This document shows, one piece after another, positions 1 through 64,000 of a stretch of DNA of 64,000 nt. Every line of letters begins with the position of its first letter. The first letter of the stretch is position 1. The notes beneath the pieces were generated by a model. The model had not been told where the DNA came from. It did no database searches and worked only from the letters and a program-made list of their open reading frames with translations. The DNA is from an uncultured Lachnospiraceae bacterium (lineage in GTDB: Bacteria > Bacillota > Clostridia > Lachnospirales > Lachnospiraceae), in assembly GCA_946623875.1 (NCBI GenBank), contig CAMORO010000004.1, positions 2,997 to 66,996 of the forward strand. The letters run 5' to 3'. The position numbers and the translations under genes are program-made.

Positions 1-1
1 A

Positions 2-763
2 AAGCACCTTAAGGTACAGGCAAAGGGCGAGAAGGCCACATGGTATGAGATAGACGAAGATATTGACGGGAACGGTTATGATTTCAAGGAATATCTGAGT
101 ATGGATGAGGATACCCTTGAATATAAGGATAAGAATGTTTCTACGGTCAGGGGCGTGGATGTATCCAAATATCAGGGTGTTATTGACTGGGCTAAGGTTA
201 AGGCCGCCGGATATGATTTCGCGATGATAAGGGCAGGAGCCAGAGGATACGGAGGCGGTCAGCTTACGCTGGATGATAATTTCGTTTTGAATATGACGGG
301 AGCAAAGGCTGCGGGGCTTGATGTGGGAGTGTATTTCTTCACACAGGCAACTACGAAGGAGGAAGCGGTCGAAGAGGCTAATTTCACTGTCGGAGCTCTG
401 CTGAATTACGGAGTCACTTATCCGGTTGCAGTTGATGTCGAATGGATAGAGAACGATAAGGCACGGACCGATGATCTTACCCCGGAGGAGAGGACTGAAC
501 TGGCGCTTACCTTCTGCGAAACGGTGAAGTCATTCGGGTATACGCCCATGATATATGCCACAAGGGATATGCTGGTAGCAGGTATGCTCCCCGGAAAGCT
601 TACGGATTATGAGGTGTGGCTCAGTGATGATTACGAACCTCAGGACGGAACCGATTATCCTTACATGTTCGGCATGTGGCAGTACAGTAAAACAGGTAAG
701 GTTGACGGTATAGAGGGTGATGTGGACCTGAATCTGCGTTTTATCAATAAAAAAGAGAAATAA
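2..763 (+). CDS. GH25-family lysozyme/muramidase domain protein, 5' end upstream of window
   Basis: The frame of ORF 101..763 stays open back to nt 2 (KHLKVQAKGEKATWYEIDEDIDGNGYDFKEYLS...), so the listed Met is probably internal. GH25 hallmarks: RGVDVSKYQGVIDW, YDFAMIRAG, DVGVYFF, MWQYS..GKVDGIEGDVDLN. Confidence 0.8.
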   Translation, partial: KHLKVQAKGEKATWYEIDEDIDGNGYDFKEYLSMDEDTLEYKDKNVSTVRGVDVSKYQGVIDWAKVKAAGYDFAMIRAGARGYGGGQLTLDDNFVLNMTGAKAAGLDVGVYFFTQATTKEEAVEEANFTVGALLNYGVTYPVAVDVEWIENDKARTDDLTPEERTELALTFCETVKSFGYTPMIYATRDMLVAGMLPGKLTDYEVWLSDDYEPQDGTDYPYMFGMWQYSKTGKVDGIEGDVDLNLRFINKKEK

Positions 764-767
764 AACG

Positions 768-1562
768 TTACTTTGATACATTAAGTGACTTAAGCGCATC
801 GGATATGGGAAGAGTCGTGTAGATGTCCGCATATCTGGACGGGCTTAAGGTATCTATATAATTCTGATCGTATTTTCTCCAGGGCTGCTGCTTCTTGATG
901 ATGTCGGCAGCCTTGTTGTATGCTATGGCGGCCATTTCCTCGGTCGGATACGTCCCGACCGTGTAATTGCCGTTTACCAGGATGACTACCTTGTAGCTTA
1001 CCCGGCCTTTTTGCGATATCTTTTTCCTGACTCCCTGATAGCGGTTGATTATCTCTATGTTTTCGTAGCGGAAGTCATATCTGTCATCGTTTATGAAGCG
1101 GTAATCACGTCCGAGAACGGCGTGCTTCTTGATGCCGTATCGTGAATGGAGATTGACCTGCATTCCGTAGTCGGCAACAAAAAGATGTCTTCCTCTTCGC
1201 GAGATCTTGTGCTCGGAATAGTAGAACAGATCCTCTATATCGAATTTATATACATGGGTTCTGTCAAGATAGTATAGAAAATACCGTTTCTGCAGATAGA
1301 TGGGGTTCTTTATATATACCCGGTTGTCCCTGAAGTTGATCAGTACAACATACTTTTCAAAATCAAGAGGGCAGTCGTCACTGTAATCATCAACTGAGGC
1401 GGTACTTTTGATAAGCTGTTTCGCGTATTCATAGGCGCTTCCGGCCCGGCTCCTTGTATCGTAGCTTCCGAGGCTTATATGCTTGCTGCGGTATGTAAAG
1501 GATGCCCTGTAATATACATCCCCGTTCTTTTTCGTTGCTTCAAATACGCCGGTCTGACTCAT
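768..1562 (-). CDS. AP2-domain DNA-binding protein with a central degenerate HNH-like module (AP2 / HNH-like / AP2)
   Basis: N-terminal AP2-like segment: GVFEATKKNGDVYYRASFTYRSKHISLGSYDTRSRAGSAYEYA. C-terminal classic AP2: YQGVRKK..GRVSYKVVILVNGNYTVGTYPTEEMAAIAYNKAA. The middle (LHSRYGIKKHAVLGRDYRFINDDRYDFRYENIEI) resembles the HNH_3 core (..vdHingd..dNr.eNLe..), but the catalytic His and Asn positions are Phe. Confidence 0.7.
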   Translation of the reverse strand: MSQTGVFEATKKNGDVYYRASFTYRSKHISLGSYDTRSRAGSAYEYAKQLIKSTASVDDYSDDCPLDFEKYVVLINFRDNRVYIKNPIYLQKRYFLYYLDRTHVYKFDIEDLFYYSEHKISRRGRHLFVADYGMQVNLHSRYGIKKHAVLGRDYRFINDDRYDFRYENIEIINRYQGVRKKISQKGRVSYKVVILVNGNYTVGTYPTEEMAAIAYNKAADIIKKQQPWRKYDQNYIDTLSPSRYADIYTTLPISDALKSLNVSK

Positions 1563-1598
1563 ATTTCCTTCCCGTTTCCCTTTGTGATATCAACAGTA

Positions 1599-1623
1599 TA
1601 CACCATATCTTGTAGTTGGTGTA
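1599..1623. promoter_or_regulatory. 7-bp inverted repeat TACACCA-N11-TGGTGTA in the divergent AP2/WYL intergenic region (candidate operator)
   Basis: Read directly: tacacca (1599-1605) and tggtgta (1617-1623). It lies between the divergently transcribed 768..1562(-) and 1754..2731(+). Confidence 0.25.
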
Positions 1624-1753
1624 GATTTTTTTGTGAATATGTTGTATGATGTATAGGTCTGAAAGTGTCATTGCCGTACCGGTGTCAGGAGACGGATATG
1701 ATACCTTTGATTCCGTTAACGTAAATGATTCGTTTTGCCAAGGGGGACTGAAA

Positions 1754-2731
1754 ATGCCAAGATCCGTTAATCAGAAGCTGAAGATAATGTATATACGGGA
1801 TATTTTAAATAAATATACCGACGAGAATCATCCGCTGAGTGCTACAGATATCTGTAATATACTTAAGGAATACGGTATAGAGGCGGAACGTAAGAGCATT
1901 TATAACGATATAGAGATGCTGGCGTCCTACGGAATGGATATAATGAAGCTGTCGGGGCGCGAGGGCGGCTTCTTCGTCGGAGAGAGGGAGTTCGAACTTC
2001 CCGAGCTTAAGCTGCTTATAGATGCGGTGATGTCATCCAAGTTTATTACCAAGAAGAAGTCTGACCAGTTGGTGAAGAAGATCGCGTCGTTTGCGAGTGA
2101 TTACGATTCGGATGAACTTAAGCGGCAACTGTACAGCATAAACAGGATAAAGGGGCAGAACGAGGCTCTTCTTTACACGGTAGATGATATAAATGAAGCG
2201 ATAAGACAGAATTCCAGGATTGAGTTCACTTACTGTGAATGGGGAAAGGATATGAAGCTTCATCCGAGGAAGAACGGAGCTGTATATAATGTCAGCCCGC
2301 TGACTCTTATATGGGACGATGAATATTACTATCTGGTAGCTCTCGATTCGGCAACGAAAATCGTTAAGCATTACCGTGTGGACAAGATGCAGAATATAGG
2401 CATTACCGGTCAGAAGCGTTTAAAACCCGGGACGAAGCCGGATATGTCCGCATATTCGGGCAAGATGTTCGGTATGTTCGGCGGTGAGAAGGTTCCGGTT
2501 GGTTTTGCTTGTCCCGGTGATAAGGTCGGAATACTCATAGACAGGTTTGGACAGGACCTGAAGATCACAGGTAAGGACAGTGATACGGTGACCGTGCATA
2601 CGGAAGCGGTCCTGAGTGATATGTTCTACGGATGGGTTGCCGGAGTGGGACCGGACATTAAGATCGTAAGCCCTGCTCAGGCAGTGAACGGAATGCGGAA
2701 GTTCCTGAAGGATAATCTGGCCAATTACTGA
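1754..2731 (+). CDS. HTH-WYL-WCX type transcriptional regulator
   Basis: I prefer ATG 1754 (MPRSVNQKLKIMY...), preceded by AGGGGG at 1741-1746, over the listed 1646 start. N-terminal HTH (LSATDICNILKEYGIEAERKSIYNDIEML). WYL core (WDDEYYYLVALDSATKIVKHYRVDKM). C-terminal extension typical of WYL regulators. Confidence 0.8.
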   Translation: MPRSVNQKLKIMYIRDILNKYTDENHPLSATDICNILKEYGIEAERKSIYNDIEMLASYGMDIMKLSGREGGFFVGEREFELPELKLLIDAVMSSKFITKKKSDQLVKKIASFASDYDSDELKRQLYSINRIKGQNEALLYTVDDINEAIRQNSRIEFTYCEWGKDMKLHPRKNGAVYNVSPLTLIWDDEYYYLVALDSATKIVKHYRVDKMQNIGITGQKRLKPGTKPDMSAYSGKMFGMFGGEKVPVGFACPGDKVGILIDRFGQDLKITGKDSDTVTVHTEAVLSDMFYGWVAGVGPDIKIVSPAQAVNGMRKFLKDNLANY

Positions 2732-2779
2732 ATACGAAGTGTTTTGAGTCTGTCCGAATGTTTACCGGGATTTTTACTG

Positions 2780-2808
2780 TTGACTTATGGCGGAACGATT
2801 GATATTAT
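2780..2808 (+). promoter_or_regulatory. Sigma-A type promoter for nrdDG-dut (TTGACT-17-TATTAT)
   Basis: TTGACT at 2780-2785, a 17-nt spacer, then TATTAT at 2803-2808, read directly. Confidence 0.55.
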
Positions 2809-2817
2809 GGTATCTGT

Positions 2818-2833
2818 ACCCTAAATATGGTAC
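2818..2833. promoter_or_regulatory. Candidate NrdR box 1
   Basis: ACCCTAAATATGGTAC matches the published 16-bp NrdR palindrome consensus acaCwAtATaTwGtgt at about 11/16 positions. It sits just downstream of the -10. Confidence 0.4.
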
Positions 2834-2848
2834 CGAATGCAAACGTCA

Positions 2849-2864
2849 ACACAATATGTAGTAA
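2849..2864. promoter_or_regulatory. Candidate NrdR box 2
   Basis: ACACAATATGTAGTAA matches the NrdR consensus at about 13/16 positions. The centre-to-centre distance to box 1 is 31 bp, which is the typical tandem-box spacing. Confidence 0.5.
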
Positions 2865-2880
2865 TGATATGGAGGCTGTT

Positions 2881-5064
2881 ATGGGAGAAGAAGCTAAGGT
2901 GAATACCGAGAAGGATTATTCGTCGTTATACAAGCCGAAGAAGGATGTCAGGATGGTCAAGAAGGACGGAACGCGTGAGGCGTTTAATGTCCAGAAGGTA
3001 ATAGATGCGGTAGGTAAATCCGCGTACAGGGCACTGACCAAGTTCACGGAGGAGGAGAAGGATTTCATATGCTCCAAGGTCGTTGAGAGAGTTGATGAGC
3101 TTGATGTGGACGAGATACCCATTCCCATAATGCATAATATAGTAGAAAGCGCTCTCGAAGAGGTTAAGCCCATAGTTGCGAAGTCCTACAGGGATTACAG
3201 GAACTATAAGCAGGACTTCGTCAGGATGCTCGATGATGTATACAAGAAGAGCCAGTCCATCATGTATGTGGGCGACAAGGAGAATGCCAACACCGATTCG
3301 GCGCTTGTTTCAACCAAACGGAGCCTTATCTTTAACCAGCTCAACAAGGAGCTGTATCAGAAGTTCTTCATGACAACCGAGGAAATACAGGCCTGTCGTG
3401 ACGGTTATATCTATGTGCATGATATGTCGGCAAGGCGTGATACCATGAACTGCTGTCTGTTCGATGTGGCTACGGTACTGAAGGGCGGCTTCGAGATGGG
3501 TAATATCTGGTACAATGAGCCCAAGGCACTCGATACCTGCTTTGATGTCATAGGAGATATCGTTCTTTCCGCGGCTTCACAGCAATACGGAGGATTTACC
3601 GTACCTTCGGTCGATCTTATCCTTGAGCCGTACGCCGAGAAATCCTATCAGAAGTATATTAAGAAGTACACTGATCTCGGAATAGATGAAAAGAAGGCCG
3701 AGGAAGTAGCCTACAAGGATGTGGAGAGAGATTTCGAGCAGGGCTTCCAGGGCTGGGAGTACAAGTTCAATACAGTGGCAAGCTCCAGAGGTGACTATCC
3801 TTTCATCACCGTTACCGCAGGTACCGGAACAGGAAGATTTGCCAAGCTTGCAACCATTACGATGCTTCACGTAAGGCGTAAAGGACAGGGCAAGGCTGAA
3901 TGTAAGAAACCTGTATTATTCCCGAAGATAGTCTTTTTATATGATGAAAATCTTCACGGTCCCGGAAAGGAGCTTGAGGATGTGTTTGAAGCTGGAGTGG
4001 AGTGCTCGAGCAAGACCATGTATCCCGACTGGCTGAGTCTTACCGGCAAGGGTTATATTGCCAGTATGTATAAGCAGTACGGGAAGATCATATCACCGAT
4101 GGGCTGCCGTGCCTTCCTTTCGCCCTGGTATGAGCGCGGAGGAATGCATCCGGCTGATGATAAGGATGAGCCGGTATTTGTGGGAAGGTTCAATGTCGGA
4201 GCCGTATCGCTTCATCTTCCGATGATACTTGCCAAGTCCAGACAGGAGAGCAGGGATTTCTATGAGGTTCTCGATTACTATCTGAATCTTATCAGGGGAC
4301 TCCACAAGAGGACTTATGCTTATCTTGGTGAGATGAGGGCTTCCACCAATCCGCTCGCATACTGTGAGGGAGGATTCTACGGCGGACATCTGCAGCTTAC
4401 CGATAAGATCAAGCCATTGCTCAAGTCGGCTACGGCTTCCTTCGGTATCACTGCGTTTAATGAGCTTCAGGAGCTTTATAACGGTAAATCACTGGCGGAG
4501 GACGGTGAATTTGCTCTTGAGGTTCTATCATATATCAATAAAAAGGTAGCGGAATTCAAGGAGGAGGACGGACATCTGTATGCCATTTACGGAACTCCGG
4601 CCGAGAGCCTGTGCGGACTTCAGGTTAAGCAGTTCCGTAAGAAATACGGTATTGTTGAAAATGTATCCGACAGGGAATACGTATCCAATTCATTCCACTG
4701 CCACGTTACAGAAGATATCACTCCAATTGAGAAGCAGGATCTTGAATACAGATTCTGGGAGCTCAGTAACGGCGGTAAGATACAGTATGTTAAGTATCCT
4801 ATAGATTACAACCTTGATGCTATCAAGACACTGATACGCAGGGCAATGAAGATGGGATTCTACGAAGGCGTCAATATGTCGCTGGCTTATTGCGATGATT
4901 GCGGGCATCAGGAGCTGGAAATGGATGTGTGCCCCAAGTGCGGAAGCAAGAATCTGACAAAGATCGAGCGTATGAACGGTTATCTGTCATACAGCAGGGT
5001 ACATGGAGATACCAGGCTTAATGATGCCAAGATGGCCGAGATAGCGGAAAGGAAGAGCATGTAG
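2881..5064 (+). CDS. nrdD: Anaerobic (class III) ribonucleoside-triphosphate reductase
   Basis: ATP-cone (VKKDGTREAFNVQKVIDAV), a long NrdD core, a C-terminal Zn ribbon (CDDCGH..CPKCGS) and a glycyl-radical motif (RMNGYLS). I moved the start to ATG 2881 (GGAGG at 2871-2875) because the listed 2827 start lies inside the promoter/NrdR-box region. Confidence 0.92.
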   Translation: MGEEAKVNTEKDYSSLYKPKKDVRMVKKDGTREAFNVQKVIDAVGKSAYRALTKFTEEEKDFICSKVVERVDELDVDEIPIPIMHNIVESALEEVKPIVAKSYRDYRNYKQDFVRMLDDVYKKSQSIMYVGDKENANTDSALVSTKRSLIFNQLNKELYQKFFMTTEEIQACRDGYIYVHDMSARRDTMNCCLFDVATVLKGGFEMGNIWYNEPKALDTCFDVIGDIVLSAASQQYGGFTVPSVDLILEPYAEKSYQKYIKKYTDLGIDEKKAEEVAYKDVERDFEQGFQGWEYKFNTVASSRGDYPFITVTAGTGTGRFAKLATITMLHVRRKGQGKAECKKPVLFPKIVFLYDENLHGPGKELEDVFEAGVECSSKTMYPDWLSLTGKGYIASMYKQYGKIISPMGCRAFLSPWYERGGMHPADDKDEPVFVGRFNVGAVSLHLPMILAKSRQESRDFYEVLDYYLNLIRGLHKRTYAYLGEMRASTNPLAYCEGGFYGGHLQLTDKIKPLLKSATASFGITAFNELQELYNGKSLAEDGEFALEVLSYINKKVAEFKEEDGHLYAIYGTPAESLCGLQVKQFRKKYGIVENVSDREYVSNSFHCHVTEDITPIEKQDLEYRFWELSNGGKIQYVKYPIDYNLDAIKTLIRRAMKMGFYEGVNMSLAYCDDCGHQELEMDVCPKCGSKNLTKIERMNGYLSYSRVHGDTRLNDAKMAEIAERKSM

Positions 5065-5065
5065 G

Positions 5066-5578
5066 ATGAGGTATCACAATATAACGAAGGACGACATGCT
5101 GAACGGTGACGGTCTGCGGGTCGTATTGTGGGTGGCGGGCTGTGATCATTGCTGTAAGGACTGCCACAATCCCGTAACATGGAATCCTGACGGTGGTCTT
5201 CCCTTTGATGATAATGCCAGGCAGGAAATTTTTAATGAACTGGACAAGGATTATATTTCCGGGATTACCTTCAGCGGCGGTGATCCGCTGCATCCCGCCA
5301 ATATGATGGATGTACAGGCGTTTGCAAAGGAGGTCAGGGAGAAATATCCGGCTAAGACCATATGGCTGTATACGGGTTCCGACTGGGAGGATATAAATCA
5401 TCTTCCGATAATGAAATACATTGATGTTCTTGTAGACGGGGAGTTTAAGACCGAGCTTAAGGATGTTAAGCTGCGCTGGAAGGGAAGCAGTAACCAGCGT
5501 GTCATAGATGTACAGGATACACTTGAGAGTGAGGATCCGTTAAAGCCCGTTATACACTGTCCCGATTACTATGTGTAA
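5066..5578 (+). CDS. nrdG: Anaerobic RNR activating protein (radical SAM)
   Basis: Cys cluster GCDHCCKDCHNP and GITFSGGDPL. Starts 2 nt after the nrdD stop. Confidence 0.9.
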   Translation: MRYHNITKDDMLNGDGLRVVLWVAGCDHCCKDCHNPVTWNPDGGLPFDDNARQEIFNELDKDYISGITFSGGDPLHPANMMDVQAFAKEVREKYPAKTIWLYTGSDWEDINHLPIMKYIDVLVDGEFKTELKDVKLRWKGSSNQRVIDVQDTLESEDPLKPVIHCPDYYV

Positions 5579-5626
5579 CTATTCATAAAAGCACATATAT
5601 TTTTAACGACGGAAAGCGAGGTAATC

Positions 5627-6073
5627 ATGACCGAAACAATAAAGATAACATATCTTTCGGACAAGATAGACAAGCTTACATATATAGAAGGCAAGTCGGA
5701 CTGGATCGACTTAAGATCGGCAGAGGATGTAAGCCTTAAAAAGGGCGATTTCCATCTTATCAATCTAGGTGTTTCAATGTGTCTGCCGGATGGATATGAA
5801 ATGCTTATCGCTCCCAGGAGTTCGACATTTAAGAACTTTGGCATAATTCAGACCAACAGCGTCGGCGTAGTGGATGAATCCTACGGAAAGAACAGCAGCA
5901 GTGATGTTCTCATGATGCCTGTTTATGCAGTAAGAGACACTGAGATACATGTTAATGACAGAGTGTGCCAGTTCCGGATAATCAGGCATCAGCCGGTTAT
6001 CGGGTTCATCGAATGTGAACCGACAAAAGAAGGAGAGGCACGCGGAGGTTTCGGTTCGACAGGCGTGAACTGA
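5627..6073 (+). CDS. dut: dUTP diphosphatase (trimeric dUTPase)
   Basis: Motifs APRSS, GVVDESY and RGGFGSTG. Confidence 0.9.
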   Translation: MTETIKITYLSDKIDKLTYIEGKSDWIDLRSAEDVSLKKGDFHLINLGVSMCLPDGYEMLIAPRSSTFKNFGIIQTNSVGVVDESYGKNSSSDVLMMPVYAVRDTEIHVNDRVCQFRIIRHQPVIGFIECEPTKEGEARGGFGSTGVN

Positions 6074-6076
6074 CAG

Positions 6077-7414
6077 ATGAAAAAGCACAGGATCATGAAG
6101 GTGCTTCCTGAAAGCATTGCTGAGGAGATGGGTATTGAGCCGGGTGACTGCCTGCTTAAGATAAACGATCAGGAAATGGATGACATCTTCGACTATCAGT
6201 ATCTTGTCGAGGATGAATATTTGGAAGTGCTTATCGGGAAGCCGTCCGGAGAAGAATGGCTGCTTGAAATAGATAAGGAGGCGGATGAGGATCTGGGGAT
6301 TGAGTTCGAGAGCGGACTCATGGATTCCTACAGGTCCTGTTGTAATAAATGCATCTTCTGTTTTATCGATCAGATGCCTCCGGGGATGAGGGAAACACTA
6401 TATTTTAAGGATGATGATTCAAGGCTCTCATTTTTGCAGGGCAACTATGTTACACTTACAAATATGAGCGACCATGATCTTGACAGGATAATCAGGTATC
6501 ATATGTCGCCTATCAATATTTCATTTCAGACAACCAATCCCGAACTCAGATGCAAAATGCTTAATAACCGCTTCGCGGGACAGGCACTTAAGAAGGCAGA
6601 CAGACTGTATGAGGCCGGAATTATTATGAACGGCCAGATAGTGCTGTGCAGGAATGTGAATGACGGGGATGAGTTAAGGCGCTCCATAAGCGATCTTATG
6701 AAATATATCCCGTGCCTTGAGAGCGTATCGGTTGTACCCGTCGGATTGTCCAAATACAGAGACGGCCTGTATCCTCTCGAGCCGTTTGATAAGGAAACAG
6801 CCGCACAGACAATAGATATTATCGAGGATTTTCAGAGGAAGATATACAAAGAACACGGGATCCATTTTATACATGCATCGGACGAGTTCTATCTTTTGGC
6901 CGGGAGGGAGCTCCCGGAAGCTGAGCGTTATGACGGTTATCTTCAACTGGAGAACGGCGTCGGGATGCTTCGGCTTCTGCTTGATGAATTTGATGAAGCG
7001 CTGGCAGAGCTTAAGGAACGTATCGGGGATATACCTGCTGCTGCGGATACTAAGATACATGTTTCGCTGGCTACCGGTAAGCTGGCTGCTCCGTATATAA
7101 GGAGCATGGCTGACAGGCTGACAGAGCTTCTTGCGGGTGTCCGTATCAGTGTGTATGAGATCAGGAATGATTTCTTTGGCGAAATGATCACTGTGGCGGG
7201 ACTATTAACGGGACAGGATATCAGAGAACAGTTGTCCGGTAAGGAACTCGGTGAACGTCTGCTGCTGCCGCAATGCGTACTCAGGGCCGGAGATGATGTT
7301 TTCCTTGATGACGTACATCTTCACGAGCTTGAAAAATCTTTACAAGTACCTATAGATATTGTAAAATCAAGCGGATGGGATTTTATAGAGGCAGTTTTGG
7401 GAGATAAGATATGA
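6077..7414 (+). CDS. PDZ-domain radical SAM protein (DUF512-type)
   Basis: N-terminal PDZ-like segment ([15 protein letters not shown]), a Cys cluster (CNKCIFCF), and the conserved position immediately upstream of der seen in Clostridia. Confidence 0.75.
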
Positions 7415-8733
7415 GTAAGCCGATCGTGGCAGTAGTGGGACGTCCTAATGTCGGGAAATCAACTTTGTTCAATGCGCTCGCAGGGGAAAGGATCAGTATC
7501 GTTAAAGATACACCCGGCATAACAAGAGACAGGATATATGCGGATGTTTCATGGCTGGATCATGATTTTACCCTGATTGATACAGGCGGAATAGAGCCCG
7601 AGAGCAGGGACATAATCCTTTCGCAGATGCGCGAACAGGCTCAGATCGCGATAGACACTGCGGATGTGATCATTTTTATGGTTGATGTCAGGCAGGGACT
7701 TGTGGATTCGGACAGCAAGGTGGCAGACATGCTGCGCCGGTCAAAGAAGCCTGTGGTTCTTGCGGTAAACAAGGTTGATGATATCAGGAAATACGGCAAT
7801 GATATATATGAGTTCTATAATCTTGGAATAGGTGAGCCCTATGGTATATCCTCGGCCAACAGGATGGGACTCGGAGATATGCTCGATGTTGTCGTTTCGT
7901 ACTTCCCGGAAGGGAGTGATGAGGAAGAGGAGGATGACAGGCCGAGGATAGCGATCGTCGGCAAGCCAAATGTGGGCAAATCCTCGATAATTAACAAGCT
8001 TCTGGGTGAAGACAGGGTAATAGTATCTGATATTGCGGGTACTACCCGGGACGCCGTTGATACACCGGTCGTACACAACGGTCGTGAGTACGTATTTATC
8101 GATACGGCCGGACTAAGGCGGAAGAACAAGGTTAAGGAAGAACTTGAGCATTTCATGGTGGTGCGCACGGTTGGTGCCGTTGAAAGAGCCGATGTTGCGG
8201 TACTTGTGATCGATGCGGTTGAGGGCGTTACCGAGCAGGAAGCCAAGATCGCCGGCATAGCGCACGACAGTGGAAAGGCCGTGATCATTGCGGTAAATAA
8301 ATGGGATGCGATCGAGAAAGATGATAAGACCGTATATGAGTATGAGAAGAAGATAAGGAACACTCTCTCATACATGCCTTATGCCGAGATCATATTTATA
8401 TCGGCGAAGACAGGCCAGAGACTGCAGAAGCTGTTTGACATGATAGATATGGTGGTTGAGAACCACTCAATGCGTATACAGACGGGAGTTCTTAACGAAA
8501 TAATGTCGGAAGCAGTTGCAATGCAGCAGCCACCGGCAGACAAAGGCAAGAGGCTTAAGCTGTTCTACATGACACAGGTTTCGGTGAAGCCGCCTACCTT
8601 CGTTATCTTTGTCAATGATAAGGAGCTTATGCATTTTTCTTATACAAGATATATTGAGAATCAGATAAGAGAGGCCTTCGGTTTCAGGGGAACTCCTCTC
8701 AAATTTATAATAAGGGAAAGAGGCGAGAAGTAA
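7411..8733 (+). CDS. der: Ribosome-biogenesis GTPase Der (EngA)
   Basis: Two tandem G domains ([17 protein letters not shown] and [17 protein letters not shown]) plus a KH-like C-terminus. ATGA overlap with the upstream gene. Confidence 0.95.
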
Positions 8734-9431
8734 TGGAGCGTATTATCTGCCTGATAATGGGTTATGCGCTTGGACTGGTACAGACAGGATATCTGGTCGG
8801 TCGTGCCAAAGGAATAGATATAAGGAATTACGGCAGTAAAAATGCGGGAACAACAAATGTCCTGCGTACTCTCGGTAAGAAATACGCAGTGATCGTGCTG
8901 TTGGGGGACGCCATGAAATGTGTGATAGCGGTGTTGCTGTGCAAGGTTGTATTCGGGTACCTGAAGCCTGAATTGCTCAGTCTGCTCATGCTGTATGCCG
9001 CCGCAGGCGTTATACTGGGTCACAATTTCCCCTTTTATCTTAATTTTCAGGGTGGCAAGGGGATTGCAGCGACACTGGGTCTTGCGATCTCATACTGTTT
9101 TCAGATAAGGCACGGTTGGATCGTTCTGGTCGGCGGGTTCGGCTGTTTTGCGATCATTTTCTTTATTACTCATTACGTTTCACTGGGTTCCATAGTGGGA
9201 TATATTTCCATGTTCATTACGGTCGTGGTGATCGGAGAACTTGGTTTTCTTAATCTGTCACCGGCTTCCGACAGGGTATATCTTATCGAGTATTACATAG
9301 TTCTGGGATTGCTTACGCTAATGGCGATCTACAGACATAAGGAGAATATAAAGCGTCTGATCGCCGGAAATGAGAGGAAGACATTCCTTAGAAGTAAGGG
9401 CGAGCTTGAGGATGCGGGTAATCAGACGTAA
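8733..9431 (+). CDS. plsY: Glycerol-3-phosphate acyltransferase PlsY
   Basis: GSKNAGTTNV, GHNFP and GGKGIA motifs in a polytopic membrane protein. Confidence 0.9.
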   Translation: MERIICLIMGYALGLVQTGYLVGRAKGIDIRNYGSKNAGTTNVLRTLGKKYAVIVLLGDAMKCVIAVLLCKVVFGYLKPELLSLLMLYAAAGVILGHNFPFYLNFQGGKGIAATLGLAISYCFQIRHGWIVLVGGFGCFAIIFFITHYVSLGSIVGYISMFITVVVIGELGFLNLSPASDRVYLIEYYIVLGLLTLMAIYRHKENIKRLIAGNERKTFLRSKGELEDAGNQT

Positions 9432-9463
9432 GCATACATGAATAATCAGGGAGAGGTATTGAT

Positions 9464-10468
9464 ATGGCTAAAGTGGCAATAATAGGAGCCGGGAGTTGGG
9501 GGATCGCACTGTCTGTTGTGTTGTACAACAACGGACATGAAGTGACTGTCTGGTCTGTTATAAGGGAAGAGATAGACATGCTTAGGGAAAAGCATGAACA
9601 TGTAGATAAGCTTCCGGGTGTCAGACTTCCCAATGATATGATCTTTACCACGGATCTTAAAGAGGCGTGCAGTGATAAGGATGCACTGGTACTTGCTGTT
9701 CCTTCACCTTTTACGAGGAGCACAGCGCATTCCATGAAGGACTGTGTAAGCGACGGACAGCTTATCGTAAGTGTTGCCAAGGGTATCGAAGAAGATACAC
9801 TTATGACTTTGTCGCAGATAATAAAGGAAGAGATACCGCAGTGCAGGGTAGCCGTACTGTGCGGACCGAGTCATGCCGAAGAGGTGGGTAAGTTAATTCC
9901 GACTACTCTTGTGGCCGGCGCGGATAATAAGGATACAGCCGGGTATGTTCAGAATCTTTTTATGAATGAGAAGCTCAGGGTTTATACGAGTTCGGACGTG
10001 CTTGGAATGGAGCTGGGTGCATCTTTGAAAAATGTTGTTGCGCTTGCTGCCGGAATAGCTGACGGTCTGGGATATGGCGACAACACCAAGGCTGCACTTA
10101 TTACAAGGGGAATTGCGGAAATAAGCCGTCTGGGTGTGAAGATGGGCGGAAAGCTTGAGACCTTCGGGGGACTTACCGGTATCGGGGATCTTATAGTGAC
10201 CTGCGCGAGTATGCATTCAAGGAACAGAAGAGCCGGTATACTTATAGGGCAGGGAAAGACCATGGATGAAGCCATGAAAGAGGTCAAGATGGTTGTCGAG
10301 GGCGTGTATTCGGCCAAGGCAGCCAAGGCGCTTGGTGAAAAATATGAGGTGGATCTTCCCATCATAGATCAGGTGAATGAGATACTGTTCAACAATAAGC
10401 CGGCAGCAGATGCCGTAAGGGATCTTATGCTGCGTGACAGAAGGGATGAGCACGGGACTTTCATATAA
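9464..10468 (+). CDS. gpsA: NAD(P)H-dependent glycerol-3-phosphate dehydrogenase
   Basis: IIGAGSWG dinucleotide fold and GASLKNVVALAAG. RBS GGAGAGG upstream. Confidence 0.95.
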   Translation: MAKVAIIGAGSWGIALSVVLYNNGHEVTVWSVIREEIDMLREKHEHVDKLPGVRLPNDMIFTTDLKEACSDKDALVLAVPSPFTRSTAHSMKDCVSDGQLIVSVAKGIEEDTLMTLSQIIKEEIPQCRVAVLCGPSHAEEVGKLIPTTLVAGADNKDTAGYVQNLFMNEKLRVYTSSDVLGMELGASLKNVVALAAGIADGLGYGDNTKAALITRGIAEISRLGVKMGGKLETFGGLTGIGDLIVTCASMHSRNRRAGILIGQGKTMDEAMKEVKMVVEGVYSAKAAKALGEKYEVDLPIIDQVNEILFNNKPAADAVRDLMLRDRRDEHGTFI

Positions 10469-10515
10469 GAGTACCTGCAACGGCTTGAAAGCGGGAAAGC
10501 CGGTAATCATTTAGG

Positions 10516-11202
10516 ATGGGATATATGTTTGAAAAGTTAACTGCATTTATAAAAGAAAGAAAACGAAGGATAGGCATGTCACTTGCGGGTGTCATTATCT
10601 GTGCCGTAAGTGTCGGAGTGTTTAAGCTGGCTGCACTCGGCGTGGATCCGTTTCAGTCGCTCATGAGCGGTCTGGATGCGACTGTTCCGATCGAATTCGG
10701 TACGCTGTATGTGATCGTCAATGCCGTACTTCTTGTATTCAGTCTGGTTGCCGACAGGCATAATATCGGTATAGCAACGTTTATCAATCTTTTCCTGTTG
10801 GGTTATATAACACAGTTCACATACGATATGCTGCAGAAGATATTTCCTGCGCCGTCCATGGTGTTTCGTGTAATATGTCTGATAATAGGGATAGTAGTGA
10901 TCTGTTTCGGATCGGCACTTTATATGACGGCCGATCTGGGTGTTTCCACATATGATGCAGTTGCGATCGTTATTTCCGGGAAATGGAAGATAGGTCAGTT
11001 CAAGTATGTGCGTATCTGTACTGATCTTGTGTGTGTGATCGCCGGATGCATCCTGTTCGCGGCTGCGGGGAATCCGATAGGAAAAATACCCACGATAGCG
11101 GGTATAGGTACCATAATCACGGCATTTTTCATGGGACCTCTTATTGAACTGTTCAACGAGAAGGTGGCACGTCCGATGCTTAAGAAGGATGAGAAGGGTT
11201 AA
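10516..11202 (+). CDS. Polytopic membrane protein, YczE/YitT-like (DUF6198-like)
   Basis: About 6 TM segments and LGVDPFQSL / DLGVSTYDA pseudo-repeat motifs typical of this family. The family is assigned from memory. ATG 10525 is an alternative start. Confidence 0.55.
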   Translation: MGYMFEKLTAFIKERKRRIGMSLAGVIICAVSVGVFKLAALGVDPFQSLMSGLDATVPIEFGTLYVIVNAVLLVFSLVADRHNIGIATFINLFLLGYITQFTYDMLQKIFPAPSMVFRVICLIIGIVVICFGSALYMTADLGVSTYDAVAIVISGKWKIGQFKYVRICTDLVCVIAGCILFAAAGNPIGKIPTIAGIGTIITAFFMGPLIELFNEKVARPMLKKDEKG

Positions 11203-11203
11203 T

Positions 11204-13261
11204 TTGAAGCGGAATCTTATAATCTGTTTTGCTGTTCTTGTTTTGGTGGAACTGTTTATATGCAATTACATGCATTTTTGGACTGTAGGGGAAAGCAGTT
11301 CAAGCCTTCTGTATCCGGCGGGAGACATGTCAGTGACATATAACGGGATGGAAGCGGACGGTTCGACTTTAAATATAGTTTCGGAATATGATGTTTATAT
11401 CCTGGCAGAAGATATAAACACCGAATGCAGGGATATATATATAGGGCTTGAGAAATTCGATACGCCTCCGATAAGAGGAGACGAGGGTGTGGACATTACC
11501 GTGTATATGAAGGACGGAGCCCATACCGAGTGGTATACAAGAGGCGGAACGCACACTGTCTGCAGAAATGTCGACAGGAGCAAGTATATCAGCATAAGAC
11601 CGATGGGAGAGCTTACGGCCCTGATGATACGTTTCGGGGATAACCTTGGGGGAACGTCACTTACGTTTGATGATATTTCCGTAAACCGGCCGGTTCCTAT
11701 GCATTTTTCAATACTCAGGGTTCTTGTTATATATTTGCTCCTGCTCCTTGTGTATGCAGTAAGGCCGGGTTCGGCTGTTTTCAGGGTTAAGTACGATCCG
11801 CGAAATAAAAAACAGACAGCCGGGGCGGTATGTCTGTGCCTTGCATTAAGTATAACGGTAATACACTTTACGGATTATATGACCCAGTACGCGGAAAACG
11901 GGGCAAGGGATCCGTATAATATGCTGGCGCATGCACTTTCACAGGGAAAGGTGAGTATCGATGACGATCTTTCCGATATGATGGGGATCGCCGAGGCTGA
12001 GCATCCCTATGTGCCTGATGCAAGGTCCGGTTATTCGTATAACTGGGACAGTGCATTTTATAACGGTCATTATTATGTGTATTACGGTATTGTACCGGAA
12101 ATCCTGTTTTATCTTCCGCATTATCTTTTAACCGAAAAGGATCTTAATATCAGATGGCCGCTCAGGATTGAGCTGCTTCTCATCATTTTCGGAGGATTAT
12201 TCCTGTTTCGTGAGATGTCAGGGCGTTTTGACGCGTTGCCGTATGTTTTATGGCTTTTGCTGCTTGCATCCTCGTTGATGGGAATGTATCTTATGACACT
12301 TTCCAAGGTTCCCACCTTCTATTACCTGCCGCCGGCAATGGCTATAGCGGCTACTCTGTGGGGACTGTATTTCTGGCTGTCTTCGGTAAGATCCGGTCCT
12401 CAGAAGGCAGGGGCTGATACATATGTTGCGTGGAGGATTGCAGCCGGATCCCTCTGCATGGCACTCGTTATCGGATGCAGGCCGCAGATGATTATCGGAA
12501 GTATACTGGCCGTTCCGATATTCATGGAGTATTTCATAAAGAAAGACAGTGAATCATACAATACGAACAATACGGTAAAGTACATCCTGTGCGGCGGGGT
12601 TCCGTATATTCTCGTCTTTGTTCCGATACTGTATTACAATTCGATAAGGTTTTCGGGACCGTTTGACTTTGGAGCGGCGTACAATCTTACTGCAATAGAT
12701 TTGACTCAGATAAACAGTGATTTCGGTAAGCTTATCCCCGGACTGTTCACGTACTGGTTCAGGCTTCCGAGGATCTCCATGGTCTTTCCCTTTGTCATGG
12801 GGGAGGCTTATGAGACTTCATACATCGGTGATATATTCTCCCATTGGGGATTTGGAGGTCTTGTTCCCGCCGATCCGCTGCTTTTGTTTGCATTTCTGGG
12901 GTTGAAAAAAAGATCGTGGATCCCGGGTTCAGGGGTGAGGCTGTTTATAAGGATTTCCTTTGCGGTCTCAGTGGTGATCACAGTGGCTGATCTCATGGCA
13001 GGAGGCTATATGCCCAGATATCTGTGCGATATTGCCCCGTTTTTATTTGCGGCAGCTCTTCCCGTGGTTTTCCCGCTGGTTGTAAGCCGGGAAGATACAG
13101 AGACCGGACGGCTGCTTGTATCTGTACTGTGTTATATATGTATAGCATCAATCATGTACCATTATTTCCTTTATTACACTCTTGATGACGGTTCGCAGTT
13201 CGGTACATGGGACAGGGATGTTTTTGTAAGAGCGGCACATTTCTGGCAATGGTGGGAGTGA
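11204..13261 (+). CDS. Large polytopic membrane protein, possibly a GT-C-type glycosyltransferase
   Basis: An N-terminal TM, an extracytoplasmic domain of about 160 aa, then 12 or more TM segments. I prefer TTG 11204 (GAGAAGGG 5 nt upstream, abutting the upstream stop) over the listed ATG 11144, which overlaps the upstream gene by 59 nt. The function is a guess. Confidence 0.45.
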   Translation: MKRNLIICFAVLVLVELFICNYMHFWTVGESSSSLLYPAGDMSVTYNGMEADGSTLNIVSEYDVYILAEDINTECRDIYIGLEKFDTPPIRGDEGVDITVYMKDGAHTEWYTRGGTHTVCRNVDRSKYISIRPMGELTALMIRFGDNLGGTSLTFDDISVNRPVPMHFSILRVLVIYLLLLLVYAVRPGSAVFRVKYDPRNKKQTAGAVCLCLALSITVIHFTDYMTQYAENGARDPYNMLAHALSQGKVSIDDDLSDMMGIAEAEHPYVPDARSGYSYNWDSAFYNGHYYVYYGIVPEILFYLPHYLLTEKDLNIRWPLRIELLLIIFGGLFLFREMSGRFDALPYVLWLLLLASSLMGMYLMTLSKVPTFYYLPPAMAIAATLWGLYFWLSSVRSGPQKAGADTYVAWRIAAGSLCMALVIGCRPQMIIGSILAVPIFMEYFIKKDSESYNTNNTVKYILCGGVPYILVFVPILYYNSIRFSGPFDFGAAYNLTAIDLTQINSDFGKLIPGLFTYWFRLPRISMVFPFVMGEAYETSYIGDIFSHWGFGGLVPADPLLLFAFLGLKKRSWIPGSGVRLFIRISFAVSVVITVADLMAGGYMPRYLCDIAPFLFAAALPVVFPLVVSREDTETGRLLVSVLCYICIASIMYHYFLYYTLDDGSQFGTWDRDVFVRAAHFWQWWE

Positions 13262-13293
13262 TATAAGAGAATATGGATGTTTGCCTGAAAATG

Positions 13294-13302
13294 TGTTATA
13301 AT
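13294..13302 (+). promoter_or_regulatory. Extended -10 (TGtTATAAT) upstream of argB
   Basis: tgttataat read directly, about 75 nt upstream of the argB start. Confidence 0.4.
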
Positions 13303-13376
13303 ACAGCACGTTTGATCGGCGGATAATGTAAATAGACAATTAAAACCGTATACGATGAAGGATTGGAGTGAGTGAT

Positions 13377-14282
13377 ATGTCAGTCAGCAGAGAAGAATAT
13401 ATGGAGAAATATTATCAGAAGGCAGAAGTGCTTATCGAAGCGCTGCCTTACATACAGAAGTTCAACCGTAAGGTAATTGTTGTTAAATACGGCGGCAGTG
13501 CAATGAGTGATGAGGAAATAAAGAAGAATGTCATCAAGGATGTCACTCTGTTAAAGCTTGTCGGTTTTAAGCCTATCGTTGTGCACGGCGGCGGAAAGGA
13601 TATAAGCAACTGGGTTCGGAAGGTTGGCAAGGAGGCTCAGTTCGTTAACGGCTTCAGGGTTACCGATGATGAAACAATGGAGATCGCCGAGATGGTGCTT
13701 GGAAGAGTTAACAAACAACTGGTTGCGATGGTGCAGGAGCTCGGTGTTAAGGCTGTCGGTATATCCGGTAAGGACGGAGGACTGCTGGAGGTGGAAAAGA
13801 AGTACGCTGACGGTAAGGATATCGGGTATGTCGGAAATGTTACAAAGGTGAATACGAAGATTCTTGAGGATCTTCTGGATGATGATTTTCTTCCGATCGT
13901 ATCACCTATAGGTCTTGACAGTAATTTCGATACTTACAATATCAATGCCGATGATGCGGCGTGCGCGATAGCCAAGGCCATGCATGCGGATAAGCTGGCA
14001 TTCCTCACAGATATTGAAGGTGTATTCAGGGATAAGGATAATAAATCAGACTTTATCTCGAGACTGACCGTAAGCGAGGCCAAGAAGCTGATCGATACAG
14101 GCATAGTCGGGGGCGGTATGCTTCCGAAGCTTAACAACTGTACGGATGCAGTTGAACACGGAGTTAACAGGGTGCATATTCTTGACGGAAGGAAGCCTCA
14201 TACACTGCTTCTTGAGATTTTTACCAATAAGGGTATCGGAACCATGTTCTTTGCGGATGATGAGAAAGACTCGCTGCTGTAG
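13377..14282 (+). CDS. argB: Acetylglutamate kinase
   Basis: [14 protein letters not shown], and the amino-acid kinase fold throughout. ATG 13377 follows GGAG (13365-13368). The listed start 13368 is a GTG overlapping that GGAG. Confidence 0.92.
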
Positions 14283-14392
14283 AAGAGCAAATCATACCAA
14301 TTAAGACAGATTGGTGGTATAAAGCGGATTATGAAATCCGGGAATCGTCATAAGGGATGAATTCTTTATGACAGGTAAAAGAGGGAAAACAG

Positions 14393-15589
14393 ATGACGAT
14401 GAATGAATACATTAATGAAGCCGAGGGTGTTCTGCTTCATACATATAACAGGTATCCCGTAGTCTTTGATCATGGCAAGGGCGTAAGACTGTATGATCTT
14501 GAAGGAAAGGAGTACCTTGATTTCTGCGCCGGAATAGCGGTATTTGCTTTGGGTTATGGAAATGAGGAGTATAACAGTGCCCTGAAGGCCCAGATAGACA
14601 AGCTTATCCATACCTCCAATCTGTTTTATTCCGTTCCTGCAATAGAGGCTGCCAAAGGACTTGCGAAGGTGTCCGGCATGGACAGGGTTTTCTTCACGAA
14701 CAGCGGGGCCGAGGCTATAGAGGGTGCCATCAAGTCGGCAAGGAAGTATGCCTATGATAAGGATGGGAAGACGGATCATGAGATAATAGCGATGAACCAT
14801 TCGTTTCACGGACGCACCATGGGAGCATTGTCTGTTACGGGAAAGAAGCAGTACAGAGAGCCGTTCTATCCTATGATCGGTAACATCAGGTATGCAGAGT
14901 TTAATGATTATGAGAGTGTACTTGGAAATGTAAATGATAAGACCTGTGCGATCATCATGGAGACCATTCAGGGAGAGGGAGGTATATATCCGGCAGAACA
15001 GGAATTCCTTGAAAAAGTCAGGAAATTGTGTGATGAGAGGGATATATTGCTTATCCTTGATGAAATACAGTGCGGTATGGGACGCAGCGGAAGCATGTTC
15101 GCATATGAAGCATACGGTATACGTCCGGATATCGTCACTGTTGCGAAGGCTGTAGGCTGCGGCGTTCCGGTAGGTGCATTTATGATGACACAGAGGGTTG
15201 CGGACAGGGCGCTTAAGCCGGGAGACCACGGTACTACATATGGCGGCAATCCGCTCGTGACGGCGGCTGTCTGCGAGGTTCTTAAGCAGTTTGAAGAACG
15301 CAGGGTAATTGATAATGTCAGGACAGTGGGCGAATATCTGTATGCAAGTCTTGAACAGATATTGAATGAATATGATTGTGTGACAGCACACAGGGGAAGG
15401 GGGCTCATACAGGGTATTGAGCTTGATCCTGATAAGAAATCGGCGGCAGATGTCTGCAGGAAGGCTATAGAAAGCGGACTTATAATAATAACTGCGGGAA
15501 CCAATACCATCAGATTCATCCCTCCTCTTATTATAACAAAAGAGGATGTTGACAGTATGATCGGTATCTTGAAGAATGTATTAGGGTAA
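14393..15589 (+). CDS. argD: Acetylornithine aminotransferase (class III PLP)
   Basis: LILDEIQCGMGRSG, FHGRT and the PLP-Lys region TVAKAVG. Adjacent to argB. Confidence 0.9.
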   Translation: MTMNEYINEAEGVLLHTYNRYPVVFDHGKGVRLYDLEGKEYLDFCAGIAVFALGYGNEEYNSALKAQIDKLIHTSNLFYSVPAIEAAKGLAKVSGMDRVFFTNSGAEAIEGAIKSARKYAYDKDGKTDHEIIAMNHSFHGRTMGALSVTGKKQYREPFYPMIGNIRYAEFNDYESVLGNVNDKTCAIIMETIQGEGGIYPAEQEFLEKVRKLCDERDILLILDEIQCGMGRSGSMFAYEAYGIRPDIVTVAKAVGCGVPVGAFMMTQRVADRALKPGDHGTTYGGNPLVTAAVCEVLKQFEERRVIDNVRTVGEYLYASLEQILNEYDCVTAHRGRGLIQGIELDPDKKSAADVCRKAIESGLIIITAGTNTIRFIPPLIITKEDVDSMIGILKNVLG

Positions 15590-15593
15590 TTTA

Positions 15594-17321
15594 ATGAAAA
15601 GAATGGTAAGCATGATCATTGCAGCCGTATTGGTGGCTGCAATGGTCATTTTAGCGATAAGAATAAAGGATCCCATGTACACGGATGCTTCGGGTTACGT
15701 GGTAGGTGACAACGGTACGGGAAAGACGGGGATGATGCTGAAGAGGAACACATCCACCCTTCACGAACCGGATACGCTCATATTGTGGTATACCGATGAT
15801 TCGCTTACTGATTACATCAATGATACCGCTGTGGCGTACCGTGCCGAAAAAGGAGTACGTGTTAAGCCGGTACTTGTAAGCGGAGTGGAGCTTCTCGAAC
15901 AGATAAACCATGCGTCAATATATGAGGGAACCGAGGAAAACGGAGAGATCCTTACCGCGCCCGATCTGTATATTACGACACATGACAATCTTATGAAGGC
16001 CTATTATGCCGGTCTGGCCTCGGAGATCACCGATCCGCAGAAGATGGTCAATGCCATCAATTATCCGCAGACATCACTGCATGCCGTAAGCTGCAGCGGT
16101 AAATATGTGGGATATCCGCTTTATTACGAAACCAACTTCCTTCTGTATAACAAGACTTATATGGCCAATATAGCCAAGCAGAATATAGGGAGCTCCGACG
16201 GGTTCGACGATATGGAGAATGCGGCGGAAGATACTTCTGATGAGGCTGCCCGGGATAGTGGAGAGGATGACGGGGGCGGATCTGATGCGGTATCCGGGAA
16301 TGATGCCGAAAGGACTGTGACTTCCGGTAACGGAATAAAGGTTGAAAACAGGGCAATATCCGCAAACAGCACAGCTTCTCCGGAAAACGAAGAAGGCCCT
16401 GATGCATCTGATTCTTCCACAGAAGGCGGAATGACAGAGGATGGGCAGGAAGACACCGAACCGATGGGGAATGAGGATATGACAGCAGATCCCGAGGTAC
16501 TTGAAAAGCTTGCCAATATGATCCCGTCTACAATAGATGATATCCTGACCTTCGCCAATAACTATGATGCCCCCGAAGAGGTGGAGGCGATTTTCAAGTG
16601 GGATGTTTCGGATATATTCTACAATTATTTCTTTGTCGGAAATTACATGAACGTAGGCGGCGAAGACGGTGATGACAATTCCTATTTCAATATCTATAAC
16701 CAGCAGGCGGTTGACTGCCTGAAGGTTTACCAGAATATCAATCAGTTTTTCTCGATAGATTCAAAAGAAGTAACCTATGAAGGTATCCTGAATGAATTTA
16801 TTGAGGGGAAGACCGTATTTACGGTTGCAACTACAGATGCCATAGCAAGGATAAAGGAAGCCAGGGAAAAGGGAGAGTTTAATTATGATTACGGTGTCGC
16901 CGTACTTCCCGATATCAGTGCGACTCTTAAAGCCCGCGGTCTTTCTCAAACATCGACGGTGGTTGTTAACGGATATTCATACAATAAGGAAACGGCGAAT
17001 GATTTTGCCGAATATATGTCCTTTACCAAGGCGGCGGATATATATAAGAAGGCCGGAAGGATCTCCTGTCTTAAGAATGTCAACTACGAAGATGCGGAAA
17101 TTCCCAATATCATGCAGGAATATGAGAAATCGGTTCCCCTGCCCAAGATGATCGAGGCAGGTAACTACTGGGTTCAGCTTGAGATAGCGTTCACCAAGGT
17201 GTGGAACGGTGCCGATCCGGATGAAACCCTTAAGGAGCTTAACGATACCATAGGCGAGCAGATAGATGAGCTTGAACACCATGTGCTTACCCAGGAGTCG
17301 ATCAAGGTAGGAATCGACTGA
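15594..17321 (+). CDS. Membrane-anchored MalE-like solute-binding-fold protein with a large acidic insertion
   Basis: N-terminal TM. LILWYTDD...VRVKPV...PDLYITTHDNL and GYPLYYETNFLLYNK parallel the MBP fold. An Asp/Glu/Ser/Gly-rich insertion of about 105 aa is encoded at about 16185-16500. No ABC permease or ATPase is nearby. Confidence 0.6.
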   Translation: MKRMVSMIIAAVLVAAMVILAIRIKDPMYTDASGYVVGDNGTGKTGMMLKRNTSTLHEPDTLILWYTDDSLTDYINDTAVAYRAEKGVRVKPVLVSGVELLEQINHASIYEGTEENGEILTAPDLYITTHDNLMKAYYAGLASEITDPQKMVNAINYPQTSLHAVSCSGKYVGYPLYYETNFLLYNKTYMANIAKQNIGSSDGFDDMENAAEDTSDEAARDSGEDDGGGSDAVSGNDAERTVTSGNGIKVENRAISANSTASPENEEGPDASDSSTEGGMTEDGQEDTEPMGNEDMTADPEVLEKLANMIPSTIDDILTFANNYDAPEEVEAIFKWDVSDIFYNYFFVGNYMNVGGEDGDDNSYFNIYNQQAVDCLKVYQNINQFFSIDSKEVTYEGILNEFIEGKTVFTVATTDAIARIKEAREKGEFNYDYGVAVLPDISATLKARGLSQTSTVVVNGYSYNKETANDFAEYMSFTKAADIYKKAGRISCLKNVNYEDAEIPNIMQEYEKSVPLPKMIEAGNYWVQLEIAFTKVWNGADPDETLKELNDTIGEQIDELEHHVLTQESIKVGID

Positions 17322-17440
17322 GTTCACAATTTGAACACTTTTTTTACACTTTTTTCTCACCAAAGCTATATAAAATGAACACAAGATAAAGATAAGGTAT
17401 TATTAAAGGTAATCAAAGACAAAGGCTGTCACGGTTGCAA

Positions 17441-17448
17441 TGTATAAT
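17441..17448 (+). promoter_or_regulatory. Extended -10 (TGTATAAT) upstream of htrA
   Basis: tgtataat read directly, about 60 nt upstream of ATG 17510. Confidence 0.4.
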
Positions 17449-17509
17449 GAGAAACAAGGTGTAAGGCAGATCGTGAGAACAGTGAACAGTAATAAGGGAG
17501 GTATGCATC

Positions 17510-19012
17510 ATGTATGAAGATTACGATTACGAAAACAAAGTGATACCGGATGAGAAGGAAAAGCTTCAGGCCAGGATGAAGGCGGAGGCCGTTAAGGAAG
17601 CAAAGGCAAAGAAAAAAGAGAAACGTAATAAATGGTTTATGTGTGTTGCTTATGCCCTTGTATTCGGTCTTATAGCCGGCGGAACATTCCAGGGCGTCAA
17701 TCTTGCAGGTGACCTGATACGGGAAAAGACGGGGCTTGCAGGTAAGAATGTCGCAGAAGAGAAGGAAAGCGATAAAAAGGAAGCCACACTTAAGACAAAC
17801 GAAGAAAAGAGTAATGACACTGAAACCGAAAAGGAGAGCAGGAGCAAGGCCAGTATCAGCAAAGCTGAAACAGCATCTCTTGCAGCCGAGGGTCCTCTTG
17901 ATGTATCGACAGTTGCCGGTAATGTAATGCCTTCGATCGTGTCAATAACAAATAAGGGAGTTCAGGAAGTCAGATCACTCTTCGGACGCGGTATACGTGA
18001 GTATGAGAGTATGAGCGCAGGATCCGGGATCATAATCGGTGAGAATGATGACGAGCTTCTTCTGGTCACAAACAATCATGTTATTGAGGGAGCCAAGGAG
18101 TTGTCGGTATGCTTCATAGATGAGGAGGTATGTTCGGCGGTTGTAAAGGGAACGGATCCGGAGAACGATCTTGCTGTTATATCGGTTAAACTGTCGGATA
18201 TCAAGGACAGTACAATGGACAAGATCGCGATCGCAACCATGGGTGATTCGGAAGATCTGGTAATAGGGCAGCAGGTTGTTGCCATAGGTAATGCGCTGGG
18301 TTACGGACAGTCGGTAACAACGGGTATAATAAGTGCGCTTGAGCGTGAGGTTGAGATTGACAATCTGGCCAGCAAGCTTATTCAGACCGATGCAGCGATC
18401 AATCCTGGTAACAGCGGCGGCGCACTTCTTAATATGAGAGGCGAGGTTATAGGAATCAATTCAGCCAAGTTCGCATCGTCGGAGATAGAGGGTATGGGTT
18501 ATGCGATCCCTATTTCAACTGCGACGCCGATCATTGAAGAACTTATGAACCGTGAGACTAGAGAGCTTGTTGACAAAAAGGATGCAAGTTATCTGGGAAT
18601 ATCAGGAGTATCGGTTACCGAGGATGTTTCAAAGACTTACAATATTCCCAAGGGTATATATATTTCGGAAGCGGAGGAAAACGGACCTGCAGACAAGGGC
18701 GGTATTGTGAAAGGCGATGTCATAAGAAAGTTTGGGGGTGTGACCGTTTCCACCATGAATGATATTAAGGAACAGCTTCTCTATTACAAGGCAGGAGAAG
18801 AGGTTGAAATACTCCTTCTAAGATCTGACGGAAGTGAATATAAGGAAGTTACCGTAAAGGTTACACTCGGTAAGAAGTCCGATTCACCGCTTGCCAACGA
18901 GGAGGAAGAAGACGGGGAGACCGAACAACCGTCCGGAAATAACGGCAATAACGGTTTGGGCGGAGATTTCGGTGAGTATTACATAGATCCTTTCTCGATC
19001 TTCGGATTTTAA
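17510..19012 (+). CDS. htrA: HtrA/DegP-family serine protease with PDZ domain
   Basis: Catalytic triad context (TNNHV, DLAV, GNSGGAL), a C-terminal PDZ (GIYISEAEENGPADKGGIVKGDVI), and an N-terminal TM after a Lys/Glu-rich tail. Confidence 0.9.
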   Translation: MYEDYDYENKVIPDEKEKLQARMKAEAVKEAKAKKKEKRNKWFMCVAYALVFGLIAGGTFQGVNLAGDLIREKTGLAGKNVAEEKESDKKEATLKTNEEKSNDTETEKESRSKASISKAETASLAAEGPLDVSTVAGNVMPSIVSITNKGVQEVRSLFGRGIREYESMSAGSGIIIGENDDELLLVTNNHVIEGAKELSVCFIDEEVCSAVVKGTDPENDLAVISVKLSDIKDSTMDKIAIATMGDSEDLVIGQQVVAIGNALGYGQSVTTGIISALEREVEIDNLASKLIQTDAAINPGNSGGALLNMRGEVIGINSAKFASSEIEGMGYAIPISTATPIIEELMNRETRELVDKKDASYLGISGVSVTEDVSKTYNIPKGIYISEAEENGPADKGGIVKGDVIRKFGGVTVSTMNDIKEQLLYYKAGEEVEILLLRSDGSEYKEVTVKVTLGKKSDSPLANEEEEDGETEQPSGNNGNNGLGGDFGEYYIDPFSIFGF

Positions 19013-19093
19013 TTTTCAAAATCTGTTTATAAATACATCAACTTAAGCATTTACTTTAAATCCCATTCATTCTATAATTAGATTATCAATAAC

Positions 19094-19135
19094 AAACGGG
19101 CGTCCAAGGGACGCTCGTTTGAGTGTGTATATTTT
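19094..19135 (+). terminator. Hairpin (12-bp stem) downstream of htrA, probable terminator
   Basis: aaacgggcgtcc / ggacgctcgttt pair (one G-U) around a 3-nt loop, followed by a T-containing tract (gtgtatatttt). Confidence 0.45.
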
Positions 19136-19145
19136 GGAGTTAATT

Positions 19146-21239
19146 ATGTTGGTTAATCAGATTAATCTTACTTCCGAGTTGAGCATACCCAAAGGGAATT
19201 TCGATTTTATCATTGAGGCTACTCACAACGAGCAACTTTATCTTGGATGCCTGAATGCCGAGAAGGAACTCATGATGAATTATGATGAGTGCCTTATTAA
19301 TCTAAGAAAAGCGCTGGAGATGCTCGGAATTGAGCTGGAGAAGTGGTACAGGGCCGAGAAGAACGGCGGTTCTTCCGCTGATGCACTCCGCTCTATCTTT
19401 ATTGATCTCAAGAAGTCGAAGAGTCACGGCGATGAGCGCAAGGAGAGGAGAAGTGTATCAAAGAAGAATTTCTATATAAGACATGTTGTCGATTTCGAGA
19501 AAAAGGATCACGAGGACTTCACAAAGCAGAATATCAAGGAATTCATAGAGGATTATGTCTCCTGTTATCCGTACGAATACCCGGATGAAAAAAAGCGTAT
19601 AAACAGTCTTAAATCGATCGCATACGATCTGTACAACCGTTGCTCAAGACCTCTTAAAGAGAAAGGCAGCGGTACAAAAACCGACTGTGTAAATCTGGTC
19701 AGGCTGTTCCACAGATTATTGTGCATGCTCAACTATGTGCAGGAGCCGTATGACTTTGATCTTACTCCCATGGGTGACTACTATCCCATTCCTTTTGAAT
19801 GCTACGATCAGCTTTCTTTTGTGCGCGGAAACAACATGAAGATGTATGTATCCGAGGACGGCGGAAGTTACTATATGTTCAAACGCAAGGATACAGAATA
19901 TCTCGAAATACTTGATCAGGTTGTATATAAGGACAGGCTTGCCGCGCTGGAGCGGATGGATGGTGAGTGGAAGATACTTGATACTGTTACAGGATACGGA
20001 GATCATGCGGTATCCGAAATTGGTACCCGTGATTACAGACGAAGAGTATATCCCTTCATGGGACGCCCGCGGGCGCTGACACATTCATTTTTGAAAAAGC
20101 TTGCCCATGAAGGCCTGAGGGAGGAAGCGGTACGTTCCATACTGCGGCTTTTTGCGGCATTGCACAGGGCGCAGTCTACAATAGCACATACAAGACTTAC
20201 GCCTGAATGTATCTATATCTGCATGAACAGCGGTATTCCGATGCCTTATGTTGTTGATTTCGAAAATGAGAGAGTGCTTAATTCAAATAACGGAATCCTG
20301 TCAAAGGGGATGCTGGATGATTATTTCGATTCCATGGATCTTCAGAAGTTCCTTGCTCCCGAAGTCAGGAACAGTCCTTCTTTAAGACCGTGGAACACGG
20401 AAGCGGCTGATGTATATTCACTTGGTAAGATAATCAGGTATATTTACGAAGAAGACGAGAAGAAGGTTGCGTCATATGTAGAGAAGCTCACTGTAAAGGA
20501 TCCGGATGAGAGGCCGGGTGTGTTCGAGGCCGCAAGAACTTTTTCGGATGAGGTTGTTTCCTTTGAGCCTACGGTCACTATCGGATTGGATATCCTGATC
20601 GATTTAAGGCTTCTTGTATTCTCCATGTTTAAAGGTTTTGAAGATTACTATATCAATGATTCGATCACCATAGGCAGGATGTACAGTTCGAACGGATCGG
20701 ATATCAAGCTGGATTCGCCGATAGCTTCCAGAACACACGGAAGGTTCTTAAAAACCGATCACGGTTTTGAGTATATAGATATGCTGAGTACCAACGGAAC
20801 CTTTATCAATGGAATCCTCTACGGGGCACAGAGAAACGGCCGGACGGATCCCAAGCCTCTTAAGGCCGGGGATATCCTTAAGATAGATCATCCGGAGTTC
20901 AAGAAGCCTCACAGGAATGCAATTTATATGTTTGTCCTAAATCCTTCCGATCATGAGATGAGCCAGCATGAGATCGAGATATATGAAGGGATGGATATTC
21001 TTATCGGAAGAGACAGGGGAGATATATGTCTTACCAATAACAGGGTAAGTAAAAGGCATGGAAGATTTGTCGTTAAAAAGGGCGTGCTCTTTATCCAGGA
21101 TCTGAACAGTACCAACGGTATTTTCCTGAACGGGAAGAGAGTAAATAAACCAACGGCACTGAAAGAAACGGACTGTGTCAGGATAGAGGATTACATATTT
21201 ATATATGTTGAGGGAAAGATATATTATTATTCGGAATAA
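19146..21239 (+). CDS. Multidomain signalling protein: helical N-domain (DUF4145-like), degenerate protein-kinase fold, and two FHA domains
   Basis: Start ATG 19146 (GGAG at 19136-19139). The listed 19119 TTG lies inside the upstream hairpin. Kinase C-lobe motifs are present (FLAPEV, DVYSLGKII, DPDERP), but the catalytic loop reads HTRLTPEC instead of HRDLKPxN, and DFG is DFE. FHA1: ITIGR..ASRTHGRF....STNGTFING. FHA2: ILIGR..VSKRHGRF....STNGIFLNG. Confidence 0.75.
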   Translation: MLVNQINLTSELSIPKGNFDFIIEATHNEQLYLGCLNAEKELMMNYDECLINLRKALEMLGIELEKWYRAEKNGGSSADALRSIFIDLKKSKSHGDERKERRSVSKKNFYIRHVVDFEKKDHEDFTKQNIKEFIEDYVSCYPYEYPDEKKRINSLKSIAYDLYNRCSRPLKEKGSGTKTDCVNLVRLFHRLLCMLNYVQEPYDFDLTPMGDYYPIPFECYDQLSFVRGNNMKMYVSEDGGSYYMFKRKDTEYLEILDQVVYKDRLAALERMDGEWKILDTVTGYGDHAVSEIGTRDYRRRVYPFMGRPRALTHSFLKKLAHEGLREEAVRSILRLFAALHRAQSTIAHTRLTPECIYICMNSGIPMPYVVDFENERVLNSNNGILSKGMLDDYFDSMDLQKFLAPEVRNSPSLRPWNTEAADVYSLGKIIRYIYEEDEKKVASYVEKLTVKDPDERPGVFEAARTFSDEVVSFEPTVTIGLDILIDLRLLVFSMFKGFEDYYINDSITIGRMYSSNGSDIKLDSPIASRTHGRFLKTDHGFEYIDMLSTNGTFINGILYGAQRNGRTDPKPLKAGDILKIDHPEFKKPHRNAIYMFVLNPSDHEMSQHEIEIYEGMDILIGRDRGDICLTNNRVSKRHGRFVVKKGVLFIQDLNSTNGIFLNGKRVNKPTALKETDCVRIEDYIFIYVEGKIYYYSE

Positions 21240-21264
21240 AATACTTTTCAGTAAGCCGGAAGTA

Positions 21265-21273
21265 TGTTACAAT
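21265..21273 (+). promoter_or_regulatory. Extended -10 (TGtTACAAT) upstream of comEA
   Basis: tgttacaat read directly. It overlaps the listed ATG 21264, which argues for the downstream TTG start. Confidence 0.35.
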
Positions 21274-21308
21274 GTTTGATGCATAAGGGCCTGCACAGGG
21301 AGGCTGTA

Positions 21309-22031
21309 TTGAAATTAAACATATTTGGGATTACAAAGGTGATCATCCTTTCTTCTGCTCTGTTTCTCGCGGGGGGTTGCGCATGGGACGGGGCAGTCGG
21401 TTTTGACGAACAAGAGATTATTCTTTCCGAACAACAATTGAATATTGATAACGAAGAGGGCATGAAAGCTGTGCCTGAGTGTGCTGAAGGTGTTTCCGAC
21501 CGGGGGGTATACCCGGATGAAGCGAATGCCGTAACCGCAGCCGCAGTAACAGATACAAAGGTTCATACTACGGTGACAGTGTATGTCTGCGGTGCAGTCG
21601 TATGTCCCGGCGTATATACGCTTGAAGAGGGAGCCAGAATAGTAGATGCCGTTAAAATGGCGGGAGGCATGGATGCCGGGGCTGACAATAATTATGTAAA
21701 CCAGGCAATGCCGCTGACTGACGGTCAGAAGATTTATATTCCTTTAAAAAGTGAGACTGAAGGGATGGCATTTGCTCAGGAAGCGGAGAGCGGGATGTAC
21801 GGTGATGCCGACAGATCCGTCAGCGCTGATGGAACTACATCAGGGATCAGCTTAAACAGGGCAACTGAAGAAGAGCTTATGACTCTTCCGGGTATCGGAC
21901 GGGCCAAGGCTGCTCTGATTATAGAATACAGGGAGCAAAACGGAGGGTTTGCAGCGATCGAGGATATCATGAAGATAAGCGGTATCAAGGAAGGGATGTT
22001 TAATAAAATAAAAGACAAGATCACCATTTGA
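21309..22031 (+). CDS. comEA: ComEA-type DNA receptor (SLBB plus helix-hairpin-helix)
   Basis: SLBB (VYVCGAVVCPGVYTLEEGARIVDAVKMAGG) and a C-terminal HhH (LNRATEEELMTLPGIGRAKAALIIEYREQNGGF). TTG 21309 lies 5 nt after GGAGG and gives the signal-anchor MKLNIFGITKVIILSSALFLAGGC. Confidence 0.8.
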   Translation: MKLNIFGITKVIILSSALFLAGGCAWDGAVGFDEQEIILSEQQLNIDNEEGMKAVPECAEGVSDRGVYPDEANAVTAAAVTDTKVHTTVTVYVCGAVVCPGVYTLEEGARIVDAVKMAGGMDAGADNNYVNQAMPLTDGQKIYIPLKSETEGMAFAQEAESGMYGDADRSVSADGTTSGISLNRATEEELMTLPGIGRAKAALIIEYREQNGGFAAIEDIMKISGIKEGMFNKIKDKITI

Positions 22032-22046
22032 TCATGAGGAGGGTAT

Positions 22047-22745
22047 ATGAAGGTTCTGGTTGTTGATGATGAAAAGGTAATAGTTAAGGGGATAGTGTTC
22101 GGTATTCAGAATGATGAGACCGAGGTGGATACTGCTTACGACGGGGAGGAGGCACTTGCCAGGATAAGGGAGAACGATTACGATATTATCCTTTTAGATG
22201 TTATGCTCCCCAAGCTTGACGGTTTTGAGGTGTGCAGAAGGGTCCGGGAATTCTCGCAGGTTCCGATAATAATGCTCACGGCAATGGGTGATGACGAGGA
22301 TAAGATATCGGGACTTAACTACGGCGCAGATGATTATGTGCTCAAGCCGTTCAATATTAATGAGGTAAAGGCCAGAATGGAGGCCATCCTTCGAAGGACA
22401 GGGGCGCAGCAAAGCCGGAAGTCTGCCGGTAAAGCCGAGGATGACAGTATTATCAACATAAGTGACATGCGGCTTGAATGTAATAACAAGAGAGTATATA
22501 TAAACAATAAAGAGGTTAACATAACTGTCAAGGAGTTTGAAGTGCTCGAGTTGCTTGCCAGGAATCCGGGCAAGGTTTACAGCAGGGAGAAGCTGCTCGA
22601 ACTCATTTGGGGACTTGATTATCCGGGCGGTTCAAGGACAGTGGATGTTCATGTCAGAAGGCTCAGGGAGAAAATAGAGGAGCATCCCGCAGAACCCAGG
22701 TATGTTCAGACGAAATGGGGTGTAGGCTATTATTTTGGCGGTTAG
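22047..22745 (+). CDS. OmpR/PhoB-family response regulator
   Basis: Receiver domain (VLVVDDE..LLDVMLPKLDG..TAMG..KPF) plus a winged-helix C-terminus (VDVHVRRLREKIE). Confidence 0.9.
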   Translation: MKVLVVDDEKVIVKGIVFGIQNDETEVDTAYDGEEALARIRENDYDIILLDVMLPKLDGFEVCRRVREFSQVPIIMLTAMGDDEDKISGLNYGADDYVLKPFNINEVKARMEAILRRTGAQQSRKSAGKAEDDSIINISDMRLECNNKRVYINNKEVNITVKEFEVLELLARNPGKVYSREKLLELIWGLDYPGGSRTVDVHVRRLREKIEEHPAEPRYVQTKWGVGYYFGG

Positions 22746-24225
22746 GGAGAAGCTGTCAAGACTTTGGATATTTAAAAGTCTTGGCGTACGTATATTCATA
22801 ATAATATGTGTGGTAGGGATACTTCCGGGTTTTATTTTACGCTTTATTCTTCTCAACAGCTATGAAACCAGGGCTATTTCCGTCAGGAAGACGGAGATAC
22901 AGAACCAGTGTACGATACTGGCAGATCATCTGCTCACTTACGGGTATTTAAGTGACCAGTCATCCGATGTGGTAAATGCGGAGCTGGAGCAGTTCTCATC
23001 CCTTTATGACGGACGCATAATGATCATCGATGATGATCTGAGGATCATAAAGGATACATATTCGATCAGTCAGGGGAAGATCATGATTTCCGAGGAAATC
23101 CTCAAATGCTTTGATAAGGTCTCCCTGGCCAAGCATGACAAGATAAACCAGTATATAGAGTTCACAACACCGATAACGGATAAGGGAACGGGCAGTGTGG
23201 TCGGGGTGATTCTGACCAGCGTGTCAACTGACCGTATCGCCGAAACGATAAGGATCATGGGTAAAAAGGCTACCATATTCGAAGTGATAGTCGGTGTGAT
23301 AACTCTGTGCTTTTCCGTTTTCGTTTCTGCTGATCTGATCAGGCCGTTTAGGGACATAAATACAGCGATCATACAGGTCGAGGAGGGCTTTACCGAAGAG
23401 AAGATATCGGTACCCGTCTATAATGAGACAGAAGCCATCGCGGCATCTTTCAATAAGCTCATGGACAAGATGAACACGCTTGAGAATTCAAGGCAGGAAT
23501 TCGTGTCCAATGTCTCCCACGAACTGAAAACACCTATAACATCAGTAAAAGTGTTGGCGGATTCTCTGCTCGCACAAGAGAATGTACCTGTTGAGATATA
23601 TCGTGAGTTCATGGAGGATATTACAAAGGAGATAGACAGGGAGGATAAGATAATAAATGACCTTTTGTCCCTGGTCAAGCTTGACAGGTCAGCTGATGAT
23701 CTTATGAACATAAGCGTGGTCGATATCAATTCAATGGTTGAGGATATTCTTAAACGTGTGCGTCCGATAGCAGACAGGGCCAAGGTTGAGCTGATACTGG
23801 AAAGCATCAGGCCTGTAAGTGCCGAAATAGATGAGATCAAGCTTTCACTTGCCATCATGAATGTTATAGAGAATGCTGTAAAGTATAATAAGGAAAACGG
23901 CTGGGTAAAGGTAAGCGTGGATGCGGATCATCAGTTCTTTACCGTTGTGGTCGCCGATTCGGGTATGGGAATACCGGAGGATGCGCAGGCACACATATTT
24001 GAACGCTTCTACAGGGTGGATAAATCACACTCCAGGGAGATAGGAGGTACCGGACTTGGTCTTGCCATTGCAAGAAATGCGATCCTTATGCATGAGGGGG
24101 CGATCAGGGTAGAGAGCTCCGAAGGAGTGGGAACCACCTTTACCATAAAGATACCGAAGACACATACCGTAACAGGTAAACAACAGGAAGCAAGAACGGA
24201 AGATGACAGTAAAGAAAAAGCATGA
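22735..24225 (+). CDS. Sensor histidine kinase (2 TM, extracytoplasmic loop, HAMP-like, HisKA, HATPase)
   Basis: H-box SHELKTPITS, N box NAVKYNKENG, and G boxes DSGMGIP and GGTGLGLAI. TTG start overlaps the regulator stop. Confidence 0.88.
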   Translation: MAVREKLSRLWIFKSLGVRIFIIICVVGILPGFILRFILLNSYETRAISVRKTEIQNQCTILADHLLTYGYLSDQSSDVVNAELEQFSSLYDGRIMIIDDDLRIIKDTYSISQGKIMISEEILKCFDKVSLAKHDKINQYIEFTTPITDKGTGSVVGVILTSVSTDRIAETIRIMGKKATIFEVIVGVITLCFSVFVSADLIRPFRDINTAIIQVEEGFTEEKISVPVYNETEAIAASFNKLMDKMNTLENSRQEFVSNVSHELKTPITSVKVLADSLLAQENVPVEIYREFMEDITKEIDREDKIINDLLSLVKLDRSADDLMNISVVDINSMVEDILKRVRPIADRAKVELILESIRPVSAEIDEIKLSLAIMNVIENAVKYNKENGWVKVSVDADHQFFTVVVADSGMGIPEDAQAHIFERFYRVDKSHSREIGGTGLGLAIARNAILMHEGAIRVESSEGVGTTFTIKIPKTHTVTGKQQEARTEDDSKEKA

Positions 24226-25156
24226 GAACTTAATATGGTCATATTTGCCACCGGCTGTTCTTACAGCGGCAGTTGTTTCCGTATTCCTGCTTGCCGGCTG
24301 TAAAAAGCAGACATATGATGATGCCGGCTTCAGGCTTTATTATCCCGATAAGGATAATGTAAAGGTGGCATCTGTCGGATACGAAACAAAAGGAGAGGAT
24401 GCCCTGGCGCTTGTCAATGAAGTTCTTGATAAACTGAGACAGCAGCCTGCGGATTTCGATCTGCGACCGGCAATCCCGGAAGATATCCCGGTGAGATCGG
24501 TCGGTCTTAATGACGGACTGCTGGTCATAGATTTCGGCACCGAGTATTTAAGAACGGAAGGAAGGGAAGAAATCTTAAGAAGAGCAGCTCTGGTAAGGAC
24601 ACTTGACCAGATAGACGGGGTCGATGAGATAATGTTCACCGTTGACGAAACGGCACTTACCGATACCAAGGGTAATCCGGTAGGGATGATGACTGCGGAT
24701 ATGTTCATAGACAATGCGGGTAATGAGATCAATGCATATGAAAGGACCAGGCTTGTCCTTTATTATGCGGATGAAGCCGGTACAGGACTTGTTAAAACCA
24801 CGGAAGCGGTTGCTTACAATTCCAATATTTCGATGGAGAAGCTTGTAAGTGAGCATCTTATACAGGGTCCGCTGTCCAACGGGGTATATCCGGTTGCAGA
24901 TCCGCTCGTGCATATAATTTCAGTGACCACGAAGGATGGAATATGTTATGTCAACCTAAGCAAGGAATTTCTGGTCAAGCAGGGTAAGCTTACCGATGAA
25001 GTGGCTCTTTATGCCTTTGTGAACTCTCTTACCGAACTTCCCAATATTAACAAGGTTCAGTTCATGATAGATTCGGAGACCGAGATTTCTTTCGGTGATC
25101 ACAGCTATCTTAACGAACCCTTTGAGAGGAACCTGGAGATCGTGGATGGAAAATAG
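24203..25156 (+). CDS. GerMN-domain lipoprotein
   Basis: Lipobox LLAGC. Two GerMN-like beta-rich modules (RLYYPD..., LVLYYADEAG...). Overlaps the kinase gene by 23 nt. Confidence 0.7.
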   Translation: MTVKKKHENLIWSYLPPAVLTAAVVSVFLLAGCKKQTYDDAGFRLYYPDKDNVKVASVGYETKGEDALALVNEVLDKLRQQPADFDLRPAIPEDIPVRSVGLNDGLLVIDFGTEYLRTEGREEILRRAALVRTLDQIDGVDEIMFTVDETALTDTKGNPVGMMTADMFIDNAGNEINAYERTRLVLYYADEAGTGLVKTTEAVAYNSNISMEKLVSEHLIQGPLSNGVYPVADPLVHIISVTTKDGICYVNLSKEFLVKQGKLTDEVALYAFVNSLTELPNINKVQFMIDSETEISFGDHSYLNEPFERNLEIVDGK

Positions 25157-25165
25157 GAGGAACAA

Positions 25166-27553
25166 TTGTATATAAGAAGACCGTTGTGTGCCTTCAGCCT
25201 GCTGTTTGCGCTGATCCTGGCGGCAATAATGTCAATAAACGGCAGTATTGGGACGAAGGAAGCCGATACAAAGCGGATCGAAGGAAGGGTTATCACTGTT
25301 GAGGGAATCATCAGAAGAATTGAAGTTAAGAATAATAAAACCGTAGTACATATTAAAAACACATCAAAAACCAATGATCTGTTATCCAAATACATTCTGA
25401 TATATTTCTCCGAAGATCATGAAATAAACAGACAACTGCATATGGGCCAGAATATTTCCGTGCGCGGACGCTTTGAGAAATGGGACAGGGCATATAACAG
25501 AGGGCAGTTTGACATGCGGGCATATTATACGCTTAAGCATTACGGAGGTGTGCTGTATGATCCGGATGTTATAGGGAGATCGGCTTCATATAACCGACTG
25601 ACTGACAATCTGTACAGGATAAAATGCCGTACCATGCTTGTGTACGGTAAGTATATTGACGAGCGGTACAGCGGGATAGTAAAGGCATTGGTACTGGCCG
25701 AAAGAGGTGACATTGACAGGGAGCTTAAGGAACAGTTTAAGAATGCCGGAATTTCACATATTCTGGCATTGTCGGGACTGCATATCGTTACAATGGGTTT
25801 CATGCTCTATAAGCTTATAAGACGGCTGGGTGGCTCTGATATAACGGCGGTCCCGGTATCTGCCGTGATAATAGTCCTGTATTGTATTATGACCGGAATG
25901 CAGACATCCGCAGTCCGTGCCCTTATAATGTACCTGCTGTCAATGGCTGCGCCGGTTGTCGGAAGAACCCCGGATATAAGGACGTCGGCTGCCATTGCTG
26001 CGGTTATAATGCTTGTGATAAATCCGGATTATCTGTATGATGCGGCTTTTCTTTTATCATTCTCTTCCGTACTGGGTATCGGTCTTGTATATCCTTCCGT
26101 AAGGAGCATTGTAATGTGTCTTCTTAATAAGGACAGGATAATGCAGCTTAACAGGAGTGATAAAAGAACGATCCGCATGGTTATGGCTGTTCTGCGCTCA
26201 CTTCTTTTCTCGGCATCGATACAGCTTGCGACCATGCCTGTCACCATGTGGTTTTACTATCAGATCCCGACTTACGGGATATTCGTCAATATCCTCGTCA
26301 TCCCTCTGACCGGAGTACTTCTTTTGGGAAGTGTTGCAACCGGAGTATCCGGTTACGCCGCTCTCTGTTATCACCACGGCATTTCCTGCGTGTTTGAGCT
26401 GATCACAAAGCTATGCGCTTATATTACTTCATTGATACTTAAGCTTTACGATCTGGTAACGTCCGGAGTGTGCAGGCTTCCGGGCGGACTTATGATCACC
26501 GGAAGACCGAAGCTGTGGCAGATATTTATATATTATGCGGTGCTTATAACGGTAACTGCGGGAGGATATATACTTGCCGGTAAGGAAAGAAGGCATGTCA
26601 GGGAGGCAGGGAAAAAAGGTGTCGTAATAAGGGGCAGTCACGGAAGGCAGGCAGGAGCAGTGACCGTTAATGCCGCATTCCTTACTGTACTCTGTGCCGC
26701 AGCAACTGTGATCCTGTTTGCAAGAACAGAATCCGGATTCGAATTGTCCTCTCTCTATGTCGGTCAGGGTCAGTGCTTTGTCATGCACGGGAGGGATATT
26801 CCAACGATCATGTACGATTGCGGCAGCACGGACATTAAGGAGGCAGCAGGATATAACGTAATTCCATATCTTAAGTTCTGCGGTCTTGACAGAATTGATA
26901 CGGTGTTTATATCACATCTTGATACGGATCACGTAAGCGGGCTTATGGAAATGCTTGATTCAAAACTTCCGGGGATCTCTGTTGGAAGGATAGTCATACC
27001 GGACGGTGAAGAGCAGAGGGCATCGGATAATTACAGGTTACTCACGGAAGCGGCCGCAGACAGAGGAGTACCGGTATACAGGATGAAAAAGGGTGATACC
27101 GTCAGATGGAAACATCTGACTGCGGAATGTCTGTCTCCGGATGACAGTGGTAGGTATGAGGATATTAATGATGCATCTTTGGTTCTGGGAATTGATTACA
27201 AGGGATGCTTCAGGGCGCTGTACACGGGGGATATAGGCTCAGATACAGAGGACAGAATACTGGAAACGGGTCTGTTAAGCTATGACTGGGTCCAGATCCC
27301 GCATCATGGATCGAGAAACGGGGCAAACGAGAGATTTATTAAGAGTGCAGTCGGGAATATGGCGGTCATTTCGGCCGGGAGAAATAATCAATACGGGCAT
27401 CCGCATAAGGAGACACTCGAGATGCTTAACCGAAATTCCGGCATTCATACATATATTACCTCGCAATGCGGAGAAACGGATATTAAGATAGAACGCAGAG
27501 GCGACAGTGTAAAAGGTTTTGTAAGTACGTTCCTTGATCAGAATGTCTTATAG
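25166..27553 (+). CDS. comEC: DNA internalisation competence protein ComEC/Rec2
   Basis: Polytopic competence domain (GISHILALSGLHI) and a C-terminal metallo-beta-lactamase domain (ISHLDTDHVSG ... IPHHGS). TTG start 5 nt after AGGAGG. Confidence 0.9.
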   Translation: MYIRRPLCAFSLLFALILAAIMSINGSIGTKEADTKRIEGRVITVEGIIRRIEVKNNKTVVHIKNTSKTNDLLSKYILIYFSEDHEINRQLHMGQNISVRGRFEKWDRAYNRGQFDMRAYYTLKHYGGVLYDPDVIGRSASYNRLTDNLYRIKCRTMLVYGKYIDERYSGIVKALVLAERGDIDRELKEQFKNAGISHILALSGLHIVTMGFMLYKLIRRLGGSDITAVPVSAVIIVLYCIMTGMQTSAVRALIMYLLSMAAPVVGRTPDIRTSAAIAAVIMLVINPDYLYDAAFLLSFSSVLGIGLVYPSVRSIVMCLLNKDRIMQLNRSDKRTIRMVMAVLRSLLFSASIQLATMPVTMWFYYQIPTYGIFVNILVIPLTGVLLLGSVATGVSGYAALCYHHGISCVFELITKLCAYITSLILKLYDLVTSGVCRLPGGLMITGRPKLWQIFIYYAVLITVTAGGYILAGKERRHVREAGKKGVVIRGSHGRQAGAVTVNAAFLTVLCAAATVILFARTESGFELSSLYVGQGQCFVMHGRDIPTIMYDCGSTDIKEAAGYNVIPYLKFCGLDRIDTVFISHLDTDHVSGLMEMLDSKLPGISVGRIVIPDGEEQRASDNYRLLTEAAADRGVPVYRMKKGDTVRWKHLTAECLSPDDSGRYEDINDASLVLGIDYKGCFRALYTGDIGSDTEDRILETGLLSYDWVQIPHHGSRNGANERFIKSAVGNMAVISAGRNNQYGHPHKETLEMLNRNSGIHTYITSQCGETDIKIERRGDSVKGFVSTFLDQNVL

Positions 27554-27591
27554 CCTGATGTGAGAAAAAAACCCCACGAAGGGCAGGTCTG

Positions 27592-27600
27592 TGGTATAAT
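27592..27600 (+). promoter_or_regulatory. Extended -10 (TGgTATAAT) ending 6 nt before the holA ATG
   Basis: tggtataat at 27592-27600 and ATG at 27607. No Shine-Dalgarno sequence in between. Confidence 0.4.
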
Positions 27601-27606
27601 GTCTGC

Positions 27607-28632
27607 ATGAAAAGCATAGATGAGGATATTAAGAACGGAAAGTTTAAGAATATATACTTCCTGATCGGAGTTGAACGCTATCTGATAAGACAGTACCGTA
27701 ATAAGCTTGTGAAGGCTATGGTCGGTGAGGACGACGGGATAAATTACAGGATGTATTCGGCGCAGATACCGGATATGAACGAACTGATCGGATTTCTTGA
27801 TACGGTCCCTTTTTTCGCCGAAAGAAGGGTGGCGGTAATTGAGGATACAGGTATATTCAAGTCAAATGACAATACACTTGCCGAATATCTGCCCGGTCTG
27901 CCGGACACGTCCCATATCATATTCGTTGAAGCATACCGCGGTGCCAATGACAGGAGCAGCGAGAAGAAATATGAGCAGACTCTTGTGGATAAACGTTACA
28001 AGCTGTACAAAGCGGTACAGAAACAGGGACGCATCATCGAATTTGCACGTATGTCCAGAGGGGTTCTTAATAAATGGCTTGTTAAACGCTTTGCGGATGC
28101 GGATCTTAATATAACCCGAAATGCTTTGGAATGCCTGTATGACTATGTGGGTGAGGATATGAGTATGCTTTACAACGAATCCGAGAAGCTCATATGTTAC
28201 AGACTGGGACATAAATCCATTGATATTGATGATGTAAAGGCGATCTGTACCAGAAATATTGCCAATGATGTATTTGAGATGGTGAGAGCCATTGCAGCTA
28301 AGAATAAACGAAAAGCACTCGGGCTTTATTATGACCTTCTTGAGCTCAGGGAAAGACCCATGGGGATCCTTTTTATGATATCAAGGGAATTCAAGCTTCT
28401 TTTGCAGATTAAGATGCTTAAGAATGAAGGAGCCGGCCGGGAAAAGATGAAGCAGATTACAGGGCTGCCCGGGTTTGCCGTTGACAGGTATCTGGGGATC
28501 TGCGCCGGGCTGGGTCCGGAATACATAAGGGAAGCACTTTGTTCCTGTGCCGATACCGAAGCACTGTTCAAACAGGGCAGGCTTAATGATGTTATGGGTG
28601 TGGAAATGCTCATAGTTAAATATTCGACTTAA
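27607..28632 (+). CDS. holA: DNA polymerase III delta subunit
   Basis: The length, the N-terminal YFLIGVERYLI motif region and the position directly after comEC (as in Bacillus) all fit. Confidence 0.8.
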   Translation: MKSIDEDIKNGKFKNIYFLIGVERYLIRQYRNKLVKAMVGEDDGINYRMYSAQIPDMNELIGFLDTVPFFAERRVAVIEDTGIFKSNDNTLAEYLPGLPDTSHIIFVEAYRGANDRSSEKKYEQTLVDKRYKLYKAVQKQGRIIEFARMSRGVLNKWLVKRFADADLNITRNALECLYDYVGEDMSMLYNESEKLICYRLGHKSIDIDDVKAICTRNIANDVFEMVRAIAAKNKRKALGLYYDLLELRERPMGILFMISREFKLLLQIKMLKNEGAGREKMKQITGLPGFAVDRYLGICAGLGPEYIREALCSCADTEALFKQGRLNDVMGVEMLIVKYST

Positions 28633-28659
28633 ATAAGGATGCGATCAGGAGGAAGCATT

Positions 28660-29202
28660 ATGCGTGAAACACCAAGACCATATCAGGTATACAGACATTT
28701 CAAGGGGGCCTATTATCAGGTCATATGCGTTGCGAGTCATTCGGAAACAGAGGAGAAGCTGGTCATATACAGACCTTTGTTTGAAGAGACTGACCACGTA
28801 TGTGCACGACCTCTTGAAATGTTCTTAAGTGAAGTGGATCATGAGAAATATCCCGATGCGAAGCAGAAATGGCGTTTCGCTCTTGCGACCGGTCCATTTA
28901 AGGGATCCGGTGCCAAACATAAGTCCGGGGCTACTGTCAGTGAAGAGCCTGTTGCCGGGAAGGATGCAGATGATGCAGATGATGCGGCCGCGTTTCTGGA
29001 CAGATTTCTGGATGCCGACACATATGAAAAGAAGCTGGATGTTTTCACGGGTATGTGGAAGACGATAGAAGAGCAGGATATTGATAATGCTGCGCTGGTG
29101 ATGGATATCCGGCTTAACGGTGAGACGGTAGAGGATAAATATAAGGAAATGCTCAACTGTCTTAAAATGAGGGCAAGATACGAGAGTACAAGGCTTCGGT
29201 AG
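28660..29202 (+). CDS. DUF1653-domain protein with acidic/helical C-terminal extension
   Basis: YQVYRHFKGAYYQVICVASHSETEEKLVIYRPLF matches my memory of the DUF1653 core. ATG 28660 follows CAGGAGGA. The listed 28639 is upstream in frame. Confidence 0.6.
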   Translation: MRETPRPYQVYRHFKGAYYQVICVASHSETEEKLVIYRPLFEETDHVCARPLEMFLSEVDHEKYPDAKQKWRFALATGPFKGSGAKHKSGATVSEEPVAGKDADDADDAAAFLDRFLDADTYEKKLDVFTGMWKTIEEQDIDNAALVMDIRLNGETVEDKYKEMLNCLKMRARYESTRLR

Positions 29203-29245
29203 GGATTGCGGTCATGCCGGATAAAAGAAGGATGGTTTACATAAT

Positions 29246-30265
29246 ATGAAACTTTTAAGTGTAGCAATACCGTGTTACAATTCACAGGATTACATGAAGC
29301 ATGCGATAGAATGCCTGCTGGTCGGAGGCGATGACGTTGAGATCCTTGTGATAGATGACGGTTCGATCGACCATACCGCTGAAATAGCGGACGAATATGA
29401 GAAGATGTACCCGGGTATAGTCAGGGCGATACATCAGGAGAACAAGGGTCATGGAGGTGCGGTAAATACAGGTATAGAGAATGCCCGGGGAATGTATTTC
29501 AAGGTGCTTGACTCTGATGACTGGTTTAAGGAGGAGGCCTATCTGAAGGTATTGGACAAGCTTAAGGATATAGCCGGGGGCAGTACTGTCGTCGATCTTT
29601 TTATATGCAATTTTGTTTATGAAAAAGAGGGGAAAGACCACAAGAAGGTAATGACCTACAAATCAGCCCTGCCGGTTAATAAGATTTTTACGTGGAATGA
29701 TGTTAAACATTTCAAAAAGGGGCAGTATCTGCTCATGCATTCGGTAATATATCGTACCAAACTGCTGAGGGAGTGTGAAATGGTTCTGCCCGAGCATACC
29801 TTCTATGTTGACAACATCTTTGTTTTTGAGCCTTTGCCCTATGTGAACACGATGTATTACATGGATGTAAATCTGTATAGGTATTATATTGGAAGAGGTG
29901 ACCAGTCGGTCAATGAGGAAATAATGATAAAGCGTATAGATCAGCAGCTTAAGGTTAATAAGATCATGATAGACTATATGGCCGGAACCAGAAGATGCCT
30001 GCATCCCAAGCTTGAGAAATATATGCTTAATTATCTTGATATCATGATGACTGTTTCATCGATCTTTCTTATCAAGGACGGCAGCAGGGAGGCTTTGAAC
30101 AAGAAAAAGGCACTGTGGGAATACCTGAAGGAAAATGACGGAAGGGATTATTTCAGGCTCAGATTCGGAATGCTTGGAAATTCCATGAATATCCCCGGAA
30201 AGGGAGGACGTAAGATATCGGTTCTTGAGTACAAGATAGCTCAGCGTTTTGTTGGATTTAACTGA
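29246..30265 (+). CDS. Family 2 glycosyltransferase
   Basis: LSVAIPCYNSQDYM, ILVIDDGSIDHT and DSDDW (DxD) motifs. Confidence 0.85.
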   Translation: MKLLSVAIPCYNSQDYMKHAIECLLVGGDDVEILVIDDGSIDHTAEIADEYEKMYPGIVRAIHQENKGHGGAVNTGIENARGMYFKVLDSDDWFKEEAYLKVLDKLKDIAGGSTVVDLFICNFVYEKEGKDHKKVMTYKSALPVNKIFTWNDVKHFKKGQYLLMHSVIYRTKLLRECEMVLPEHTFYVDNIFVFEPLPYVNTMYYMDVNLYRYYIGRGDQSVNEEIMIKRIDQQLKVNKIMIDYMAGTRRCLHPKLEKYMLNYLDIMMTVSSIFLIKDGSREALNKKKALWEYLKENDGRDYFRLRFGMLGNSMNIPGKGGRKISVLEYKIAQRFVGFN

Positions 30266-30944
30266 GGCTGTCCGCTTCCCTGTCCGTGCTCTCGAAAAAG
30301 AACGGATAAAGGACGGCCGACATTGTTATGGCGGTTATTATATCAAACAGGGAATGCTGTTTGATCAACACTGTGGATAATATAATGGATATGCATAATA
30401 CAAGAGACAGATTGCATATCCATTTCTTTTTCCTGAAAACCCTGTTGTGCATAACGGTAATGTGTGCAGCTATCGAGTTGTGAACATGAAGGCTCGGAAA
30501 AAGATTGGACGGAGTGTCTGTCTGCTGGAGTATGTTTACCATTGACGAAAGTATATTGGATCTTGGCATAACTTCCGGACGCAGATCATGGTAGTTGGGG
30601 AAAAGAAAAGATACTATAAGGAAGATGGTCATTCCCGATGCCATGAAGAAAAAACCGCGAACATAATCATCCCTGTCCGTGAAATATGAAGCAACAACAA
30701 CACCGATCATGTAAATAAACCACATAAGATAGGGGATGATGAACGCTTCACAGAAGGGAATGCGATCGTCAGCCGCCATATGTACGACAGTGCTGTCTGC
30801 GTAGCTGTGCTTTTCAAGGAAAATGAAACAGGGAATGTAAAGAGCCGCATAAAGGGGGATAAACAGAAAACTCATATTTCTGTCGTGCGCATACAGGCGC
30901 GTTTCAGTTCTTTGTTTTGTAAGGCTGTTACTCATCGTCTTCAT
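30258..30944 (-). CDS. PAP2-superfamily (PAP2_3-like) integral membrane phosphatase/transferase
   Basis: 6 TM segments and FPSLHVHNS, typical of the C-terminal PAP2 motifs. Its 3' end overlaps the convergent GT2 gene by 8 nt. Confidence 0.6.
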   Translation of the reverse strand: MKTMSNSLTKQRTETRLYAHDRNMSFLFIPLYAALYIPCFIFLEKHSYADSTVVHMAADDRIPFCEAFIIPYLMWFIYMIGVVVASYFTDRDDYVRGFFFMASGMTIFLIVSFLFPNYHDLRPEVMPRSNILSSMVNILQQTDTPSNLFPSLHVHNSIAAHITVMHNRVFRKKKWICNLSLVLCISIILSTVLIKQHSLFDIITAITMSAVLYPFFFESTDREADSLS

Positions 30945-31092
30945 AAAGTCATGCTCCGTTTTGTGTTAAAAATCCGCATTCGATCCATAATCCGCAGTAC
31001 ATTACCCTTCGCTTGCCGGCAACAGAAATTATTATTACGCATTTTTAAGATTATTGCAAGAGAAAACTTTATGTGATGCGTTATGTCGGCTC

Positions 31093-31121
31093 TTGTCATT
31101 TGGTGTAACATCTTATATAAT
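31093..31121 (+). promoter_or_regulatory. Sigma-A promoter for glyA (TTGTCA-17-TATAAT)
   Basis: TTGTCA at 31093-31098, a 17-nt spacer, then TATAAT at 31116-31121. Confidence 0.6.
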
Positions 31122-31196
31122 GATACGAGGACTTAAGGCCGCATGATGATGTGGCGTCTCAGATATATTATTTCAAGTACGAAACGGAGGATTAAA

Positions 31197-32435
31197 ATGT
31201 ATTCACTGGATGAAGTTAAGGCAGTCGATCCGGAGATCGCTGAGGCAATTGTTAAGGAACAGGAGAGACAGAACAGTCATATTGAGCTGATCGCATCCGA
31301 GAACTGGGTAAGCAAGGCTGTAATGGCAGCTATGGGAAGTCCGCTTACCAACAAGTATGCGGAAGGGTATCCCGGAAAGAGATATTACGGCGGATGTGAG
31401 TGTGTGGATGTTGTGGAGGATCTTGCAAGGGAGCGTGCAAAGAAGCTTTTTGGCTGTGACTATGCCAATGTTCAGCCGCATTCCGGAGCGCAGGCGAACA
31501 TGGCTGTGTTCTTTGCAATGCTTGAGCCGGGTGATACATTTATGGGTATGAACCTTGATCACGGCGGACACCTTTCACACGGTTCACCTGTCAATATGTC
31601 GGGAAAGTATTTCAATTGTGTACATTACGGAGTAAATGACGAAGGCTTTATCGATTATGATGAAGTAAGAAGGATTGCTCTTGAGTGCAAGCCCAAGATG
31701 ATACTTGCAGGGGCAAGTGCATATGCAAGAAAGATCGATTTTAAGAAGTTCAGGGAGATCTGTGATGAGGTTGGAGCTTATTTTATGGTAGATATAGCTC
31801 ATATAGCAGGCCTTGTTGCAACCGGGTATCATGAGAGCCCGTTCCCTTATGCGGATGTTGTTACGACCACCACGCATAAGACACTTCGCGGTCCCAGGGG
31901 CGGTATGATATTGTGTAATCAGGAGGCAGCCGACAAGTTCAATTTCAATAAGGCTATCTTCCCCGGCATCCAGGGCGGACCGCTTATGCATGTTATAGCA
32001 GCCAAGGCTGTATGTTTCAAGGAGGCACTTTCTCCCGAATTCAAGGAATACGGAAAGAATATCATCGACAATGCACAGGCTCTCGCAAAGGGTCTGCTTG
32101 ACAGAGGATTAAGCATTGTTTCGGGCGGCACGGACAATCATCTGATGCTGCTTGACTTGAGACCACAGGGTCTTACCGGTAAGGAAGTTGAGAAGCTTCT
32201 GGATGAGGCACACATTACAGCCAATAAGAATACGGTTCCCAACGATCCTCAGAAGGCATTTGTAACAAGCGGTATAAGGCTCGGAACACCTGCCGTTACC
32301 TCAAGAGGCATGAAGACCGGTGATATGGACAGGATAGCGGAGGCTATCGCGTATGTGGTTAAGGAAGGTCAGGACGGAGTACCCAAGGCACGTGCGATAG
32401 TTGATGAGCTTACTAAGAAGTATCCTCTTATTTAA
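31197..32435 (+). CDS. glyA: Serine hydroxymethyltransferase
   Basis: [21 protein letters not shown] (PLP-Lys). ATG 31197 follows ACGGAGGA. The listed 31143 start precedes the SD. Confidence 0.95.
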
Positions 32436-32468
32436 TCCTGAATAGATACAAGAAAATTATATAATCTG

Positions 32469-32508
32469 CAGCCACCGTATCATGATAAGATATGGTGGCT
32501 GTATGTTT
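32469..32508 (+). terminator. glyA terminator hairpin
   Basis: 12-bp stem cagccaccgtat / atatggtggctg (one G-U) with a 9-nt loop, followed by a weak T tract. Confidence 0.55.
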
Positions 32509-32544
32509 GCGGTTATAATTTTACATAATTGATGGAGAGTGTGG

Positions 32545-33915
32545 ATGATTTTCAGCTCCTTACTGTTTATATTCTGGTTTATTCCTATATTCTTTACAAT
32601 CTATTACATAGTCCCCGTGAAGTTTAGGAATCCGGTGCTTTTTGCGGGAAGCATTGTGTTTTATGGATGGGGTGAACCCAAATATCTGATCCTGCTTACG
32701 GTGTCGATACTTGTGAATTACCTGGCAGGTCTGCTGATAGACAGGTACAGAGGCCGTATGGACAGGGCTGTGCTTGTGTCAGCGCTTATATTTGATGTAG
32801 GAATGCTTTTCTTCTTCAAGTATATTAATTTCTTTATAGAAAATATTAATGCCGTGGCACACACCGGAATAAGCCCGGTTAACATAAGTTTGCCGTTGGG
32901 AATAAGCTTTTATACCTTTCAGATCATGTCATATGTGATCGATCTGTATCGCGGTAAAGTGGAGGCAGAGAAATCGGTGATCAGTCTCGGTACTTACCTG
33001 TGTATGTTTCCGCAGCTTATTGCCGGTCCGATCGTTGTTTACGGTGATGTGGCAAGGTCGCTTAAGGAAAGAGAGATCACTCCCGTTAATATTGAGGAAG
33101 GTGTCAGGCTGTTTGTCATGGGTCTTGGTTCCAAGGTTCTCATTGCGAATAACGCAGGTGAATTGTGGAATGAGATATCCGCAATTGGTTACGCCGCTCT
33201 GTCCGCACCCATGGCATGGCTGGGTATGGCGGCTTATACTATACAGATATATTTCGACTTCAATGGTTATTCAATGATGGCAATAGGACTCGGAAAGATG
33301 CTTGGCTTTGAGTTCCCAAGGAACTTTAATCTGCCCTATACATCCGGATCGATCACGGAATACTGGCGAAGATGGCATATGACTCTGAGCGGATGGTTCC
33401 GTGATTATCTGTACATTCCGCTTGGCGGTAACCGCAGGGGAAAGTTAAGGACCGTGTTCAATCTTTTTATAGTATGGTTTGTTACGGGCTTCTGGCATGG
33501 CGCGGACTGGAATTTTATACTGTGGGGACTTTATTTCTTTGTCCTTCTCATGATCGAAAGGGCCGGCTTTAAGGATTATCTTGACAGACATCCGTTTGTT
33601 TCACATGTATATGCCCTGCTTGCAATCGGCTTGGGGTGGATGCTGTTTGCGATAACGGATCTTAAGGAGCTTATGATCTATATATCAAGACTGTTTGTGG
33701 GTGGAGTATCAAATGAGATACTTTACTATATCAGGAACTATGGTTTCTTCCTGATACTTGGATGTGTGCTGTCGTCAGGTGTTGTGAACAGGCTGTACGA
33801 GAGGATAAAGAACAGAGATGCCGTAGTATTGCCGGTACTTACCGTGATCTTTCTTCTTTGTATTGCCTTTCTTGCCGATGCCGGATACAATCCGTTTTTG
33901 TATTTCAGATTTTAG
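32545..33915 (+). CDS. MBOAT-family membrane O-acyltransferase (AlgI/DltB/PatA-like)
   Basis: YWRRWHMTLSGWFRDYLYIPLGGNR and the catalytic-His region FWHGADWNF. Polytopic. ATG 32545 follows GGAGAG. Confidence 0.88.
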   Translation: MIFSSLLFIFWFIPIFFTIYYIVPVKFRNPVLFAGSIVFYGWGEPKYLILLTVSILVNYLAGLLIDRYRGRMDRAVLVSALIFDVGMLFFFKYINFFIENINAVAHTGISPVNISLPLGISFYTFQIMSYVIDLYRGKVEAEKSVISLGTYLCMFPQLIAGPIVVYGDVARSLKEREITPVNIEEGVRLFVMGLGSKVLIANNAGELWNEISAIGYAALSAPMAWLGMAAYTIQIYFDFNGYSMMAIGLGKMLGFEFPRNFNLPYTSGSITEYWRRWHMTLSGWFRDYLYIPLGGNRRGKLRTVFNLFIVWFVTGFWHGADWNFILWGLYFFVLLMIERAGFKDYLDRHPFVSHVYALLAIGLGWMLFAITDLKELMIYISRLFVGGVSNEILYYIRNYGFFLILGCVLSSGVVNRLYERIKNRDAVVLPVLTVIFLLCIAFLADAGYNPFLYFRF

Positions 33916-33957
33916 CTTAAGGCTTAGGATCTGCTGCATGATAAATCTGCAATTGTT

Positions 33958-35160
33958 ATGAACAGCTCCTTAGTGTTTGATTGGAGAAATCAGAAATTCA
34001 TGTTACAATATATTAGCCGTGTAAAATTCACATTGATATTCGCACTGATGGTGATATCTGCTTTCATCGGGTACCTGTTCTGCGCGGATCCGGTGTTTTC
34101 CGAGAGAGAAAACAGATTTCTTGCGGCGCGTCCGGCGATCACGCTGTCGGGACTTGCAGACGGGGACTTCATGAACCGGTTTGAATTGTATACAACCGAG
34201 AGGCTTCCGCTCAGAGACATGTTTGTAAGTGTGAAGGCTGCATTCGGGGAGATGATCGCTAAAAATGAGAATAACGGGATCGTACGTGGCAGGGACGGGT
34301 ATCTGTTTGAAAAGCTTGTTGCCACGGATCCGCAGCTTGAAAAGAACAGGGCATCAGTGCTCAATATGGCTAAGCAGACAGACAGAGAGATAACTGTCTG
34401 TATAATCCCCAACTCATTTGAAATTCTTAAGGATAAGCTTCCGGCAGGATTTCCCAATATACCGGAGGAAGAGATCATAAGGAGCTTTTATGATGAACTC
34501 GGGAAATGCGGTAATGTGCGTACCATCGATATGTATGAAGCGCTCAGGGGACATGAGGATGAGTATATTTACTATCGGAGCGATCATCATTGGACGACGG
34601 ATGGAGCATATCTCGGGTATCTTAAGCTGCATGAGCAGCTTTTAGGAACCGGTGACATGCAAGACGGCGGTGATATGAATACCGGGATAAGCCCTCCTGC
34701 TTATAAGAGGATTGAAGTACCGGGCTTTCTTGGCACATATTATTCCAAATACAGAGGTGTTTTTGGGGATCATTCCGATATCCTTACATATTATGATATT
34801 CCCGTATCCTCATATACCGTCGGCGGTATCGTTTATGATTCGCTGTACGACCTTGATAAGCTTGGCGCATATGATAAATATGCCATGTTCATGAGGGGGA
34901 ATGAGGGAGTTGCCGTTGTAGAGAGTGTTGATGACGGGACAGACAGGAAGGATGAGCTTATTCTTTTTAAGGATTCGTACTCCAATTGTCTTATCCCTTT
35001 TCTGACCTTTGATTATGACAGGATAACTGTAGTGGATCTGCGGTATTTTCCGGATTCCGTGCAGGAGCTGCTGGCCGGGAAGCCGGATGCGGATGTGCTT
35101 TTAATGTATAATTTTATGCATTTTAATGAAGACAATCATTTCTATAAGCTGGTCAGGTGA
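33958..35160 (+). CDS. DHHW-motif protein (AlgJ/AlgX/PatB-like periplasmic acyl-transfer partner)
   Basis: N-terminal TM and the signature YYRSDHHWTTDGAYLGY. ATG 34000 is an alternative start. Confidence 0.75.
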   Translation: MNSSLVFDWRNQKFMLQYISRVKFTLIFALMVISAFIGYLFCADPVFSERENRFLAARPAITLSGLADGDFMNRFELYTTERLPLRDMFVSVKAAFGEMIAKNENNGIVRGRDGYLFEKLVATDPQLEKNRASVLNMAKQTDREITVCIIPNSFEILKDKLPAGFPNIPEEEIIRSFYDELGKCGNVRTIDMYEALRGHEDEYIYYRSDHHWTTDGAYLGYLKLHEQLLGTGDMQDGGDMNTGISPPAYKRIEVPGFLGTYYSKYRGVFGDHSDILTYYDIPVSSYTVGGIVYDSLYDLDKLGAYDKYAMFMRGNEGVAVVESVDDGTDRKDELILFKDSYSNCLIPFLTFDYDRITVVDLRYFPDSVQELLAGKPDADVLLMYNFMHFNEDNHFYKLVR

Positions 35161-35182
35161 CCGGTTTTACTTTGACTGAGGA

Positions 35183-36364
35183 GTGAAATTGAAGGACAAC
35201 AACTTATTAAATTTAATAGTATCACCGGTCAGGGAAGGAATGTCCGAGGAGGAGAGGAAGCTTGAGGACAGGAGACGGATCATCAGAACAGCGTCCGTAT
35301 TGCTGGTATTGCTGTGTACGCTGTTTCTTGCGGTGGCTGCCGGGACAATGATAGCACTGTGGTCTACCGGTAAGACATCTCAGGATCTCTTTGCCGTTAT
35401 GAACGGGACCTATGTATATGCAAAGACACAGGAAGAACTTGAACGGATCAGATATGAGGAGGAGATGAAGGATGTAACTGCCGTGTCATTTGATGATGCA
35501 GGTGATGCATCTGCTGCCACAGGACCTGATGTTTCCAATGAGGTTGTAAGCGCAGATGAGGCTGTTCCGGCTCCTGACGGTGCACAGGAGGATACGGGTG
35601 AGGATGAGGAAGGACATGACGGGCTGCCCGATGTGACTGCAGACGGTGGAGACGACGATCCGTACGGAAGCGATGCCGGTGCACAGGATCATGCTGATGA
35701 GGGCGGCGATACCGATGCCGCTCTGTTTGAGGCTTCGGGTGTTAATGCCTATGTTGATCCCAATGTTAATTATCCGCTTCCTTTTACGACCGTTGATGAG
35801 AGCTATTTTCAGGATGCGCTTTTTATCGGGGATTCAAGGCTTCAGGGTTTTGGGATGTATTCGGGGCTGCCCGGAACATTTTATGCGGCAACAGGCTTTC
35901 AGTTGTATAAATATGATACGATGAACGTTGTTAACACTGACAGTGGTAAGGTTCCCATACTGAATGCAATTCCTTATGATACATTTACCAAGATATATAT
36001 CAAGGTGGGGCTTAATGAAATGGGTGGAAACGATTCGGCTTTTTTAAGCAAATATGCCGAATTTATAGCAAGGCTCAGAGAGGTTGAGCCCCGTGCGATC
36101 ATATATATTCACGGTATACTTCCGGTTACGGCAGCCAAATCAGGCTCGGATAAGGTGCACAATAATACGAATGTGTATGCAAGAAATGAGAGCCTGAAGG
36201 TTCTGGCAGCGGAACAGGGGGCATATTACCTGGATGCAGGGTCTGTATTTATGGGCGCCGACGGCTGTCTGCCGGCCGAAATGGCCGCGGACGGAATACA
36301 TCTTAAGGCGCAGTATATGGATATATGGAAGAAATATCTGATGGAGCATGCAATAGTATTATAA
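35183..36364 (+). CDS. Membrane-anchored SGNH/GDSL-type hydrolase/acyltransferase with acidic linker
   Basis: TM (ASVLLVLLCTLFLAVAAGTMIAL) followed by an Asp/Glu/Gly/Ala-rich linker. SGNH blocks FIGDSR, GLNEMG and DGIHL. The start is ambiguous (GTG 35183 or TTG 35189). Confidence 0.75.
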   Translation: MKLKDNNLLNLIVSPVREGMSEEERKLEDRRRIIRTASVLLVLLCTLFLAVAAGTMIALWSTGKTSQDLFAVMNGTYVYAKTQEELERIRYEEEMKDVTAVSFDDAGDASAATGPDVSNEVVSADEAVPAPDGAQEDTGEDEEGHDGLPDVTADGGDDDPYGSDAGAQDHADEGGDTDAALFEASGVNAYVDPNVNYPLPFTTVDESYFQDALFIGDSRLQGFGMYSGLPGTFYAATGFQLYKYDTMNVVNTDSGKVPILNAIPYDTFTKIYIKVGLNEMGGNDSAFLSKYAEFIARLREVEPRAIIYIHGILPVTAAKSGSDKVHNNTNVYARNESLKVLAAEQGAYYLDAGSVFMGADGCLPAEMAADGIHLKAQYMDIWKKYLMEHAIVL

Positions 36365-36383
36365 AATAAGAGGAGATGATATT

Positions 36384-36848
36384 ATGAAAAAGGATCTGAT
36401 TGTGTTGGTTTTATCGGCGGCTATGCTCATTGCGCTGGCAGGATGCGGCTCTTCCGGCATGGATGTTGACGCGCAGGGGCTTGCGGACGCGCTGAAAACA
36501 CAGATAGCATATGCTGATGATCTTGCACCTGTCGATCTTGATACGGCTAAGATGTTCTACACATTCGGTGATGCCCGGATCACGGAAGCGGTATTTTATG
36601 AAAGCAGCGGAGCCACGGCAGAGGAGATAGCGGTCATTAAGTGTGCAGAGGGCAAAGATCTTGACAAGGTCGAAGCTGTGCTTAAGACCAGGGTTTTGGA
36701 GCAGACAGAGTCATATAAGGATTATGTTCCGGCAGAACTTGAGAAGCTTAATGCAGCCGTCGTGATGCGAAAGGGTAATTGTGCTGTGTTATCGGTAAGC
36801 AACGAACCGGATAAGGCCAGGGATGTGATCGATGATTACGGTAAATAA
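36384..36848 (+). CDS. Small lipoprotein, DUF4358-like
   Basis: Lipobox LAGCGS, about 150 aa. The YESSGATAEEIAVIK region matches my unverified memory of DUF4358, which commonly neighbours DHHW/MBOAT genes. Confidence 0.55.
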   Translation: MKKDLIVLVLSAAMLIALAGCGSSGMDVDAQGLADALKTQIAYADDLAPVDLDTAKMFYTFGDARITEAVFYESSGATAEEIAVIKCAEGKDLDKVEAVLKTRVLEQTESYKDYVPAELEKLNAAVVMRKGNCAVLSVSNEPDKARDVIDDYGK

Positions 36849-36960
36849 ACCGTGATCTCTGTTATGAGGATATGAACCGGTGAAGTTATGTAAAGTGTTT
36901 TAACAGTATGAGATATTTTAAATGTATATACAATTTAATGTTTCTGAATAATATAGACTT

Positions 36961-37048
36961 AAAATACAAAAAATATAGATATAAAAATAAAAAATAATAA
37001 TAAAAATAAATAAAAAGTGTTGACAATTAAGATGCTCTGATATATAAT
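36961..37048 (+). promoter_or_regulatory. A-tract/UP-like block plus perfect consensus sigma-A promoter (TTGACA-17-TATAAT)
   Basis: 36961-37017 is almost entirely A/T with repeated A4-6 tracts. TTGACA at 37020-37025, an exactly 17-nt spacer, then TATAAT at 37043-37048. Confidence 0.75.
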
Positions 37049-37054
37049 CTAATC

Positions 37055-37488
37055 ATGAAGCAGGAGATTTAAGAAATCGGAAGTCGGAGGAACTTCAATC
37101 TTACATAAGGAGGTACGGACCACCGGAAACTTAAGTTTAGCTTTATAAAGATCATTACTTACTTTTATCATATGTTTCGACCGTAGAAGGGTGTCGTGAC
37201 TGAGGTTAGGGTCATAAGACACGGTATTAGAACAGGACACGCGATGCAAAGCAGACGTACATGAAGAAGGGAAGTGTACAGTTAAGTCCGGGTACCGAAC
37301 CGATGTCTGTACAATTGAATAGGGAGTCTGATAATTGATGGAGTGCAAGAAGGCACTATAAAATTTAACATAAATTACGACCCCGGAACAGGTTGGAACG
37401 GAAAGAGAGAGGTATAGTCCATTGGGAACTGAAGAGCAGGTATGAGAGCGGATGCAGACAGAGTTTAGTCGGCATCCGCTTTCCATTT
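37055..37488 (+). ncRNA. Candidate stand-alone large non-coding RNA (about 435 nt), family unknown
   Basis: It sits between the consensus promoter and a terminator. The longest + strand ORF is 25 codons and has no SD. The one strong AAGGAGG (37108-37114) has no start codon within reach. Hairpins checked by hand: 37065-37073/37130-37138, 37080-37084/37092-37096, and 37191-37200/37211-37222. The strand is purine-rich. Confidence 0.5.
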
Positions 37489-37490
37489 AA
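37444..37490 (+). terminator. Terminator hairpin ending the candidate ncRNA
   Basis: Stem gagagcggatgc (37444-37455) pairs with gcatccgctttc (37472-37483), including one G-U, and is followed by a short T tract (cattt). Confidence 0.5.
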
Positions 37491-37525
37491 AGGAGATGAA
37501 AACAGGCTGTCCCTGACCGGTCTTC

Positions 37526-37554
37526 TTGTGTGTGAACCTGTATTGTGATATATT
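37526..37554 (+). promoter_or_regulatory. Separate promoter for the amidase gene (TTGTGT-17-TATATT)
   Basis: TTGTGT at 37526-37531, a 17-nt spacer, then TATATT at 37549-37554. It lies downstream of the ncRNA terminator. Confidence 0.4.
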
Positions 37555-37582
37555 ATAGTATTAGAGGAAGCGGTTATTTGTT

Positions 37583-38995
37583 TTGCCGGGGATTTACAGA
37601 GGGATGAAGAGGATTATAAGGTCAGCTTTGGCTGTGCTATTTTTTTTGTTTATATTCAGGCCGCAGTATGTTACGGCATCTGACAGGGTAGTTGTTGTCA
37701 TAGATCCGGGGCATGGCGGCTACAGTGAGGATGCATCTGCGTACGGAGCGGTATATAAGGATGATCTGTGCGAGAAGGATGTAAACCTTGAGACTGCGTT
37801 TGCGCTGAGGGATGAGCTCCAAAGATACAACAATGTTGAAGTATACCTTACAAGGGAGGATGACCGGCGGCTCAGCCTTGAGGAAAGGGTTGACTTTGCA
37901 CTGAGCGTGGGTGCCGACGTTCTTGTGAGCTGTCATTACAATGCATCGGAAACGCATCTGTTCTACGGCTCCGAGATATTTACAAGCGCCTTTGGTTATT
38001 GTTATTCCTACGGAAACGGTCTGGCACAGTGTATAATGGAGCAGTGGACAAATGACGGACAGGCTTCCAAGGGAATTAAGACAAGGATAGGAAGTACGGG
38101 TGAGGACTACTACGGCATCATCAGGCACGGATGTGAGGTTTCTTTGCCTGTGATCATCATAGAACACGGGTATCTGGACAATCATGTGGATTACGAGCGG
38201 CTGGGAACGGCCGGGGACTGGGAGCGTATGGGCAGGCTGGATGCTACAGGAATTGCCAATTATTACGGCCTTAGTAAGGAACAGGTATATGACGAGGTAT
38301 TTCCTATAGTGGATGTTCCCATTCCCGATCATGTGGTCGAACCTGATACGACACCGCCGGGATACGTGTATCTTAGGATTATCGATCAGAATATCGAGAC
38401 AAGTGAAGTGGTATATGAGCTGAGTGCCAAAGAGAGTAACGGCAGGCTCATGTATTACGGTCTTTGTCTTGGCGAGCCGGAGGAGACGGTACCTGAGGAT
38501 TACGGCGATCTTATGCTGTGGGAAGAGGGGAAGTCCGTTATTACGGGTACTTACAGTGTCCCGACAGGATATCGTGGGAAGATCACCGCAAGGGTATACA
38601 ATAATTATGAACTGTATTCGGACAGTGCTCCGCAGGAGCTTGATTTTGCCACTCTGCTTGAAGAAAGGGCACAGCTTCTTGAGCAGGCTGCAAAGGAAGC
38701 GGCTGCCAAGGCGGAAGAGAGGAGACAGTCGCTGTTAAAGCGTGAGGAGGAAGCAAAGCTTGAGGCAGAACGTAAGAAGGAGAGGGAAGAGGTGGGCGAT
38801 TTCTTCTTCTTTGTCGGCGGAGAAAAAAAGGGTGATCAGGTTGATCCCGTCAAGGCCAGGCGGTCACTGTATATTGAAATAGTGGCGTTGGTCGTTCTGA
38901 TCGCCGTTCTTGTTTGTATCATTATCATAAAACACAGAAAAGAAATAATGAAGACCATCAGAAACATAGAGGGAAACGACTGGGATCGATATTAA
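37583..38995 (+). CDS. N-acetylmuramoyl-L-alanine amidase (Amidase_3) with C-terminal coiled coil and TM anchor
   Basis: Signal peptide, VVVIDPGHGG, and LVSCHYNA/IIIEHGYLDN motifs. Lys/Glu-rich helix (EERAQLLEQAAKEAAAKAEERRQ...) and a C-terminal TM (IVALVVLIAVLVCIIII). ATG 37604 is an alternative start. Confidence 0.85.
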   Translation: MPGIYRGMKRIIRSALAVLFFLFIFRPQYVTASDRVVVVIDPGHGGYSEDASAYGAVYKDDLCEKDVNLETAFALRDELQRYNNVEVYLTREDDRRLSLEERVDFALSVGADVLVSCHYNASETHLFYGSEIFTSAFGYCYSYGNGLAQCIMEQWTNDGQASKGIKTRIGSTGEDYYGIIRHGCEVSLPVIIIEHGYLDNHVDYERLGTAGDWERMGRLDATGIANYYGLSKEQVYDEVFPIVDVPIPDHVVEPDTTPPGYVYLRIIDQNIETSEVVYELSAKESNGRLMYYGLCLGEPEETVPEDYGDLMLWEEGKSVITGTYSVPTGYRGKITARVYNNYELYSDSAPQELDFATLLEERAQLLEQAAKEAAAKAEERRQSLLKREEEAKLEAERKKEREEVGDFFFFVGGEKKGDQVDPVKARRSLYIEIVALVVLIAVLVCIIIIKHRKEIMKTIRNIEGNDWDRY

Positions 38996-39035
38996 ACAGA
39001 GCAATTAATAACAGAAAGAGATGGGAGGGACTGTC

Positions 39036-40637
39036 ATGAAGCTTACTTTTGTAGGAGCTGATCACGAGGTTACCGGTAGCTGTCATTATATTGAGAACGG
39101 CGGAAAGCATATGCTGGTCGACTATGGAATGGAGCAGGGGGTAAATCTGTATGAGAATGTTGAAATTCCCGTAGATGCCGCCATGATAGATTACGTATTT
39201 CTGACCCATGCCCATATCGATCACTCCGGACTGCTCCCCCTTCTGTATTCGAAGGGTTTCAGAGGACAGATATATGCAACGGAAGCGACCTGCGACCTTT
39301 GTAACATAATGCTGCGTGACAGTGCTCATATACAGATGTTTGAAGCCGAATGGCATAACAGGAAGGCGAAAAGAAGCAGGGATATTGAGGAATATGTTCC
39401 TCTTTACAATATGCAGGATGCGGACGGCGCGATCAAATGTCTGGTACCGTGTAAGTACGGCTCGATGATAAAGGTTAATGACGACATAAGTATAAGATTT
39501 ACCGATGTGGGACATCTTCTGGGGTCGGCGGCCATCGAGGTATGGCTTAGGGAAGGAGATGTGAGCAAAAAGATCGTATTTTCGGGTGATGTCGGAAATA
39601 CAGATCAGCCGCTTATCAAAGATCCCGGAACCGTAGAAGAAGCCGATTATGTGGTAATAGAGTCAACATACGGCGACAGGCTGCATGAGAGAAGCCGGCT
39701 GGATTATCCGACGGAGCTTGCAAAGGTGCTTAAGACAACCTTCGATAAGGGCGGAAACGTGGTCATCCCCTCCTTTGCAGTCGGACGAACACAGGAGATG
39801 CTTTACTTTTTGAGGCATATCAAAGAGGAAAAGCTTGTAGAAGGCTACGAGGATTTTGAGGTATACATGGACAGCCCGCTGGCTGTTGAAGCAACGGGAG
39901 TCTTCAATAAGAATATTTACGACTGTTTCGACGAGGAAGCCATGGCCCTTGTAAACAGGGGAATAAATCCGATATCCTTCCCCGGACTCAATCTTTCGAT
40001 AACAAGCGAGGAGAGTAAATCCATCAACTTTGATGACAGACCCAAGGTCATACTTTCGGCTTCCGGAATGTGTGAGGCCGGACGTATCAGGCATCATCTC
40101 AAACACAATCTGTGGAGGCCCGAGTGTACCATACTGTTTGTGGGATATCAGGCTGTGGGAACGCTTGGAAGGAGTATCGTTGACGGCGTTAAGGAGGTCA
40201 GGCTGTTCGGCGAGACTGTTGAGGTAAGAGCGCAGATAGTACAGATGAAGGGACTGTCGGGACATGCCGACAAGGCCGGACTGACTGCCTGGATGAGAGG
40301 TTTTTTGAATAATCCCGACAAGGTATTTGTGGTTCACGGTCAGGATCAGGTATGTGATGATTTCGCGCAATATTTAAAAGAGGAATATGCATTTGATGCA
40401 TATGCACCCTATTCGGGTACCTGTTTCGACCTTGCCTCGGGTACTTTTGTTGAGGAAACATCAGGCACTAAGGTGGTTCCGAAGAAGAAACGTCAGATAT
40501 CATCAGTATTTGAACGTCTTATTGCAGCGGGACAGAGGCTGCTTACCGTTATTCAGCATAATGAAGGCGGTGCGAACAAGGATCTTGCAAAGTTCGCAGA
40601 TCAGATCAATTCATTGTGCGACAAGTGGGACCGTTAA
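39036..40637 (+). CDS. MBL-fold beta-CASP family hydrolase (RNA-metabolising nuclease type)
   Basis: HAHIDHSG motif 2, ESTYGDR, and beta-CASP/RMMBL-like motifs (SGHAD). ATG 39036 follows GGGAGGG. Confidence 0.8.
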   Translation: MKLTFVGADHEVTGSCHYIENGGKHMLVDYGMEQGVNLYENVEIPVDAAMIDYVFLTHAHIDHSGLLPLLYSKGFRGQIYATEATCDLCNIMLRDSAHIQMFEAEWHNRKAKRSRDIEEYVPLYNMQDADGAIKCLVPCKYGSMIKVNDDISIRFTDVGHLLGSAAIEVWLREGDVSKKIVFSGDVGNTDQPLIKDPGTVEEADYVVIESTYGDRLHERSRLDYPTELAKVLKTTFDKGGNVVIPSFAVGRTQEMLYFLRHIKEEKLVEGYEDFEVYMDSPLAVEATGVFNKNIYDCFDEEAMALVNRGINPISFPGLNLSITSEESKSINFDDRPKVILSASGMCEAGRIRHHLKHNLWRPECTILFVGYQAVGTLGRSIVDGVKEVRLFGETVEVRAQIVQMKGLSGHADKAGLTAWMRGFLNNPDKVFVVHGQDQVCDDFAQYLKEEYAFDAYAPYSGTCFDLASGTFVEETSGTKVVPKKKRQISSVFERLIAAGQRLLTVIQHNEGGANKDLAKFADQINSLCDKWDR

Positions 40638-40674
40638 AACATGATAAACAGTAAAAAACAAAGGTGGAAATAAT

Positions 40675-41520
40675 ATGAGCTACGCTGATAAAGTGTTTAT
40701 AGACATGTGCAGGGACATTATTGAGAACGGCTGCAGTACGGAAGGAGAGAAGGTAAGACCCAGGTGGGAGGACGGATCCTTTGCCTATACCATCAAGAGG
40801 TTCGGAGTTGTCAACAGATATGACCTTCGCAGGGAGTTCCCGGTCATAACTCTTCGTAAAACAGCGATAAAGAGTGCAACGGACGAGGTTCTGTGGATCT
40901 GGCAGAAAAAGTCAAACAGGGTCAGTGAACTCAGTTCCCACATATGGGATGCGTGGGCTGATGAGGATGGTACGATCGGCAAGGCTTACGGTTACCAGCT
41001 TGGCGTTAAGCATGAATATAAAGAAGGAATGATGGATCAGGTCGACAGGGTAATATATGATCTTAAGAACAATCCCTTCAGCAGGAGGATAATGACCAAT
41101 ATATATGTACATCAGGATCTCCATGAAATGAGGCTTTATCCGTGCGCATACAGTATGACCTTTAATGTGACGCAGGAAAAGGGAGAGGACCGGCTTACTC
41201 TTAATGCCATTCTTAACCAGAGGTCACAGGATGTGCTCACGGCGAACAACTGGAATGTGGCTCAGTACGCAGTACTTGTTCATATGATGGCTCAGGTGTG
41301 TGATATGAATGTGGGAGAGCTTGTTCATGTGATAGCGGATGCTCATATATATGACAGGCATATAGAACTTGTAAAGGAGCTGATAGAACGTCCCGTATAT
41401 GATGCTCCCAAATTCTGGCTCAATCCTGAAATAAAGGATTTCTACAAATTTACGAAGGATGATGTGAGGCTGGATGACTACAGGTACGGAGAACAGATAA
41501 CGATACCGGTTGCGGTATAA
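40675..41520 (+). CDS. thyA: Thymidylate synthase
   Basis: ThyA-length protein with RRIMTN, the active-site Cys in LYPCAYSMTFNV, and QRSQDV. Confidence 0.92.
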   Translation: MSYADKVFIDMCRDIIENGCSTEGEKVRPRWEDGSFAYTIKRFGVVNRYDLRREFPVITLRKTAIKSATDEVLWIWQKKSNRVSELSSHIWDAWADEDGTIGKAYGYQLGVKHEYKEGMMDQVDRVIYDLKNNPFSRRIMTNIYVHQDLHEMRLYPCAYSMTFNVTQEKGEDRLTLNAILNQRSQDVLTANNWNVAQYAVLVHMMAQVCDMNVGELVHVIADAHIYDRHIELVKELIERPVYDAPKFWLNPEIKDFYKFTKDDVRLDDYRYGEQITIPVAV

Positions 41521-41537
41521 GATGCTAAAAGACATAT

Positions 41538-41569
41538 AAAAGCCTCTTCGGGTTTCCGAAGAGGCTTTT
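41538..41569. terminator. Bidirectional terminator between thyA(+) and the GGDEF gene(-)
   Basis: A perfect 14-bp stem, aaaagcctcttcgg / ccgaagaggctttt, with a 4-nt loop. A/T runs on both sides give a U tract in either orientation. Confidence 0.8.
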
Positions 41570-41584
41570 ATAATGCATCGGTGA

Positions 41585-42670
41585 TCAGTAAATGATCCTG
41601 TTTCTTCCTTCCGCTTTACCCTGATAGAGCTTGGAGTCCGCATGCTCTATGGTCTTCTGGATGCCGATGCTGTCATCGAATTCCTCGAGACCGAAGGTCA
41701 TTGTTACGTAGAAGGTGAAATCCTTGAATTTGAAGGTTGTTTTCTCTATCTGGTATTTAAGCTTGCTGAGCTGTTCATAAGCATAATCGCCGTTGTTGTT
41801 CTCGAAGGCGAACAGGAATTCCTCGCCGCCCCATCTTGCTATCCGTCCTTTGTCCTTCATGAAGTCATTGAACATCTTGCCCAGCTCGACGAGAACATAA
41901 TCTCCGGCATCATGGCCGTATGTATCATTGATCCGTTTGAAGAAGTCGATATCACTGAGTGCGAGAGCAAGTGTTCCTTCGCTGTTGCTGTCCTTGATAT
42001 AGCGGTCAAGATGATCCATCATGCCTCGCCTGTTGGTCAACTGTGTAAGCGGATCCATGGTTGCAAGCTTCTCGAGCTTCTTGGCGTATTTAACGATCTT
42101 GTGCTCGCTGGATGCGAACTTAAGATAGTAGAAGTTCGCGATGGTAACGAAGGTAACAGACAGATACAGCGTATCGGTAAGCACGATGCTTATGTCCTGT
42201 GAGTGGCTGAATTCAACAACCTTATCGGCGATCGTGAGATATACCCATATGCCTACTATTGCAACCGATATAATAAAGGAAACAACATATTTGATGGCGG
42301 GGCTGTCATCCGTCTTATAACAGAAAAGCAGTATAAGGGAATAAAGAGAAAACTGGAAGCCCGCCGTAGGACCAAGGGCAAACGAATACGCTATCATGGT
42401 AAACAGCATTGCCGCCGAGTATACAAATACGGTTCCCGAAGCATTGCTCCAATACGTCATCCACAGAATGAGCAGATAAGTAATGCTGAAAGCTATCGAC
42501 CAACGGTACAGGGCCGAATGCAATGATGTAGCAAAGAATAATGTCAGTATAAAATTAAAGAAAAAGTTAACAAGGCAGAGCATACGAATAAGTACCGAGA
42601 GATCACTTAACTGGTTCTCACCCGCCACGTCCTTGAACAGTAATTCTTTTACTTTGTGAAATACGGCCAT
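41585..42670 (-). CDS. Membrane-bound diguanylate cyclase (GGDEF domain, GGEEF active site)
   Basis: About 6 N-terminal TM segments, then DPLTQLTNRRG ... RWGGEEFLF. No RxxD I-site seen just upstream of GGEEF. Confidence 0.88.
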   Translation of the reverse strand: MAVFHKVKELLFKDVAGENQLSDLSVLIRMLCLVNFFFNFILTLFFATSLHSALYRWSIAFSITYLLILWMTYWSNASGTVFVYSAAMLFTMIAYSFALGPTAGFQFSLYSLILLFCYKTDDSPAIKYVVSFIISVAIVGIWVYLTIADKVVEFSHSQDISIVLTDTLYLSVTFVTIANFYYLKFASSEHKIVKYAKKLEKLATMDPLTQLTNRRGMMDHLDRYIKDSNSEGTLALALSDIDFFKRINDTYGHDAGDYVLVELGKMFNDFMKDKGRIARWGGEEFLFAFENNNGDYAYEQLSKLKYQIEKTTFKFKDFTFYVTMTFGLEEFDDSIGIQKTIEHADSKLYQGKAEGRNRIIY

Positions 42671-42957
42671 GATCTTACCTTCCGGTCTGCATAATCGTGG
42701 ATATACATATAAATTCTCTATGCTTTACCCACTGTCGTGTCACATGATGGCATTAAAATCACACAATACACAATTTAGTATAACACAGGTGTAACCTCAT
42801 GTAAATGAAAACTGTCCTCTTTTTATTGCATAAAAAACAAATATCGTATATATTATTCTAATGGAAATACCTAAAAGGTAGTGAGAAGTGGATTATGAAA
42901 ACATAAATCTTCATAAGTGATCCGCAACCTTATGACAAATCAAAGGAGATGAGTGAT

Positions 42958-43989
42958 ATGGATAAGAAAAATATCGATTGGGCAAATATAGGATTTGGTT
43001 ATATGCCCACAGATGTAAGGTATGTTTCCAATTTCAAGGACGGAGCCTGGGATGACGGTGTCATGACAAGTGACAATACCGTTACCATCAGTGAATGTGC
43101 CGGTGTGCTTCAATACGCCCAGACCTGTTTCGAAGGACTTAAAGCCTATACTACAAAGGACGGAAAGATAGTCACCTTCAGGCCGGATCTCAATGCGGAG
43201 CGTATGATCGATACCTGTAAAAGGCTTAAAATGCCTGTTTTTCCAAAGGAAAGATTCCTTGAGGCTGTCGATAAGGTAGTGGCAGGCAATGCAGCGTATG
43301 TACCTCCGTACGGATCGGGAGCGACTCTGTATCTGAGGCCTTATATGTTTGCCAGTTCATCGGTAATAGGAGTTAAACCGGCGGAAGAGTATCAGTTCAG
43401 GCTGTTCGGCACACCTGTTGGTCCTTATTTTAAAGGCGGAGCCAAACCAATTTCAATAAGGGTGTGTGATTATGACCGCGCCGCACCCCACGGAACAGGA
43501 CATATCAAGGCCGGACTTAACTATGCAATGAGCCTTTATGCCATCGTTGAAGCTCACGAGGAGGGCTTTGATGAGAATATGTATCTTGATGCGGCAACAA
43601 GGACCAGGGTTGAGGAGACCGGAGGCGCGAACTTTATGTTTATCACAAAGGACGGCAAGTTCGTAACGCCTAAGTCAAACAGCATACTTCCATCCATAAC
43701 CAGACGTTCGCTCATGGTTGTCGCAAAGGATTATCTCGGACTTGAGGTTGAGGAGCGCGAAGTATACTTTGACGAGGTAAAGGATTTTGCAGAGTGCGGA
43801 TTGTGCGGTACCGCAGCAGTCATCTCGCCGGTAGGCAGGATAAACGATCACGGCAAGGATATATGCTTCCCTTCGGGAATGGATGAAATGGGGCCTGTTA
43901 CCCGTAAGCTTTATGATACACTTACCGGAATCCAGATGGGAACGGTAGATGCACCCGAGGGCTGGATCAGAGAGATAAAGGTTTCATAA
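42958..43989 (+). CDS. ilvE: Branched-chain amino acid aminotransferase (class IV)
   Basis: The IlvE type-II pattern (FEGLKAY, RPDLNAERM, EETGGANFMFI, GTAAVISPV). ATG 42958 is better spaced from AAAGGAG than the listed 42949. Confidence 0.88.
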   Translation: MDKKNIDWANIGFGYMPTDVRYVSNFKDGAWDDGVMTSDNTVTISECAGVLQYAQTCFEGLKAYTTKDGKIVTFRPDLNAERMIDTCKRLKMPVFPKERFLEAVDKVVAGNAAYVPPYGSGATLYLRPYMFASSSVIGVKPAEEYQFRLFGTPVGPYFKGGAKPISIRVCDYDRAAPHGTGHIKAGLNYAMSLYAIVEAHEEGFDENMYLDAATRTRVEETGGANFMFITKDGKFVTPKSNSILPSITRRSLMVVAKDYLGLEVEEREVYFDEVKDFAECGLCGTAAVISPVGRINDHGKDICFPSGMDEMGPVTRKLYDTLTGIQMGTVDAPEGWIREIKVS

Positions 43990-44015
43990 ATAAATAAACT
44001 GGAGATTTGTTTTTG

Positions 44016-45764
44016 ATGGATGATAAGAATAGAGTCATGATGCTTGGCAATGAGGCTATTGCCCGCGGAGCATATGAGGCCGGAGTGAAGGTTTCGGCAG
44101 CATATCCCGGAACACCAAGCACCGAGATAAGTGAAAATATAGTTAAATATAAGGATGAGCTGTATTGTGAATGGTCTCCCAATGAGAAGGTGGCGACCGA
44201 GGTGGCGATAGGAGCTTCCATGGCAGGAGTCCGTTCGCTTGTATCAATGAAGCATGTCGGGGTAAATGTGGCGGCAGATCCGCTGTATACTGTTTCTTAC
44301 ACGGGTATATCCGGCGGAATGGTGCTTGTAGCGGCAGACGATCCCGGAATGTACAGCTCGCAGAATGAACAGGATACAAGGATGGTAGCGCGTGCTGCTC
44401 AGGTACCTGTGATCGAACCCTCCGATTCGCAGGAGGCAAAGGATTTCATTAAGTTCGCTTATGATCTGAGTGAAAAGTATGATACACCGGTGATCTTAAG
44501 GACCACAACAAGGCTGTCACATTCGCAGGGTCTGGTTACCCTCGGGGACAGGCTTAATATAGAAGATAAACCGTACGAAAGAAATATAGCAAAGTACGTA
44601 ATGATGCCCGGCAATGCCAAACTCCGTCATCTGGTCGTAGAGGAGAGGGAGAAAAGGCTTATAGAGGATTCGTGTGATTTCCCCATAAACAGGGTTGAAA
44701 TGAACGATACATCCATAGGCTTTATAACGAGCGGAATACCTTATACGTATGTTAAGGAAGTCCTTCCCAATGCCTCTGTGCTTAAGCTGGGGCTGGTCAA
44801 TCCCCTTCCGCGCAAGCTGATCGAGGATTTTGCGTCCAAAGTGGATACTCTGTATATTTTTGAAGAGCTGGATCCTCTTATTGAGACACAGGTGAGGTCG
44901 TGGGGCATTAAGGCGATCGGTAAGGAGATATTTACGATACAGGGCGAGTACAGCGCCAATATGTTAAGGAAGGCAGTACTGCATGAGGATATTAAGATCA
45001 AGGAAGCTGCTGCTGTTCCCGGACGTCCGCCCATCCTCTGCCCGGGCTGCCCCCACAGGAGTGCTTTTACGGTGCTTAACAAGCTCAAGATACATGCGGC
45101 GGGTGATATAGGATGCTATACGCTCGGAGCGGTTCCGCCTCTTGGTGTTGTTGACACCACCATTTGCATGGGATCGAGTATTTCCACCCTGCATGGTATG
45201 GAAAAGGCGAAGGGTAAGGATTATATCAAGAACTGGGTTGCGGTTATAGGGGATTCCACCTTTATGCATACCGGTGTCAATTCGCTTATCAACATGGTAT
45301 ATAATCAGGGTACCGGAACAGTTATGATCCTCGACAATTCCACAACCGGAATGACCGGACATCAGGATCATGCGGCAACGGGAAAGACACTTCAGGGTGA
45401 AGAGGTTCCCGCTGTAAGCATTCCGAAGCTGTGTGAGGCTATCGGGGTCAGGAATGTATATGAAATCAACGTGTTTGATACGGAGGGCCTTGAGAAGCTC
45501 ATAAAGCAGGAGCTTGCCAGGGATGAAGTGTCTGTCATCATAACAAAGACGCCGTGTGTACTGCTTAACAGGACACCGGTTACGCATACCTGTCAGGTGG
45601 ATGCGGATGCATGTAAGAAATGCGGAATGTGCATGAAACCGGGATGCCCGGCAGTTACGAAGCTTGACAGCGGTGTTACAAGGATAGATACGACGATGTG
45701 CAACGGATGCGGTCTTTGTAAGTCGCAGTGTAAATTCGGTGCGATAAAGGATGTTCCCTGCTGA
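44016..45764 (+). CDS. iorA: Indolepyruvate:ferredoxin oxidoreductase alpha subunit
   Basis: N-terminus GNEAIARGAYEAGV, a TPP-binding region (GDSTFMHTG), and a C-terminal 2x[4Fe-4S] pair (CKKCGMCMKPGC, CNGCGLCKSQC). Confidence 0.88.
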   Translation: MDDKNRVMMLGNEAIARGAYEAGVKVSAAYPGTPSTEISENIVKYKDELYCEWSPNEKVATEVAIGASMAGVRSLVSMKHVGVNVAADPLYTVSYTGISGGMVLVAADDPGMYSSQNEQDTRMVARAAQVPVIEPSDSQEAKDFIKFAYDLSEKYDTPVILRTTTRLSHSQGLVTLGDRLNIEDKPYERNIAKYVMMPGNAKLRHLVVEEREKRLIEDSCDFPINRVEMNDTSIGFITSGIPYTYVKEVLPNASVLKLGLVNPLPRKLIEDFASKVDTLYIFEELDPLIETQVRSWGIKAIGKEIFTIQGEYSANMLRKAVLHEDIKIKEAAAVPGRPPILCPGCPHRSAFTVLNKLKIHAAGDIGCYTLGAVPPLGVVDTTICMGSSISTLHGMEKAKGKDYIKNWVAVIGDSTFMHTGVNSLINMVYNQGTGTVMILDNSTTGMTGHQDHAATGKTLQGEEVPAVSIPKLCEAIGVRNVYEINVFDTEGLEKLIKQELARDEVSVIITKTPCVLLNRTPVTHTCQVDADACKKCGMCMKPGCPAVTKLDSGVTRIDTTMCNGCGLCKSQCKFGAIKDVPC

Positions 45765-45842
45765 TGTCCATGGGATTATCTTTTGTGTAAGTGAATTCTT
45801 ACCACAGAAAGCATAAGTATAAATGATGTAGGAGATTAACAA

Positions 45843-46412
45843 GTGAAAACCAGGAATATAATGATAGTAGGTGTCGGCGGACAGGGAACACTCCTTACGA
45901 GCCGTATCCTTGGAGGGATCATGCTTGGCGCCGGTTTTGATGTCAAGATGTCGGAAGTTCACGGAATGGCTCAACGCGGAGGCTCTGTCGTGACTTATGT
46001 CAGATACGGAGAGAGTGTTGCCGAGCCCATCGTGGAAGAAGGGCAGGCTGACGTCCTTATCGCCTTTGAGCAGCTTGAGGCCAAAAGATATGCGCATTTC
46101 CTTAAAAAGGACGGAGTACTTATAGTAAATACACAGCGCATAGATCCGATGCCTGTAGTCATAGGGCAGGCCGAATATCCCGAAGGCATAGTTGAAAGTC
46201 TTAAGAAGGAATACAGGGTTATTGATGTTGATGCGATGAGTGAAGCGCTTAAGCTCGGCAATCCAAGGGTATTTAATGTCATAGTCCTCGGAGTTGCCGC
46301 AAAGCACATGGATTTTGATAAAGAACAGTGGTTTGATGTGATTGAAAAGACTGTCAAGCCCAAATTCGTTGATCTTAACAAGCGGGCTTTCGAGACAGGA
46401 TACAATCTCTGA
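45843..46412 (+). CDS. iorB: Indolepyruvate oxidoreductase beta subunit
   Basis: IVGVGGQGTLLTSRILG and HGMAQRGGSV. GTG start 7 nt after AGGAG. Confidence 0.85.
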   Translation: MKTRNIMIVGVGGQGTLLTSRILGGIMLGAGFDVKMSEVHGMAQRGGSVVTYVRYGESVAEPIVEEGQADVLIAFEQLEAKRYAHFLKKDGVLIVNTQRIDPMPVVIGQAEYPEGIVESLKKEYRVIDVDAMSEALKLGNPRVFNVIVLGVAAKHMDFDKEQWFDVIEKTVKPKFVDLNKRAFETGYNL

Positions 46413-47490
46413 TAACATTTATCAGACGGTCGTTCATTTCCGGTGACATGAAGCACAGCCGGAAAAACCTGTTGTCAAGGAAAGGGAAGGTGCAGCAGTT
46501 TCTTATCATCATTTTACTGCGTATGCAGACATCGAACAGTATGTCGGCATTTACGCTTTCGTCTTCTGTCTTGACCAATACGAAGTTGGCTGAGGGCTCA
46601 TATACCTTGAGCCCTTTTATATTGGAAAGAGCATCGGTCACACGGGCTCTTTCGGTGCTTATAAGCTCTTTTGTATGTGCAATGTAATCTTCATCGGTGA
46701 ACATCAGCTTGCCGGCCTCCTCGGCCAGTGAGTTGATCGTCCACGGATTCTGCCTAGAGTTGATCGCCTTGATAAGATCCTTGTTGCCCGTGATGCCGTA
46801 ACCGAGGCGCAGACCGGGTGCGGCGAAGAATTTGGAGATCCCGCGAAGGATAATGATGTTGTTGTAGTATCTGGTCAGGGGAATACAGTTAACTTCGTCA
46901 TAGTTACTGGTGAATTCGATATAGGTTTCGTCCACCATTACAAATATATCGTTCTGTTTGCAGACATCAAGGATATTTCTCATGGTCTGTCTGGTGATAC
47001 AGGTGGAAGTCGGGTTGTTCGGATTGCATAGGATAAGAAGATCGATGCTTTCATTAAGCTGTGTTTCGAGCTTATCGTAATCAAGAGCGAATCCATCCTT
47101 TTCTCTTAGCGGGAAATAAAGGGAAGTGCCGCCTCCGAGCGAAACCTCGCGTTCGTATTCGGAGTATGTAGGTCCGATTATCAGGGCTTTTTTCGGGTGC
47201 TCAAGCTGTATGAACAGGGAGATGAGTTCGGTTGAACCGTTTCCGACAACAATATGTTCGGGCTCAGTACCGCAGTATCCTGCAATAACTTTTCGAAGAC
47301 CGAGGTATTCTCTGTCCGGGTAGGCGGTTATCACATCAAGATGCTCTGCAAGTGTTTCCCTTAGCCTGGGCGACAGTCCGAGAGGATTTACATTTGCCGA
47401 GAAGCTTACGATTTCGTTTCTGTTTATTCCGTATACCTGTTCGATCTTTTCGAGATCGCTGCCGTGAAAATGGTCTGAATGCTGTATCAT
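46375..47490 (-). CDS. Class I/II PLP aminotransferase (HisC/CobD-like)
   Basis: NPNNPTS, the PLP-Lys context GISKFFAAPGLRLGYG, and YPD. The 3' end overlaps convergent iorB by 38 nt. Confidence 0.8.
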   Translation of the reverse strand: MIQHSDHFHGSDLEKIEQVYGINRNEIVSFSANVNPLGLSPRLRETLAEHLDVITAYPDREYLGLRKVIAGYCGTEPEHIVVGNGSTELISLFIQLEHPKKALIIGPTYSEYEREVSLGGGTSLYFPLREKDGFALDYDKLETQLNESIDLLILCNPNNPTSTCITRQTMRNILDVCKQNDIFVMVDETYIEFTSNYDEVNCIPLTRYYNNIIILRGISKFFAAPGLRLGYGITGNKDLIKAINSRQNPWTINSLAEEAGKLMFTDEDYIAHTKELISTERARVTDALSNIKGLKVYEPSANFVLVKTEDESVNADILFDVCIRSKMMIRNCCTFPFLDNRFFRLCFMSPEMNDRLINVIRDCILSRKPAC

Positions 47491-47526
47491 TTATGTTTAA
47501 TCTCCTTGTGTGATTTATATCGGGTA

Positions 47527-47535
47527 TGGTATACT
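47527..47535 (+). promoter_or_regulatory. Extended -10 (TGgTATACT) upstream of the 4-gene operon
   Basis: tggtatact read directly, about 27 nt upstream of GTG 47562. Confidence 0.35.
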
Positions 47536-47561
47536 CTATTTTGATTAAAGTCAAGTAAAGT

Positions 47562-50500
47562 GTGGTGAGGAACTTGCATGAGATAGTAGATAAACTTGTT
47601 AACGGGTTTTTCGATTATGACAACGGAAAGCTCTCTTTTTCTGTGTCAAGAATTGAAGAGTCGCTTCCCGCAGGTGAGCTGTATGAAGGTTCCTTTACCA
47701 TTTTCAGCAGGGACTCGCTTCCTGTTTCCGGTAAGGTGTATACATCCAATATGAGGCTTGTCTGCCGTATCGACAGCTTTAATGCCAGCAGGGTGGATGT
47801 TGCATTTATGTTTGCAACAACCGGTCTTGAACCCGGTGATCTTATAAAGGGAGATGTCCAGATAGTATCAAACAAGGGTGAATACTACATTCCGTTTGCT
47901 TTTTCGATCGTAAGAAGCATTGTGAAGAATTCTCTGGGCAACGTAAAAAACCTGTTCCACTTTACCAATCAGGCACAGACGAGCTGGGATGAGGCGGTTT
48001 CTTTGTTCTATGCAAGGGATTTCGTTCAGGTCTTTGAGGGAAACGAACAGCAGAATCTTATCAAATACCGCGGATTTTCCAACAGGATCGGAAATGAGGA
48101 GAGTGTTGATGATTTCCTTATAGCCATAAACAAGAAGCAGCCCGTAATGTATTCCGTCGATAAGACATATCATGAACTTACCAATATTACCGAAACACTC
48201 AGATGTGAGCTGCCGATAAGGAAGTCGACATGGGGCTATGTGAATGTTAAAGCCACATCGGACAGCAGTTTTCTTCGTGTTGAAAAAGATACACTCACAT
48301 CAAATGATTTTCTCGGAAATGTACACCGTTTTGTCTTTTTTATTGAAGAAGACAGGCTTCATGAGGGCAGGAATTTCGGAAGGCTCATTTTCGAAAGCTC
48401 TCATCAGAAGCTGACCGTGACCATAGTTGCCTCCAAACGTATGAGTAATGAAGGCCTCAGGATAGAAAGACGTGAGAAACGTAACCTTACGATGCGTCTG
48501 ATGCGCTGTTATATTGCCTTCAGGACAAAGCATATAAGCGTTAATACATGGATAAGGGATTCGCTTAAAATAGTGGAACGTCTCAATGTTCTGGACGACA
48601 AGAATCCCGAATCAAGGCTTTTTCAGGCTCAGCTTCTGCTGGTTTCACAAAGATACAACGAAGCCAAGTGGATACTGGATCATGTTGCCAATGATCTTAA
48701 GATAATGAGGAAGGAACCGACCATATACAGCTACTATCTTTATCTGACAACTCTGTATATGCGGGATGATGCATATATAAATGAAAAGGCCGGGGAAGTA
48801 GAGGAACTGTATAAGGAAAACAGGGACGATTACAGGATATTGTGGACCCTTATGTATCTTGATGAGGATCTGTCAAACAATCATGTGCGTAAGATCGAAC
48901 TCATAGATGAACAGTATAAAAGGGGATGCCGCAGTCCCATCATATATGTTGAAGCCTACCAGTACTATGTGAATAATCCGGCCACGCTTACACGGCTGGA
49001 TGAAATGGAGATACAGATCCTTTACTGGGCAGCGAAGAACGGACTCATGAACAACGAACTGTGCAAGCAGATACTGTATATATGTGCGCGCACCAGGGAG
49101 TTTTCTCCAGCGCTGCTTAAGCTTCTTATAAAGATACATAAGATAAATGAAGATCCGGATGTGGTCAGTGCTATATGTTCCATGCTTATCAAGGCAAACA
49201 AGACCGACAGTGAGTATTTCGAATGGTACAGCAGGGGAGTTGAGCTTGAGCTGCGTATCACCAAGCTGTACGAGTATTATATGCTGTCCGTACCGATGGA
49301 TCATGAGGAACTTCTGCCCAAATCGGTGATCATGTATTTCGGGTTCAGAAATCATATGGATTATGTGCATCTTGCTTATCTGTATACCAACATGCTCAAG
49401 CACAGGATGGATATCCAGAAGCTGTGTGAGGAATATGAGCCTACCATGAAGAGCTTCGCCGAAGAACAGATCGCGGGAGGAAAGATAAACAGGGATCTTG
49501 CTTATCTTTATGAGCATGTCTGTCCGCCGCAGGAGGTTAAGCCCGATATGGTCAACGCGTTTGTGCGGCTGCTGTTCTCGGTGGATGTGGTTATTAAGGA
49601 TCCGGGGATCAAAAGGATATGTGTGATCCAGGAGGAGTTTGAGGGCGAAGGGATCTATCAGGTTGAGAACGGCCATGCATATCCCGAAGTGTACAGCAGC
49701 AGGTATATGGTGTTTGGCGAGGACGCAGACGGAAGGCGGACTGTGATCTCTCCCGAAAACATATCAAGACTTATGGATGAAACTCAGTATATTCCGTATA
49801 TCAAGAACTACGTAACAGACAATCCGGGCTTCAATCTGTATCTGTGCAACGGAAGAAGACATTATATAACTGTCGATGACAATAATGTCGAGTACTGCAG
49901 GAATCTGGTCGATTCCGTGGATATCAAGGAAAGTTTTAAGCGGGATGTCCGGATGGAACTTTTAAGGTATTACTATGATAACAATGCCATAAGCACGCTG
50001 GACGAGTTCCTTATAAATATAGATCCGTCCATACTGAGTGTAAAGGACAGGGCGGAGCTTCTCGGATACTTTGTTATGAGGGGCATGTATGAGGCTGCTT
50101 ATGAGATAGTCACTGTTTACGGCGCTGAAAAGGTTCCCGTTAAGACACTTGTCAGAATATGTTCGCATATGATAGGCAAGAAAGAGGAGCTTTATGACGT
50201 TATGCTCGTCAAGGTGGCTTATCATGCTTTCATTAAGGGCAAGTATGATGTGCTGACACTGCAGTATCTGGTCGACCACTTTAACGGCCTGACCAAGGAA
50301 CTGAGAAATCTGTGGAAAGCAGCCAGGGAGTTTGACGTTGATTATTTCCAGTTGATGGAGAAGCTGATCATCCAGATGCTGCTGACAAGGACAACAATAG
50401 GTGAAAAAGAGGAACTTTTTGAGGAGTATTTAAGGCAGGGACCCAATACAAGGGTCGAGCTTGCGTACCTTTCGTACAATGCCTACGATTACTTTGTAAA

Positions 50501-51128
50501 GGACAGGATGCTTGACGGCAGGATATTTGAACACATACTCAAGAATTACAGGAGGGGAGAAGAGTTAAATGATGCCTGCAAGCTGGCGATCCTCAAGCAT
50601 TATGCCGAGGAACGTGATGAGGAGAACGAAGAACTTAAGGAAATGATAGTTACTTTTCTTAAAGAGTATACACAGAGAAATATCTATTTTGAGTTTTTCA
50701 AAAGGTACACGAAGCTTTTACCGGGGCTTGCTGAGTATAATGATAAGACGATAATCGAATATAAGACCAATCCGGCTGCAAGAGTCAGATTACATTATAT
50801 TATAGAGAGCAACGAAATGGATGATAATTATCATACCGATGAAATGAGAAATATGTACGGTGGTATATTCTCACGGGAATTTGTGCTGTTTTTCGGTGAG
50901 AATCTCCAATACTATATTTCAGAGGAGCTTGATGGCAGGGAATCCTTTACATTCTCGGATTCGATATCGGTGTCGGATACCGTTTCGCAGATGGGAAGTT
51001 CCAGATATGCCCTGTTAAATGATATGGTAGTGTCCAAAACGCTTCAGGATGATGATACACTGATGCAGCTGATGGAGGAATATGTCACTGATGAGTGTTT
51101 TGCGGAAAGTGTGTTCACCTGTATTTAG
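47562..51128 (+). CDS. Uncharacterised 1188-aa cytoplasmic protein (beta-rich N-terminal modules, about 750 aa helical-repeat-like core, beta-rich C-terminal module)
   Basis: A long uninterrupted ORF with genome-typical codon usage. No signal peptide or TM and no catalytic motif that I recognise. The start codon is uncertain (GTG 47562 with a weak SD). Confidence 0.8.
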   Translation: MVRNLHEIVDKLVNGFFDYDNGKLSFSVSRIEESLPAGELYEGSFTIFSRDSLPVSGKVYTSNMRLVCRIDSFNASRVDVAFMFATTGLEPGDLIKGDVQIVSNKGEYYIPFAFSIVRSIVKNSLGNVKNLFHFTNQAQTSWDEAVSLFYARDFVQVFEGNEQQNLIKYRGFSNRIGNEESVDDFLIAINKKQPVMYSVDKTYHELTNITETLRCELPIRKSTWGYVNVKATSDSSFLRVEKDTLTSNDFLGNVHRFVFFIEEDRLHEGRNFGRLIFESSHQKLTVTIVASKRMSNEGLRIERREKRNLTMRLMRCYIAFRTKHISVNTWIRDSLKIVERLNVLDDKNPESRLFQAQLLLVSQRYNEAKWILDHVANDLKIMRKEPTIYSYYLYLTTLYMRDDAYINEKAGEVEELYKENRDDYRILWTLMYLDEDLSNNHVRKIELIDEQYKRGCRSPIIYVEAYQYYVNNPATLTRLDEMEIQILYWAAKNGLMNNELCKQILYICARTREFSPALLKLLIKIHKINEDPDVVSAICSMLIKANKTDSEYFEWYSRGVELELRITKLYEYYMLSVPMDHEELLPKSVIMYFGFRNHMDYVHLAYLYTNMLKHRMDIQKLCEEYEPTMKSFAEEQIAGGKINRDLAYLYEHVCPPQEVKPDMVNAFVRLLFSVDVVIKDPGIKRICVIQEEFEGEGIYQVENGHAYPEVYSSRYMVFGEDADGRRTVISPENISRLMDETQYIPYIKNYVTDNPGFNLYLCNGRRHYITVDDNNVEYCRNLVDSVDIKESFKRDVRMELLRYYYDNNAISTLDEFLINIDPSILSVKDRAELLGYFVMRGMYEAAYEIVTVYGAEKVPVKTLVRICSHMIGKKEELYDVMLVKVAYHAFIKGKYDVLTLQYLVDHFNGLTKELRNLWKAAREFDVDYFQLMEKLIIQMLLTRTTIGEKEELFEEYLRQGPNTRVELAYLSYNAYDYFVKDRMLDGRIFEHILKNYRRGEELNDACKLAILKHYAEERDEENEELKEMIVTFLKEYTQRNIYFEFFKRYTKLLPGLAEYNDKTIIEYKTNPAARVRLHYIIESNEMDDNYHTDEMRNMYGGIFSREFVLFFGENLQYYISEELDGRESFTFSDSISVSDTVSQMGSSRYALLNDMVVSKTLQDDDTLMQLMEEYVTDECFAESVFTCI

Positions 51129-51150
51129 GCCGGTATAGTGCGGAGGATAA

Positions 51151-52479
51151 ATGGATAACAGTACACGGTATGTTGTGGGTTACGATCTGAATGACCTGCT
51201 CACACAGATCAGCTATTTTGAACTGAATAATGATGATCCGAAGACACTTGTTTCAGACGGTGAAAACGAGAGGCTGGGCATCCCGACGGTGTTATGCAAG
51301 AGGAAGAAGGTCAATCAATGGAGCTTTGGGACTGAAGCTACAAGGCTTATCATGAATGATGAGGGAGCCGAGGTTAACAAGCTCCTGACACTTGCGCTTC
51401 GCTCGGGAAGCATAACTATAGATGGTGAGGAATTCAACGGGATAGATCTTCTCATACTGTTTATGAGGAAATCCCTTGATCTGTTGTCGGTATATGTGGC
51501 AGTGGATCAGATTGAGTCACTTGTTATTTCCGTTCAAAAGCTCGATCGTGAAATGCTGGCGGTTCTTGAGAGAGTGGCTGCCGCAATACCGGTGGAACGG
51601 GCAAAGATACTTTTCTTAAGCTACAGTGAGAGCGTATATTATTATATGATCCATCAGCAGAGTGAGCTCTGGGATCCTGAATGCGTTGTATTTGACCATG
51701 ACGGAAGGAATATAATGTCATACCATATGAGGCTGAACCACAGGACGACGCCGGTAGTGGGCATGATCGACGAACAATTGTTCAGCAATTATCCGGTTCC
51801 AGAGAAAAAGGTGACTTATGAAGATGAGGACTCCGGTGGCGATACAGGCGGTAAGGCTGATGCCGAATATGAGGAACAGGTGGAGGTTTCCGATAAAAGG
51901 CTGCATGATATGATGCATGATTTCCTTATGTCAAGGCCGATCCGTTCGGTATATCTGCTGGGAGCAGGGTTTGACGGTGAATGGTGCAAAAAGACTATAG
52001 GCTTTCTGTGTGTCGGAAGACGCGTGTTTCAGGGAAGGAATATGTATTCGAAGGGCGCCTGTTACTTCGGCATGGACAGGCTTATACCGACAAAGCTTAA
52101 CGAGGATTATCTGTTCCTTGGTAAGGACAAGCTTCAGTTTAACCTCGGGATCCTGATGGACAGAGGCGCCAAAGAGGAATATATAGCACTTGCGGATGGC
52201 GGTGAGAACTGGTTTGATATCGGTACCGAGGTGGAATTCATACTTGCGGGGGGCAGTAAGGTCGATCTGATTGTTACACCCCTTGACGGTAAAGCCGTAA
52301 GAACGGTATCGATCGGACTTGACGGTCTTCCGGGCAGGCCGCCCAAGACTACCAGACTTAAGATGAATGTGGGCTTTCAGTCGGGCAGTAAGGTCAAGGT
52401 TGTGATAGAGGATCTTGGATTTGGTGAGATCTTTCCTGCCACGGGTATGAGATGGGAACAGGAGACTGAGATAGAGTAA
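51151..52479 (+). CDS. Hsp70/actin-fold homologue with degenerate nucleotide-binding loops and an Hsp70 SBD-beta-like tail
   Basis: VVGYDLNDLLTQISY aligns with the DnaK IGIDLGTTNS motif. IPTVL and FGTEA follow. ECVVFDHDGRNIMSY aligns with DLGGGTFD, and VYLLGAGFDGEW with LVGGSTRIP. The C-terminal LPGRPPKTTRLKMNVGFQSGSKVKVVIEDLGFGE aligns with the PRG.PQIEVTFDID.NG motif. RBS GCGGAGGA upstream. Confidence 0.65.
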   Translation: MDNSTRYVVGYDLNDLLTQISYFELNNDDPKTLVSDGENERLGIPTVLCKRKKVNQWSFGTEATRLIMNDEGAEVNKLLTLALRSGSITIDGEEFNGIDLLILFMRKSLDLLSVYVAVDQIESLVISVQKLDREMLAVLERVAAAIPVERAKILFLSYSESVYYYMIHQQSELWDPECVVFDHDGRNIMSYHMRLNHRTTPVVGMIDEQLFSNYPVPEKKVTYEDEDSGGDTGGKADAEYEEQVEVSDKRLHDMMHDFLMSRPIRSVYLLGAGFDGEWCKKTIGFLCVGRRVFQGRNMYSKGACYFGMDRLIPTKLNEDYLFLGKDKLQFNLGILMDRGAKEEYIALADGGENWFDIGTEVEFILAGGSKVDLIVTPLDGKAVRTVSIGLDGLPGRPPKTTRLKMNVGFQSGSKVKVVIEDLGFGEIFPATGMRWEQETEIE

Positions 52480-52494
52480 AGGGAACATACGAAT

Positions 52495-53337
52495 ATGTCC
52501 AATCTTTTATTGTGCCATGGTAAGATGGCGGACAAACCATATAATGTTACCGGGCTTTCCGTAAATGTTTATTCCGCTGAGGAACTGTGCTATGTTCTTG
52601 CACAGAATGCACATACGCTTGACAGGGATTTCATGGTAGAGTCTCTGTGCAGCTTTATCGGCGAACAGCTCGGGCTTAAGGAGCTTGCCGCAAAGCTTCG
52701 GGAAATCATCGAAATTGACGGCAGTCTTACTGATTTTGTTACAGCCATATTGACGGAGGTTGCATACTGCGATCAGGATGAAATAAGAAATGTAAAACAG
52801 ATACTTATTGACAGTTCCGGGTTGAGCCCCGCAAGAAAGCACAAGAGCCGGGGAGACAATCTTCTTAAGGCAAGGCGTTATGCGAGGGCGCTGGACGAGT
52901 ACAGGGGAACACTTGACCGGATAGATCCGGATGCGGAACCGGTGTTATATGCGTCGGTACTGCACAATACGGGTACGGCTTATGCCAGGCTTCTGACTTA
53001 TGAAAAAGCCGCGGAATGCTATCTTGAGGCTTACAGACTCAGTATGGATGATGATACGTTGAAGCTGTATCTTGTCTGCTGCCGCATATATATGGATGAT
53101 GACGAATACAAACGTATGCTGATAAGATGCGGTTATCCTCAGGATATCATAAATGAGGCCGAGCAGATCGTGGCTAAAAGGACAGAATACAGGGATCCGC
53201 AGAATTCATATGTAAAGGAGCTTGAGGAGCTCAAGGCTCTTAAAAAAGAGGGAAGGATAAGCAGTTACTATATAGCTGTCGATCAGACCATAGACTCATG
53301 GAAGAATGACTACAGGATGGAGATGATCCTTCATTAG
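52495..53337 (+). CDS. Uncharacterised 280-aa protein with a TPR-like helical pair
   Basis: GDNLLKARRYARALDEYRGTL ... LHNTGTAYARLLTYEKAAECYLEAYRL resembles two TPR units. Tightly coupled within the operon. Confidence 0.6.
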   Translation: MSNLLLCHGKMADKPYNVTGLSVNVYSAEELCYVLAQNAHTLDRDFMVESLCSFIGEQLGLKELAAKLREIIEIDGSLTDFVTAILTEVAYCDQDEIRNVKQILIDSSGLSPARKHKSRGDNLLKARRYARALDEYRGTLDRIDPDAEPVLYASVLHNTGTAYARLLTYEKAAECYLEAYRLSMDDDTLKLYLVCCRIYMDDDEYKRMLIRCGYPQDIINEAEQIVAKRTEYRDPQNSYVKELEELKALKKEGRISSYYIAVDQTIDSWKNDYRMEMILH

Positions 53338-53349
53338 GAGGAGATGCCG

Positions 53350-54582
53350 ATGAGGTTATTTGACTTTATAAAGGAAAAGCTCGGTTTTGACGATGATGAT
53401 GAGGATGATGATCTTGACTTTGGCGCGGGAATGACCTTTGATGAGGGAGATGACGATGATGCCGAAGAGATCCGTGAGAAGCTGAAGAGGACAGGTATTA
53501 AGCTTGCCGACATCAATATCCTTGATTACCGTGAAAGAGAGCTCTACGTCAGGGATAAGTGTGAGATGATGAAGGCGGCGGCCGATGATCTTAAGGGCCA
53601 GCGTCACGAATATGAAAGGGTCACCCAGCAGCTTGCCGATATTGATGAGGTCTGCGCTCTGTCACTGACTCAGTTTTCCGAACTGGTCAGACTAGCCAAG
53701 CGTATAGAGAAGATTGAGGAAGATGAGGAGAAGTATGAACGTCCGCTCACCAAGATAACAGAAGCCCAATATCGTGATATAGAGCGGCGGGAGAAGGAAA
53801 TACCGGATGTTATAAAGAAGATAAAGGCTGAAGAAGACCATCAGATGACAATAAAGCGGGATCTTAACCTGCTCGAAGGAGAGAAGGGTGCTCTGGCTTA
53901 TCAGCGCAGAGAGGACAGACACCGGGCTGCAAATGCCAAGGCATTTGCCTTTGTGGCTACACTCGTATCCGTGCTGGCCGCTGCGTTACTGTTTATCCTG
54001 CAGATGACACTTAACTTTGATGTGCGTATAGGGTATTATGTGGTGCTTGCCTTTTTCTGTCTTGCACTTACGGGGGTGAGCGTTACATTTAAGAATTCGC
54101 AGGATTCGCAGGTGAAGACGGAGAAGAAGATCAATAAAGCGATAACGCTGCAGAACAGCGTCAAGATAAAATATGTCAATACGACAAATCTCATTGATTT
54201 CTACTATACAAAGTACAATATCAACAATTCCTATGAGCTTAACTATATGTGGGAGAAATACCTTGAAGAGAAGGCTGCCAGGCATCATTCCGAAGAGGTT
54301 GCCGAGAAAATAGAGAAAGCAAGGAAAGAACTGATAAACGAACTGAGGAAATTCAGGCTTAACGATCCCTCGATGTTCGTATACAGAACAGAGCTTCTGA
54401 CTGATGAAGATGTAATGCAGGATGTACGCCGTAAGCTCATTATACAGAGAAAAAAGCTTAAGAAAGGCATGGATTTCAACAATTACAGTATGGATAATTC
54501 AAAGGAAGAGATCGAGGCACTGGTCAGGGAGTATCCGAAGTTTGGTAACGAGATACTGGCAATAGTGAGTCAGTATCAGTAA
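53350..54582 (+). CDS. Uncharacterised coiled-coil membrane protein (poly-acidic N-terminus, 2-TM hairpin)
   Basis: DDDDEDDDLDF..DEGDDDDAEE near the N-terminus. Heptad-like Lys/Glu-rich stretches. TM segments FAFVATLVSVLAAALLFIL and YYVVLAFFCLALTGVSV. ATG 53350 is better spaced from AGGAGGAG than the listed 53344. Confidence 0.7.
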   Translation: MRLFDFIKEKLGFDDDDEDDDLDFGAGMTFDEGDDDDAEEIREKLKRTGIKLADINILDYRERELYVRDKCEMMKAAADDLKGQRHEYERVTQQLADIDEVCALSLTQFSELVRLAKRIEKIEEDEEKYERPLTKITEAQYRDIERREKEIPDVIKKIKAEEDHQMTIKRDLNLLEGEKGALAYQRREDRHRAANAKAFAFVATLVSVLAAALLFILQMTLNFDVRIGYYVVLAFFCLALTGVSVTFKNSQDSQVKTEKKINKAITLQNSVKIKYVNTTNLIDFYYTKYNINNSYELNYMWEKYLEEKAARHHSEEVAEKIEKARKELINELRKFRLNDPSMFVYRTELLTDEDVMQDVRRKLIIQRKKLKKGMDFNNYSMDNSKEEIEALVREYPKFGNEILAIVSQYQ

Positions 54583-54635
54583 TCCTTGATTTATGCATGG
54601 AAACATGGTAGTATTTTGCATTGGTGAGCAACAGG

Positions 54636-54989
54636 TCAACTGTCGGATATCCTCTGTTCGAAATCGTCGAGCATTTTGGATACCCGGGGAGATATAGAAA
54701 CAAACTCGCACCCGTAGCGGTAGCGGTTATCATCGATCGCCTGTGAGCGGATGATCCTTATATCGGTGATGATCTGCGGAAGCTCGCGATCCAGTTCGAT
54801 ATTTGAGATAAATATACAGCCTATGGGAAGGACGGCATCCGATATAAATCCCAGTCCTTTGGCCGAAATGTCAGTGACTTCGATAGGTGCCGATATGTCC
54901 AGCAGTGTATTTGAGCTTTCCGTATATAAGTCTGACACCGAAAGCTTTATATTGATCGGTATTCTTTTTTCTTTGCGTTTTTCGTGCAT
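54636..54989 (-). CDS. Single-domain PilZ c-di-GMP receptor
   Basis: RxxxR (RKEKR) and DxSxxG (DISAKGLG) motifs at the expected spacing. 117 aa. Confidence 0.8.
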   Translation of the reverse strand: MHEKRKEKRIPINIKLSVSDLYTESSNTLLDISAPIEVTDISAKGLGFISDAVLPIGCIFISNIELDRELPQIITDIRIIRSQAIDDNRYRYGCEFVSISPRVSKMLDDFEQRISDS

Positions 54990-55157
54990 TGACCCGTACT
55001 CCGGTAATTTGTTATTTCTTCAGTACTTAAGAACATTTATAAATGTGCTGTATATAGATTATATCTCAATGCCCATGCATTATCAAGAGCATGCATCATG
55101 GCACCGGGATGATGAGTTACATTGTGTTAGATACAACAGATAGGGAAAGGGAAAAAT

Positions 55158-56588
55158 ATGACAAACAGATATGTGAGTCCTTTGTCGGAAAGATATGCCA
55201 GCGAGGAGATGCAGTACATCTTTTCGCCCGATATGAAATTCAGGACATGGAGGAGACTGTGGATAGCACTGGCCGAGACGGAAATGGAACTGGGTCTTAA
55301 CATAACCCGGGAACAGATAGACGAACTCAAGGAGCACGCCGAGGATATCAATTATGATGTGGCCAGAAAGAGGGAAAAGGAAGTGCGCCACGACGTCATG
55401 AGCCATGTTTATGCTTACGGTGTACAATGTCCGAAGGCAAAGGGCATAATCCATCTGGGAGCTACATCCTGTTATGTGGGTGATAATACAGATATCATAG
55501 TTATGAATGAGGCTCTTAAGCTGGTCCGTCGTAAGCTTATTAATGTTATATACGAAATGTCAAAGTTCGCTGACAGGTATAAGGAGCTTCCTACTCTTGC
55601 ATTCACACATTTTCAGCCGGCACAGCCGACAACGGTCGGTAAAAGGGCAACTCTGTGGATGAATGAGTTCATGCTCGATCTTGAGGAGATTGATTTCGTT
55701 CTTTCGACAATGAAGCTTCTCGGATCAAAGGGTACAACCGGAACCCAGGCAAGCTTTCTTGAGCTTTTTGACGGTGATAATGAGAAGATAGACAGGATTG
55801 ATCCGATGATAGCCGCGAAAATGGGCTTCAAGGAGTGCTATCCGGTATCGGGACAGACCTATTCAAGGAAGATCGACACAAGGGTTGCCAATGTCCTTGC
55901 CTCAATTGCCGCCAGCGCGCATAAGTTTTCGAATGACATAAGGCTGCTTCAGCATCTTAAGGAGGTTGAGGAGCCCTTTGAGAAGAACCAGATAGGTTCT
56001 TCCGCAATGGCTTATAAACGTAATCCCATGAGAAGCGAGCGTATAGCTTCACTCAGCCGGTATGTGATGATAGATGCGCTTAATCCGGCGATAACCTCCG
56101 CGACGCAGTGGTTCGAAAGAACACTTGACGATTCGGCCAATAAGAGGCTCAGCATTCCCGAAGGTTTTCTTGCGATAGACGGTGTTCTGGACCTGTGCCT
56201 CAATGTTGTTGACGGGCTGGTTGTATATGACAAGGTCATCGACAGGCATTTAAGGAGCGAGCTTCCCTTTATGGCAACGGAGAATATAATGATGGATGCA
56301 GTAAAGGCGGGCGGTGACAGGCAGGAGCTTCATGAAAGGATAAGGGAGCTTTCCATGGAGGCTGCAAGAAATGTTAAGGAGCGTGGTGAGGAGAATAATC
56401 TTCTTAAGCTTATCGCGGACGATCCGGAGTTCAATATGTCGATAACAGAGCTTAACAGGACTATGGATCCGAAAAAGTATGTGGGACGCGCACCGCAGCA
56501 GGTAGATAAATATCTGAAGGAAGTCATACAGCCCATGCTGGATGCCAATCGGGATGTATTGGGAATGCATGCGGAAATAAATGTTTAG
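55158..56588 (+). CDS. purB: Adenylosuccinate lyase
   Basis: Fumarate-lyase signature GSSAMAYKRNP plus the PurB C-terminal domain. Confidence 0.95.
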   Translation: MTNRYVSPLSERYASEEMQYIFSPDMKFRTWRRLWIALAETEMELGLNITREQIDELKEHAEDINYDVARKREKEVRHDVMSHVYAYGVQCPKAKGIIHLGATSCYVGDNTDIIVMNEALKLVRRKLINVIYEMSKFADRYKELPTLAFTHFQPAQPTTVGKRATLWMNEFMLDLEEIDFVLSTMKLLGSKGTTGTQASFLELFDGDNEKIDRIDPMIAAKMGFKECYPVSGQTYSRKIDTRVANVLASIAASAHKFSNDIRLLQHLKEVEEPFEKNQIGSSAMAYKRNPMRSERIASLSRYVMIDALNPAITSATQWFERTLDDSANKRLSIPEGFLAIDGVLDLCLNVVDGLVVYDKVIDRHLRSELPFMATENIMMDAVKAGGDRQELHERIRELSMEAARNVKERGEENNLLKLIADDPEFNMSITELNRTMDPKKYVGRAPQQVDKYLKEVIQPMLDANRDVLGMHAEINV

Positions 56589-56671
56589 TCTTATATAAAT
56601 CTGATCATGAAAGTTGAGAACAGTCATAAGGGCTCAAACGCCTTATGACAGATGTTAGGAGGAGATGCAAG

Positions 56672-57949
56672 ATGGTTAAAGCAATAGTAGGTGCCAACTG
56701 GGGTGATGAAGGAAAGGGCAAGATGACGGATATGCTTGCTCAGGAATCCGATATTGTCGTACGTTTTCAGGGCGGCGCGAATGCGGGGCATACAATTGTT
56801 AACAAATACGGGAAATTCGCGCTTCATACACTCCCTTCGGGTGTGTTTAACGAAAATGTAACGAGTATAATAGGAAACGGTGTTGCACTTAACATACCGA
56901 TCCTTTTTAAGGAGATTGAAGATATCACGTCCAAGGGCGTACCGATGCCCAAGCTTCTTATTTCGAACAGGGCACAGATTGTAATGCCTTATCATATCGA
57001 CCTTGATACATATGAAGAAGCGAGGCTTGCAGGTAAGTCATTCGGTTCCACCAAATCGGGAATAGCTCCTTTTTATTCGGACAAATACGCTAAGATCGGC
57101 TTTCAGGTCAGTGAACTCTTTGAGGATGAGGATGCTCTGAGGGAAAAGATTGCAAGAGTAAGTGCGATCAAAAATGTAATGCTTCAGTATCTTTACAATA
57201 AACCGCTGATAAACGAGGATGATCTGTATAGTACTCTTATGGAATATAAGAAAATGATCGAACCGTACGTCTGCGATACATCGCTTTATCTTTGGAATGC
57301 ACTTAAGGAAGACAGGAATATCCTGCTTGAGGGACAGCTCGGTTCGCTTAAGGATCCCGATCACGGTATTTATCCCATGGTCACATCATCATCAACACTT
57401 GCTGCTTACGGTGCGATAGGAGCGGGACTGCCTCCGTATGAGATCAAGCAGATAATTACGGTATGTAAGGCGTATTCATCGGCAGTAGGCGCGGGTGCCT
57501 TTGTTTCTGAGATATTCGGAGACGAGGCCGATGAGCTCAGAAGACGCGGAGGAGACGGAGGTGAATTCGGAGCCACAACCGGAAGACCCAGACGTATGGG
57601 GTGGTTTGACTGTGTCGCAAGTAAGTACGGATGCCGTATTCAGGGGACAACGGATGTTGCATTTACGGTTCTTGACGTTCTTGGCTATCTTGATGAGATC
57701 CCGGTATGTACGGGTTATGAGATCGACGGAGAGGTTACGACAGATTTCCCCGTTACTTCACTGCTTGAGAAGGCAAAGCCTGTTCTTGAGGTTCTGCCGG
57801 GTTGGAAGTGCGATATAAGGGGAATAAAGAAATACGGTGATCTTCCAAAGAACTGCCGGAAATATATTGAATTTATCGAGGAGAGGATTGGTTTCCCCAT
57901 TACAATGGTTTCCAATGGTCCTTCAAGGGATGATATTATTTACAGATAA
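56672..57949 (+). CDS. purA: Adenylosuccinate synthetase
   Basis: GANWGDEGKGK, GGANAGHT and TTGRPRRMGWFD. ATG 56672 follows GGAGG. The listed 56645 is upstream in frame. Confidence 0.95.
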   Translation: MVKAIVGANWGDEGKGKMTDMLAQESDIVVRFQGGANAGHTIVNKYGKFALHTLPSGVFNENVTSIIGNGVALNIPILFKEIEDITSKGVPMPKLLISNRAQIVMPYHIDLDTYEEARLAGKSFGSTKSGIAPFYSDKYAKIGFQVSELFEDEDALREKIARVSAIKNVMLQYLYNKPLINEDDLYSTLMEYKKMIEPYVCDTSLYLWNALKEDRNILLEGQLGSLKDPDHGIYPMVTSSSTLAAYGAIGAGLPPYEIKQIITVCKAYSSAVGAGAFVSEIFGDEADELRRRGGDGGEFGATTGRPRRMGWFDCVASKYGCRIQGTTDVAFTVLDVLGYLDEIPVCTGYEIDGEVTTDFPVTSLLEKAKPVLEVLPGWKCDIRGIKKYGDLPKNCRKYIEFIEERIGFPITMVSNGPSRDDIIYR

Positions 57950-57979
57950 TGCCCGCGCTTAAGGGGAAGGGGTTATTTA

Positions 57980-59095
57980 ATGCTGTTAAGGGCGCTTAAT
58001 GATATATGGATTGCTTTGCGGAGCTTCGACGAACAGGCGTTGAGCTTTTCCGGCAGGGCAGTCCTTATATATATTATTTACATATTGATCAGGAATGTTT
58101 CAAAGAAGATTCGTAAGAAGAAGTGTGACAGTGTGATACAGATAATACTGTCTGTATGCGTTGCTTCGGTTCTGTTTGTCTATCTTTCATATCTTATATC
58201 GCTTACTTTGTCCGGGCGTGAGGCCGGGAGCAGGGATACGCGGGTTGATCTTGAGATATTCGGAACGTGGAAACCGGATGGTACACTGTCTGATTTTGCG
58301 CTCGAAAACGTGCTTCTGTTTATCCCCTTTGGTATGATAGTGCCCTTAAAGAGCCGTTTCTTTAAGAAATGGTGGAACCTTGTTCTGATGGCGTTCATCT
58401 TAAGCGTGCTTATAGAGATCACGCAGCTTGTCACAAGACGCGGGTATTTCGAGATAGATGACATACTGCTAAATACCGGAGGCGCTGTACTCGGGTATAT
58501 GGTATTTTGGGCGATCTATCACAGCTATATAGCGTTTAAGCACGAATCACAGCTTCCGCTCAGCGTACATGAACAGAAGCTTAACCGGATAACGGTATTG
58601 GCAATACAGCTTCTTCCCGTGATCCTTTGTATCATGCTCATATACGGCTTCGGCAGTGATGATGCCGACCAGTCGGGTGAACTGAGCAGATTTGTTACGG
58701 AGAAGCTTCTTTATATTATAAATAAGGTCATGCGTTACAACTGGACGGCAGAGAAGATAGGGAAAATGGTCCCTTTATATGAGGGATATGTAAGAAAGGG
58801 AGCGCATTTTACCGAATACGGTCTGCTCACAATGTTTACATTTGTGTTCCTGTATTGCAGAAGACTGAAAAATTTATTTTCTTTTCTGATATCGTTTGTA
58901 CTGGCTGCCGTTCTTGCTGTTGCGGACGAAATCAACCAGGGGTTCGTGGAAGGAAGGAACAGTTCGTTCAGGGATGTCTGTATTGATTGCCTGGGCTCAC
59001 TTACAGTTCTGTTTATTATTTTTATCATACTGGCTTTGATAAGGTTTTACAATGCGCACAGAAAAGTTAAAGAGACAATGAACGTATTCAGATGA
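57980..59095 (+). CDS. VanZ-like family membrane protein (two VanZ-like halves)
   Basis: [10 protein letters not shown] ... [28 protein letters not shown] in the first half, and HFTEYGLL ... [21 protein letters not shown] in the second. Confidence 0.7.
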
Positions 59096-59108
59096 AAACG
59101 GAGGATTT

Positions 59109-60926
59109 ATGTCAACTATAGACCGGAGTAAGATAAGGAATTTCTGCATAATCGCACATATTGATCATGGCAAGTCCACCCTTGCGGACAGGATAATCGA
59201 GAGTACGGGCCTGCTCACGAGCCGGGAAATGCAGGCTCAGGTCCTTGATAATATGGATCTTGAACGCGAGCGCGGTATTACGATCAAGTCACAGGCGGTA
59301 CGCACAGTGTATAAAGCAAAGAACGGTGAGGAGTATATCTTTAATCTGATCGATACACCGGGACATGTTGATTTCAACTATGAGGTTTCAAGGTCTCTTG
59401 CGGCCTGCGACGGTGCGATCCTCGTCGTTGATGCCGCACAGGGGATAGAGGCTCAGACGCTGGCAAACGTGTATCTTGCGCTTGATCATGATCTTGATGT
59501 GTTCCCTGTAATAAATAAGATAGATCTTCCAAGTGCCGAGCCTGACCGTGTGGTTAATGAGATAGAGGACGTGATCGGGATTGAAGCTCAGGACGCCCCC
59601 AGGATATCGGCCAAGAACGGCATAGGAATAGATGAAGTACTTGAAAAGATTGTTGACAAGATACCGGCGCCTTTGGGAGATCCCGACAAACCGCTTAAGG
59701 CGCTGATCTTTGATTCACTATACGATTCGTATAAGGGAGCGATAGCTTTTGTACGTCTCGTCGATGGTAAGGTCAGCAAGGGAACCCCGATAAGGATGAT
59801 GGCGACAGGAGCTACGGCAGAGGTTGTTGAGGTAGGATATTTCGGAGCGGGGCAGTTCATACCGTGTGATGAGCTTTCGGCCGGAATGGTAGGTTATATA
59901 ACCGCGAGCATTAAAAATGTCAGGGATACGGCGGTCGGCGATACAATAACCAACTCCGCTGTGCCCTGTGATGAAGCTCTCCCGGGTTACAAGAAGGTGC
60001 TTTCCATGGTTTACTGCGGAATGTATCCTGCTGACGGAGCGAAGTACCCTGATCTTCGTGATGCTCTCGAGAAGCTGCAGCTTAATGATGCTTCTCTTAA
60101 TTACGAGCCTGAGACATCGATAGCCTTAGGCTTTGGCTTCAGATGCGGATTTCTGGGTCTTCTGCATCTTGAAGTCGTACAGGAGAGGCTTGAAAGAGAA
60201 TACAATCTCGATCTTGTTACTACGGCTCCGGGCGTTATATACAAGGTTCATAAGTTAAACGGTGAGCTTATTGAACTGACCAATCCCTCCAATCTTCCGG
60301 ATCCGGCTGAGATCGATTACATGGAGGAGCCGATAGTTAATGCGGAAATAATGGTGACAAAGGATTTCGTTGGTCCGATAATGGAACTGTGTCAGGAAAG
60401 ACGAGGCAGGTATATCAGTATGGAGTATATGGAGGAAACAAGGGCTCTACTGAAATACGAATTGCCGTTAAACGAGATAATATATGATTTTTTTGATGCA
60501 TTAAAGTCAAGATCCCGGGGCTATGCTTCGTTTGACTACGAAATGAAGGGATACGAAAAGGCGGATCTTGTGAAGCTTGATATCCTTATAAACAGAGAGG
60601 AAGTTGATGCCCTCAGCTTCATCGTTCATGCCGACAGTGCCTACGAGAGGGGACGCAGGATGTGTGAGCGCCTTAAGGAAGAAATTCCGAGACATCTGTT
60701 TGAAATACCCATCCAGGCTGCTATCGGAAGTAAGATAATTGCAAGGGAAACGGTTAAGGCAATGCGTAAGGATGTTCTTGCCAAGTGTTACGGCGGAGAT
60801 ATCACACGAAAGAAAAAGCTGCTTGAAAAGCAGAAAGAGGGTAAGAAGAGGATGCGCCAGATAGGTAATGTGGAAATACCTCAGAAGGCCTTTATGAGTG
60901 TTCTCAAGCTGGATGAGGATAAGTGA
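59109..60926 (+). CDS. lepA: Elongation factor 4 (LepA)
   Basis: [24 protein letters not shown], and the LepA-specific C-terminal domain. Confidence 0.97.
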
Positions 60927-60948
60927 TTTGTGTGGCCTGAACTGTGCA

Positions 60949-60975
60949 TATACAAGATATTGTATGGAATTTTTT
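60949..60975 (+). terminator. Weak AT-rich hairpin plus T run after lepA
   Basis: atacaa / ttgtat stem (6-7 bp) with a 4-nt loop, followed by gaatttttt. Confidence 0.4.
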
Positions 60976-60993
60976 CGGTAATTAAAATTATTC

Positions 60994-61011
60994 AATTAAA
61001 TCCGATTAATT
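60994..61011. repeat. 18-mer AATTAAATCCGATTAATT (site A), near-identical to the palindrome at 62233-62250
   Basis: Read directly. It sits 13 bp upstream of the -35 of the repeat-protein promoter. Confidence 0.6.
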
Positions 61012-61023
61012 TTTTATTTTCAC

Positions 61024-61052
61024 TTTACATAACTGTGTTATGTATATATAAT
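61024..61052 (+). promoter_or_regulatory. Promoter of the repeat-protein gene (TTTACA-17-TATAAT)
   Basis: TTTACA at 61024-61029, a 17-nt spacer, then TATAAT at 61047-61052. Confidence 0.55.
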
Positions 61053-61138
61053 TATCCTTAATTTATTAAATTTATAAAAACTTCGAAGTTTGCTAATTAT
61101 TATTTTATTATTGTTCAGTATTGAAAGGAGATACTATT

Positions 61139-62077
61139 ATGAAGAAGATGGAAATGAGTAAGATGATCAAGGCTATTGTTTCAGGTGTGGCAGTAGCAGT
61201 TGCGGGTTTGTTTATTGCGGCATCACCGGTAAAGGCAGATGTTATTTCGGAAGCACAGGCCGGATATGAGAAAGGAATGGCTTATCTTATTTCCACTCAG
61301 GTTGATCCCTCGAATTCGGCGGTTATTTCGGAAGCACAGTCGGGTTATGAGAGAGGAATGGCATATCTTCAGTCAATACAGGCATCAACTGTAGCAGCAG
61401 CAATAGAAACAGACAGACAGGCACAGGCAGGTTATGATGCGGGAATGGCATATCTGCAGTCGATCGAGAAGGCTACGGCCGCCGCTGCTGCCGAGAGAGA
61501 CCGTCAGGCTCTTGACGGACTTGTAAGAGGTCAGGCATATCTACAGTCAATAAAGGAAGCTACGGCTGCTGCCGCGGCTGCAAGAGACAAAGAGGTGATG
61601 GAAGGCCTTAAGCGTGAGAAAGCTTATCTTGAGTCTATTGCCGATGCTACCGCCAAGGCTGCAAAGGACAGAGACGAAAAGGCGCTGGACGGTGCTTTGA
61701 GAGGGATTGCTTATCTTGAGAAGGTTAATCCCTCATTAGTTCCGAAGGCTCAGGCCGATGTCAAAAGAGGTATGGAGTATCTCTACTCTATAAATCAGGC
61801 TACAGCAACGGCCAATTATAATGGTCTGGTTGCGTTCGAGAAGGATGCCGCAAGAGAGATGGCGTACCTTGATTCGATCAACAGGGCTACCGCAGCAGCT
61901 TTCGCCGAGACGGAACGTCAGGCTAATTCGGGTGCTGAGAGAGGTCTTAAATATCTTGACTCCATCAACAGAAGCACTGCTGCTTCGATAGCCAACACAA
62001 AGGCTCAGGCACAGAGCGGTTATGAGAGAGGCATGGCTTATCTTAAGTCTATCCATGCTTCAGTGGGAGCACCCTAA
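61139..62077 (+). CDS. Secreted protein built from about ten degenerate 22-33-aa Ala-rich repeats (motif G-x-x-Y-L-x-S-I)
   Basis: ATG 61139 follows AAAGGAG. Signal peptide MKKMEMSKMIKAIVSGVAVAVAGLFIAASPVKA. The repeats resemble AQAGYERGMAYLQSI..ATAAAAAERDRQ. Confidence 0.8.
   Translation: MKKMEMSKMIKAIVSGVAVAVAGLFIAASPVKADVISEAQAGYEKGMAYLISTQVDPSNSAVISEAQSGYERGMAYLQSIQASTVAAAIETDRQAQAGYDAGMAYLQSIEKATAAAAAERDRQALDGLVRGQAYLQSIKEATAAAAAARDKEVMEGLKREKAYLESIADATAKAAKDRDEKALDGALRGIAYLEKVNPSLVPKAQADVKRGMEYLYSINQATATANYNGLVAFEKDAAREMAYLDSINRATAAAFAETERQANSGAERGLKYLDSINRSTAASIANTKAQAQSGYERGMAYLKSIHASVGAP
61238..62056 (+). repeat. In-frame degenerate tandem repeats (about 66-99 nt units) within the repeat-protein gene
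   Basis: The recurrent DNA core gg(t/a)tatga(g/t)a(g/a)agg(a/c)atggc(a/t)tatct appears about 10 times at the protein level. Confidence 0.7.
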
Positions 62078-62232
62078 GCTTTTAAGGAATTAGTAAAAGA
62101 TATATTATGTAAGTTTTTTGATCAGTCTGTAAGTAAGTTTTTTGAATTTTTAATTGATTTTGATTTTGGTTCAATTTTAGTATCAGTTTCAGTACAGCAA
62201 TAAAGTTAAGTGTTTATATAGTATATTTAAAT

Positions 62233-62250
62233 AATTAATCCGGATTAATT
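62233..62250. promoter_or_regulatory. Perfect 18-bp palindrome AATTAATCCGGATTAATT abutting the hemW start codon (site B)
   Basis: Read directly. It ends 1 nt before ATG 62252, and hemW has no obvious SD. Confidence 0.6.
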
Positions 62251-62251
62251 A

Positions 62252-63406
62252 ATGCATCTGCTTGGCTTATATATACACATACCATTTTGTAAGAGGAAAT
62301 GTAATTATTGTGATTTCCTGTCCGTGAACGCAGATGAGGATGTGAAAAAAGCTTATGTAGAGGCGCTTGTACAAGAGATCAGTAATTGGAAAGATAAATA
62401 CAGGTATGGGAACAGGGAGTATTCGGTGAAGACGATATATATCGGAGGCGGAACTCCAAGTGTTCTCATACCTTGTTGTATCCAAAATATACTTGGCGCC
62501 GTAGAAGATGAATTCAACCTTGATCTGAATGCCATGCCGGATATTGAGGTTACTGTTGAGGTCAATCCCGGAACCGTTGACAAAGATAAGCTTAAGATAT
62601 ACAGGGAAGCCGGGATCAACAGGCTGAGTATCGGCCTGCAGTCGGTCAATGACAATGAATTGAAGCTGCTTGGCCGTATTCACGGCTTTGATGATTTCCT
62701 TCGTACTTATGAAGCTGCAAGGCAATGCGGATTTGATAATATTAACGCAGATGTGATGACCGCTATACCGGGACAGACGATGAGCTCGCTTAAACATACT
62801 CTTGATGTTGTTTGCGCGCTTAAGCCTGAACATATATCGGCATACAGCCTCATTCTGGAAGAAGGGACACCGTTTTATGAGAAATATCCCGATAAAGAGT
62901 GTCTTTTCAGTGAAGATGAGGAAAGGGAAATGTATTGGTACACAGTCTCCTTTCTTAAAGAGCATGGGTATAACAGATATGAAATATCCAATTTCTCCCG
63001 GAAGGGATTTGAAAGCAGACACAATACATCTTATTGGAGACGTACCGAATATATCGGATTTGGAGCAGGTGCCTCGTCTTTTATAAACGGGATAAGGTAC
63101 AAGAATACGTCGGATATTGGCAAATATACGGATTATCCCGTGTCGGATAAGTATTTCGATGAATACATCAGGCTTGATGAGCAGGATATGATAGAGGAGT
63201 TCATGTTACTCGGACTGCGAATGAGCGAAGGTGTATCCGAATATGAATTTATGGAGCAGTTCGGCATTGAATTGAGCCGGATGTACGGTGAAGAGATCGG
63301 GAAGCTTCTCGAAGAAGGCCTGATATCAAAAGAAGCCGGAAAAATATATCTGACGGATAAAGGTATTGATTACGGGAATTACGTTTTTTCAAGATTCTTA
63401 AAGTAA
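62252..63406 (+). CDS. hemW: Radical SAM heme chaperone HemW (HemN-like, oxygen-independent coproporphyrinogen oxidase family)
   Basis: LYIHIPFCKRKCNYCDF (CxxxCxxC), the GGGTPS motif, and a HemN_C-like C-terminus. The conserved position after lepA also fits. Confidence 0.9.
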   Translation: MHLLGLYIHIPFCKRKCNYCDFLSVNADEDVKKAYVEALVQEISNWKDKYRYGNREYSVKTIYIGGGTPSVLIPCCIQNILGAVEDEFNLDLNAMPDIEVTVEVNPGTVDKDKLKIYREAGINRLSIGLQSVNDNELKLLGRIHGFDDFLRTYEAARQCGFDNINADVMTAIPGQTMSSLKHTLDVVCALKPEHISAYSLILEEGTPFYEKYPDKECLFSEDEEREMYWYTVSFLKEHGYNRYEISNFSRKGFESRHNTSYWRRTEYIGFGAGASSFINGIRYKNTSDIGKYTDYPVSDKYFDEYIRLDEQDMIEEFMLLGLRMSEGVSEYEFMEQFGIELSRMYGEEIGKLLEEGLISKEAGKIYLTDKGIDYGNYVFSRFLK

Positions 63407-63415
63407 ATCAGGCGG

Positions 63416-63452
63416 CCTGTGTGTAATGTTCATTCGCACAGGTCACTTTTTT
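63416..63452 (+). terminator. hemW terminator
   Basis: cctgtgtg / cgcacagg stem (8 bp, one G-U) with an 11-nt loop, followed by tcactttttt. Confidence 0.6.
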
Positions 63453-63473
63453 GTTTGAAAATTACACAATATG

Positions 63474-63502
63474 TTGTTGTTTGCCCTGAAATTTTGTATA
63501 AT
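63474..63502 (+). promoter_or_regulatory. Promoter with extended -10 (TTGTTG-17-TATAAT, with TG at -15/-14)
   Basis: TTGTTG at 63474-63479 and TGTATAAT at 63495-63502. Confidence 0.45.
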
Positions 63503-63537
63503 ATTTGCTATACATGACAACCAAGCGAGGGCAGACA

Positions 63538-64000
63538 ATGAAAAAGCTTAATATGAGTCCTTTCGGACATAAGGCAGATCTTAACGAAGTAATAGTATTT
63601 GAATATGATTTGAATTGTGATGTTATTACTTTTTCGGATAACATTGACAAATATATCCCCCAGTCACATAGCATTTCTTCATTTGTAGATAATATAAGTG
63701 TCAGAGGAAAGATCCATAATGATGATATAAAAAAGGCGATCTCCTTTTTTACACAGAGGCCTGTGGACGGGAAGGTAAAGATGGAGTACTTAAGATTCCT
63801 TGATTTTTCCGGGGAATTTCTGTGGTATCAGCTAAAGGGCAGGGTCAGGAATCCCGATGAGTATGAACTTGACGACAATGTGCTGTACGGCACTATGACA
63901 TATATCGATGATGAAAAGAAGCATTCGAGTGACGAACTTGAGATAAACAGAGACAGTCTGACTCATGTTTATAACAAAGCGGCTATTTTGAGGCTGACAG
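63538..64000 (+). CDS. Sensor-domain protein running into a GGDEF domain (3' truncated by window edge)
   Basis: This ORF is not in the supplied track because it has no stop within the window. It reads MKKLNMSPFGHKADLNEVIVFEYD... to ...NRDSLTHVYNKAAILRLT. The last segment resembles the DxLTGLxNR start of GGDEF domains. RBS GCGAGGG upstream. Confidence 0.6.
   Translation, partial: MKKLNMSPFGHKADLNEVIVFEYDLNCDVITFSDNIDKYIPQSHSISSFVDNISVRGKIHNDDIKKAISFFTQRPVDGKVKMEYLRFLDFSGEFLWYQLKGRVRNPDEYELDDNVLYGTMTYIDDEKKHSSDELEINRDSLTHVYNKAAILRLT

Follow-up and report, generated by a model that had tools for sequence, protein, structure and literature searches.

The gene examined here (Table 1) belongs to an uncultured ruminant-gut Lachnospiraceae bacterium and lies between htrA and comEA in the window, by which we mean the whole 64-kb stretch of DNA that was analyzed. 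Its product has 697 amino acids, contains no transmembrane segment and is predicted to be cytoplasmic. Public records annotate it just as an 'FHA domain-containing protein'. The open reading frame is real, because its ATG at 19146 is preceded by GGAG 7 nt upstream and coincides with the start in all orthologues. A TTG at 19119 is a mere mechanical start of the reading frame, and the ATG is preferred on the basis of the Shine-Dalgarno sequence and the orthologue alignment. The original prediction described an AT-rich spacer and a terminator upstream of the gene. Both the spacer and a hairpin exist, but the hairpin is situated downstream of a promoter-like site. It is therefore no less a leader element than a terminator, and it may also stop read-through from htrA. 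The hairpin is kept in four loci with compensatory changes, and no Rfam family matched it. The only sequencing runs found to contain the gene were DNA metagenomes of gut samples, sheep and goat among them.

Table 1. Positions of the gene, its upstream elements and the domains and motifs of its product in the window.
Feature	Position	Strand	Remarks
Promoter-like site TTTACT-17-TATAAT	19050..19078	+	10/12 matches; conserved in orthologous loci
Leader hairpin AAACGGGCGTCC-AAG-GGACGCTCGTTT	19094..19120	+	between promoter-like site and Shine-Dalgarno sequence
Shine-Dalgarno sequence GGAG	19136-19139		
Whole gene, 697 aa + stop	19146..21239	+	start fixed by alignment with 24 orthologues
N-terminal domain, residues 1-205	19146..19760	+	β-hairpin, then eight-helix bundle; AF2 model, pLDDT about 90 over helices
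Pseudokinase domain, residues 226-468	19821..20549	+	bilobal Hanks-type fold
Catalytic-loop remnant HTRLTPEC, residues 348-355	20187..20210	+	
DFG remnant D371-F-E	20256..20264	+	
APE motif A404-P-E406	20355..20363	+	invariant
Linker motif D468-EVVSFEPT476	20547..20573	+	invariant; predicted disordered (pLDDT below 50)
FHA domain 1, residues 485-599	20598..20942	+	G510, R511, S528, H531, N550 invariant
FHA domain 2, residues 604-697	20955..21236	+	G621, R622, S635, H638, N657 invariant

The order argJ-argB-argD-SBP-htrA-[gene]-comEA-RR-HK-gerM-comEC-holA is conserved in the orthologous loci at 52–59% identity, and the G+C content of the gene is that of its flanks. The retained synteny (htrA-gene-comEA) and the matching composition rule out an acquired island, and the suggestion that the gene is an independently acquired unit does not hold. 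Full-length orthologues were detected in only 4 of 185,579 species representatives, all of them Lachnospiraceae MAGs. The gene is probably a core gene that a small clade of ruminant-gut Lachnospiraceae has inherited vertically, and this forms part of the best explanation given below. Within the window, it would count as a normal core gene, notable for its architecture, and as neither a mobile nor a defense element. A scan of the six-frame ORFs, down to a length of 80 aa, with ad hoc HMMs found no active kinase or PP2C gene in the 64-kb window, in agreement with the original prediction.

The protein is composed of three parts: an all-helical N-terminal domain (N-domain), a degenerate Hanks-type kinase domain and two FHA domains. 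When the whole protein was compared with Pfam, NCBIfam and PADLOC, FHA alone was significant (PF00498, E 1.1e-28, 99.8 bits against a cut-off of 20.7). The match covers two stretches, and the two complete FHA domains had been placed correctly within about 60 nt. The AF2 model has two 10–11-strand sandwiches in this region, and all ten phosphothreonine-binding signature residues are kept in 25 of 25 orthologues. By these signature residues, both FHA domains are predicted to be complete and of the phosphothreonine-binding type. Their top sequence matches are the FHA domains of GarA/OdhI and Rv1747. GarA and OdhI are switched by an intramolecular phosphothreonine, and in Rv1747 a phospho-acceptor linker connects two FHA domains. 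The FHA domains in the window are canonical bacterial ones like these, but GarA/OdhI and Rv1747 have no kinase-fold domain. The corresponding internal phosphosite in the window's protein would be T476, which is found in 25/25 orthologues and is followed at +3 by a hydrophobic residue in 22/25. The linker motif around T476 is a candidate phospho-acceptor or docking motif.

The central domain was not recognized by Pfam Pkinase (PF00069, gathering threshold 31.7 bits), which gave no match to the window's protein at E ≤ 10. Of the three families named in the original prediction, FHA was matched by HMM search on this protein, but Pkinase and DUF4145 were not. Among the distant relatives, 18 of 22 match Pkinase, and five reach 31.7–37.1 bits. 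Weak kinase-related matches of the window's protein, to NCBIfam MADS6 (2.2e-5), PADLOC MkoA (2e-6) and LegK1 (0.022), cover only the generic C-lobe. Because FHA matches swamped the full-length profile in the search of PDB sequences, the central domain was cut out. Its profile, built from 15 orthologues, matched protein kinases only (DAPK1 with E 4.6e-4, AAK1, BIKE and WNK3). The alignment pairs the catalytic loop, DFG, APE and subdomains IX and XI as originally proposed, and the motifs quoted for them are all present (H348-T-R-L-T-P-E-C355, D371-F-E, FLA404PE406V, D422VYSLGKII and DPDER456P). Alignment with four active bacterial kinases by hhalign gave a probability of 96.8% and E 2.5e-10. Foldseek with the AF2 model (pLDDT 81.5) retrieved kinases and pseudokinases, such as MLKL (TM 0.60), JAK2 JH2 and PknA/PknB, at E 1e-5 to 1e-6 and TM up to 0.60. 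The kinase-like similarity, whose failure in a profile search had been named as a ground for refutation, survived the profile tests (PDB and hhalign) and the fold test. The fold framework of the Hanks-type superfamily is present, with two lobes, helices C, E and F and the sites of APE, D-x-W-S-x-G and the subdomain XI Arg; APE, D422 and R456 are invariant in the orthologues. The domain lacks the glycine-rich loop, and the stretch from helix F to subdomain XI is about 30 residues shorter than in DAPK1.

An alignment of 25 orthologues at the HRD and DFG positions bears out the earlier claim of a dead kinase. The site of the HRD-Asp, R350 in the window's protein, is occupied by Tyr (8), Trp (5), Arg (3), Ser (3), Ala (2), Gly, His, Asn and Met (1 each), and never by Asp or Glu. 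This Asp is also missing from all 28 wider-family members aligned, several of which have lost the putative β3 Lys. The catalytic-loop Lys is replaced by Asn (20), Thr (4) or Ser (1), and the Asn site contains Cys (22), Tyr (2) or Asn (1). A conserved DFG-Asp is lost: site 371 is Gly in 7, Asp in 6, Met in 6, Lys in 3, Ser in 2 and Arg in 1, and the window's protein has D371. The GxGxxG motif is absent, and the loop reads SEDGGS. The αC Glu is found at its site in 24/25 orthologues and is Ala in the window's protein. As judged from its sequence by all canonical criteria, the kinase fold is dead as a catalyst, and its degenerate positions vary freely from one orthologue to another. Some other positions are retained. 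H348 and E354 are nearly invariant, and position 373, two residues past the DFG-Asp site, is acidic in 24/25 orthologues (13 Asp and 11 Glu). K246 is invariant in the clade and is a tentative equivalent of the β3 (VAIK) Lys, as the alignments start only at helix C. The invariant K246 and the acidic residue at DFG+2 make nucleotide or metal binding possible.

The N-domain begins with a β-hairpin that bears an invariant IPKGNFDF motif. The original prediction likened this domain, with low certainty, to DUF4145, a HEPN family that occurs in defense proteins (PMC3710099, PMC13017515). The catalytic R-x7-H site of these proteins (RxxGNxxxH) is exemplified by R146 and H154 of RAZR (PMC13017515). The window's N-domain gave no match to PF13643 (DUF4145) at E ≤ 10, and the family consensus gave E 3. 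Nothing significant was found by Foldseek with the AF2 model of the domain against the PDB and viral structures (BFVD), by its profile and single sequence against PDB sequences, or by the family consensus against Pfam. What speaks for the assignment, weakly, is a single distant stand-alone relative, P0150, which scores 21.3 bits against PF13643 (E 2.9e-4, just under the 23.1 cut-off); two of 28 family members match DUF4145 at E ≤ 0.1. The R-x7-H site characteristic of active DUF4145/HEPN domains was not found in the window's clade. The site aligned to RxxGNxxxH reads Y-N-R-C-S-R-P-L-K in the window's protein, and the His position in the orthologues is Thr (9), Lys (8), Ala (2), Ser (2), Asn (2), Arg (1) or His (1). 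The motif is kept in stand-alone relatives only, as LRKMGNMEHH in P0150 and WRLYGNQCAH in P0026. The N-domain is family-specific, and it may be of a degenerate DUF4145/HEPN-like kind, without the Arg and His of this site.

The same module of N-domain and pseudokinase was found fused to PP2C in relatives, and it also occurs in stand-alone forms. In 22 representatives, the two domains always co-occur, with E values down to 2e-27 for the N-domain profile and 1e-40 for the kinase-domain profile. PP2C is carried by 18 of these 22, and its metal-binding motifs are intact at the sequence level. An active-type kinase gene, overlapping or 1–3 nt apart, lies directly downstream in 5/5 relatives with readable context. 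These adjacent kinases are of the receptor type and retain HRDIKPxN, DFG and APE. The fusion of this module to an apparently intact PP2C, directly upstream of a putatively active kinase, is a new finding of this analysis. The family of Clostridia proteins to which the PP2C-fused forms (for example P0028, P0029, P0032 and P0034) and stand-alone forms such as WP_077830218.1 of Clostridium beijerinckii belong has an N-domain homologous to that of the window's protein, in which the KGNF hairpin and the AEK...LRxAxE helices recur. Its kinase-fold domain is homologous as well and shows the same losses, H-R-(not D)-L-(N/T/S)-P and the lack of a conserved DFG-Asp (profile E 1e-20 to 1e-40). Unlike the PP2C family, the window's protein ends in FHA-FHA, and its downstream gene is comEA, without an adjacent kinase. 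Moreover, it has lost the conserved His of the N-domain (Y..S...H in relatives), and its C-lobe is shorter than in relatives. In the tree, the FHA clade is monophyletic (100/100) and is nested among the PP2C-fused forms with moderate support (93/82 and 84/84), and the stand-alone forms fall outside (94/97). This nesting suggests that a phospho-reader replaced a phospho-eraser. Under the word filter of the search, a profile of the mixed family alignment matched the close FHA clade alone in a clustered protein collection.

Based on these relatives, which have PP2C in place of the FHA pair and an adjoining active kinase, the most likely role is that of a non-catalytic adaptor in Ser/Thr kinase signaling, as the original prediction of a scaffold had supposed. 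We consider it probable that the gene product, encoded by a core vertically inherited gene, is a soluble, non-catalytic adaptor in a Hanks-type Ser/Thr phosphorylation network. Most likely, it is a phosphothreonine-dependent adaptor for a Hanks kinase, which we assume to exist elsewhere in the genome. The module of N-domain and pseudokinase may recognize or dock onto the cognate active kinase or its substrates. The C-terminal module would then set the outcome, with PP2C erasing the phosphothreonine mark and the FHA pair reading and holding it. The window's protein would bind phosphothreonine sites made by the kinase encoded elsewhere and, depending on phosphorylation, would serve as a scaffold, clamp or competitor that protects or bridges phosphosites. 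The ...FEPT476 linker with its hydrophobic +3 residue may be an internal phospho-switch of the GarA/OdhI kind. Instead of a kinase, the pseudokinase domain could have a nucleotide or a metabolite as its ligand, or could bind the FHA pair of the protein.

Several known systems show similar combinations. In MviN-FhaA of M. tuberculosis, downstream of active PknB, a phosphothreonine adjacent to the pseudokinase domain recruits the FHA domain (PMC12599244). This system also brings together a bacterial pseudokinase and an FHA reader. However, they are separate proteins, the pseudokinase being a membrane flippase tail, whereas the window encodes one soluble polypeptide with two FHA domains. The likeness is one of design. 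The type VIIb secretion system of Firmicutes combines the YukC/EssB pseudokinase with two FHA domains in tandem in YukB/EssC (PMC9600267). The pairing with exactly two consecutive FHA domains is the same here, and the tandem FHA fold matches. In contrast, the EssC/YukB FHA domains are phosphorylation-independent, and each of the two partners is a membrane protein that belongs to a secretion machine; the FHA sites in the window's protein are canonical, and there are no T7SS genes nearby. RNase L and Ire1 consist of a pseudokinase or kinase fused to a HEPN-type KEN nuclease (PMC3710099). A DUF4145/HEPN origin of the N-domain would mean that the combination of a HEPN-type and a (pseudo)kinase domain is shared. 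However, the domain order is reversed, the HEPN domain is putative and the R-x7-H site is absent from the window's protein, and RNase function is not expected.

A broader reading takes the whole family as a bacterial counterpart of the RNase L/Ire1 design, with a HEPN-type (DUF4145-like) and a (pseudo)kinase domain. The stand-alone forms in defense-like islands would have kept RxxGNxxxH, the PP2C-fused forms would have become dedicated phosphatases of the neighboring receptor kinases, and in the Lachnospiraceae clade both ancestral enzymes would be dead and the phosphatase swapped for two FHA readers. We regard this as unlikely; if true, the window's protein would have lost both activities and would serve as a scaffold, in competition with dephosphorylation at the same kinase or in its place. 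A related idea is that the protein serves in anti-phage or anti-plasmid defense, as a HEPN/kinase-type sensor or effector with the FHA pair as regulatory input. It accounts for the weak matches to the defense kinases MADS6 and MkoA, for the near-threshold DUF4145 match in one stand-alone relative and the AbiH match in another, and for the position of the C. beijerinckii stand-alone relative, which adjoins a kinase-helicase protein and a resolvase. However, the defense-kinase matches span only the generic kinase C-lobe, and the missing HEPN-type Arg and His and the dead kinase leave no effector activity. The position of defense genes is normally variable, whereas every orthologous locus examined, even at 52% identity, has the FHA-fused gene in the same housekeeping neighborhood. 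A defense role is thus very improbable.

We give equally little credence to an atypical active kinase or other ATP-using enzyme whose catalytic groups come from shifted positions, as in WNK, CASK or SelO-type proteins. The invariant K246, the acidic DFG+2 residue and the nearly invariant H348 and E354 would suit such an enzyme. However, the catalytic-base position is neither acidic nor otherwise conserved, and the HRD-Asp is missing in 28/28 family members, with the putative β3 Lys lost in several. The glycine-rich loop is also absent, the αC Glu is Ala in the window's own protein and the DFG-Asp position is Gly, Met, Lys, Ser or Arg in 19/25 orthologues. Somewhat less remote, but still distinctly doubtful, is a phosphorylation-independent scaffold of an envelope or DNA-uptake machine, in which the pseudokinase and the FHA pair would attach to one another or to subunits of the machine in the style of YukC/EssB-EssC. 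The tandem FHA domains superpose on the N-terminal pair of EssC (5fwh, E 2.8e-5; 9qks_H, E 1.2e-5), and the gene keeps its place with htrA on one side and the comEA...comEC cluster on the other. Phosphorylation is not needed for the YukC pseudokinase to bind the YukB FHA pair, but the FHA domains of EssC/YukB lack the phosphothreonine-binding residues (PMC9600267). In the window's clade all ten are invariant, which argues for real phosphothreonine reading. In addition, the protein has no transmembrane segment and no secretion-system genes are nearby. Clusters of comEA-comEC-holA are widespread without the gene.

Few bacterial pseudokinases have been the subject of study, MviN and EssB/YukC being the main ones. 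Seven pseudokinase families are listed in a review from 2025 and in a kinome atlas, and FHA- or PP2C-fused forms in Firmicutes appear in neither (PMC12599244; bioRxiv 10.1101/2025.01.12.632604). The atlas classified only Pfam Pkinase-homologous sequences (bioRxiv 10.1101/2025.01.12.632604), and the window's protein has no Pkinase match. The family described here offers a natural experiment on what a bacterial pseudokinase is for, be it targeting, docking or allostery. One pseudokinase module is combined with two alternative C-terminal outputs: PP2C, predicted to remove phosphothreonine, and FHA-FHA, predicted to bind it. The PP2C form is genetically tied to an active-type receptor kinase, and testable partners are available in cultured Clostridium species.

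FHA was the sole Pfam family matched by the 697-aa protein, and Pkinase was not matched even at E ≤ 10. Weak matches to kinase families were given by NCBIfam (MADS6, E 2.2e-5, residues 322-466) and PADLOC (MkoA, E 2e-6). When a profile of residues 225-478, built from 15 orthologues, was searched against the PDB, 95 chains were matched at E ≤ 10, and the best 60 of the 95 were all protein kinases; the matches include DAPK1 (E 4.6e-4), DAPK2, AAK1, BIKE, twitchin, and WNK3. The catalytic loop 'iaHkalnPeciyvC' was aligned with IAHFDLKPENIML, 'ivkFe' with IIDFG of the DFG region, 'fiAPEi' with FVAPEI of the APE region, 'ADiySlG' with ADMWSIG, and 'livKDPakRp' with LLVKDPKKRM. The same register was obtained by hhalign against four active bacterial kinases (probability 96.8%, E 2.5e-10). 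Foldseek searches with the AF2 model (mean pLDDT 81.5) retrieved kinases and pseudokinases, such as the MLKL pseudokinase (TM 0.60), JAK2 JH2, GCN2, and PknA/PknB. Of the 22 distant relatives, 18 matched Pkinase directly, and five reached or exceeded the gathering score. Therefore, the kinase similarity on which the original prediction depended survives profile searching.

The catalytic sites were compared in 25 orthologues that are 52-60% identical to the window's protein. The framework residues H348, P353, APE, D422, and R456 are fully or almost fully conserved, whereas the catalytic sites are not simply substituted but free to drift. Judged by these residues, the domain is dead by canonical criteria, in agreement with the original prediction. 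It has no GxGxxG loop. From helix F to subdomain XI, the C-lobe is approximately 30 residues shorter than that of DAPK1, and because the AF2 model has just two helices past helix F, helix G is probably absent. K246, possibly the beta3 Lys, is invariant in the orthologues; Glu occupies the alpha-C Glu site in 24 of 25, the window's own protein having Ala; and residue 373 (DFG+2) is D/E in 24 of 25, while the DFG-Asp site itself is unconserved. These three features make nucleotide or metal binding conceivable. K246 and the acidic residue 373 are also what an atypical active enzyme could build on; no catalytic base is in sight, and we do not favour that reading.

Positions of the features and residues found at the catalytic sites
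Feature	Position	Detail	Location or sample
Promoter-like site	19050-19078	TTTACT-17-TATAAT; kept in four orthologous loci	Upstream of the gene
Leader hairpin (12 bp)	19094-19120	19094-19105 pairs with 19109-19120	Between promoter-like site and SD
GGAG (SD)	19136-19139		Ahead of ATG 19146
575-aa protein gene	15594-17321		Two genes upstream
DFG+2 (residue 373)	20262-20264		Pseudokinase domain
Linker D-E-V-V-x-F-E-P-T476	20547-20573		Pseudokinase to FHA1
HRD-Asp site		Y8 W5 R3 S3 A2 G1 H1 N1 M1	25 orthologues
Catalytic-loop Lys site		N20 T4 S1	25 orthologues
Catalytic-loop Asn site		C22 Y2 N1	25 orthologues
DFG-Asp site		G7 D6 M6 K3 S2 R1	25 orthologues
Two-gene units (N-domain + pseudokinase + PP2C, then active Hanks kinase)	L003 5115-8736; L004 1482-4876; L085 2587-7460; L087 2460-7611		Loci of other Clostridia

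The two complete FHA domains read from the sequence at the outset were confirmed as two Pfam stretches (E 1.1e-28). All signature residues (G-R, S-x-x-H, N) are invariant in the orthologues, namely G510, R511, S528, H531, and N550 in FHA1 and G621, R622, S635, H638, and N657 in FHA2. On paper, the pair is fully competent for phosphothreonine binding, and its top sequence matches are the bacterial phosphothreonine readers FhaB/FipA, OdhI/GarA, EmbR, and Rv1747. The N-terminal tandem FHA of EssC (5fwh, 9qks_H) superposes on the pair in Foldseek, a likeness that would suit a phospho-independent machine scaffold. However, the FHA domains of EssC/YukB lack the phosphothreonine-binding residues (PMC9600267), which are kept in the window's protein, and such a scaffold is not favoured. 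The linker to FHA1 is invariant, yet it is modelled as disordered (pLDDT < 50). T476 is conserved in all 25 orthologues, 22 of which have a hydrophobic residue at +3, and the linker may be a candidate phospho-acceptor or docking motif.

An exhaustive profile search yielded about two dozen representative proteins in which the N-domain (best E 2e-27) and the pseudokinase domain (best E 1e-40) are both present; among the relatives, the two always co-occur. Eighteen carry a C-terminal PP2C phosphatase with intact metal-binding motifs in place of FHA-FHA, and five, including P0026, are stand-alone. The HRD-Asp is missing in all relatives, most of which read H-R-G-L-N-P. A kinase gene lies next downstream, overlapping or 1-3 nt away, in all five relatives with readable context (four PP2C-fused forms and P0026); the module is associated there with both PP2C and an adjacent active kinase. 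In the four neighbouring kinases with DNA, which share 39-43% identity, the G-loop, VAIK, HRDIKPxN, DFG, and APE are all intact; two are 910-980 aa, and the one fully translated has a TM segment. The fifth, after P0026, is assigned from a precomputed Pfam Pkinase match only. This 282-aa active-looking kinase starts 1 nt downstream of P0026, and a 788-aa double-AAA+ ATPase is encoded upstream; the same assembly (GCA_016648615.1) also has the PP2C-fused P0036.

A maximum-likelihood tree built on the shared module recovered a monophyletic FHA clade (100/100) that is nested among the PP2C-fused forms (93/82 and 84/84), with the stand-alone forms branching outside them (94/97). Most simply, PP2C would have been replaced once by FHA-FHA in the ancestor of this Lachnospiraceae clade, with loss of the kinase-gene linkage. 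We propose that the module targets a cognate Hanks kinase or that kinase's substrates, and that the C-terminal module would erase phosphothreonine when it is PP2C and read it when it is FHA-FHA. The window's protein would thus be a phosphothreonine-dependent adaptor or clamp, perhaps with a GarA/OdhI-like switch in which its own linker is phosphorylated. One stand-alone relative, WP_077830218.1 of Clostridium beijerinckii (annotated protein kinase), is the third gene of a chromosomal cluster (L088 1932-9118) and adjoins a resolvase; it is preceded by a 1190-aa protein that combines Pkinase with an AAA_11/AAA_12 helicase and by a 495-aa protein that has no Pfam matches. The cluster resembles a Mokosh-type defence or mobile island. 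A defence component is not favoured for the window's protein; its own gene stands among argB, argD, htrA, comEA, and comEC.

A pseudokinase scaffold joined with an FHA reader is already known in kind, with MviN-FhaA (PMC12599244) and YukC-YukB (PMC9600267) as precedents. The present architecture and the exchange of an eraser for a reader on one pseudokinase module appear undescribed in the literature searched. Neither a recent atlas of bacterial pseudokinases nor a recent review of them mentions Firmicutes pseudokinases fused to FHA or PP2C; the atlas covers only sequences homologous to Pfam Pkinase, which the window's protein does not match. Public records name it only 'FHA domain-containing protein'.

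In the model of the N-domain (residues 1-205), a beta-hairpin bearing the invariant motif IPKGNFDF leads into a bundle of eight helices (pLDDT ~90). Foldseek against the PDB and BFVD gave nothing significant, and sequence profiles had no matches in the PDB. DUF4145, the original suggestion, is a HEPN-superfamily domain with an R-x7-H catalytic site (R146/H154 in RAZR; PMC3710099, PMC13017515). Its Pfam profile does not match the window's N-domain; the stand-alone relative P0150 scores 21.3 bits (cut-off 23.1, E 2.9e-4). The aligned helix reads LRKMGNMEHH in P0150, WRLYGNQCAH in P0026, which retains RxxGNxxxH, Y..S...H in most relatives, and Y-x-R-C-S-x-P with a variable His site in the window's clade. 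The assignment is a lead rather than a result, and the domain, if truly DUF4145, would be degenerate here.

The longest ORF (19119-21239) opens with TTG. We take ATG 19146 as the true start and reject TTG 19119, because the former has a GGAG and its product, opening MLVNQI, is in register with MEINQI of 24/24 orthologues. The upstream hairpin, originally called a terminator, is real. It matches no Rfam family and is retained with compensatory changes at four orthologous loci; because the promoter-like site lies upstream of it and both are conserved, it appears to be a leader element at least as much as a terminator. Its candidate roles are protein binding, stabilisation, attenuation, or termination of htrA.

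All neighbouring genes are on the + strand. Upstream of the gene lie argB, argD, the gene for a 575-aa protein, and htrA; downstream are comEA, then genes for an OmpR-type regulator, a histidine kinase, and a GerM protein, and then comEC. At the locus of the FHA-fused orthologue P0017 (59% identity), the order is identical, with argJ added upstream and holA downstream; at that of P0025 (52%), the upstream half is kept and the contig stops at the gene. This synteny indicates a gene inherited in place rather than the independently acquired unit first envisaged, and its G+C (0.41-0.47) is in line with that of the flanks. A scan of the 64-kb window found no kinase or PP2C gene, as anticipated. Full-length orthologues occur in just four of 185,579 species (one genome each), all Lachnospiraceae MAGs, and the gene's sequence is present in runs of gut metagenomes, those of sheep and goat among them. 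The 575-aa protein has no Pfam match at E ≤ 0.001, and its counterparts in orthologous loci match SBP_bac_8 weakly; it adjoins htrA and the FHA-fused gene in every locus seen.

Follow-up and report, generated by a model that had tools for sequence, protein, structure and literature searches.

The sponge RNAs of Proteobacteria, CsrB, CsrC, RsmX, RsmY, RsmZ and CrcZ, come from stand-alone genes with a strong promoter and an intrinsic terminator, as probably does the RNA described here. They are 110-410 nt long and sometimes have conserved sites far upstream, as at the present locus. Again like this RNA, they contain no ORF, have no fixed downstream gene and carry a short motif in or beside small stem-loops whose copy number varies between lineages. 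However, their repeat is A(N)GGA, for CsrA, or AANAANAA, for Hfq/Crc, whereas here it is GUAC together with RAAAGA; they are without a large conserved structured core of the kind formed here by domain D2 and the long-range helices Hf and Hg; and their hosts are Proteobacteria, in contrast to the Firmicute family considered here. We know of no sponge RNA in the Lachnospiraceae, a family that dominates fibre degradation and butyrate production in rumen and gut together with a few others, and to our knowledge almost nothing is known about RNA-based regulation in this family.

A different likeness is offered by large structured RNAs. In Clostridia one such RNA is the raiA motif RNA (ModT), known from Bacillota and Actinomycetota; it is non-coding, structured, abundant and encoded as a unit of its own, and its biochemical role is as yet unexplained (PMC10861870, PMC11706538, PMC12968392). 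It measures about 200 nt, occurs in more than 2,500 species and has a constant architecture, whereas the RNA at issue here is 300-700 nt long, modular and found in a subgroup of Lachnospiraceae. OLE, ROOL and GOLLD resemble it in size range, in Firmicute or rumen origin and in their many conserved unpaired nucleotides. However, ROOL and GOLLD are associated with prophages or tRNA clusters and OLE with oapA, the present RNA with none of these, and its length is far more variable than theirs.

The locus lies in a 64-kb stretch of DNA, here called the window, from an uncultured Lachnospiraceae bacterium. A gap at 36849-37582, between a DUF4358 gene (36384-36848) and an Amidase_3 gene (37583-38995), is the longest stretch of the window in which no ORF reaches 150 aa. 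The first-pass annotation had singled it out as the only large gene-free gap, and so it proved: the two other stretches of about 500 nt that lack such an ORF both contain small genes. The neighbours are chromosomal housekeeping genes, and an exact look-up of the window's DUF4358 protein returned no record. All of the main elements that the annotation had placed in the gap were found, displaced by at most 1 nt. We consider it fairly probable that the segment 37020-37490 is the gene of a new family of non-coding RNA, the product of which would be abundant, trans-acting and structured and would, we infer, act as a protein-binding scaffold or sponge.

Transcription would be driven by a sigma-A promoter, TTGACA-17-TATAAT at 37020-37048 (+), which reaches 12/12 in a consensus scan and was rightly called perfect in the annotation. 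Both hexamers and the 17-bp spacing are identical in 12 of 12 distinct close homologues, the sequence of the spacer being different; the distant copies at loci L048, L050, L053, L054 and L058 keep the promoter, and L055 has TAGAAT. Immediately upstream, the A-tract or UP-element-like block that had been noted (36950-37017, +; GC 0.21-0.28) consists of phased A-tracts that repeat about every 21 nt (TRF period 21-22, 3 copies). The homologues are equally A/T-rich in this region and share a conserved AAAAAG(T/C)RTTGACAAT. Two conserved boxes, AATGTATATACAATTT at 36921-36936 and AATATAGACTTAAAATACA at 36950-36968 (together 36921-36968, +), recur in the close homologues with the consensus AATGTATAAACAATTT ... 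ATATATAAACTAATAATACA some 90-150 nt 5' of the promoter, and may be candidate sites for a regulator. Because the promoter is perfect and deeply conserved, the RNA is likely to be among the most abundant transcripts of the cells that carry it.

The predicted transcript is about 435 nt long (37055-37490, +), its ends being placed from the positions of promoter and terminator: it would begin some 7 nt past the -10 hexamer and stop within the U-rich tract that follows the terminator hairpin. The intrinsic terminator (37443-37488, +) consists of a GC-rich hairpin, 37443-37455/37472-37484, followed by a U-rich tail; its stem is 13 bp long in the folds, one more than the 12 bp previously given. The stem sequence GCGGAUGC/GCAUCCGC is itself conserved in all lineages but L054, and 98.7% of its alignment cells are paired. 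The fold of the + strand is more stable than that of shuffled sequences (z = -4.18; z = -2.68 for the - strand). Invariant G.U pairs would become A.C mismatches were the - strand transcribed, and we therefore take the + strand to be the transcribed one.

No conserved open frame was found on either strand among 13 sequences, in which the longest frames vary in strand, position and length, and the indels in the homologue alignment are not multiples of 3. The 145-aa ORF on the minus strand (37049-37486), named in the annotation as a possible refutation of a non-coding reading, is judged spurious and not a gene: it has no Pfam match, its frame and length differ in every homologue, and it is split into pieces of 101 and 85 codons at L001, a locus with flanking proteins that are 91-97% identical. 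On the + strand a 25-codon ATG-started ORF is present as described, but it is not the longest, since a TTG-started frame of 51 codons occupies 37393-37548; this frame crosses the terminator and is not conserved. An AAGGAGG with no start codon after it had likewise been correctly reported, one base away from its actual position, 37107-37113. A small ORF following it was rejected on direct reading of the sequences, neither a start codon nor a frame being conserved.

Rumen and gut Lachnospiraceae yielded related sequences at no fewer than 20 distinct loci. Every complete copy retains the promoter hexamers and their 17-bp spacing and differs in the spacer sequence, and promoter, RNA body and terminator are conserved together across many lineages of the family. 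By nhmmer the core is present in 10 of the 16 genome loci fetched via the amidase (E 1e-30 to 1e-149) and in 11 metagenome contigs that a DNA pattern retrieved irrespective of synteny. More distant copies (L048/49, L050/51, L053, L054, L055 and L058) were reached via the DUF4358 neighbour. The RNA was not found beside the same operon in Anaerocolumna cellulosilytica (L047), L056 or L059. As far as sampled, then, the family is restricted to uncultured rumen and gut Lachnospiraceae and looks narrow. A phage- or mobile-element-borne RNA was also considered and set aside: the neighbours are chromosomal, and a scan of viral_contigs with the pattern of hairpin H1 (described below) gave 26 chance matches resembling Shine-Dalgarno sequences, none of which held the RNA.

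The RNA divides into a 5' domain and a conserved core. The 5' domain (37055-37163, +), defined by homologue comparison and an MFE fold, is restricted by lineage: it is present in the window, L001 and L043, occurs in different versions in L017, L048, L050, L053-55 and L058, and is missing from ten 'short' homologues. Its AAGGAGGUACGGACCACC hairpin is among the most widely conserved elements of the family. Both helices claimed in the annotation, 37065-37073/37130-37138, which belongs to this domain, and 37191-37200/37211-37222, exist in the sequence and in the MFE fold. Hairpin H1 (37109-37124, +; GGAGG-UACGGA-CCACC, with an A.A mismatch in the stem) forms, with the two A's that precede it, the perfect Shine-Dalgarno sequence AAGGAGGU that lacks a following start codon, and is kept as AAGGAGGUAYRGWCCACC in L001, L043, L017, L048, L050, L053, L054, L055 and L058. 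Within the window the pattern GAGGTRNNGWCC matches at two places only, both in this RNA. A second copy of the H1-type hairpin, H2 (37407-37425, +; AGAGG-UAUAGU-CCAUUGG), is found as RAGG-URNNRU-CCAUUGG in every homologue, including the most divergent ones (L029, L048, L050, L053, L055 and L058), with the variant end CCCAUGG in L054.

The family core of about 330 nt (37164-37490, +), delimited by nhmmer and a covariance model, R1, has a mean column identity of 83%, and R1 scores it at 320 bits in the window and at 294-360 bits in 12 homologues. It is closed over a long range by helix Hf (+), GUUUC at 37174-37178 with GGAAC at 37395-37399, which is seen both in the MFE fold and in the alignment, where 9 sequences have U-A at pair 15/246 and 4 have C-G. 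Within it lies helix Hg (+), GGGUGUCG at 37189-37196 with CGACCCC at 37378-37384, identified by covariation: two pairs are changed on both sides, L009 having CCG/CGG where the others have GUCG/CGAC. The trinucleotide GAC at 37198-37200 may pair in either of two ways, in a local hairpin or with GUC at 37306-37308.

Domain D2 (37222-37297, +), a conserved domain around GCGAUGnnAAGC together with a hairpin of GUAC stem and purine-rich loop, shows compensatory changes. The motif GCGAUGCAAAGC (37241-37252) and the hairpin GUACA-loop-UGUAC (37257-37279) lie inside two helices, CGGUAUU/GGUACCG on the outside and GGAC/GUCC on the inside. In 3 sequences a G-C pair of the outer helix is replaced by A-U, and in 3 an A-U pair of the hairpin by G-C. 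The same architecture recurs in four further lineages, also in independent MFE folds, and is built there from other helix sequences: GCGCUU/GAGUGC in L017, CGUAAC/GUUACG with GAUG/CAUC in L055, and CGUAC/GUACG with AGAUA/UAUCU in L048/53/58. Per-lineage tests of the outer helix with manual partitions gave p values of only about 0.02-0.5. The loop of hairpin 37257-37279 contains an AGAAGG(G), a sequence that the annotation had listed as a thrice-repeated motif; it does occur three times in the window RNA (37185, 37265 and 37348), but only the middle copy, that at 37265, is conserved in homologues, and it is therefore not a repeat motif of the family. Further along, the invariant and apparently unpaired block GAAUAGGGAGUC (37317-37328, +) is identical in all 13 close homologues and partly kept as ACAAUURAAUAG in L048, L050 and L029, and hairpin Hd (37342-37357, +; AGUGC-loop-GCACU) has a closing pair that varies between C-G, U.G and U-A.

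Across 13 sequences, in an alignment that was itself fitted to the proposed structure, 96.2% of cells pair, compared with 29-45% when the partners are slid, and 6 pairs (13 cells) are changed on both sides, compared with 1-3 pairs in the slid controls. Covariation lends moderate support to the fold; with 83% identity among the close homologues, its extent is modest. Several candidate pairings were discarded. A long-range H1-H2 pairing was dropped after comparison by eye, the variants not covarying; the RNAalifold hairpin CAGUCC/GG.ACUG around H2 cannot form in the distant copies and is disrupted in L006 and L007; and a helix CAAUU/AAUUG around GAAUAGGGAGUC is uncompensated in L008, L009 and L010. 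The distant copies can hardly be aligned except at D2, H1/H2 and the terminator, and their alignment by covariance model to the close-homologue model is unreliable, with large deletions.

Between these shared parts the lineages carry 3-16 modules of GUAC plus purine-rich RAAAGA, and the length of the RNA ranges from about 300 to about 700 nt (measured, about 308 to about 702 nt). GTAC is present 14 times in L048, 12 times in L053 and 16 times in L054, against 1.3-1.9 expected; the window RNA has 5 against 1.5 expected. Most modules read GUACRAAAGA, and several read GAGGUAC or AAGGUAC. TRF detected no tandem array in either the L054 RNA or the window RNA, and the repeated GUAC/purine module matched no known binding consensus.

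Comparison with described families was negative throughout. No model of Rfam 15 (4227 models) matched the whole window at the gathering threshold. When 36850-37600 (751 nt) was searched at E <=10, only three noise matches to eukaryotic families appeared, all on the minus strand and scoring 15.2, 13.5 and 11.6 bits where the gathering scores are 40-75, and nine homologous loci searched at E <=1 gave nothing except the tRNA in L054. ARAGORN found no tRNA and no tmRNA in the window. Since neither program gave a match, RNase P RNA, tmRNA, SRP RNA, 6S RNA, raiA, ROOL, OLE and GOLLD are excluded. The annotation had likewise been unable to match the RNA to any housekeeping RNA; it had left open membership of the raiA, ROOL, OLE or GOLLD classes, which is rejected here. 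Specifically, the models RNaseP_bact_a and RNaseP_bact_b did not match even at E <=10; the SRP and 6S RNA models matched neither window nor homologues; and the same was true for raiA, ROOL, OLE, GOLLD and HEARO, including among the searched sequences the 525-nt and 700-nt variants. A type III antitoxin RNA would consist of direct repeats, each about 34-37 nt long, in tandem ahead of a toxin gene; here the downstream genes vary and, in L054 and the window, there is no tandem array. Nor were many A(N)GGA motifs displayed in hairpin loops, as in a CsrA sponge of the CsrB/Rsm type, found: there are no conserved GGA-in-loop sites, conserved GGA lying in stems or invariant blocks, and GGA occurs 16 times in the window RNA, for which hand arithmetic from base composition predicts about 14, and 5 times in L048. 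Literature on DUF4358, on Lachnospiraceae RNA motifs and on large Clostridial RNAs yielded no description of this RNA.

According to the model that we favour, the consensus sigma-A promoter and phased A-tracts would give strong transcription from about 37055, and the GC-rich hairpin with its U-rich tail would end the transcript at about 37488. The RNA would remain untranslated and would exert no control over the downstream amidase gene. Its long-range helices would close a multi-branch junction holding D2, and the core would be bracketed by H1 (GGAGG-UAYRGW-CCACC, a sequestered Shine-Dalgarno look-alike) and H2 (GAGG-UAnnGU-CCAUUGG). Acting in trans, it could titrate an RNA-binding protein in the fashion of CsrB/RsmZ or CrcZ, with a variable number of sites.

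The annotation's reading of an independent non-coding RNA that is neither a leader nor a member of a known family is supported by the sequence comparisons. In the window and most close relatives the N-acetylmuramoyl-L-alanine amidase gene lies on the same strand at most about 100 nt past the terminator, as might suit a cis-acting leader, riboswitch or attenuator working through the terminator at 37443-37488. However, the amidase gene has, as had been claimed, a promoter of its own 3' of the RNA terminator, TTGTGT-17-TATATT at 37526-37554 (+), read from the sequence, and an equivalent TTGTAC-17-TAAGAT is conserved at the same place in L006 and L007. In L004, L012 and L015 a convergent gene intervenes after the RNA, and other genes follow it in L050 (bioY, again with its own promoter), L054 (tRNA-Gly) and L055 (an Rrf2 gene). 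At L045, which overlaps L057 at 94-100% identity, both neighbours differ, the downstream gene is on the minus strand and the amidase (L003) is elsewhere in the same MAG; in the RUI289 lineage the amidase is at another site, from which the RNA is absent. No riboswitch family matched. With a changing gene downstream and a separate, conserved promoter for the amidase, the RNA is not an amidase leader; that reading is largely refuted by the variable gene context and we regard it as very improbable. It is hardly credible that the locus encodes a very divergent housekeeping RNA (RNase P, 6S, SRP or tmRNA) or a protein. The promoter is indeed of the kind found at stable RNA genes, the 145-codon minus-strand frame is open in the window, and RNase P RNA of type A/B shares with this RNA a length of about 350-430 nt and a stable-RNA-type promoter. 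The strings AAGUCCGGG and GAGGUAUAGUCCAU show short resemblances to what we take to be conserved region I of RNase P. However, these strings are in the wrong order and position, the region-I-like string lying near the 3' end (37409-37425) and not the 5' end; equivalents of the P4 pseudoknot and of conserved regions IV/V were looked for in the RNA and not found; and against such an identity stand also the negative Rfam and ARAGORN searches and the ORFs, which are not conserved.

An unlikely alternative is that of a large structured RNA whose fold itself does the work, be it as a ribozyme, by binding a ligand or by self-assembly into an RNA-only complex, with no protein to sponge; such modes of action have been demonstrated or suggested for OLE, ROOL, GOLLD and raiA. 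In that case the palindromic GUAC elements would serve for structure or for pairing between molecules. This is consistent with the long invariant, apparently unpaired stretches GAAUAGGGAGUC, UUAGAACAGGAC and AGUCCAUUGGGAAC, with the compensatory changes in nested long-range helices, and with the prediction that GUAC elements pair mutually. Furthermore, large Firmicute RNAs of the OLE/ROOL/GOLLD kind form homo-oligomers (PMC12286853), and self-association of the present RNA via palindromic GUAC is possible. The window variant, poor in modules (5 GUAC) and rich in long invariant stretches, would fit a specific tertiary fold at least as well as a sponge. However, the lineages differ more than two-fold in RNA size and in module number, as is seldom seen where catalysis or assembly demands a precise fold, little aligns with the distant copies beyond D2, H1/H2 and the terminator, and no known ribozyme or ornate RNA family matches. 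It is rather unlikely, in our estimation, that the family founds a new class of modular regulatory RNA in Clostridia, with a structured core between two Shine-Dalgarno-mimic hairpins and an array of GUAC/purine modules that differs between lineages, the modules acting as a sponge for a global RNA-binding protein or a ribosome-associated factor, or else the RNA mimicking the partner of the 16S anti-Shine-Dalgarno sequence or the 23S sarcin-ricin loop and so titrating a translation factor or ribotoxin; were the sponge version true, it would be the first CsrB/CrcZ-style sponge described in Lachnospiraceae. Pure base-pairing or mimicry, in which the RNA titrates the 16S anti-Shine-Dalgarno sequence or the 30S subunit by means of AAGGAGGU and its GAGGUA elements, pairs with mRNAs or mimics the 23S sarcin-ricin loop, seems improbable. 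It would account for AAGGAGGU, invariant wherever H1 occurs, and for the GAGGUAC or AAGGUAC modules, and GUACGAGAG and GGUACGGACC resemble the 23S sarcin-ricin loop, the sequence of which we take to be AGUACGAGAGGACC. However, the ten 'short' species without H1 keep the rest of the RNA, the Shine-Dalgarno sequence of H1 is predicted to be paired with CCACC, and most modules read GUACRAAAGA, not the sarcin-ricin sequence.

Returning to the preferred reading of a trans-acting RNA that binds protein, its gene is at present either unannotated or called a hypothetical protein on the wrong strand. If the RNA is a sponge for a global RNA-binding protein, it would reveal a layer of post-transcriptional control in the Lachnospiraceae; if it is instead a molecular machine or a self-assembling particle, it would be one more orphan large RNA beside OLE, ROOL, GOLLD and raiA. 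On either reading the family is a defined target for metatranscriptome mapping, pull-downs and structural work.

The predicted RNA of roughly 435 nt at 37055-37490 (+) represents a previously undescribed non-coding RNA family of rumen and gut Lachnospiraceae; the observation made in the first-pass annotation is real, and its interpretation is supported and extended here. The RNA lies in the interval 36849-37582, which a DUF4358 lipoprotein gene (36384-36848, +) borders on the 5' side and an Amidase_3 gene (37583-38995, +) on the 3' side. As had been claimed, this is the single large gene-free stretch, the longest in the 64-kb window that is free of ORFs of 150 aa or more. The only two other ORF-poor stretches of about 500 nt, at 5627-6073 and 54636-54989 (-), contain small genes and are not non-coding gaps; from their sequences one product looks dUTPase-like (148 aa) and the other PilZ-domain-like (117 aa). 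The DUF4358 gene is the final member of a cluster of MBOAT, DHHW/AlgX-like, GDSL hydrolase and DUF4358 lipoprotein genes (32539-36848), which looks like a cell-envelope O-acylation system and whose order is strictly kept at all fetched Lachnospiraceae loci (L047-L059), Anaerocolumna cellulosilytica included.

A consensus scan confirmed the perfect TTGACA-17-TATAAT promoter at 37020-37048 (+), with 12/12 matches. None of the 12 distinct full-length close copies departs from either hexamer or from the 17-bp spacing, while the spacer sequence varies freely, which argues that the promoter is under selection. The A-tract block described upstream of it is an A-rich repeat (36950-37015, +) whose phased A-tracts recur about every 21 nt. 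About 90-150 nt 5' of the promoter lie two boxes (36921-36968), AATGTATAAACAATTT and ATATATAAACTAATAATACA, which are kept in close homologues and could be regulator-binding sites for the RNA gene. At the other end, the fold closes with a GC-rich terminator hairpin (37443-37455/37472-37484, +) followed by UUUCCAUUU; its stem has 13 bp. This stem, GCGGAUGC/GCAUCCGC, is conserved well beyond the needs of termination, with the divergent copy L054 as the exception. A weaker terminator-like hairpin, AGGCTGTCCCTGACCGGTCT with a T-rich tail, occupies 37504-37523, after the RNA terminator and before the amidase promoter; a relative of it is present in the close copy L001 and also in L003, which lacks the RNA.

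Rfam 15 gave no match at gathering thresholds across the entire 64-kb window, and at E up to 10 returned for 36850-37600 only three noise matches, to eukaryotic models and all on the wrong strand. Nine homologous loci, long variants included, likewise gave no match to the RNA, and ARAGORN found no tmRNA. These negatives rule out RNase P RNA, tmRNA, SRP RNA and 6S, none of which had been matched by eye, and equally raiA, ROOL, OLE and GOLLD, in which membership had been considered possible, along with HEARO. Short strings in the RNA resemble conserved region I of RNase P RNA, but they are misplaced, at the 3' end. The RNA was not found in the viral contigs scanned, nor was a published description of it found in the literature searched.

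A 145-codon minus-strand frame (37049-37486) can be rejected as a gene. It has no Pfam match, it is broken into 101 + 85 codons in L001, a locus with flanking proteins that share 91-97% identity with the window's, and the longest open frames vary in strand, position and length across the 13 sequences of the alignment, so that the codon-type conservation the first-pass annotation had named as contrary evidence is not seen. Indels in the alignment of homologues are not multiples of three. Since the + strand of the RNA is purine-rich (A 0.34, G 0.27), long minus-strand open frames are expected. Public gene calls place Pfam-less hypothetical proteins over the RNA in L051 (3690-4061, -) and L054 (3898-4284, +); these, like the minus-strand frame of the window, are likely annotation artefacts. 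The + strand has no credible ORF; besides the 25-codon frame first reported there is a TTG-started frame of 51 codons (37393-37548), but it crosses the terminator. The AAGGAGG, which lies at 37107-37113 and not 37108-37114, indeed lacks a start codon, and in all lineages compared neither a start codon nor a frame follows it.

The proposal that the RNA is an independent unit and not an amidase leader is borne out by the organisation of its locus. The amidase has its own promoter, TTGTGT-17-TATATT (37526-37554, +), 3' of the RNA terminator, and TTGTAC-17-TAAGAT occupies the equivalent place in L006 and L007. The downstream gene differs between lineages: in L004, L012 and L015 the amidase is about 1.9 kb away and a convergent gene follows the RNA terminator, and elsewhere the RNA is followed by bioY, which has a consensus promoter of its own (L050), by tRNA-Gly (L054) or by an Rrf2 gene (L055). 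The tRNA-Gly gene of L054 (4400-4545) has its own near-consensus promoter (TTGACA...TATATT) directly 3' of the 700-nt RNA, so that two stable-RNA-type units adjoin. In the RUI289-like lineage, represented by L045 and L057, which overlap with 94-100% identity, DUF4358 is followed, in turn, by FGGY kinase, aldolase, a minus-strand lipoprotein gene and the RNA; the amidase of MAG RUI289 (L003) lies behind unrelated surface-protein genes with no RNA beside it. The RNA has thus been retained though both usual neighbours are relocated. In this MAG the DUF4358-RNA-amidase neighbourhood is split (L003:1-3941, L057), and the surface-protein genes 5' of the amidase are very large and repeat-rich.

With the amidase as probe we obtained 16 loci from species-representative genomes, all of uncultured Lachnospiraceae and mostly from rumen. 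The gap sequence matched ten of them (nhmmer, E 1e-30 to 1e-149) and part of an eleventh, L014, the matched segment corresponding to 37160-37490. A DNA pattern made from two invariant blocks, which does not require synteny, retrieved 30 metagenome contigs, of which 11 contain the RNA and the remainder are chance matches. Distant copies sit downstream of DUF4358 homologues with 47-53% identity and measure about 525 nt (L048/L049, L053, L058), 360 nt (L050/L051), 308 nt (L055, with -10 hexamer TAGAAT) or 700 nt (L054). The RNA was not found beside the MBOAT-DUF4358 operon in A. cellulosilytica (L047), L056 or L059, and the family therefore appears limited to a subgroup of Lachnospiraceae. In the rumen metagenome contig L017 a mammalian LINE-1 ORF1p-like frame (1231-2103; host DNA) is joined near 2105 to the bacterial RNA locus, almost certainly as an assembly chimera, and the 5' end of this divergent variant is therefore unreadable from the contig.

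The + strand of 37052-37492 folds at -120 kcal/mol (z = -4.18 against dinucleotide shuffles, compared with -2.68 for the - strand), and the helices verified by hand earlier are present in both the sequence and the MFE fold. The conserved core spans 37164-37490 (+); the 5' domain, comprising the first ~100 nt (37055-37163, +), is absent from ten 'short' species. A fold derived by hand from the alignment was built into a covariance model, R1, and evaluated on 13 close sequences. Pairing holds in 96.2% of cells; sliding the 3' partners by 1-3 columns lowers this to 29-45%. Both-sided changes affect 6 pairs and 13 cells, whereas the slid controls show 1-3 such pairs, and the observed covariation score was reached by 0/500 shuffles. 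Compensatory changes occur in the long-range helices Hf (37174-37178/37395-37399, +; U-A in nine sequences, C-G in four) and Hg (37189-37196/37378-37384, +; two pairs swapped in L009), in the outer helix of domain D2 (37222-37228/37291-37297, +; G-C to A-U), in the GUAC hairpin (37257-37261/37275-37279, +; A-U to G-C) and in hairpin Hd (37342-37346/37353-37357, +). Invariant U.G pairs of the fold would be mismatches on the opposite strand, consistent with + strand transcription. The covariation supports the fold moderately rather than decisively, since the sequences share 83% identity and served to derive the structure, to which their alignment was then fitted. Independent support comes from the recurrence of D2 in distant copies with different helix sequences, weakly significant per lineage (p 0.02-0.5). 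In this domain an outer and an inner helix are combined with the motif GCGAUGnnAAGC and with a hairpin that has a GUAC stem and a loop of the URAGAA type. The window has CGGUAUU/GGUACCG as its helix sequence, L017 has GCGCUU/GAGUGC, L055 has CGUAAC/GUUACG plus GAUG/CAUC, and L048, L053 and L058 share CGUAC/GUACG plus AGAUA/UAUCU; D2 is also recovered in separate MFE predictions.

Common to nearly all lineages are the promoter, hairpin H1, D2, ACAAUURAAUAG, hairpin H2 and the terminator. In H1 (AAGGAGG-UAYRGW-CCACC; 37109-37124, +) a perfect Shine-Dalgarno sequence pairs with CCACC in a stem that contains an A.A mismatch, and H2 (RAGG-URNNRU-CCAUUGG; 37407-37425, +) has the same design; the pattern GAGGTRNNGWCC has two matches in the 64-kb window, both inside the RNA. 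Between these shared parts lie short modules in which a purine run (RAAAGA) comes after GUAC; they are not tandem duplications. L048, L053 and L054 contain 14, 12 and 16 copies of GTAC where 1.3-1.9 would be expected; the window type, L050 and L055 contain 3-5. In the predicted folds the GUACs pair among themselves and the purine runs stay single-stranded. The AGAAGG(G) motif does occur three times, as first described, but only the copy at 37265 is conserved elsewhere.

The comparisons show an autonomous unit that is conserved and non-coding, has signals of the stable-RNA type and keeps part of its fold; we infer strong transcription and action in trans. Between lineages, its length varies two-fold and the number of short modules five-fold around a fixed core. 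Because this variation matches the design of protein-titrating RNAs, our best guess, held with low to moderate confidence, is that the RNA would act in trans as an abundant protein-binding scaffold or sponge. CsrB/RsmZ (CsrA) and CrcZ (Hfq/Crc) share the variable length and number of short modules, but membership in either is rejected, since the RNA lacks conserved GGA-in-loop sites, carries a different motif and has a structured core. In the chief competing reading the RNA would work by its own tertiary fold or by self-assembly, as has been shown or proposed for OLE, ROOL, GOLLD and raiA; this fits the long invariant, apparently unpaired stretches seen in the window type. Mimicry, through the Shine-Dalgarno look-alike of H1 or through GUACGAGAG and GGUACGGACC, which resemble the sarcin-ricin loop, is a possible but weak alternative: H1 is missing from the ten short species, and most modules are unlike the sarcin-ricin sequence.

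We know of no comparable regulator in Lachnospiraceae. New orphan RNAs are not rare; what is unusual here is the deeply conserved perfect promoter, the two Shine-Dalgarno-like hairpins and a module array that varies between lineages.

Follow-up and report, generated by a model that had tools for sequence, protein, structure and literature searches.

A conserved four-gene operon of Lachnospiraceae encodes a giant DUF5717 protein, a lidless Hsp70-fold protein, a TPR-like protein and a predicted membrane anchor

Within the window analysed here, a 64,000-nucleotide stretch of a contig from an uncultured Lachnospiraceae bacterium, we identified four genes, g1 to g4, that constitute a single operon inherited vertically in the Lachnospiraceae, a family of gut and rumen bacteria. 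With a probability of roughly 0.5, we propose that their products assemble at the cytoplasmic face of the membrane into a complex without enzymatic activity, with a putative pseudo-ATPase Hsp70 adaptor, the g2 product, at its centre. None of the four products matched a catalytic family in Pfam, NCBIfam, PADLOC or the PDB. A literature search found no published study of the module, which appears to be unstudied.

All four genes lie on the forward strand: g1 at 47562-51128 (1188 aa when read from GTG 47562), g2 at 51151-52479 (442 aa), g3 at 52495-53337 (280 aa) and g4 at 53344-54582 (412 aa, with a probable start at ATG 53350). The intergenic gaps, in order, are 22, 15 and 6 nt, the last becoming 12 nt if the second g4 ATG is used, and thus agree with the first-pass annotation, which had also reported ribosome-binding sites before g2, g3 and g4 and a weak one before g1. 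These sites correspond to GGAGG 5 nt upstream of the g2 ATG, AAGGGA for g3, and AGGAGG for g4, lying 2 nt upstream of ATG 53344 and 8 nt upstream of ATG 53350. Given that Met3 of g4 is invariant in an alignment of 44 sequences, and that a database protein 99% identical to g4 is 410 aa long, translation most likely begins at 53350 rather than 53344. For g1, TTG 47574 (giving 1184 aa) is a more likely start than GTG 47562; it is preceded by GGTGAGG, the layout of GGTG(A) followed by TTG or GTG is kept across clades, and its use would account for the weak site at GTG 47562. A putative sigma-A-type operon promoter was read by eye at 47506..47535 on the forward strand, comprising a -35-like TTGTGT (47506-47511), an 18-nt spacer and an extended -10 element, TGgTATACT (47527-47535). 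This element was not listed by a consensus promoter scanner; most orthologous loci have a TGnTATACT/TATAAT element ahead of g1, the distance varying between loci. Expression of the operon is probably constitutive, as judged from the conserved extended -10 element and the housekeeping position of the module. Scanning ten flanking genes for domains revealed a housekeeping neighbourhood (IorA/B, two aminotransferases, purB and purA) and a convergent PilZ gene downstream of g4, consistent with the amino-acid, purine and PilZ genes first described there.

The same gene order and strand were found in 70 independent Lachnospiraceae genome loci, at identities between 98% and about 30%, in every locus with enough sequence; g4 is lacking only in L068 (Acetatifactor). 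These loci include Kineothrix, Galacturonibacter, Konateibacter and Anaerobium. The module was likewise present in seven extra loci reached by different means, of which only L076 is without g4; loci of Butyrivibrio and Eshraghiella crossota add to the set. The module therefore co-occurs far beyond close relatives, the outcome on which the first reading had staked its proposal. Most loci share the syntenic housekeeping position, each locus fetched holds one copy, and gaps between module genes are mostly -4 to 30 nt. Other settings were also observed, with the module placed beside valS and MgsA in E. crossota and beside UvrD in L074. Butyrivibrio NC3005 has HtpG (Hsp90) immediately upstream of the module, and Kineothrix has it a few kb away on the same side; no gene was conserved beside the module as a candidate client in the loci inspected. 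By inspection, cell-envelope genes appear to be frequent neighbours in other lineages. No module matches were found on plasmids. One of five phage matches was examined, the other four being weaker; this match, MT835486.1, is a piece of E. crossota chromosome that had been mislabelled, and no genuine phage carrying the module was found.

Distance matrices of g1 to g4 correlate with one another at r 0.90-0.96, and partial correlations of 0.87-0.93 remain once the flanking aminotransferase or purB is controlled for; with these flanking genes the module genes correlate at only 0.35-0.61. As the pairs are non-independent and the slowly evolving flanking genes are poor controls, these values are supportive and not to be read as probabilities; the module genes evolve about 2x faster than the aminotransferase and about 5x faster than purB. 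Together with the natural gene fusions described below, this co-variation supports the earlier suggestion that the four genes act together.

The product of g2 belongs to the Pfam family DUF5716_C (PF18980; E 6e-93, 311 bits against a cut-off of 34.7, model positions 2-295 of 296). In its AF2 model (pLDDT 84.6, pTM 0.72), an NBD (about residues 1-325) is followed by an SBD-beta (about residues 328-442), with a disordered acidic loop preceding the single helix (233-259) left of subdomain IIB. Foldseek comparison against the PDB matched this model to the NBD and SBD-beta of DnaK/Hsp70 (7kru_A, E 1e-17), to the lidless 5obv (1.5e-16) and to Ssz1 (6sr6_C, 6e-15) at 10-15% identity; matches to DnaK, BiP, Hsc70 and Ssz1 spanned E values of 1e-17 to 1e-12 with a probability of 1.0. 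Top matches consist of lidless or docked Hsp70 forms and Ssz1, with 7kru, 5obv and 5obu being lid-truncated DnaK constructs. The model thus has the domain order of an Hsp70, in which the SBD-beta sandwich comes after an actin-like NBD. This likeness is visible by structure comparison only, since the Pfam HSP70 model, sequence searches of the PDB and hhalign against DnaK all failed to recognise g2, PF00012 gave no match at E <= 5 in 16 g2 homologues, and a g2 profile matched no PDB sequence.

Both nucleotide-binding loops of g2 have diverged, with DLND replacing DLGTT and FDHDGRN replacing DLGGGT. In a comparison of 148 representatives of the family, phosphate-1 reads G-[YIF]-[DE]-[LI]-[GNSC]-[DNE]-x (DLGTT in DnaK), phosphate-2 reads [DE]-[YF]-x4 without a Gly-rich loop, and no invariant Lys corresponding to K70 was found in the expected region. 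The canonical Hsp70 nucleotide motifs (D-x-G-T-T, D-x-G-G-G-T and the catalytic Lys) are consequently missing from g2. Conservation among the same representatives is highest at the end of the NBD, the NBD-SBD junction and SBD-beta (GENW, DLGFGE) rather than in the nucleotide pocket. The chain stops at residue 442, just past the final SBD-beta strand (434-440), leaving no lid. D12, E160 and D182 are largely kept and are likely counterparts of DnaK D8, E171 and D194, a mapping made by motif order rather than by residue-level structural alignment; these residues may form a non-canonical nucleotide or metal site. No EEVD-like conserved tail was found on g2, whose C-termini vary across the family (..EIE, ..RIV, ..EIF, ..EFT), and no J-domain, GrpE-like or other exchange-factor gene was found in the operon or the scanned flanks. 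Identification of g2 as a canonical Hsp70/DnaK was rejected, the fold being right and the phosphate loops, catalytic Lys, lid, PF00012 match and linked co-chaperones being absent. These features point to a pseudo-ATPase that would have lost ATPase activity. With nucleotide loops and lid lost family-wide, and no J-protein or exchange factor linked, g2 is more likely a static adaptor or scaffold than an ATP-driven chaperone. Hence the description of g2 as degenerate Hsp70-like proved apt, whereas for the machine as a whole, initially cast as membrane-tethered and chaperone-like or scaffold-like, the scaffold option is favoured over the chaperone one.

Across the 69 orthologues compared, g3 shows a conserved domain at its N-terminus, marked by the motif PY...YS.EELCY, then a TPR pair at about residues 119-186 and a helical tail. 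The TPR-like pair noted at the outset is recovered by TPR_2 (E 4e-5) and TPR_12 (E 1e-3), both under Pfam cut-offs, and g3 belongs to no known family. In six 50%-identity clusters, g3 is fused onto the C-terminus of g2, yielding proteins of 685-765 aa that include WP_026504008.1 of Butyrivibrio sp. NC3005; one human-gut fusion cluster comprises 1109 member sequences. Alignment of g3 with residues 445-711 of one such fusion (P0376) gave 37% identity (E 6e-52). These natural fusions, in which the g2 C-terminus is internal, support a physical link between the two proteins. Docking of the TPR pair on an Hsp70 tail, as in eukaryotes, was not borne out, g2 having no conserved EEVD-like motif at its C-terminus. 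A Hop/CHIP-type co-chaperone, with a three-TPR carboxylate clamp on EEVD, was likewise rejected for g3, given its approximately two sub-threshold TPRs and the variable g2 C-termini.

The g1 product matches Pfam DUF5717_N (E 6e-290, 964 bits) and DUF5717 (E 9e-102, 341 bits), each with near-full model coverage and against a cut-off of 25 (PF18984 and PF18983). With DUF5716, this bears out the earlier, tentative suggestion that such proteins are labelled as DUF families in Clostridia. Its AF2 model has a pLDDT of 85.7 and a pTM of 0.56, such that the arrangement of domains relative to each other is uncertain. The model comprises two Ig-like sandwiches (residues 24-117 and 197-292) separated by a helical insert (131-188), a TPR-type superhelix (297-671), a middle beta domain (673-736), a second helical solenoid (744-1059), a C-terminal beta sandwich (1063-1138) and terminal helices (1148-1187). 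Beta modules at both ends of a helical-repeat core had been anticipated; the middle beta module is an addition. No hydrophobic segment of the transmembrane kind was seen in the hydropathy profiles of g1, g2 or g3, and sequence searches with g1 gave no PDB match. By Foldseek, the N-terminal ~290 residues match tandem Ig/ASH/PapD/BACON-type domains, and the helical core matches the TPR scaffolds Ski3, Naa15, IFT-A, Ctr9 and SPY (E ~1e-6 to 1e-5), with low TM-scores of about 0.1. From these generic TPR-scaffold and Ig-like matches, g1 is most likely a scaffold.

The hydropathy profile of g4 shows a pair of hydrophobic segments near residues 198-247 (nt ~53935-54084), corresponding to the 2-TM hairpin that had been reported together with an acidic N-terminus. 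Its N-terminus carries an amphipathic motif, M-[RGK]-[LI]-[FIV]-D-[FW]-[IL]-K-x-K-L-G-F (nt 53350-53388), which is kept even in the most distant orthologues among 60 N-termini compared. An acidic/aromatic tract then runs to about nt 53472 and gives way to a charged helical region; the hairpin is followed by a conserved juxtamembrane block, LQNxVKIKYVNxTNL, and a charged helical C-terminal region. Basic residues flank the hairpin on both sides, and on this basis both ends of g4 are predicted to be cytoplasmic. Pfam, NCBIfam and PDB searches gave just weak coiled-coil or TM-composition matches, placing g4 in no known family. An obligatory membrane tether is at odds with the loss of g4 beside g3 in two lineages (L068 Acetatifactor and L076), where the anchor may be dispensable or encoded elsewhere.

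Considered jointly, these features suggest how the complex could be organised. The g2 protein would be an Hsp70 descendant in which the NBD still has its actin-like fold and the beta-sandwich for peptide binding persists; having lost both phosphate loops, its helical lid and most of IIB, it would serve as a permanent, Ssz1-like adaptor or peptide clamp rather than as an ATP-cycling chaperone. It would contact g3 directly. The g1 protein would provide a 137-kDa platform, its Ig-like sandwiches and two TPR-type solenoids forming large protein-binding surfaces, while g4 would be a hairpin-anchored membrane protein with both termini in the cytoplasm. Most likely, the soluble parts would dock on the N-terminal amphipathic peptide and acidic/aromatic tract of g4, akin to the docking of PilN, FtsN or RodZ N-termini on actin-fold proteins. 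The folds, the loss of motifs, the gene order, the fusion and the co-variation are what the analysis shows; the assembly beyond g2-g3, the mode of membrane docking and the absence of ATPase activity are inferred. Our best guess is that, in vegetative cells, the module organises some process linked to the cell envelope or the membrane. None of the profile and fold searches placed g1 to g4 in a characterised system, and the interpretation with which the analysis began is, overall, partly supported.

Alternative readings differ chiefly in the role ascribed to g2 and g4. In one, which we consider unlikely, g2 would be an ATP-independent holdase, or act through a non-canonical nucleotide site, and with g1 and g3 would serve one specific client at g4, perhaps a protein of the membrane or envelope, by folding it, holding it or delivering it. 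TPR modules are classic partners of Hsp70, g2 retains the NBD and SBD-beta fold together with D12, E160 and D182, and it is most strongly conserved where NBD meets SBD and in the loops of SBD-beta. Proximity to HtpG could be taken to agree, although it occurs in two lineages only and may be plain synteny; moreover, the family-wide loss of phosphate loops, lid and most of IIB, the lack of a linked J-domain or GrpE-like gene and of a conserved EEVD-like tail, and the fact that no client gene is kept beside the module all weigh against a dedicated chaperone. Slightly less likely still is that the module builds a polymer, a coat or a cytoskeletal lattice at the membrane, in which g1 would self-assemble via g4, with g2 and g3 as assembly adaptors, to shape or compartmentalise the membrane or position envelope machinery. 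The combination of beta-sandwiches and long alpha-solenoids in g1, the hairpin anchor of g4 with long charged helical arms on either side, the enzyme-free composition of the module and the envelope genes that appear often to flank it elsewhere are compatible with such a lattice, as are core-genome location, vertical inheritance and fast coordinated evolution, which are typical of structural proteins. Nevertheless, the Foldseek matches of g1 are generic TPR scaffolds rather than coat or cytoskeletal proteins, and no such ultrastructure in Lachnospiraceae was found described in the literature searched.

A role in anti-phage defence or abortive infection, in which infection sensed by g1 to g3 would lead to the release of g4 and the g4 hairpin would oligomerise and permeabilise the membrane, appears improbable. 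2-TM effectors are known from CBASS-type systems, and g4 weakly matches the PADLOC "2TM effector" model (E 0.0016), but this match is at the level of composition and g1 to g3 have none in PADLOC-DB 2.0. Fast protein evolution would suit defence, as would the precedent of CnuD, in which a degenerate Hsp70-like domain is combined with helical repeats (PMC11090510). Conversely, McrB/McrC, nuclease, NTPase and other effectors are all absent, the predicted promoter is of housekeeping type, and the module occurs as a single copy per locus, off plasmids, with the one phage match examined tracing to a bacterial chromosome. Most loci share one housekeeping position and do not lie in variable islands, which agrees with vertical descent. 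The module was also rejected as a known PADLOC-DB 2.0 system, showing no significant component match and a syntenic core-genome position. Chance adjacency of four unrelated genes is effectively refuted by an order kept in 70 loci at identities as low as about 30% and amid differing neighbours, by tight or overlapping gaps, and by fusions and co-variation.

A membrane-face complex around g2, the preferred reading, can be set against several known systems. DnaK/Hsp70 (PF00012) and g2 share an actin-like NBD and SBD-beta aligned over ~510-540 columns (E 1e-17), and the C-terminal strand motif L-x-G-[LI]-P...R-[LI]-x-[VL]-x-F...D-x-G-F-G of g2 aligns with DnaK (38 protein letters, not shown), a similarity that alone is not significant; identity is only 10-15%, and g2 lacks the phosphate loops, a K70 counterpart, a full IIB, the lid, the EEVD tail and a J/GrpE partner. 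The g1 core aligns with large TPR scaffolds that serve as superhelical complex-organising platforms (Ski3, Naa15, Ctr9, IFT139 and the SPINDLY TPR), a fold-generic likeness (TM about 0.1, 10-13% identity); g1 differs in joining its solenoid to two N-terminal Ig-like sandwiches and to middle and C-terminal beta domains, an architecture absent from all the TPR scaffolds matched. In PilM-PilN, FtsA-FtsN and MreB-RodZ, a cytoplasmic actin/Hsp70-superfamily protein is tethered to the membrane by binding a membrane protein at the latter's cytoplasmic N-terminus, which is short and conserved. The conserved N-terminal peptide of g4 resembles those of PilN, FtsN and RodZ by analogy, suggesting putative binding; no homology to them was found, and g4 differs in its 2-TM hairpin with both ends predicted to be cytoplasmic. 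Type III CoCoNuT systems include CnuD, a degenerate Hsp70-like NBD/SBD joined to helical repeats (PMC11090510), whose outline, compared by description rather than by sequence, is shared by the g2::g3 fusions. CoCoNuT systems are defined by a McrB-type (NxD) GTPase and its McrC/DUF2357 partner, accompanied by nucleases and coiled-coil proteins (PMC11090510). Neither an McrB-like GTPase nor McrC/DUF2357 was found in g1 to g4, the ten flanking genes or the gene tables of other loci, and assignment to Type III (CnuB/CnuC/CnuD) was rejected on the absence of these defining domains and the core-genome rather than defence-island location. The best functional analogy for g2, as opposed to orthology, is Ssz1 of the eukaryotic ribosome-associated complex (RAC, Ssz1-Zuo1; PDB 6sr6), an atypical Hsp70 that is a stable structural subunit instead of a cycling chaperone and whose SBD holds a partner peptide as a pseudo-substrate. 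Where Ssz1 has a J-domain partner and is ribosome-bound, g2, for which neither a J domain nor a link to ribosomes is known, would have TPR/Ig proteins and a membrane anchor as its partners.

The operon comprises four forward-strand ORFs, g1 (47562-51128, 1188 aa), g2 (51151-52479, 442 aa), g3 (52495-53337, 280 aa) and g4 (53344-54582, 412 aa), separated by 22, 15 and 6 nt; the coordinates and strand given for all four in a first-pass annotation agree exactly with our ORF listing. Ribosome-binding sites were identified upstream of g2 (GGAGG), g3 (AAGGGA) and g4 (AGGAGG). Given that the last of these lies 8 nt before ATG 53350, as against 2 nt before ATG 53344, that Met3 is invariant in an alignment of 44 g4 sequences, and that a database protein 99% identical to g4 is 410 aa long, translation of g4 likely begins at 53350 rather than 53344. 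Similarly, TTG 47574 is a more likely start for g1 than GTG 47562, because the sequence GGTGAGG-AAC-TTG at 47564-47576 is in line with a GGTG(A) plus TTG/GTG arrangement conserved across clades, and because g1 homologues annotated by NCBI are 1183-1184 aa in length. This alternative start accounts for the weak Shine-Dalgarno sequence that had been remarked upon before the GTG. Both starts were probably mis-set by the longest-ORF rule (within 47562-47576 and 53335-53352). Upstream of g1, an extended -10 element (TGgTATACT, 47527-47535) represents, by consensus only, a putative housekeeping-type promoter, and TGnTATACT- or TATAAT-like elements occur upstream of g1, at variable distance, in most orthologous loci. 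One rumen clade among the loci fetched from other genomes for comparison (L019-L029, L043, L055, L056) possesses a conserved block ~40-110 nt upstream of g1 (ttgatatactgatttggtatgctaatgtgccc..ttataccact..gcgtcaaaa), absent from the window's clade, which may correspond to divergent promoters or a regulatory site.

The operon is flanked by genes of ordinary metabolism (IorA/IorB, class I and class IV aminotransferases, purB, purA and thyA) and lies near a convergent PilZ gene and a GGDEF gene, in a region of unremarkable base composition. Scanned in full, the 64-kb window contains neither a tRNA gene nor an Rfam family reaching its gathering score. GC skew is positive across the window, and the + strand carries almost all of the long ORFs; both are expected of a leading-strand segment in a Bacillota chromosome. 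Under the longest-ORF rule, the convergent 3' ends of an iorB-like gene (45843-46412, +) and a class I/II aminotransferase (46375-47490, -) overlap by 38 nt (46375-46412). A GGDEF diguanylate cyclase (41585-42670, -) is located 5 kb upstream of the operon. The stand-alone PilZ protein (117 aa; 54636-54989, -), convergent with g4, directly follows g4 in many related loci. It was considered as a fifth member of the module and rejected, being encoded on the opposite strand, often separated from g4 (by 2-6 kb of inserted genes) and undetected in distant lineages; a syntenic neighbour is the better description.

Two g2 peptide patterns, searched against a single genome from each GTDB species, yielded 70 loci, including those of rumen and gut MAGs, Kineothrix alysoides, Galacturonibacter soehngenii, Konateibacter massiliensis, Anaerobium acetethylicum and Acetatifactor. 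Wherever the record title names a family or genus it is Lachnospiraceae, a few MAGs being labelled only Bacillota, Clostridiales or 'bacterium'. From tblastn searches, g1-g2-g3-g4 were recovered in one order and on one strand wherever a locus offered enough sequence, at identities as low as 29-35%, with intergenic gaps mostly of -4 to 30 nt, and hence the gene set flagged by the first-pass annotation co-occurs well beyond close relatives. Most loci are syntenic, with an aminotransferase upstream and PilZ, purB and purA downstream, which indicates vertical inheritance of the module. It is also found intact in other surroundings, e.g. beside valS and MgsA in Eshraghiella (Butyrivibrio) crossota, beside UvrD in locus L074, and beside GntR/ABC genes in Kineothrix.

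Co-occurrence of the four genes is strict and accompanied by co-variation, g4 being the least fixed member: two lineages, an Acetatifactor MAG (L068 3536-8543) and GCA_949283755.1 (L076 8291-9874), have no g4 beside g3, which is followed there by the unrelated genes for a HAD hydrolase and SAICAR synthase, respectively. A g4 HMM found no match on either contig, and in these lineages the gene is either lost or encoded elsewhere. In a mirror-tree comparison, r between the distance matrices of any two of the four proteins is 0.90-0.96 (partial r 0.87-0.93 given the flanking aminotransferase or purB), against only 0.35-0.61 between module proteins and these flanks; the module proteins also evolve ~2x faster than the aminotransferase and ~5x faster than purB. 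These values, which are not to be read as probabilities, are supportive of the four proteins forming one system.

A g2 profile searched against 1.84 billion cluster representatives retrieved 1598 relatives (50%-identity clusters) at E <= 0.001, 1100 of them at E <= 1e-10 and 617 at E <= 1e-30. Six among the best 150 of these 1598 are 685-765 aa in length, with a C-terminal half corresponding to g3 (37% identity, E 6e-52). The fusions occur in Butyrivibrio sp. NC3005 (WP_026504008.1), a Butyrivibrio MAG and the human-gut species 'Firmicutes bacterium CAG:194' (a 90% cluster with 1109 members), and in these genomes the operon is organized as g1, g2::g3, g4. Through a Rosetta-stone argument, these natural fusions provide evidence for a direct g2-g3 partnership.

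Pfam assigns g2 to DUF5716_C (E 6e-93). An AF2 model generated from a 61-sequence alignment (pLDDT 84.6, pTM 0.72) was matched by Foldseek to DnaK, BiP, Hsc70 and Ssz1 across the nucleotide-binding domain (NBD) as well as the beta-sandwich substrate-binding domain (SBD-beta), with the best match to 7kru_A (E 1e-17), followed by lidless constructs such as 5obv (~1e-16) and by Ssz1 (6sr6_C, 6e-15), at identities of 10-15%. This kinship is invisible to Pfam, PDB sequence and profile searches, and hhalign: no HSP70, MreB or FtsA match was obtained for 16 g2 homologues in Pfam at E <= 5, and alignment of the g2 profile to an approximate E. coli DnaK sequence covered only 39 residues of SBD-beta at E 0.18. 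The earlier description of g2 as a degenerate Hsp70 is thus borne out by structure comparison and not by sequence. Among 148 family representatives, the counterpart of the DnaK DLGTT loop reads G-[YIF]-[DE]-[LI]-[GNSC]-[DNE]-x and that of the DLGGGT loop a glycine-free [DE]-[YF]-x4, with conservation peaking where the NBD ends (RRVFQGxNxYSKGA) and within the beta-sandwich (GENW, DLGFGE). In the model, subdomain IIB is a single helix (233-259), and the chain stops right after the last SBD-beta strand, such that the helical lid of DnaK is missing. The degeneracy of g2 is real and family-wide, and the protein acts at most like an atypical structural Hsp70 and is not a DnaK-type chaperone.

The giant g1 combines TPR and Ig architectures. 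Pfam identifies DUF5717_N (E 6e-290) and DUF5717 (9e-102), and the AF2 model (pLDDT 85.7, pTM 0.56) predicts two Ig-like sandwiches with a helical insert between them, a TPR-type superhelix of ~375 residues, a small beta domain and a second solenoid; the chain closes with a C-terminal beta sandwich followed by terminal helices. By Foldseek, the first ~290 residues resemble tandem ASH/PapD/BACON-type Ig domains, and the core resembles large TPR scaffolds (Ski3, Naa15, IFT-A, Ctr9 and SPINDLY; E ~1e-6, with low TM-scores); such resemblances are at the level of fold only. Against viral structures, only generic tandem Ig/BACON matches were returned. The TPR-containing partner g3, with sub-threshold Pfam TPR matches, showed no relationship to g1 by hhalign.

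For g4, a two-TM protein, Pfam returned no match, and across 44 homologues only weak TM-hairpin families such as DUF2207_C and DUF6594. Its N-terminus carries a conserved amphipathic motif, M-[RGK]-[LI]-[FIV]-D-[FW]-[IL]-K-x-K-L-G-F. An acidic tract containing aromatic residues comes next, and beyond it lie charged helical regions, a pair of hydrophobic segments (~198-247) and a juxtamembrane block that is highly conserved. Because basic residues lie on either side of the hairpin, both ends should be cytoplasmic. One might speculate that the acidic/aromatic tract acts as a FFAT-like motif for the MSP/ASH-like Ig domains of g1, an idea to be read beside the generic Ig-type matches that Foldseek gave for those domains. 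NCBIfam searches with all four proteins gave nothing meaningful, no recognisable catalytic domain was detected in any of them, and PDB searches for g1, g2 and g4, run both as single sequences and as profiles, yielded nothing or only coiled-coil/TM noise; the set contains no enzyme. Overall, the first-pass annotation read the four structures accurately and was appropriately cautious as to function.

Genes adjoining the module vary among other lineages. HtpG (Hsp90) is located upstream in two, directly so in Butyrivibrio sp. NC3005 (L075 822-2951) and ~4 kb away in Kineothrix alysoides (L054 288-2372), an arrangement that may reflect synteny alone or hint at a link to chaperones. On inspection of individual loci, cell-envelope or polysaccharide genes often adjoin the module (L023 13347-19324; L077, i.e. 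MT835486.1, 1003-5279 and 14936-17102; L071 3060-4319). Pfam confirmed a polysaccharide deacetylase, NAGPA phosphodiester glycosidases, GT2-GtrA and a PG_binding_1 protein among these neighbours; a DegT-like aminotransferase, a GT2 and an ATP-grasp enzyme in L023 were read by eye from N-terminal sequences.

We favour, at a probability of roughly 0.5, a model in which g1-g4 would form one complex at the cytoplasmic face of the membrane. Here g2-g3 would serve as a static adaptor, analogous to Ssz1 in RAC, which holds its partner's peptide in its SBD; g1 would be a large interaction platform; and g4 would provide the anchor, its N-terminal peptide and acidic tract docking the soluble parts, much as PilN, FtsN and RodZ dock onto actin-fold proteins. 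A client-specific chaperone, ATP-independent or non-canonical, is a less probable reading, to which the large retention of acidic residues at the DnaK D8, E171 and D194 positions of g2 lends some weight. Somewhat more doubtful still is a self-assembling membrane coat, lattice or cytoskeleton-like assembly specific to Lachnospiraceae, in which a domesticated, catalytically dead Hsp70, fused or bound to its TPR adaptor (g2-g3), might recruit the beta-sandwich/alpha-solenoid giant g1 to the g4 hairpin anchor. Chance adjacency of the four genes can be set aside as extremely improbable.

A defence or abortive-infection system appears improbable. The module has no plasmid match and is present as a single copy per locus in a mostly syntenic housekeeping position, and PADLOC returned no match for g1-g3 and a composition-level 2TM match only for g4. 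Matches to g2 also came from five human faecal virome records deposited in GenBank as 'Bacteriophage sp.' (MT835486.1, MT835719.1, MT835988.1, MT837634.1 and MT837190.1). MT835486.1 carries the whole module (L077 5332-12180), flanked by valS (valyl-tRNA synthetase), MgsA, a polysaccharide deacetylase and glycosidases/envelope enzymes; these flanks, and the identity of its proteins to those of Eshraghiella crossota, led us to reject it as a phage in favour of a mislabelled bacterial chromosome fragment, a verdict on this one record of the five. Given the chromosomal origin of that record and the lack of a plasmid match, a link to mobile elements was rejected; together with the PADLOC result and the single syntenic copy, the same findings disfavour a defence island.

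In the human colon and the rumen, Lachnospiraceae rank with the most abundant bacteria, and many members of the family carry the module as a conserved feature of the core genome, as reflected by the 1598 g2-profile clusters and the more than 1000 sequences in one human-gut cluster. In place of two 'DUF' labels, our analyses provide a testable picture of an Hsp70 devoid of ATPase loops and lid that works with TPR/Ig scaffolds and a membrane anchor, with one interaction pinned by natural fusion. The module is also experimentally reachable in cultured carriers (Eshraghiella crossota, Butyrivibrio sp. NC3005, Kineothrix alysoides, Anaerobium acetethylicum and Konateibacter massiliensis). If the adaptor-and-platform model holds, the short list of static structural Hsp70s (Ssz1, CnuD) would gain a core module of gut anaerobes, and may point to unknown cell biology in this family; were the coat or lattice reading true, a bacterial Hsp70 would have turned into a purely structural membrane-scaffold subunit in a dominant human gut and rumen family.

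The finding is real and well delimited. The g1 and g2 families are already catalogued in Pfam (DUF5717 and DUF5716), their relatives being labelled by NCBI only as 'DUF5716/DUF5717 family protein', whereas g3 and g4, which belong to no family, are two partner families not catalogued before. Literature searches on DUF5716/DUF5717 and on Hsp70 in Lachnospiraceae found nothing relevant. Compared with Hsp70/DnaK, g2 shares the fold and departs in its motifs, lid, sequence-family membership and co-chaperones. The closest published likeness is CnuD of Type III CoCoNuT, a degenerate Hsp70-like NBD/SBD joined to helical repeats (PMC11090510); however, the McrB/McrC core that defines CoCoNuT is absent from the module. 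We regard the system as belonging to a known kind, that of Hsp70-derived, non-cycling adaptor complexes with TPR partners, in a composition and with a membrane anchoring that are undescribed.
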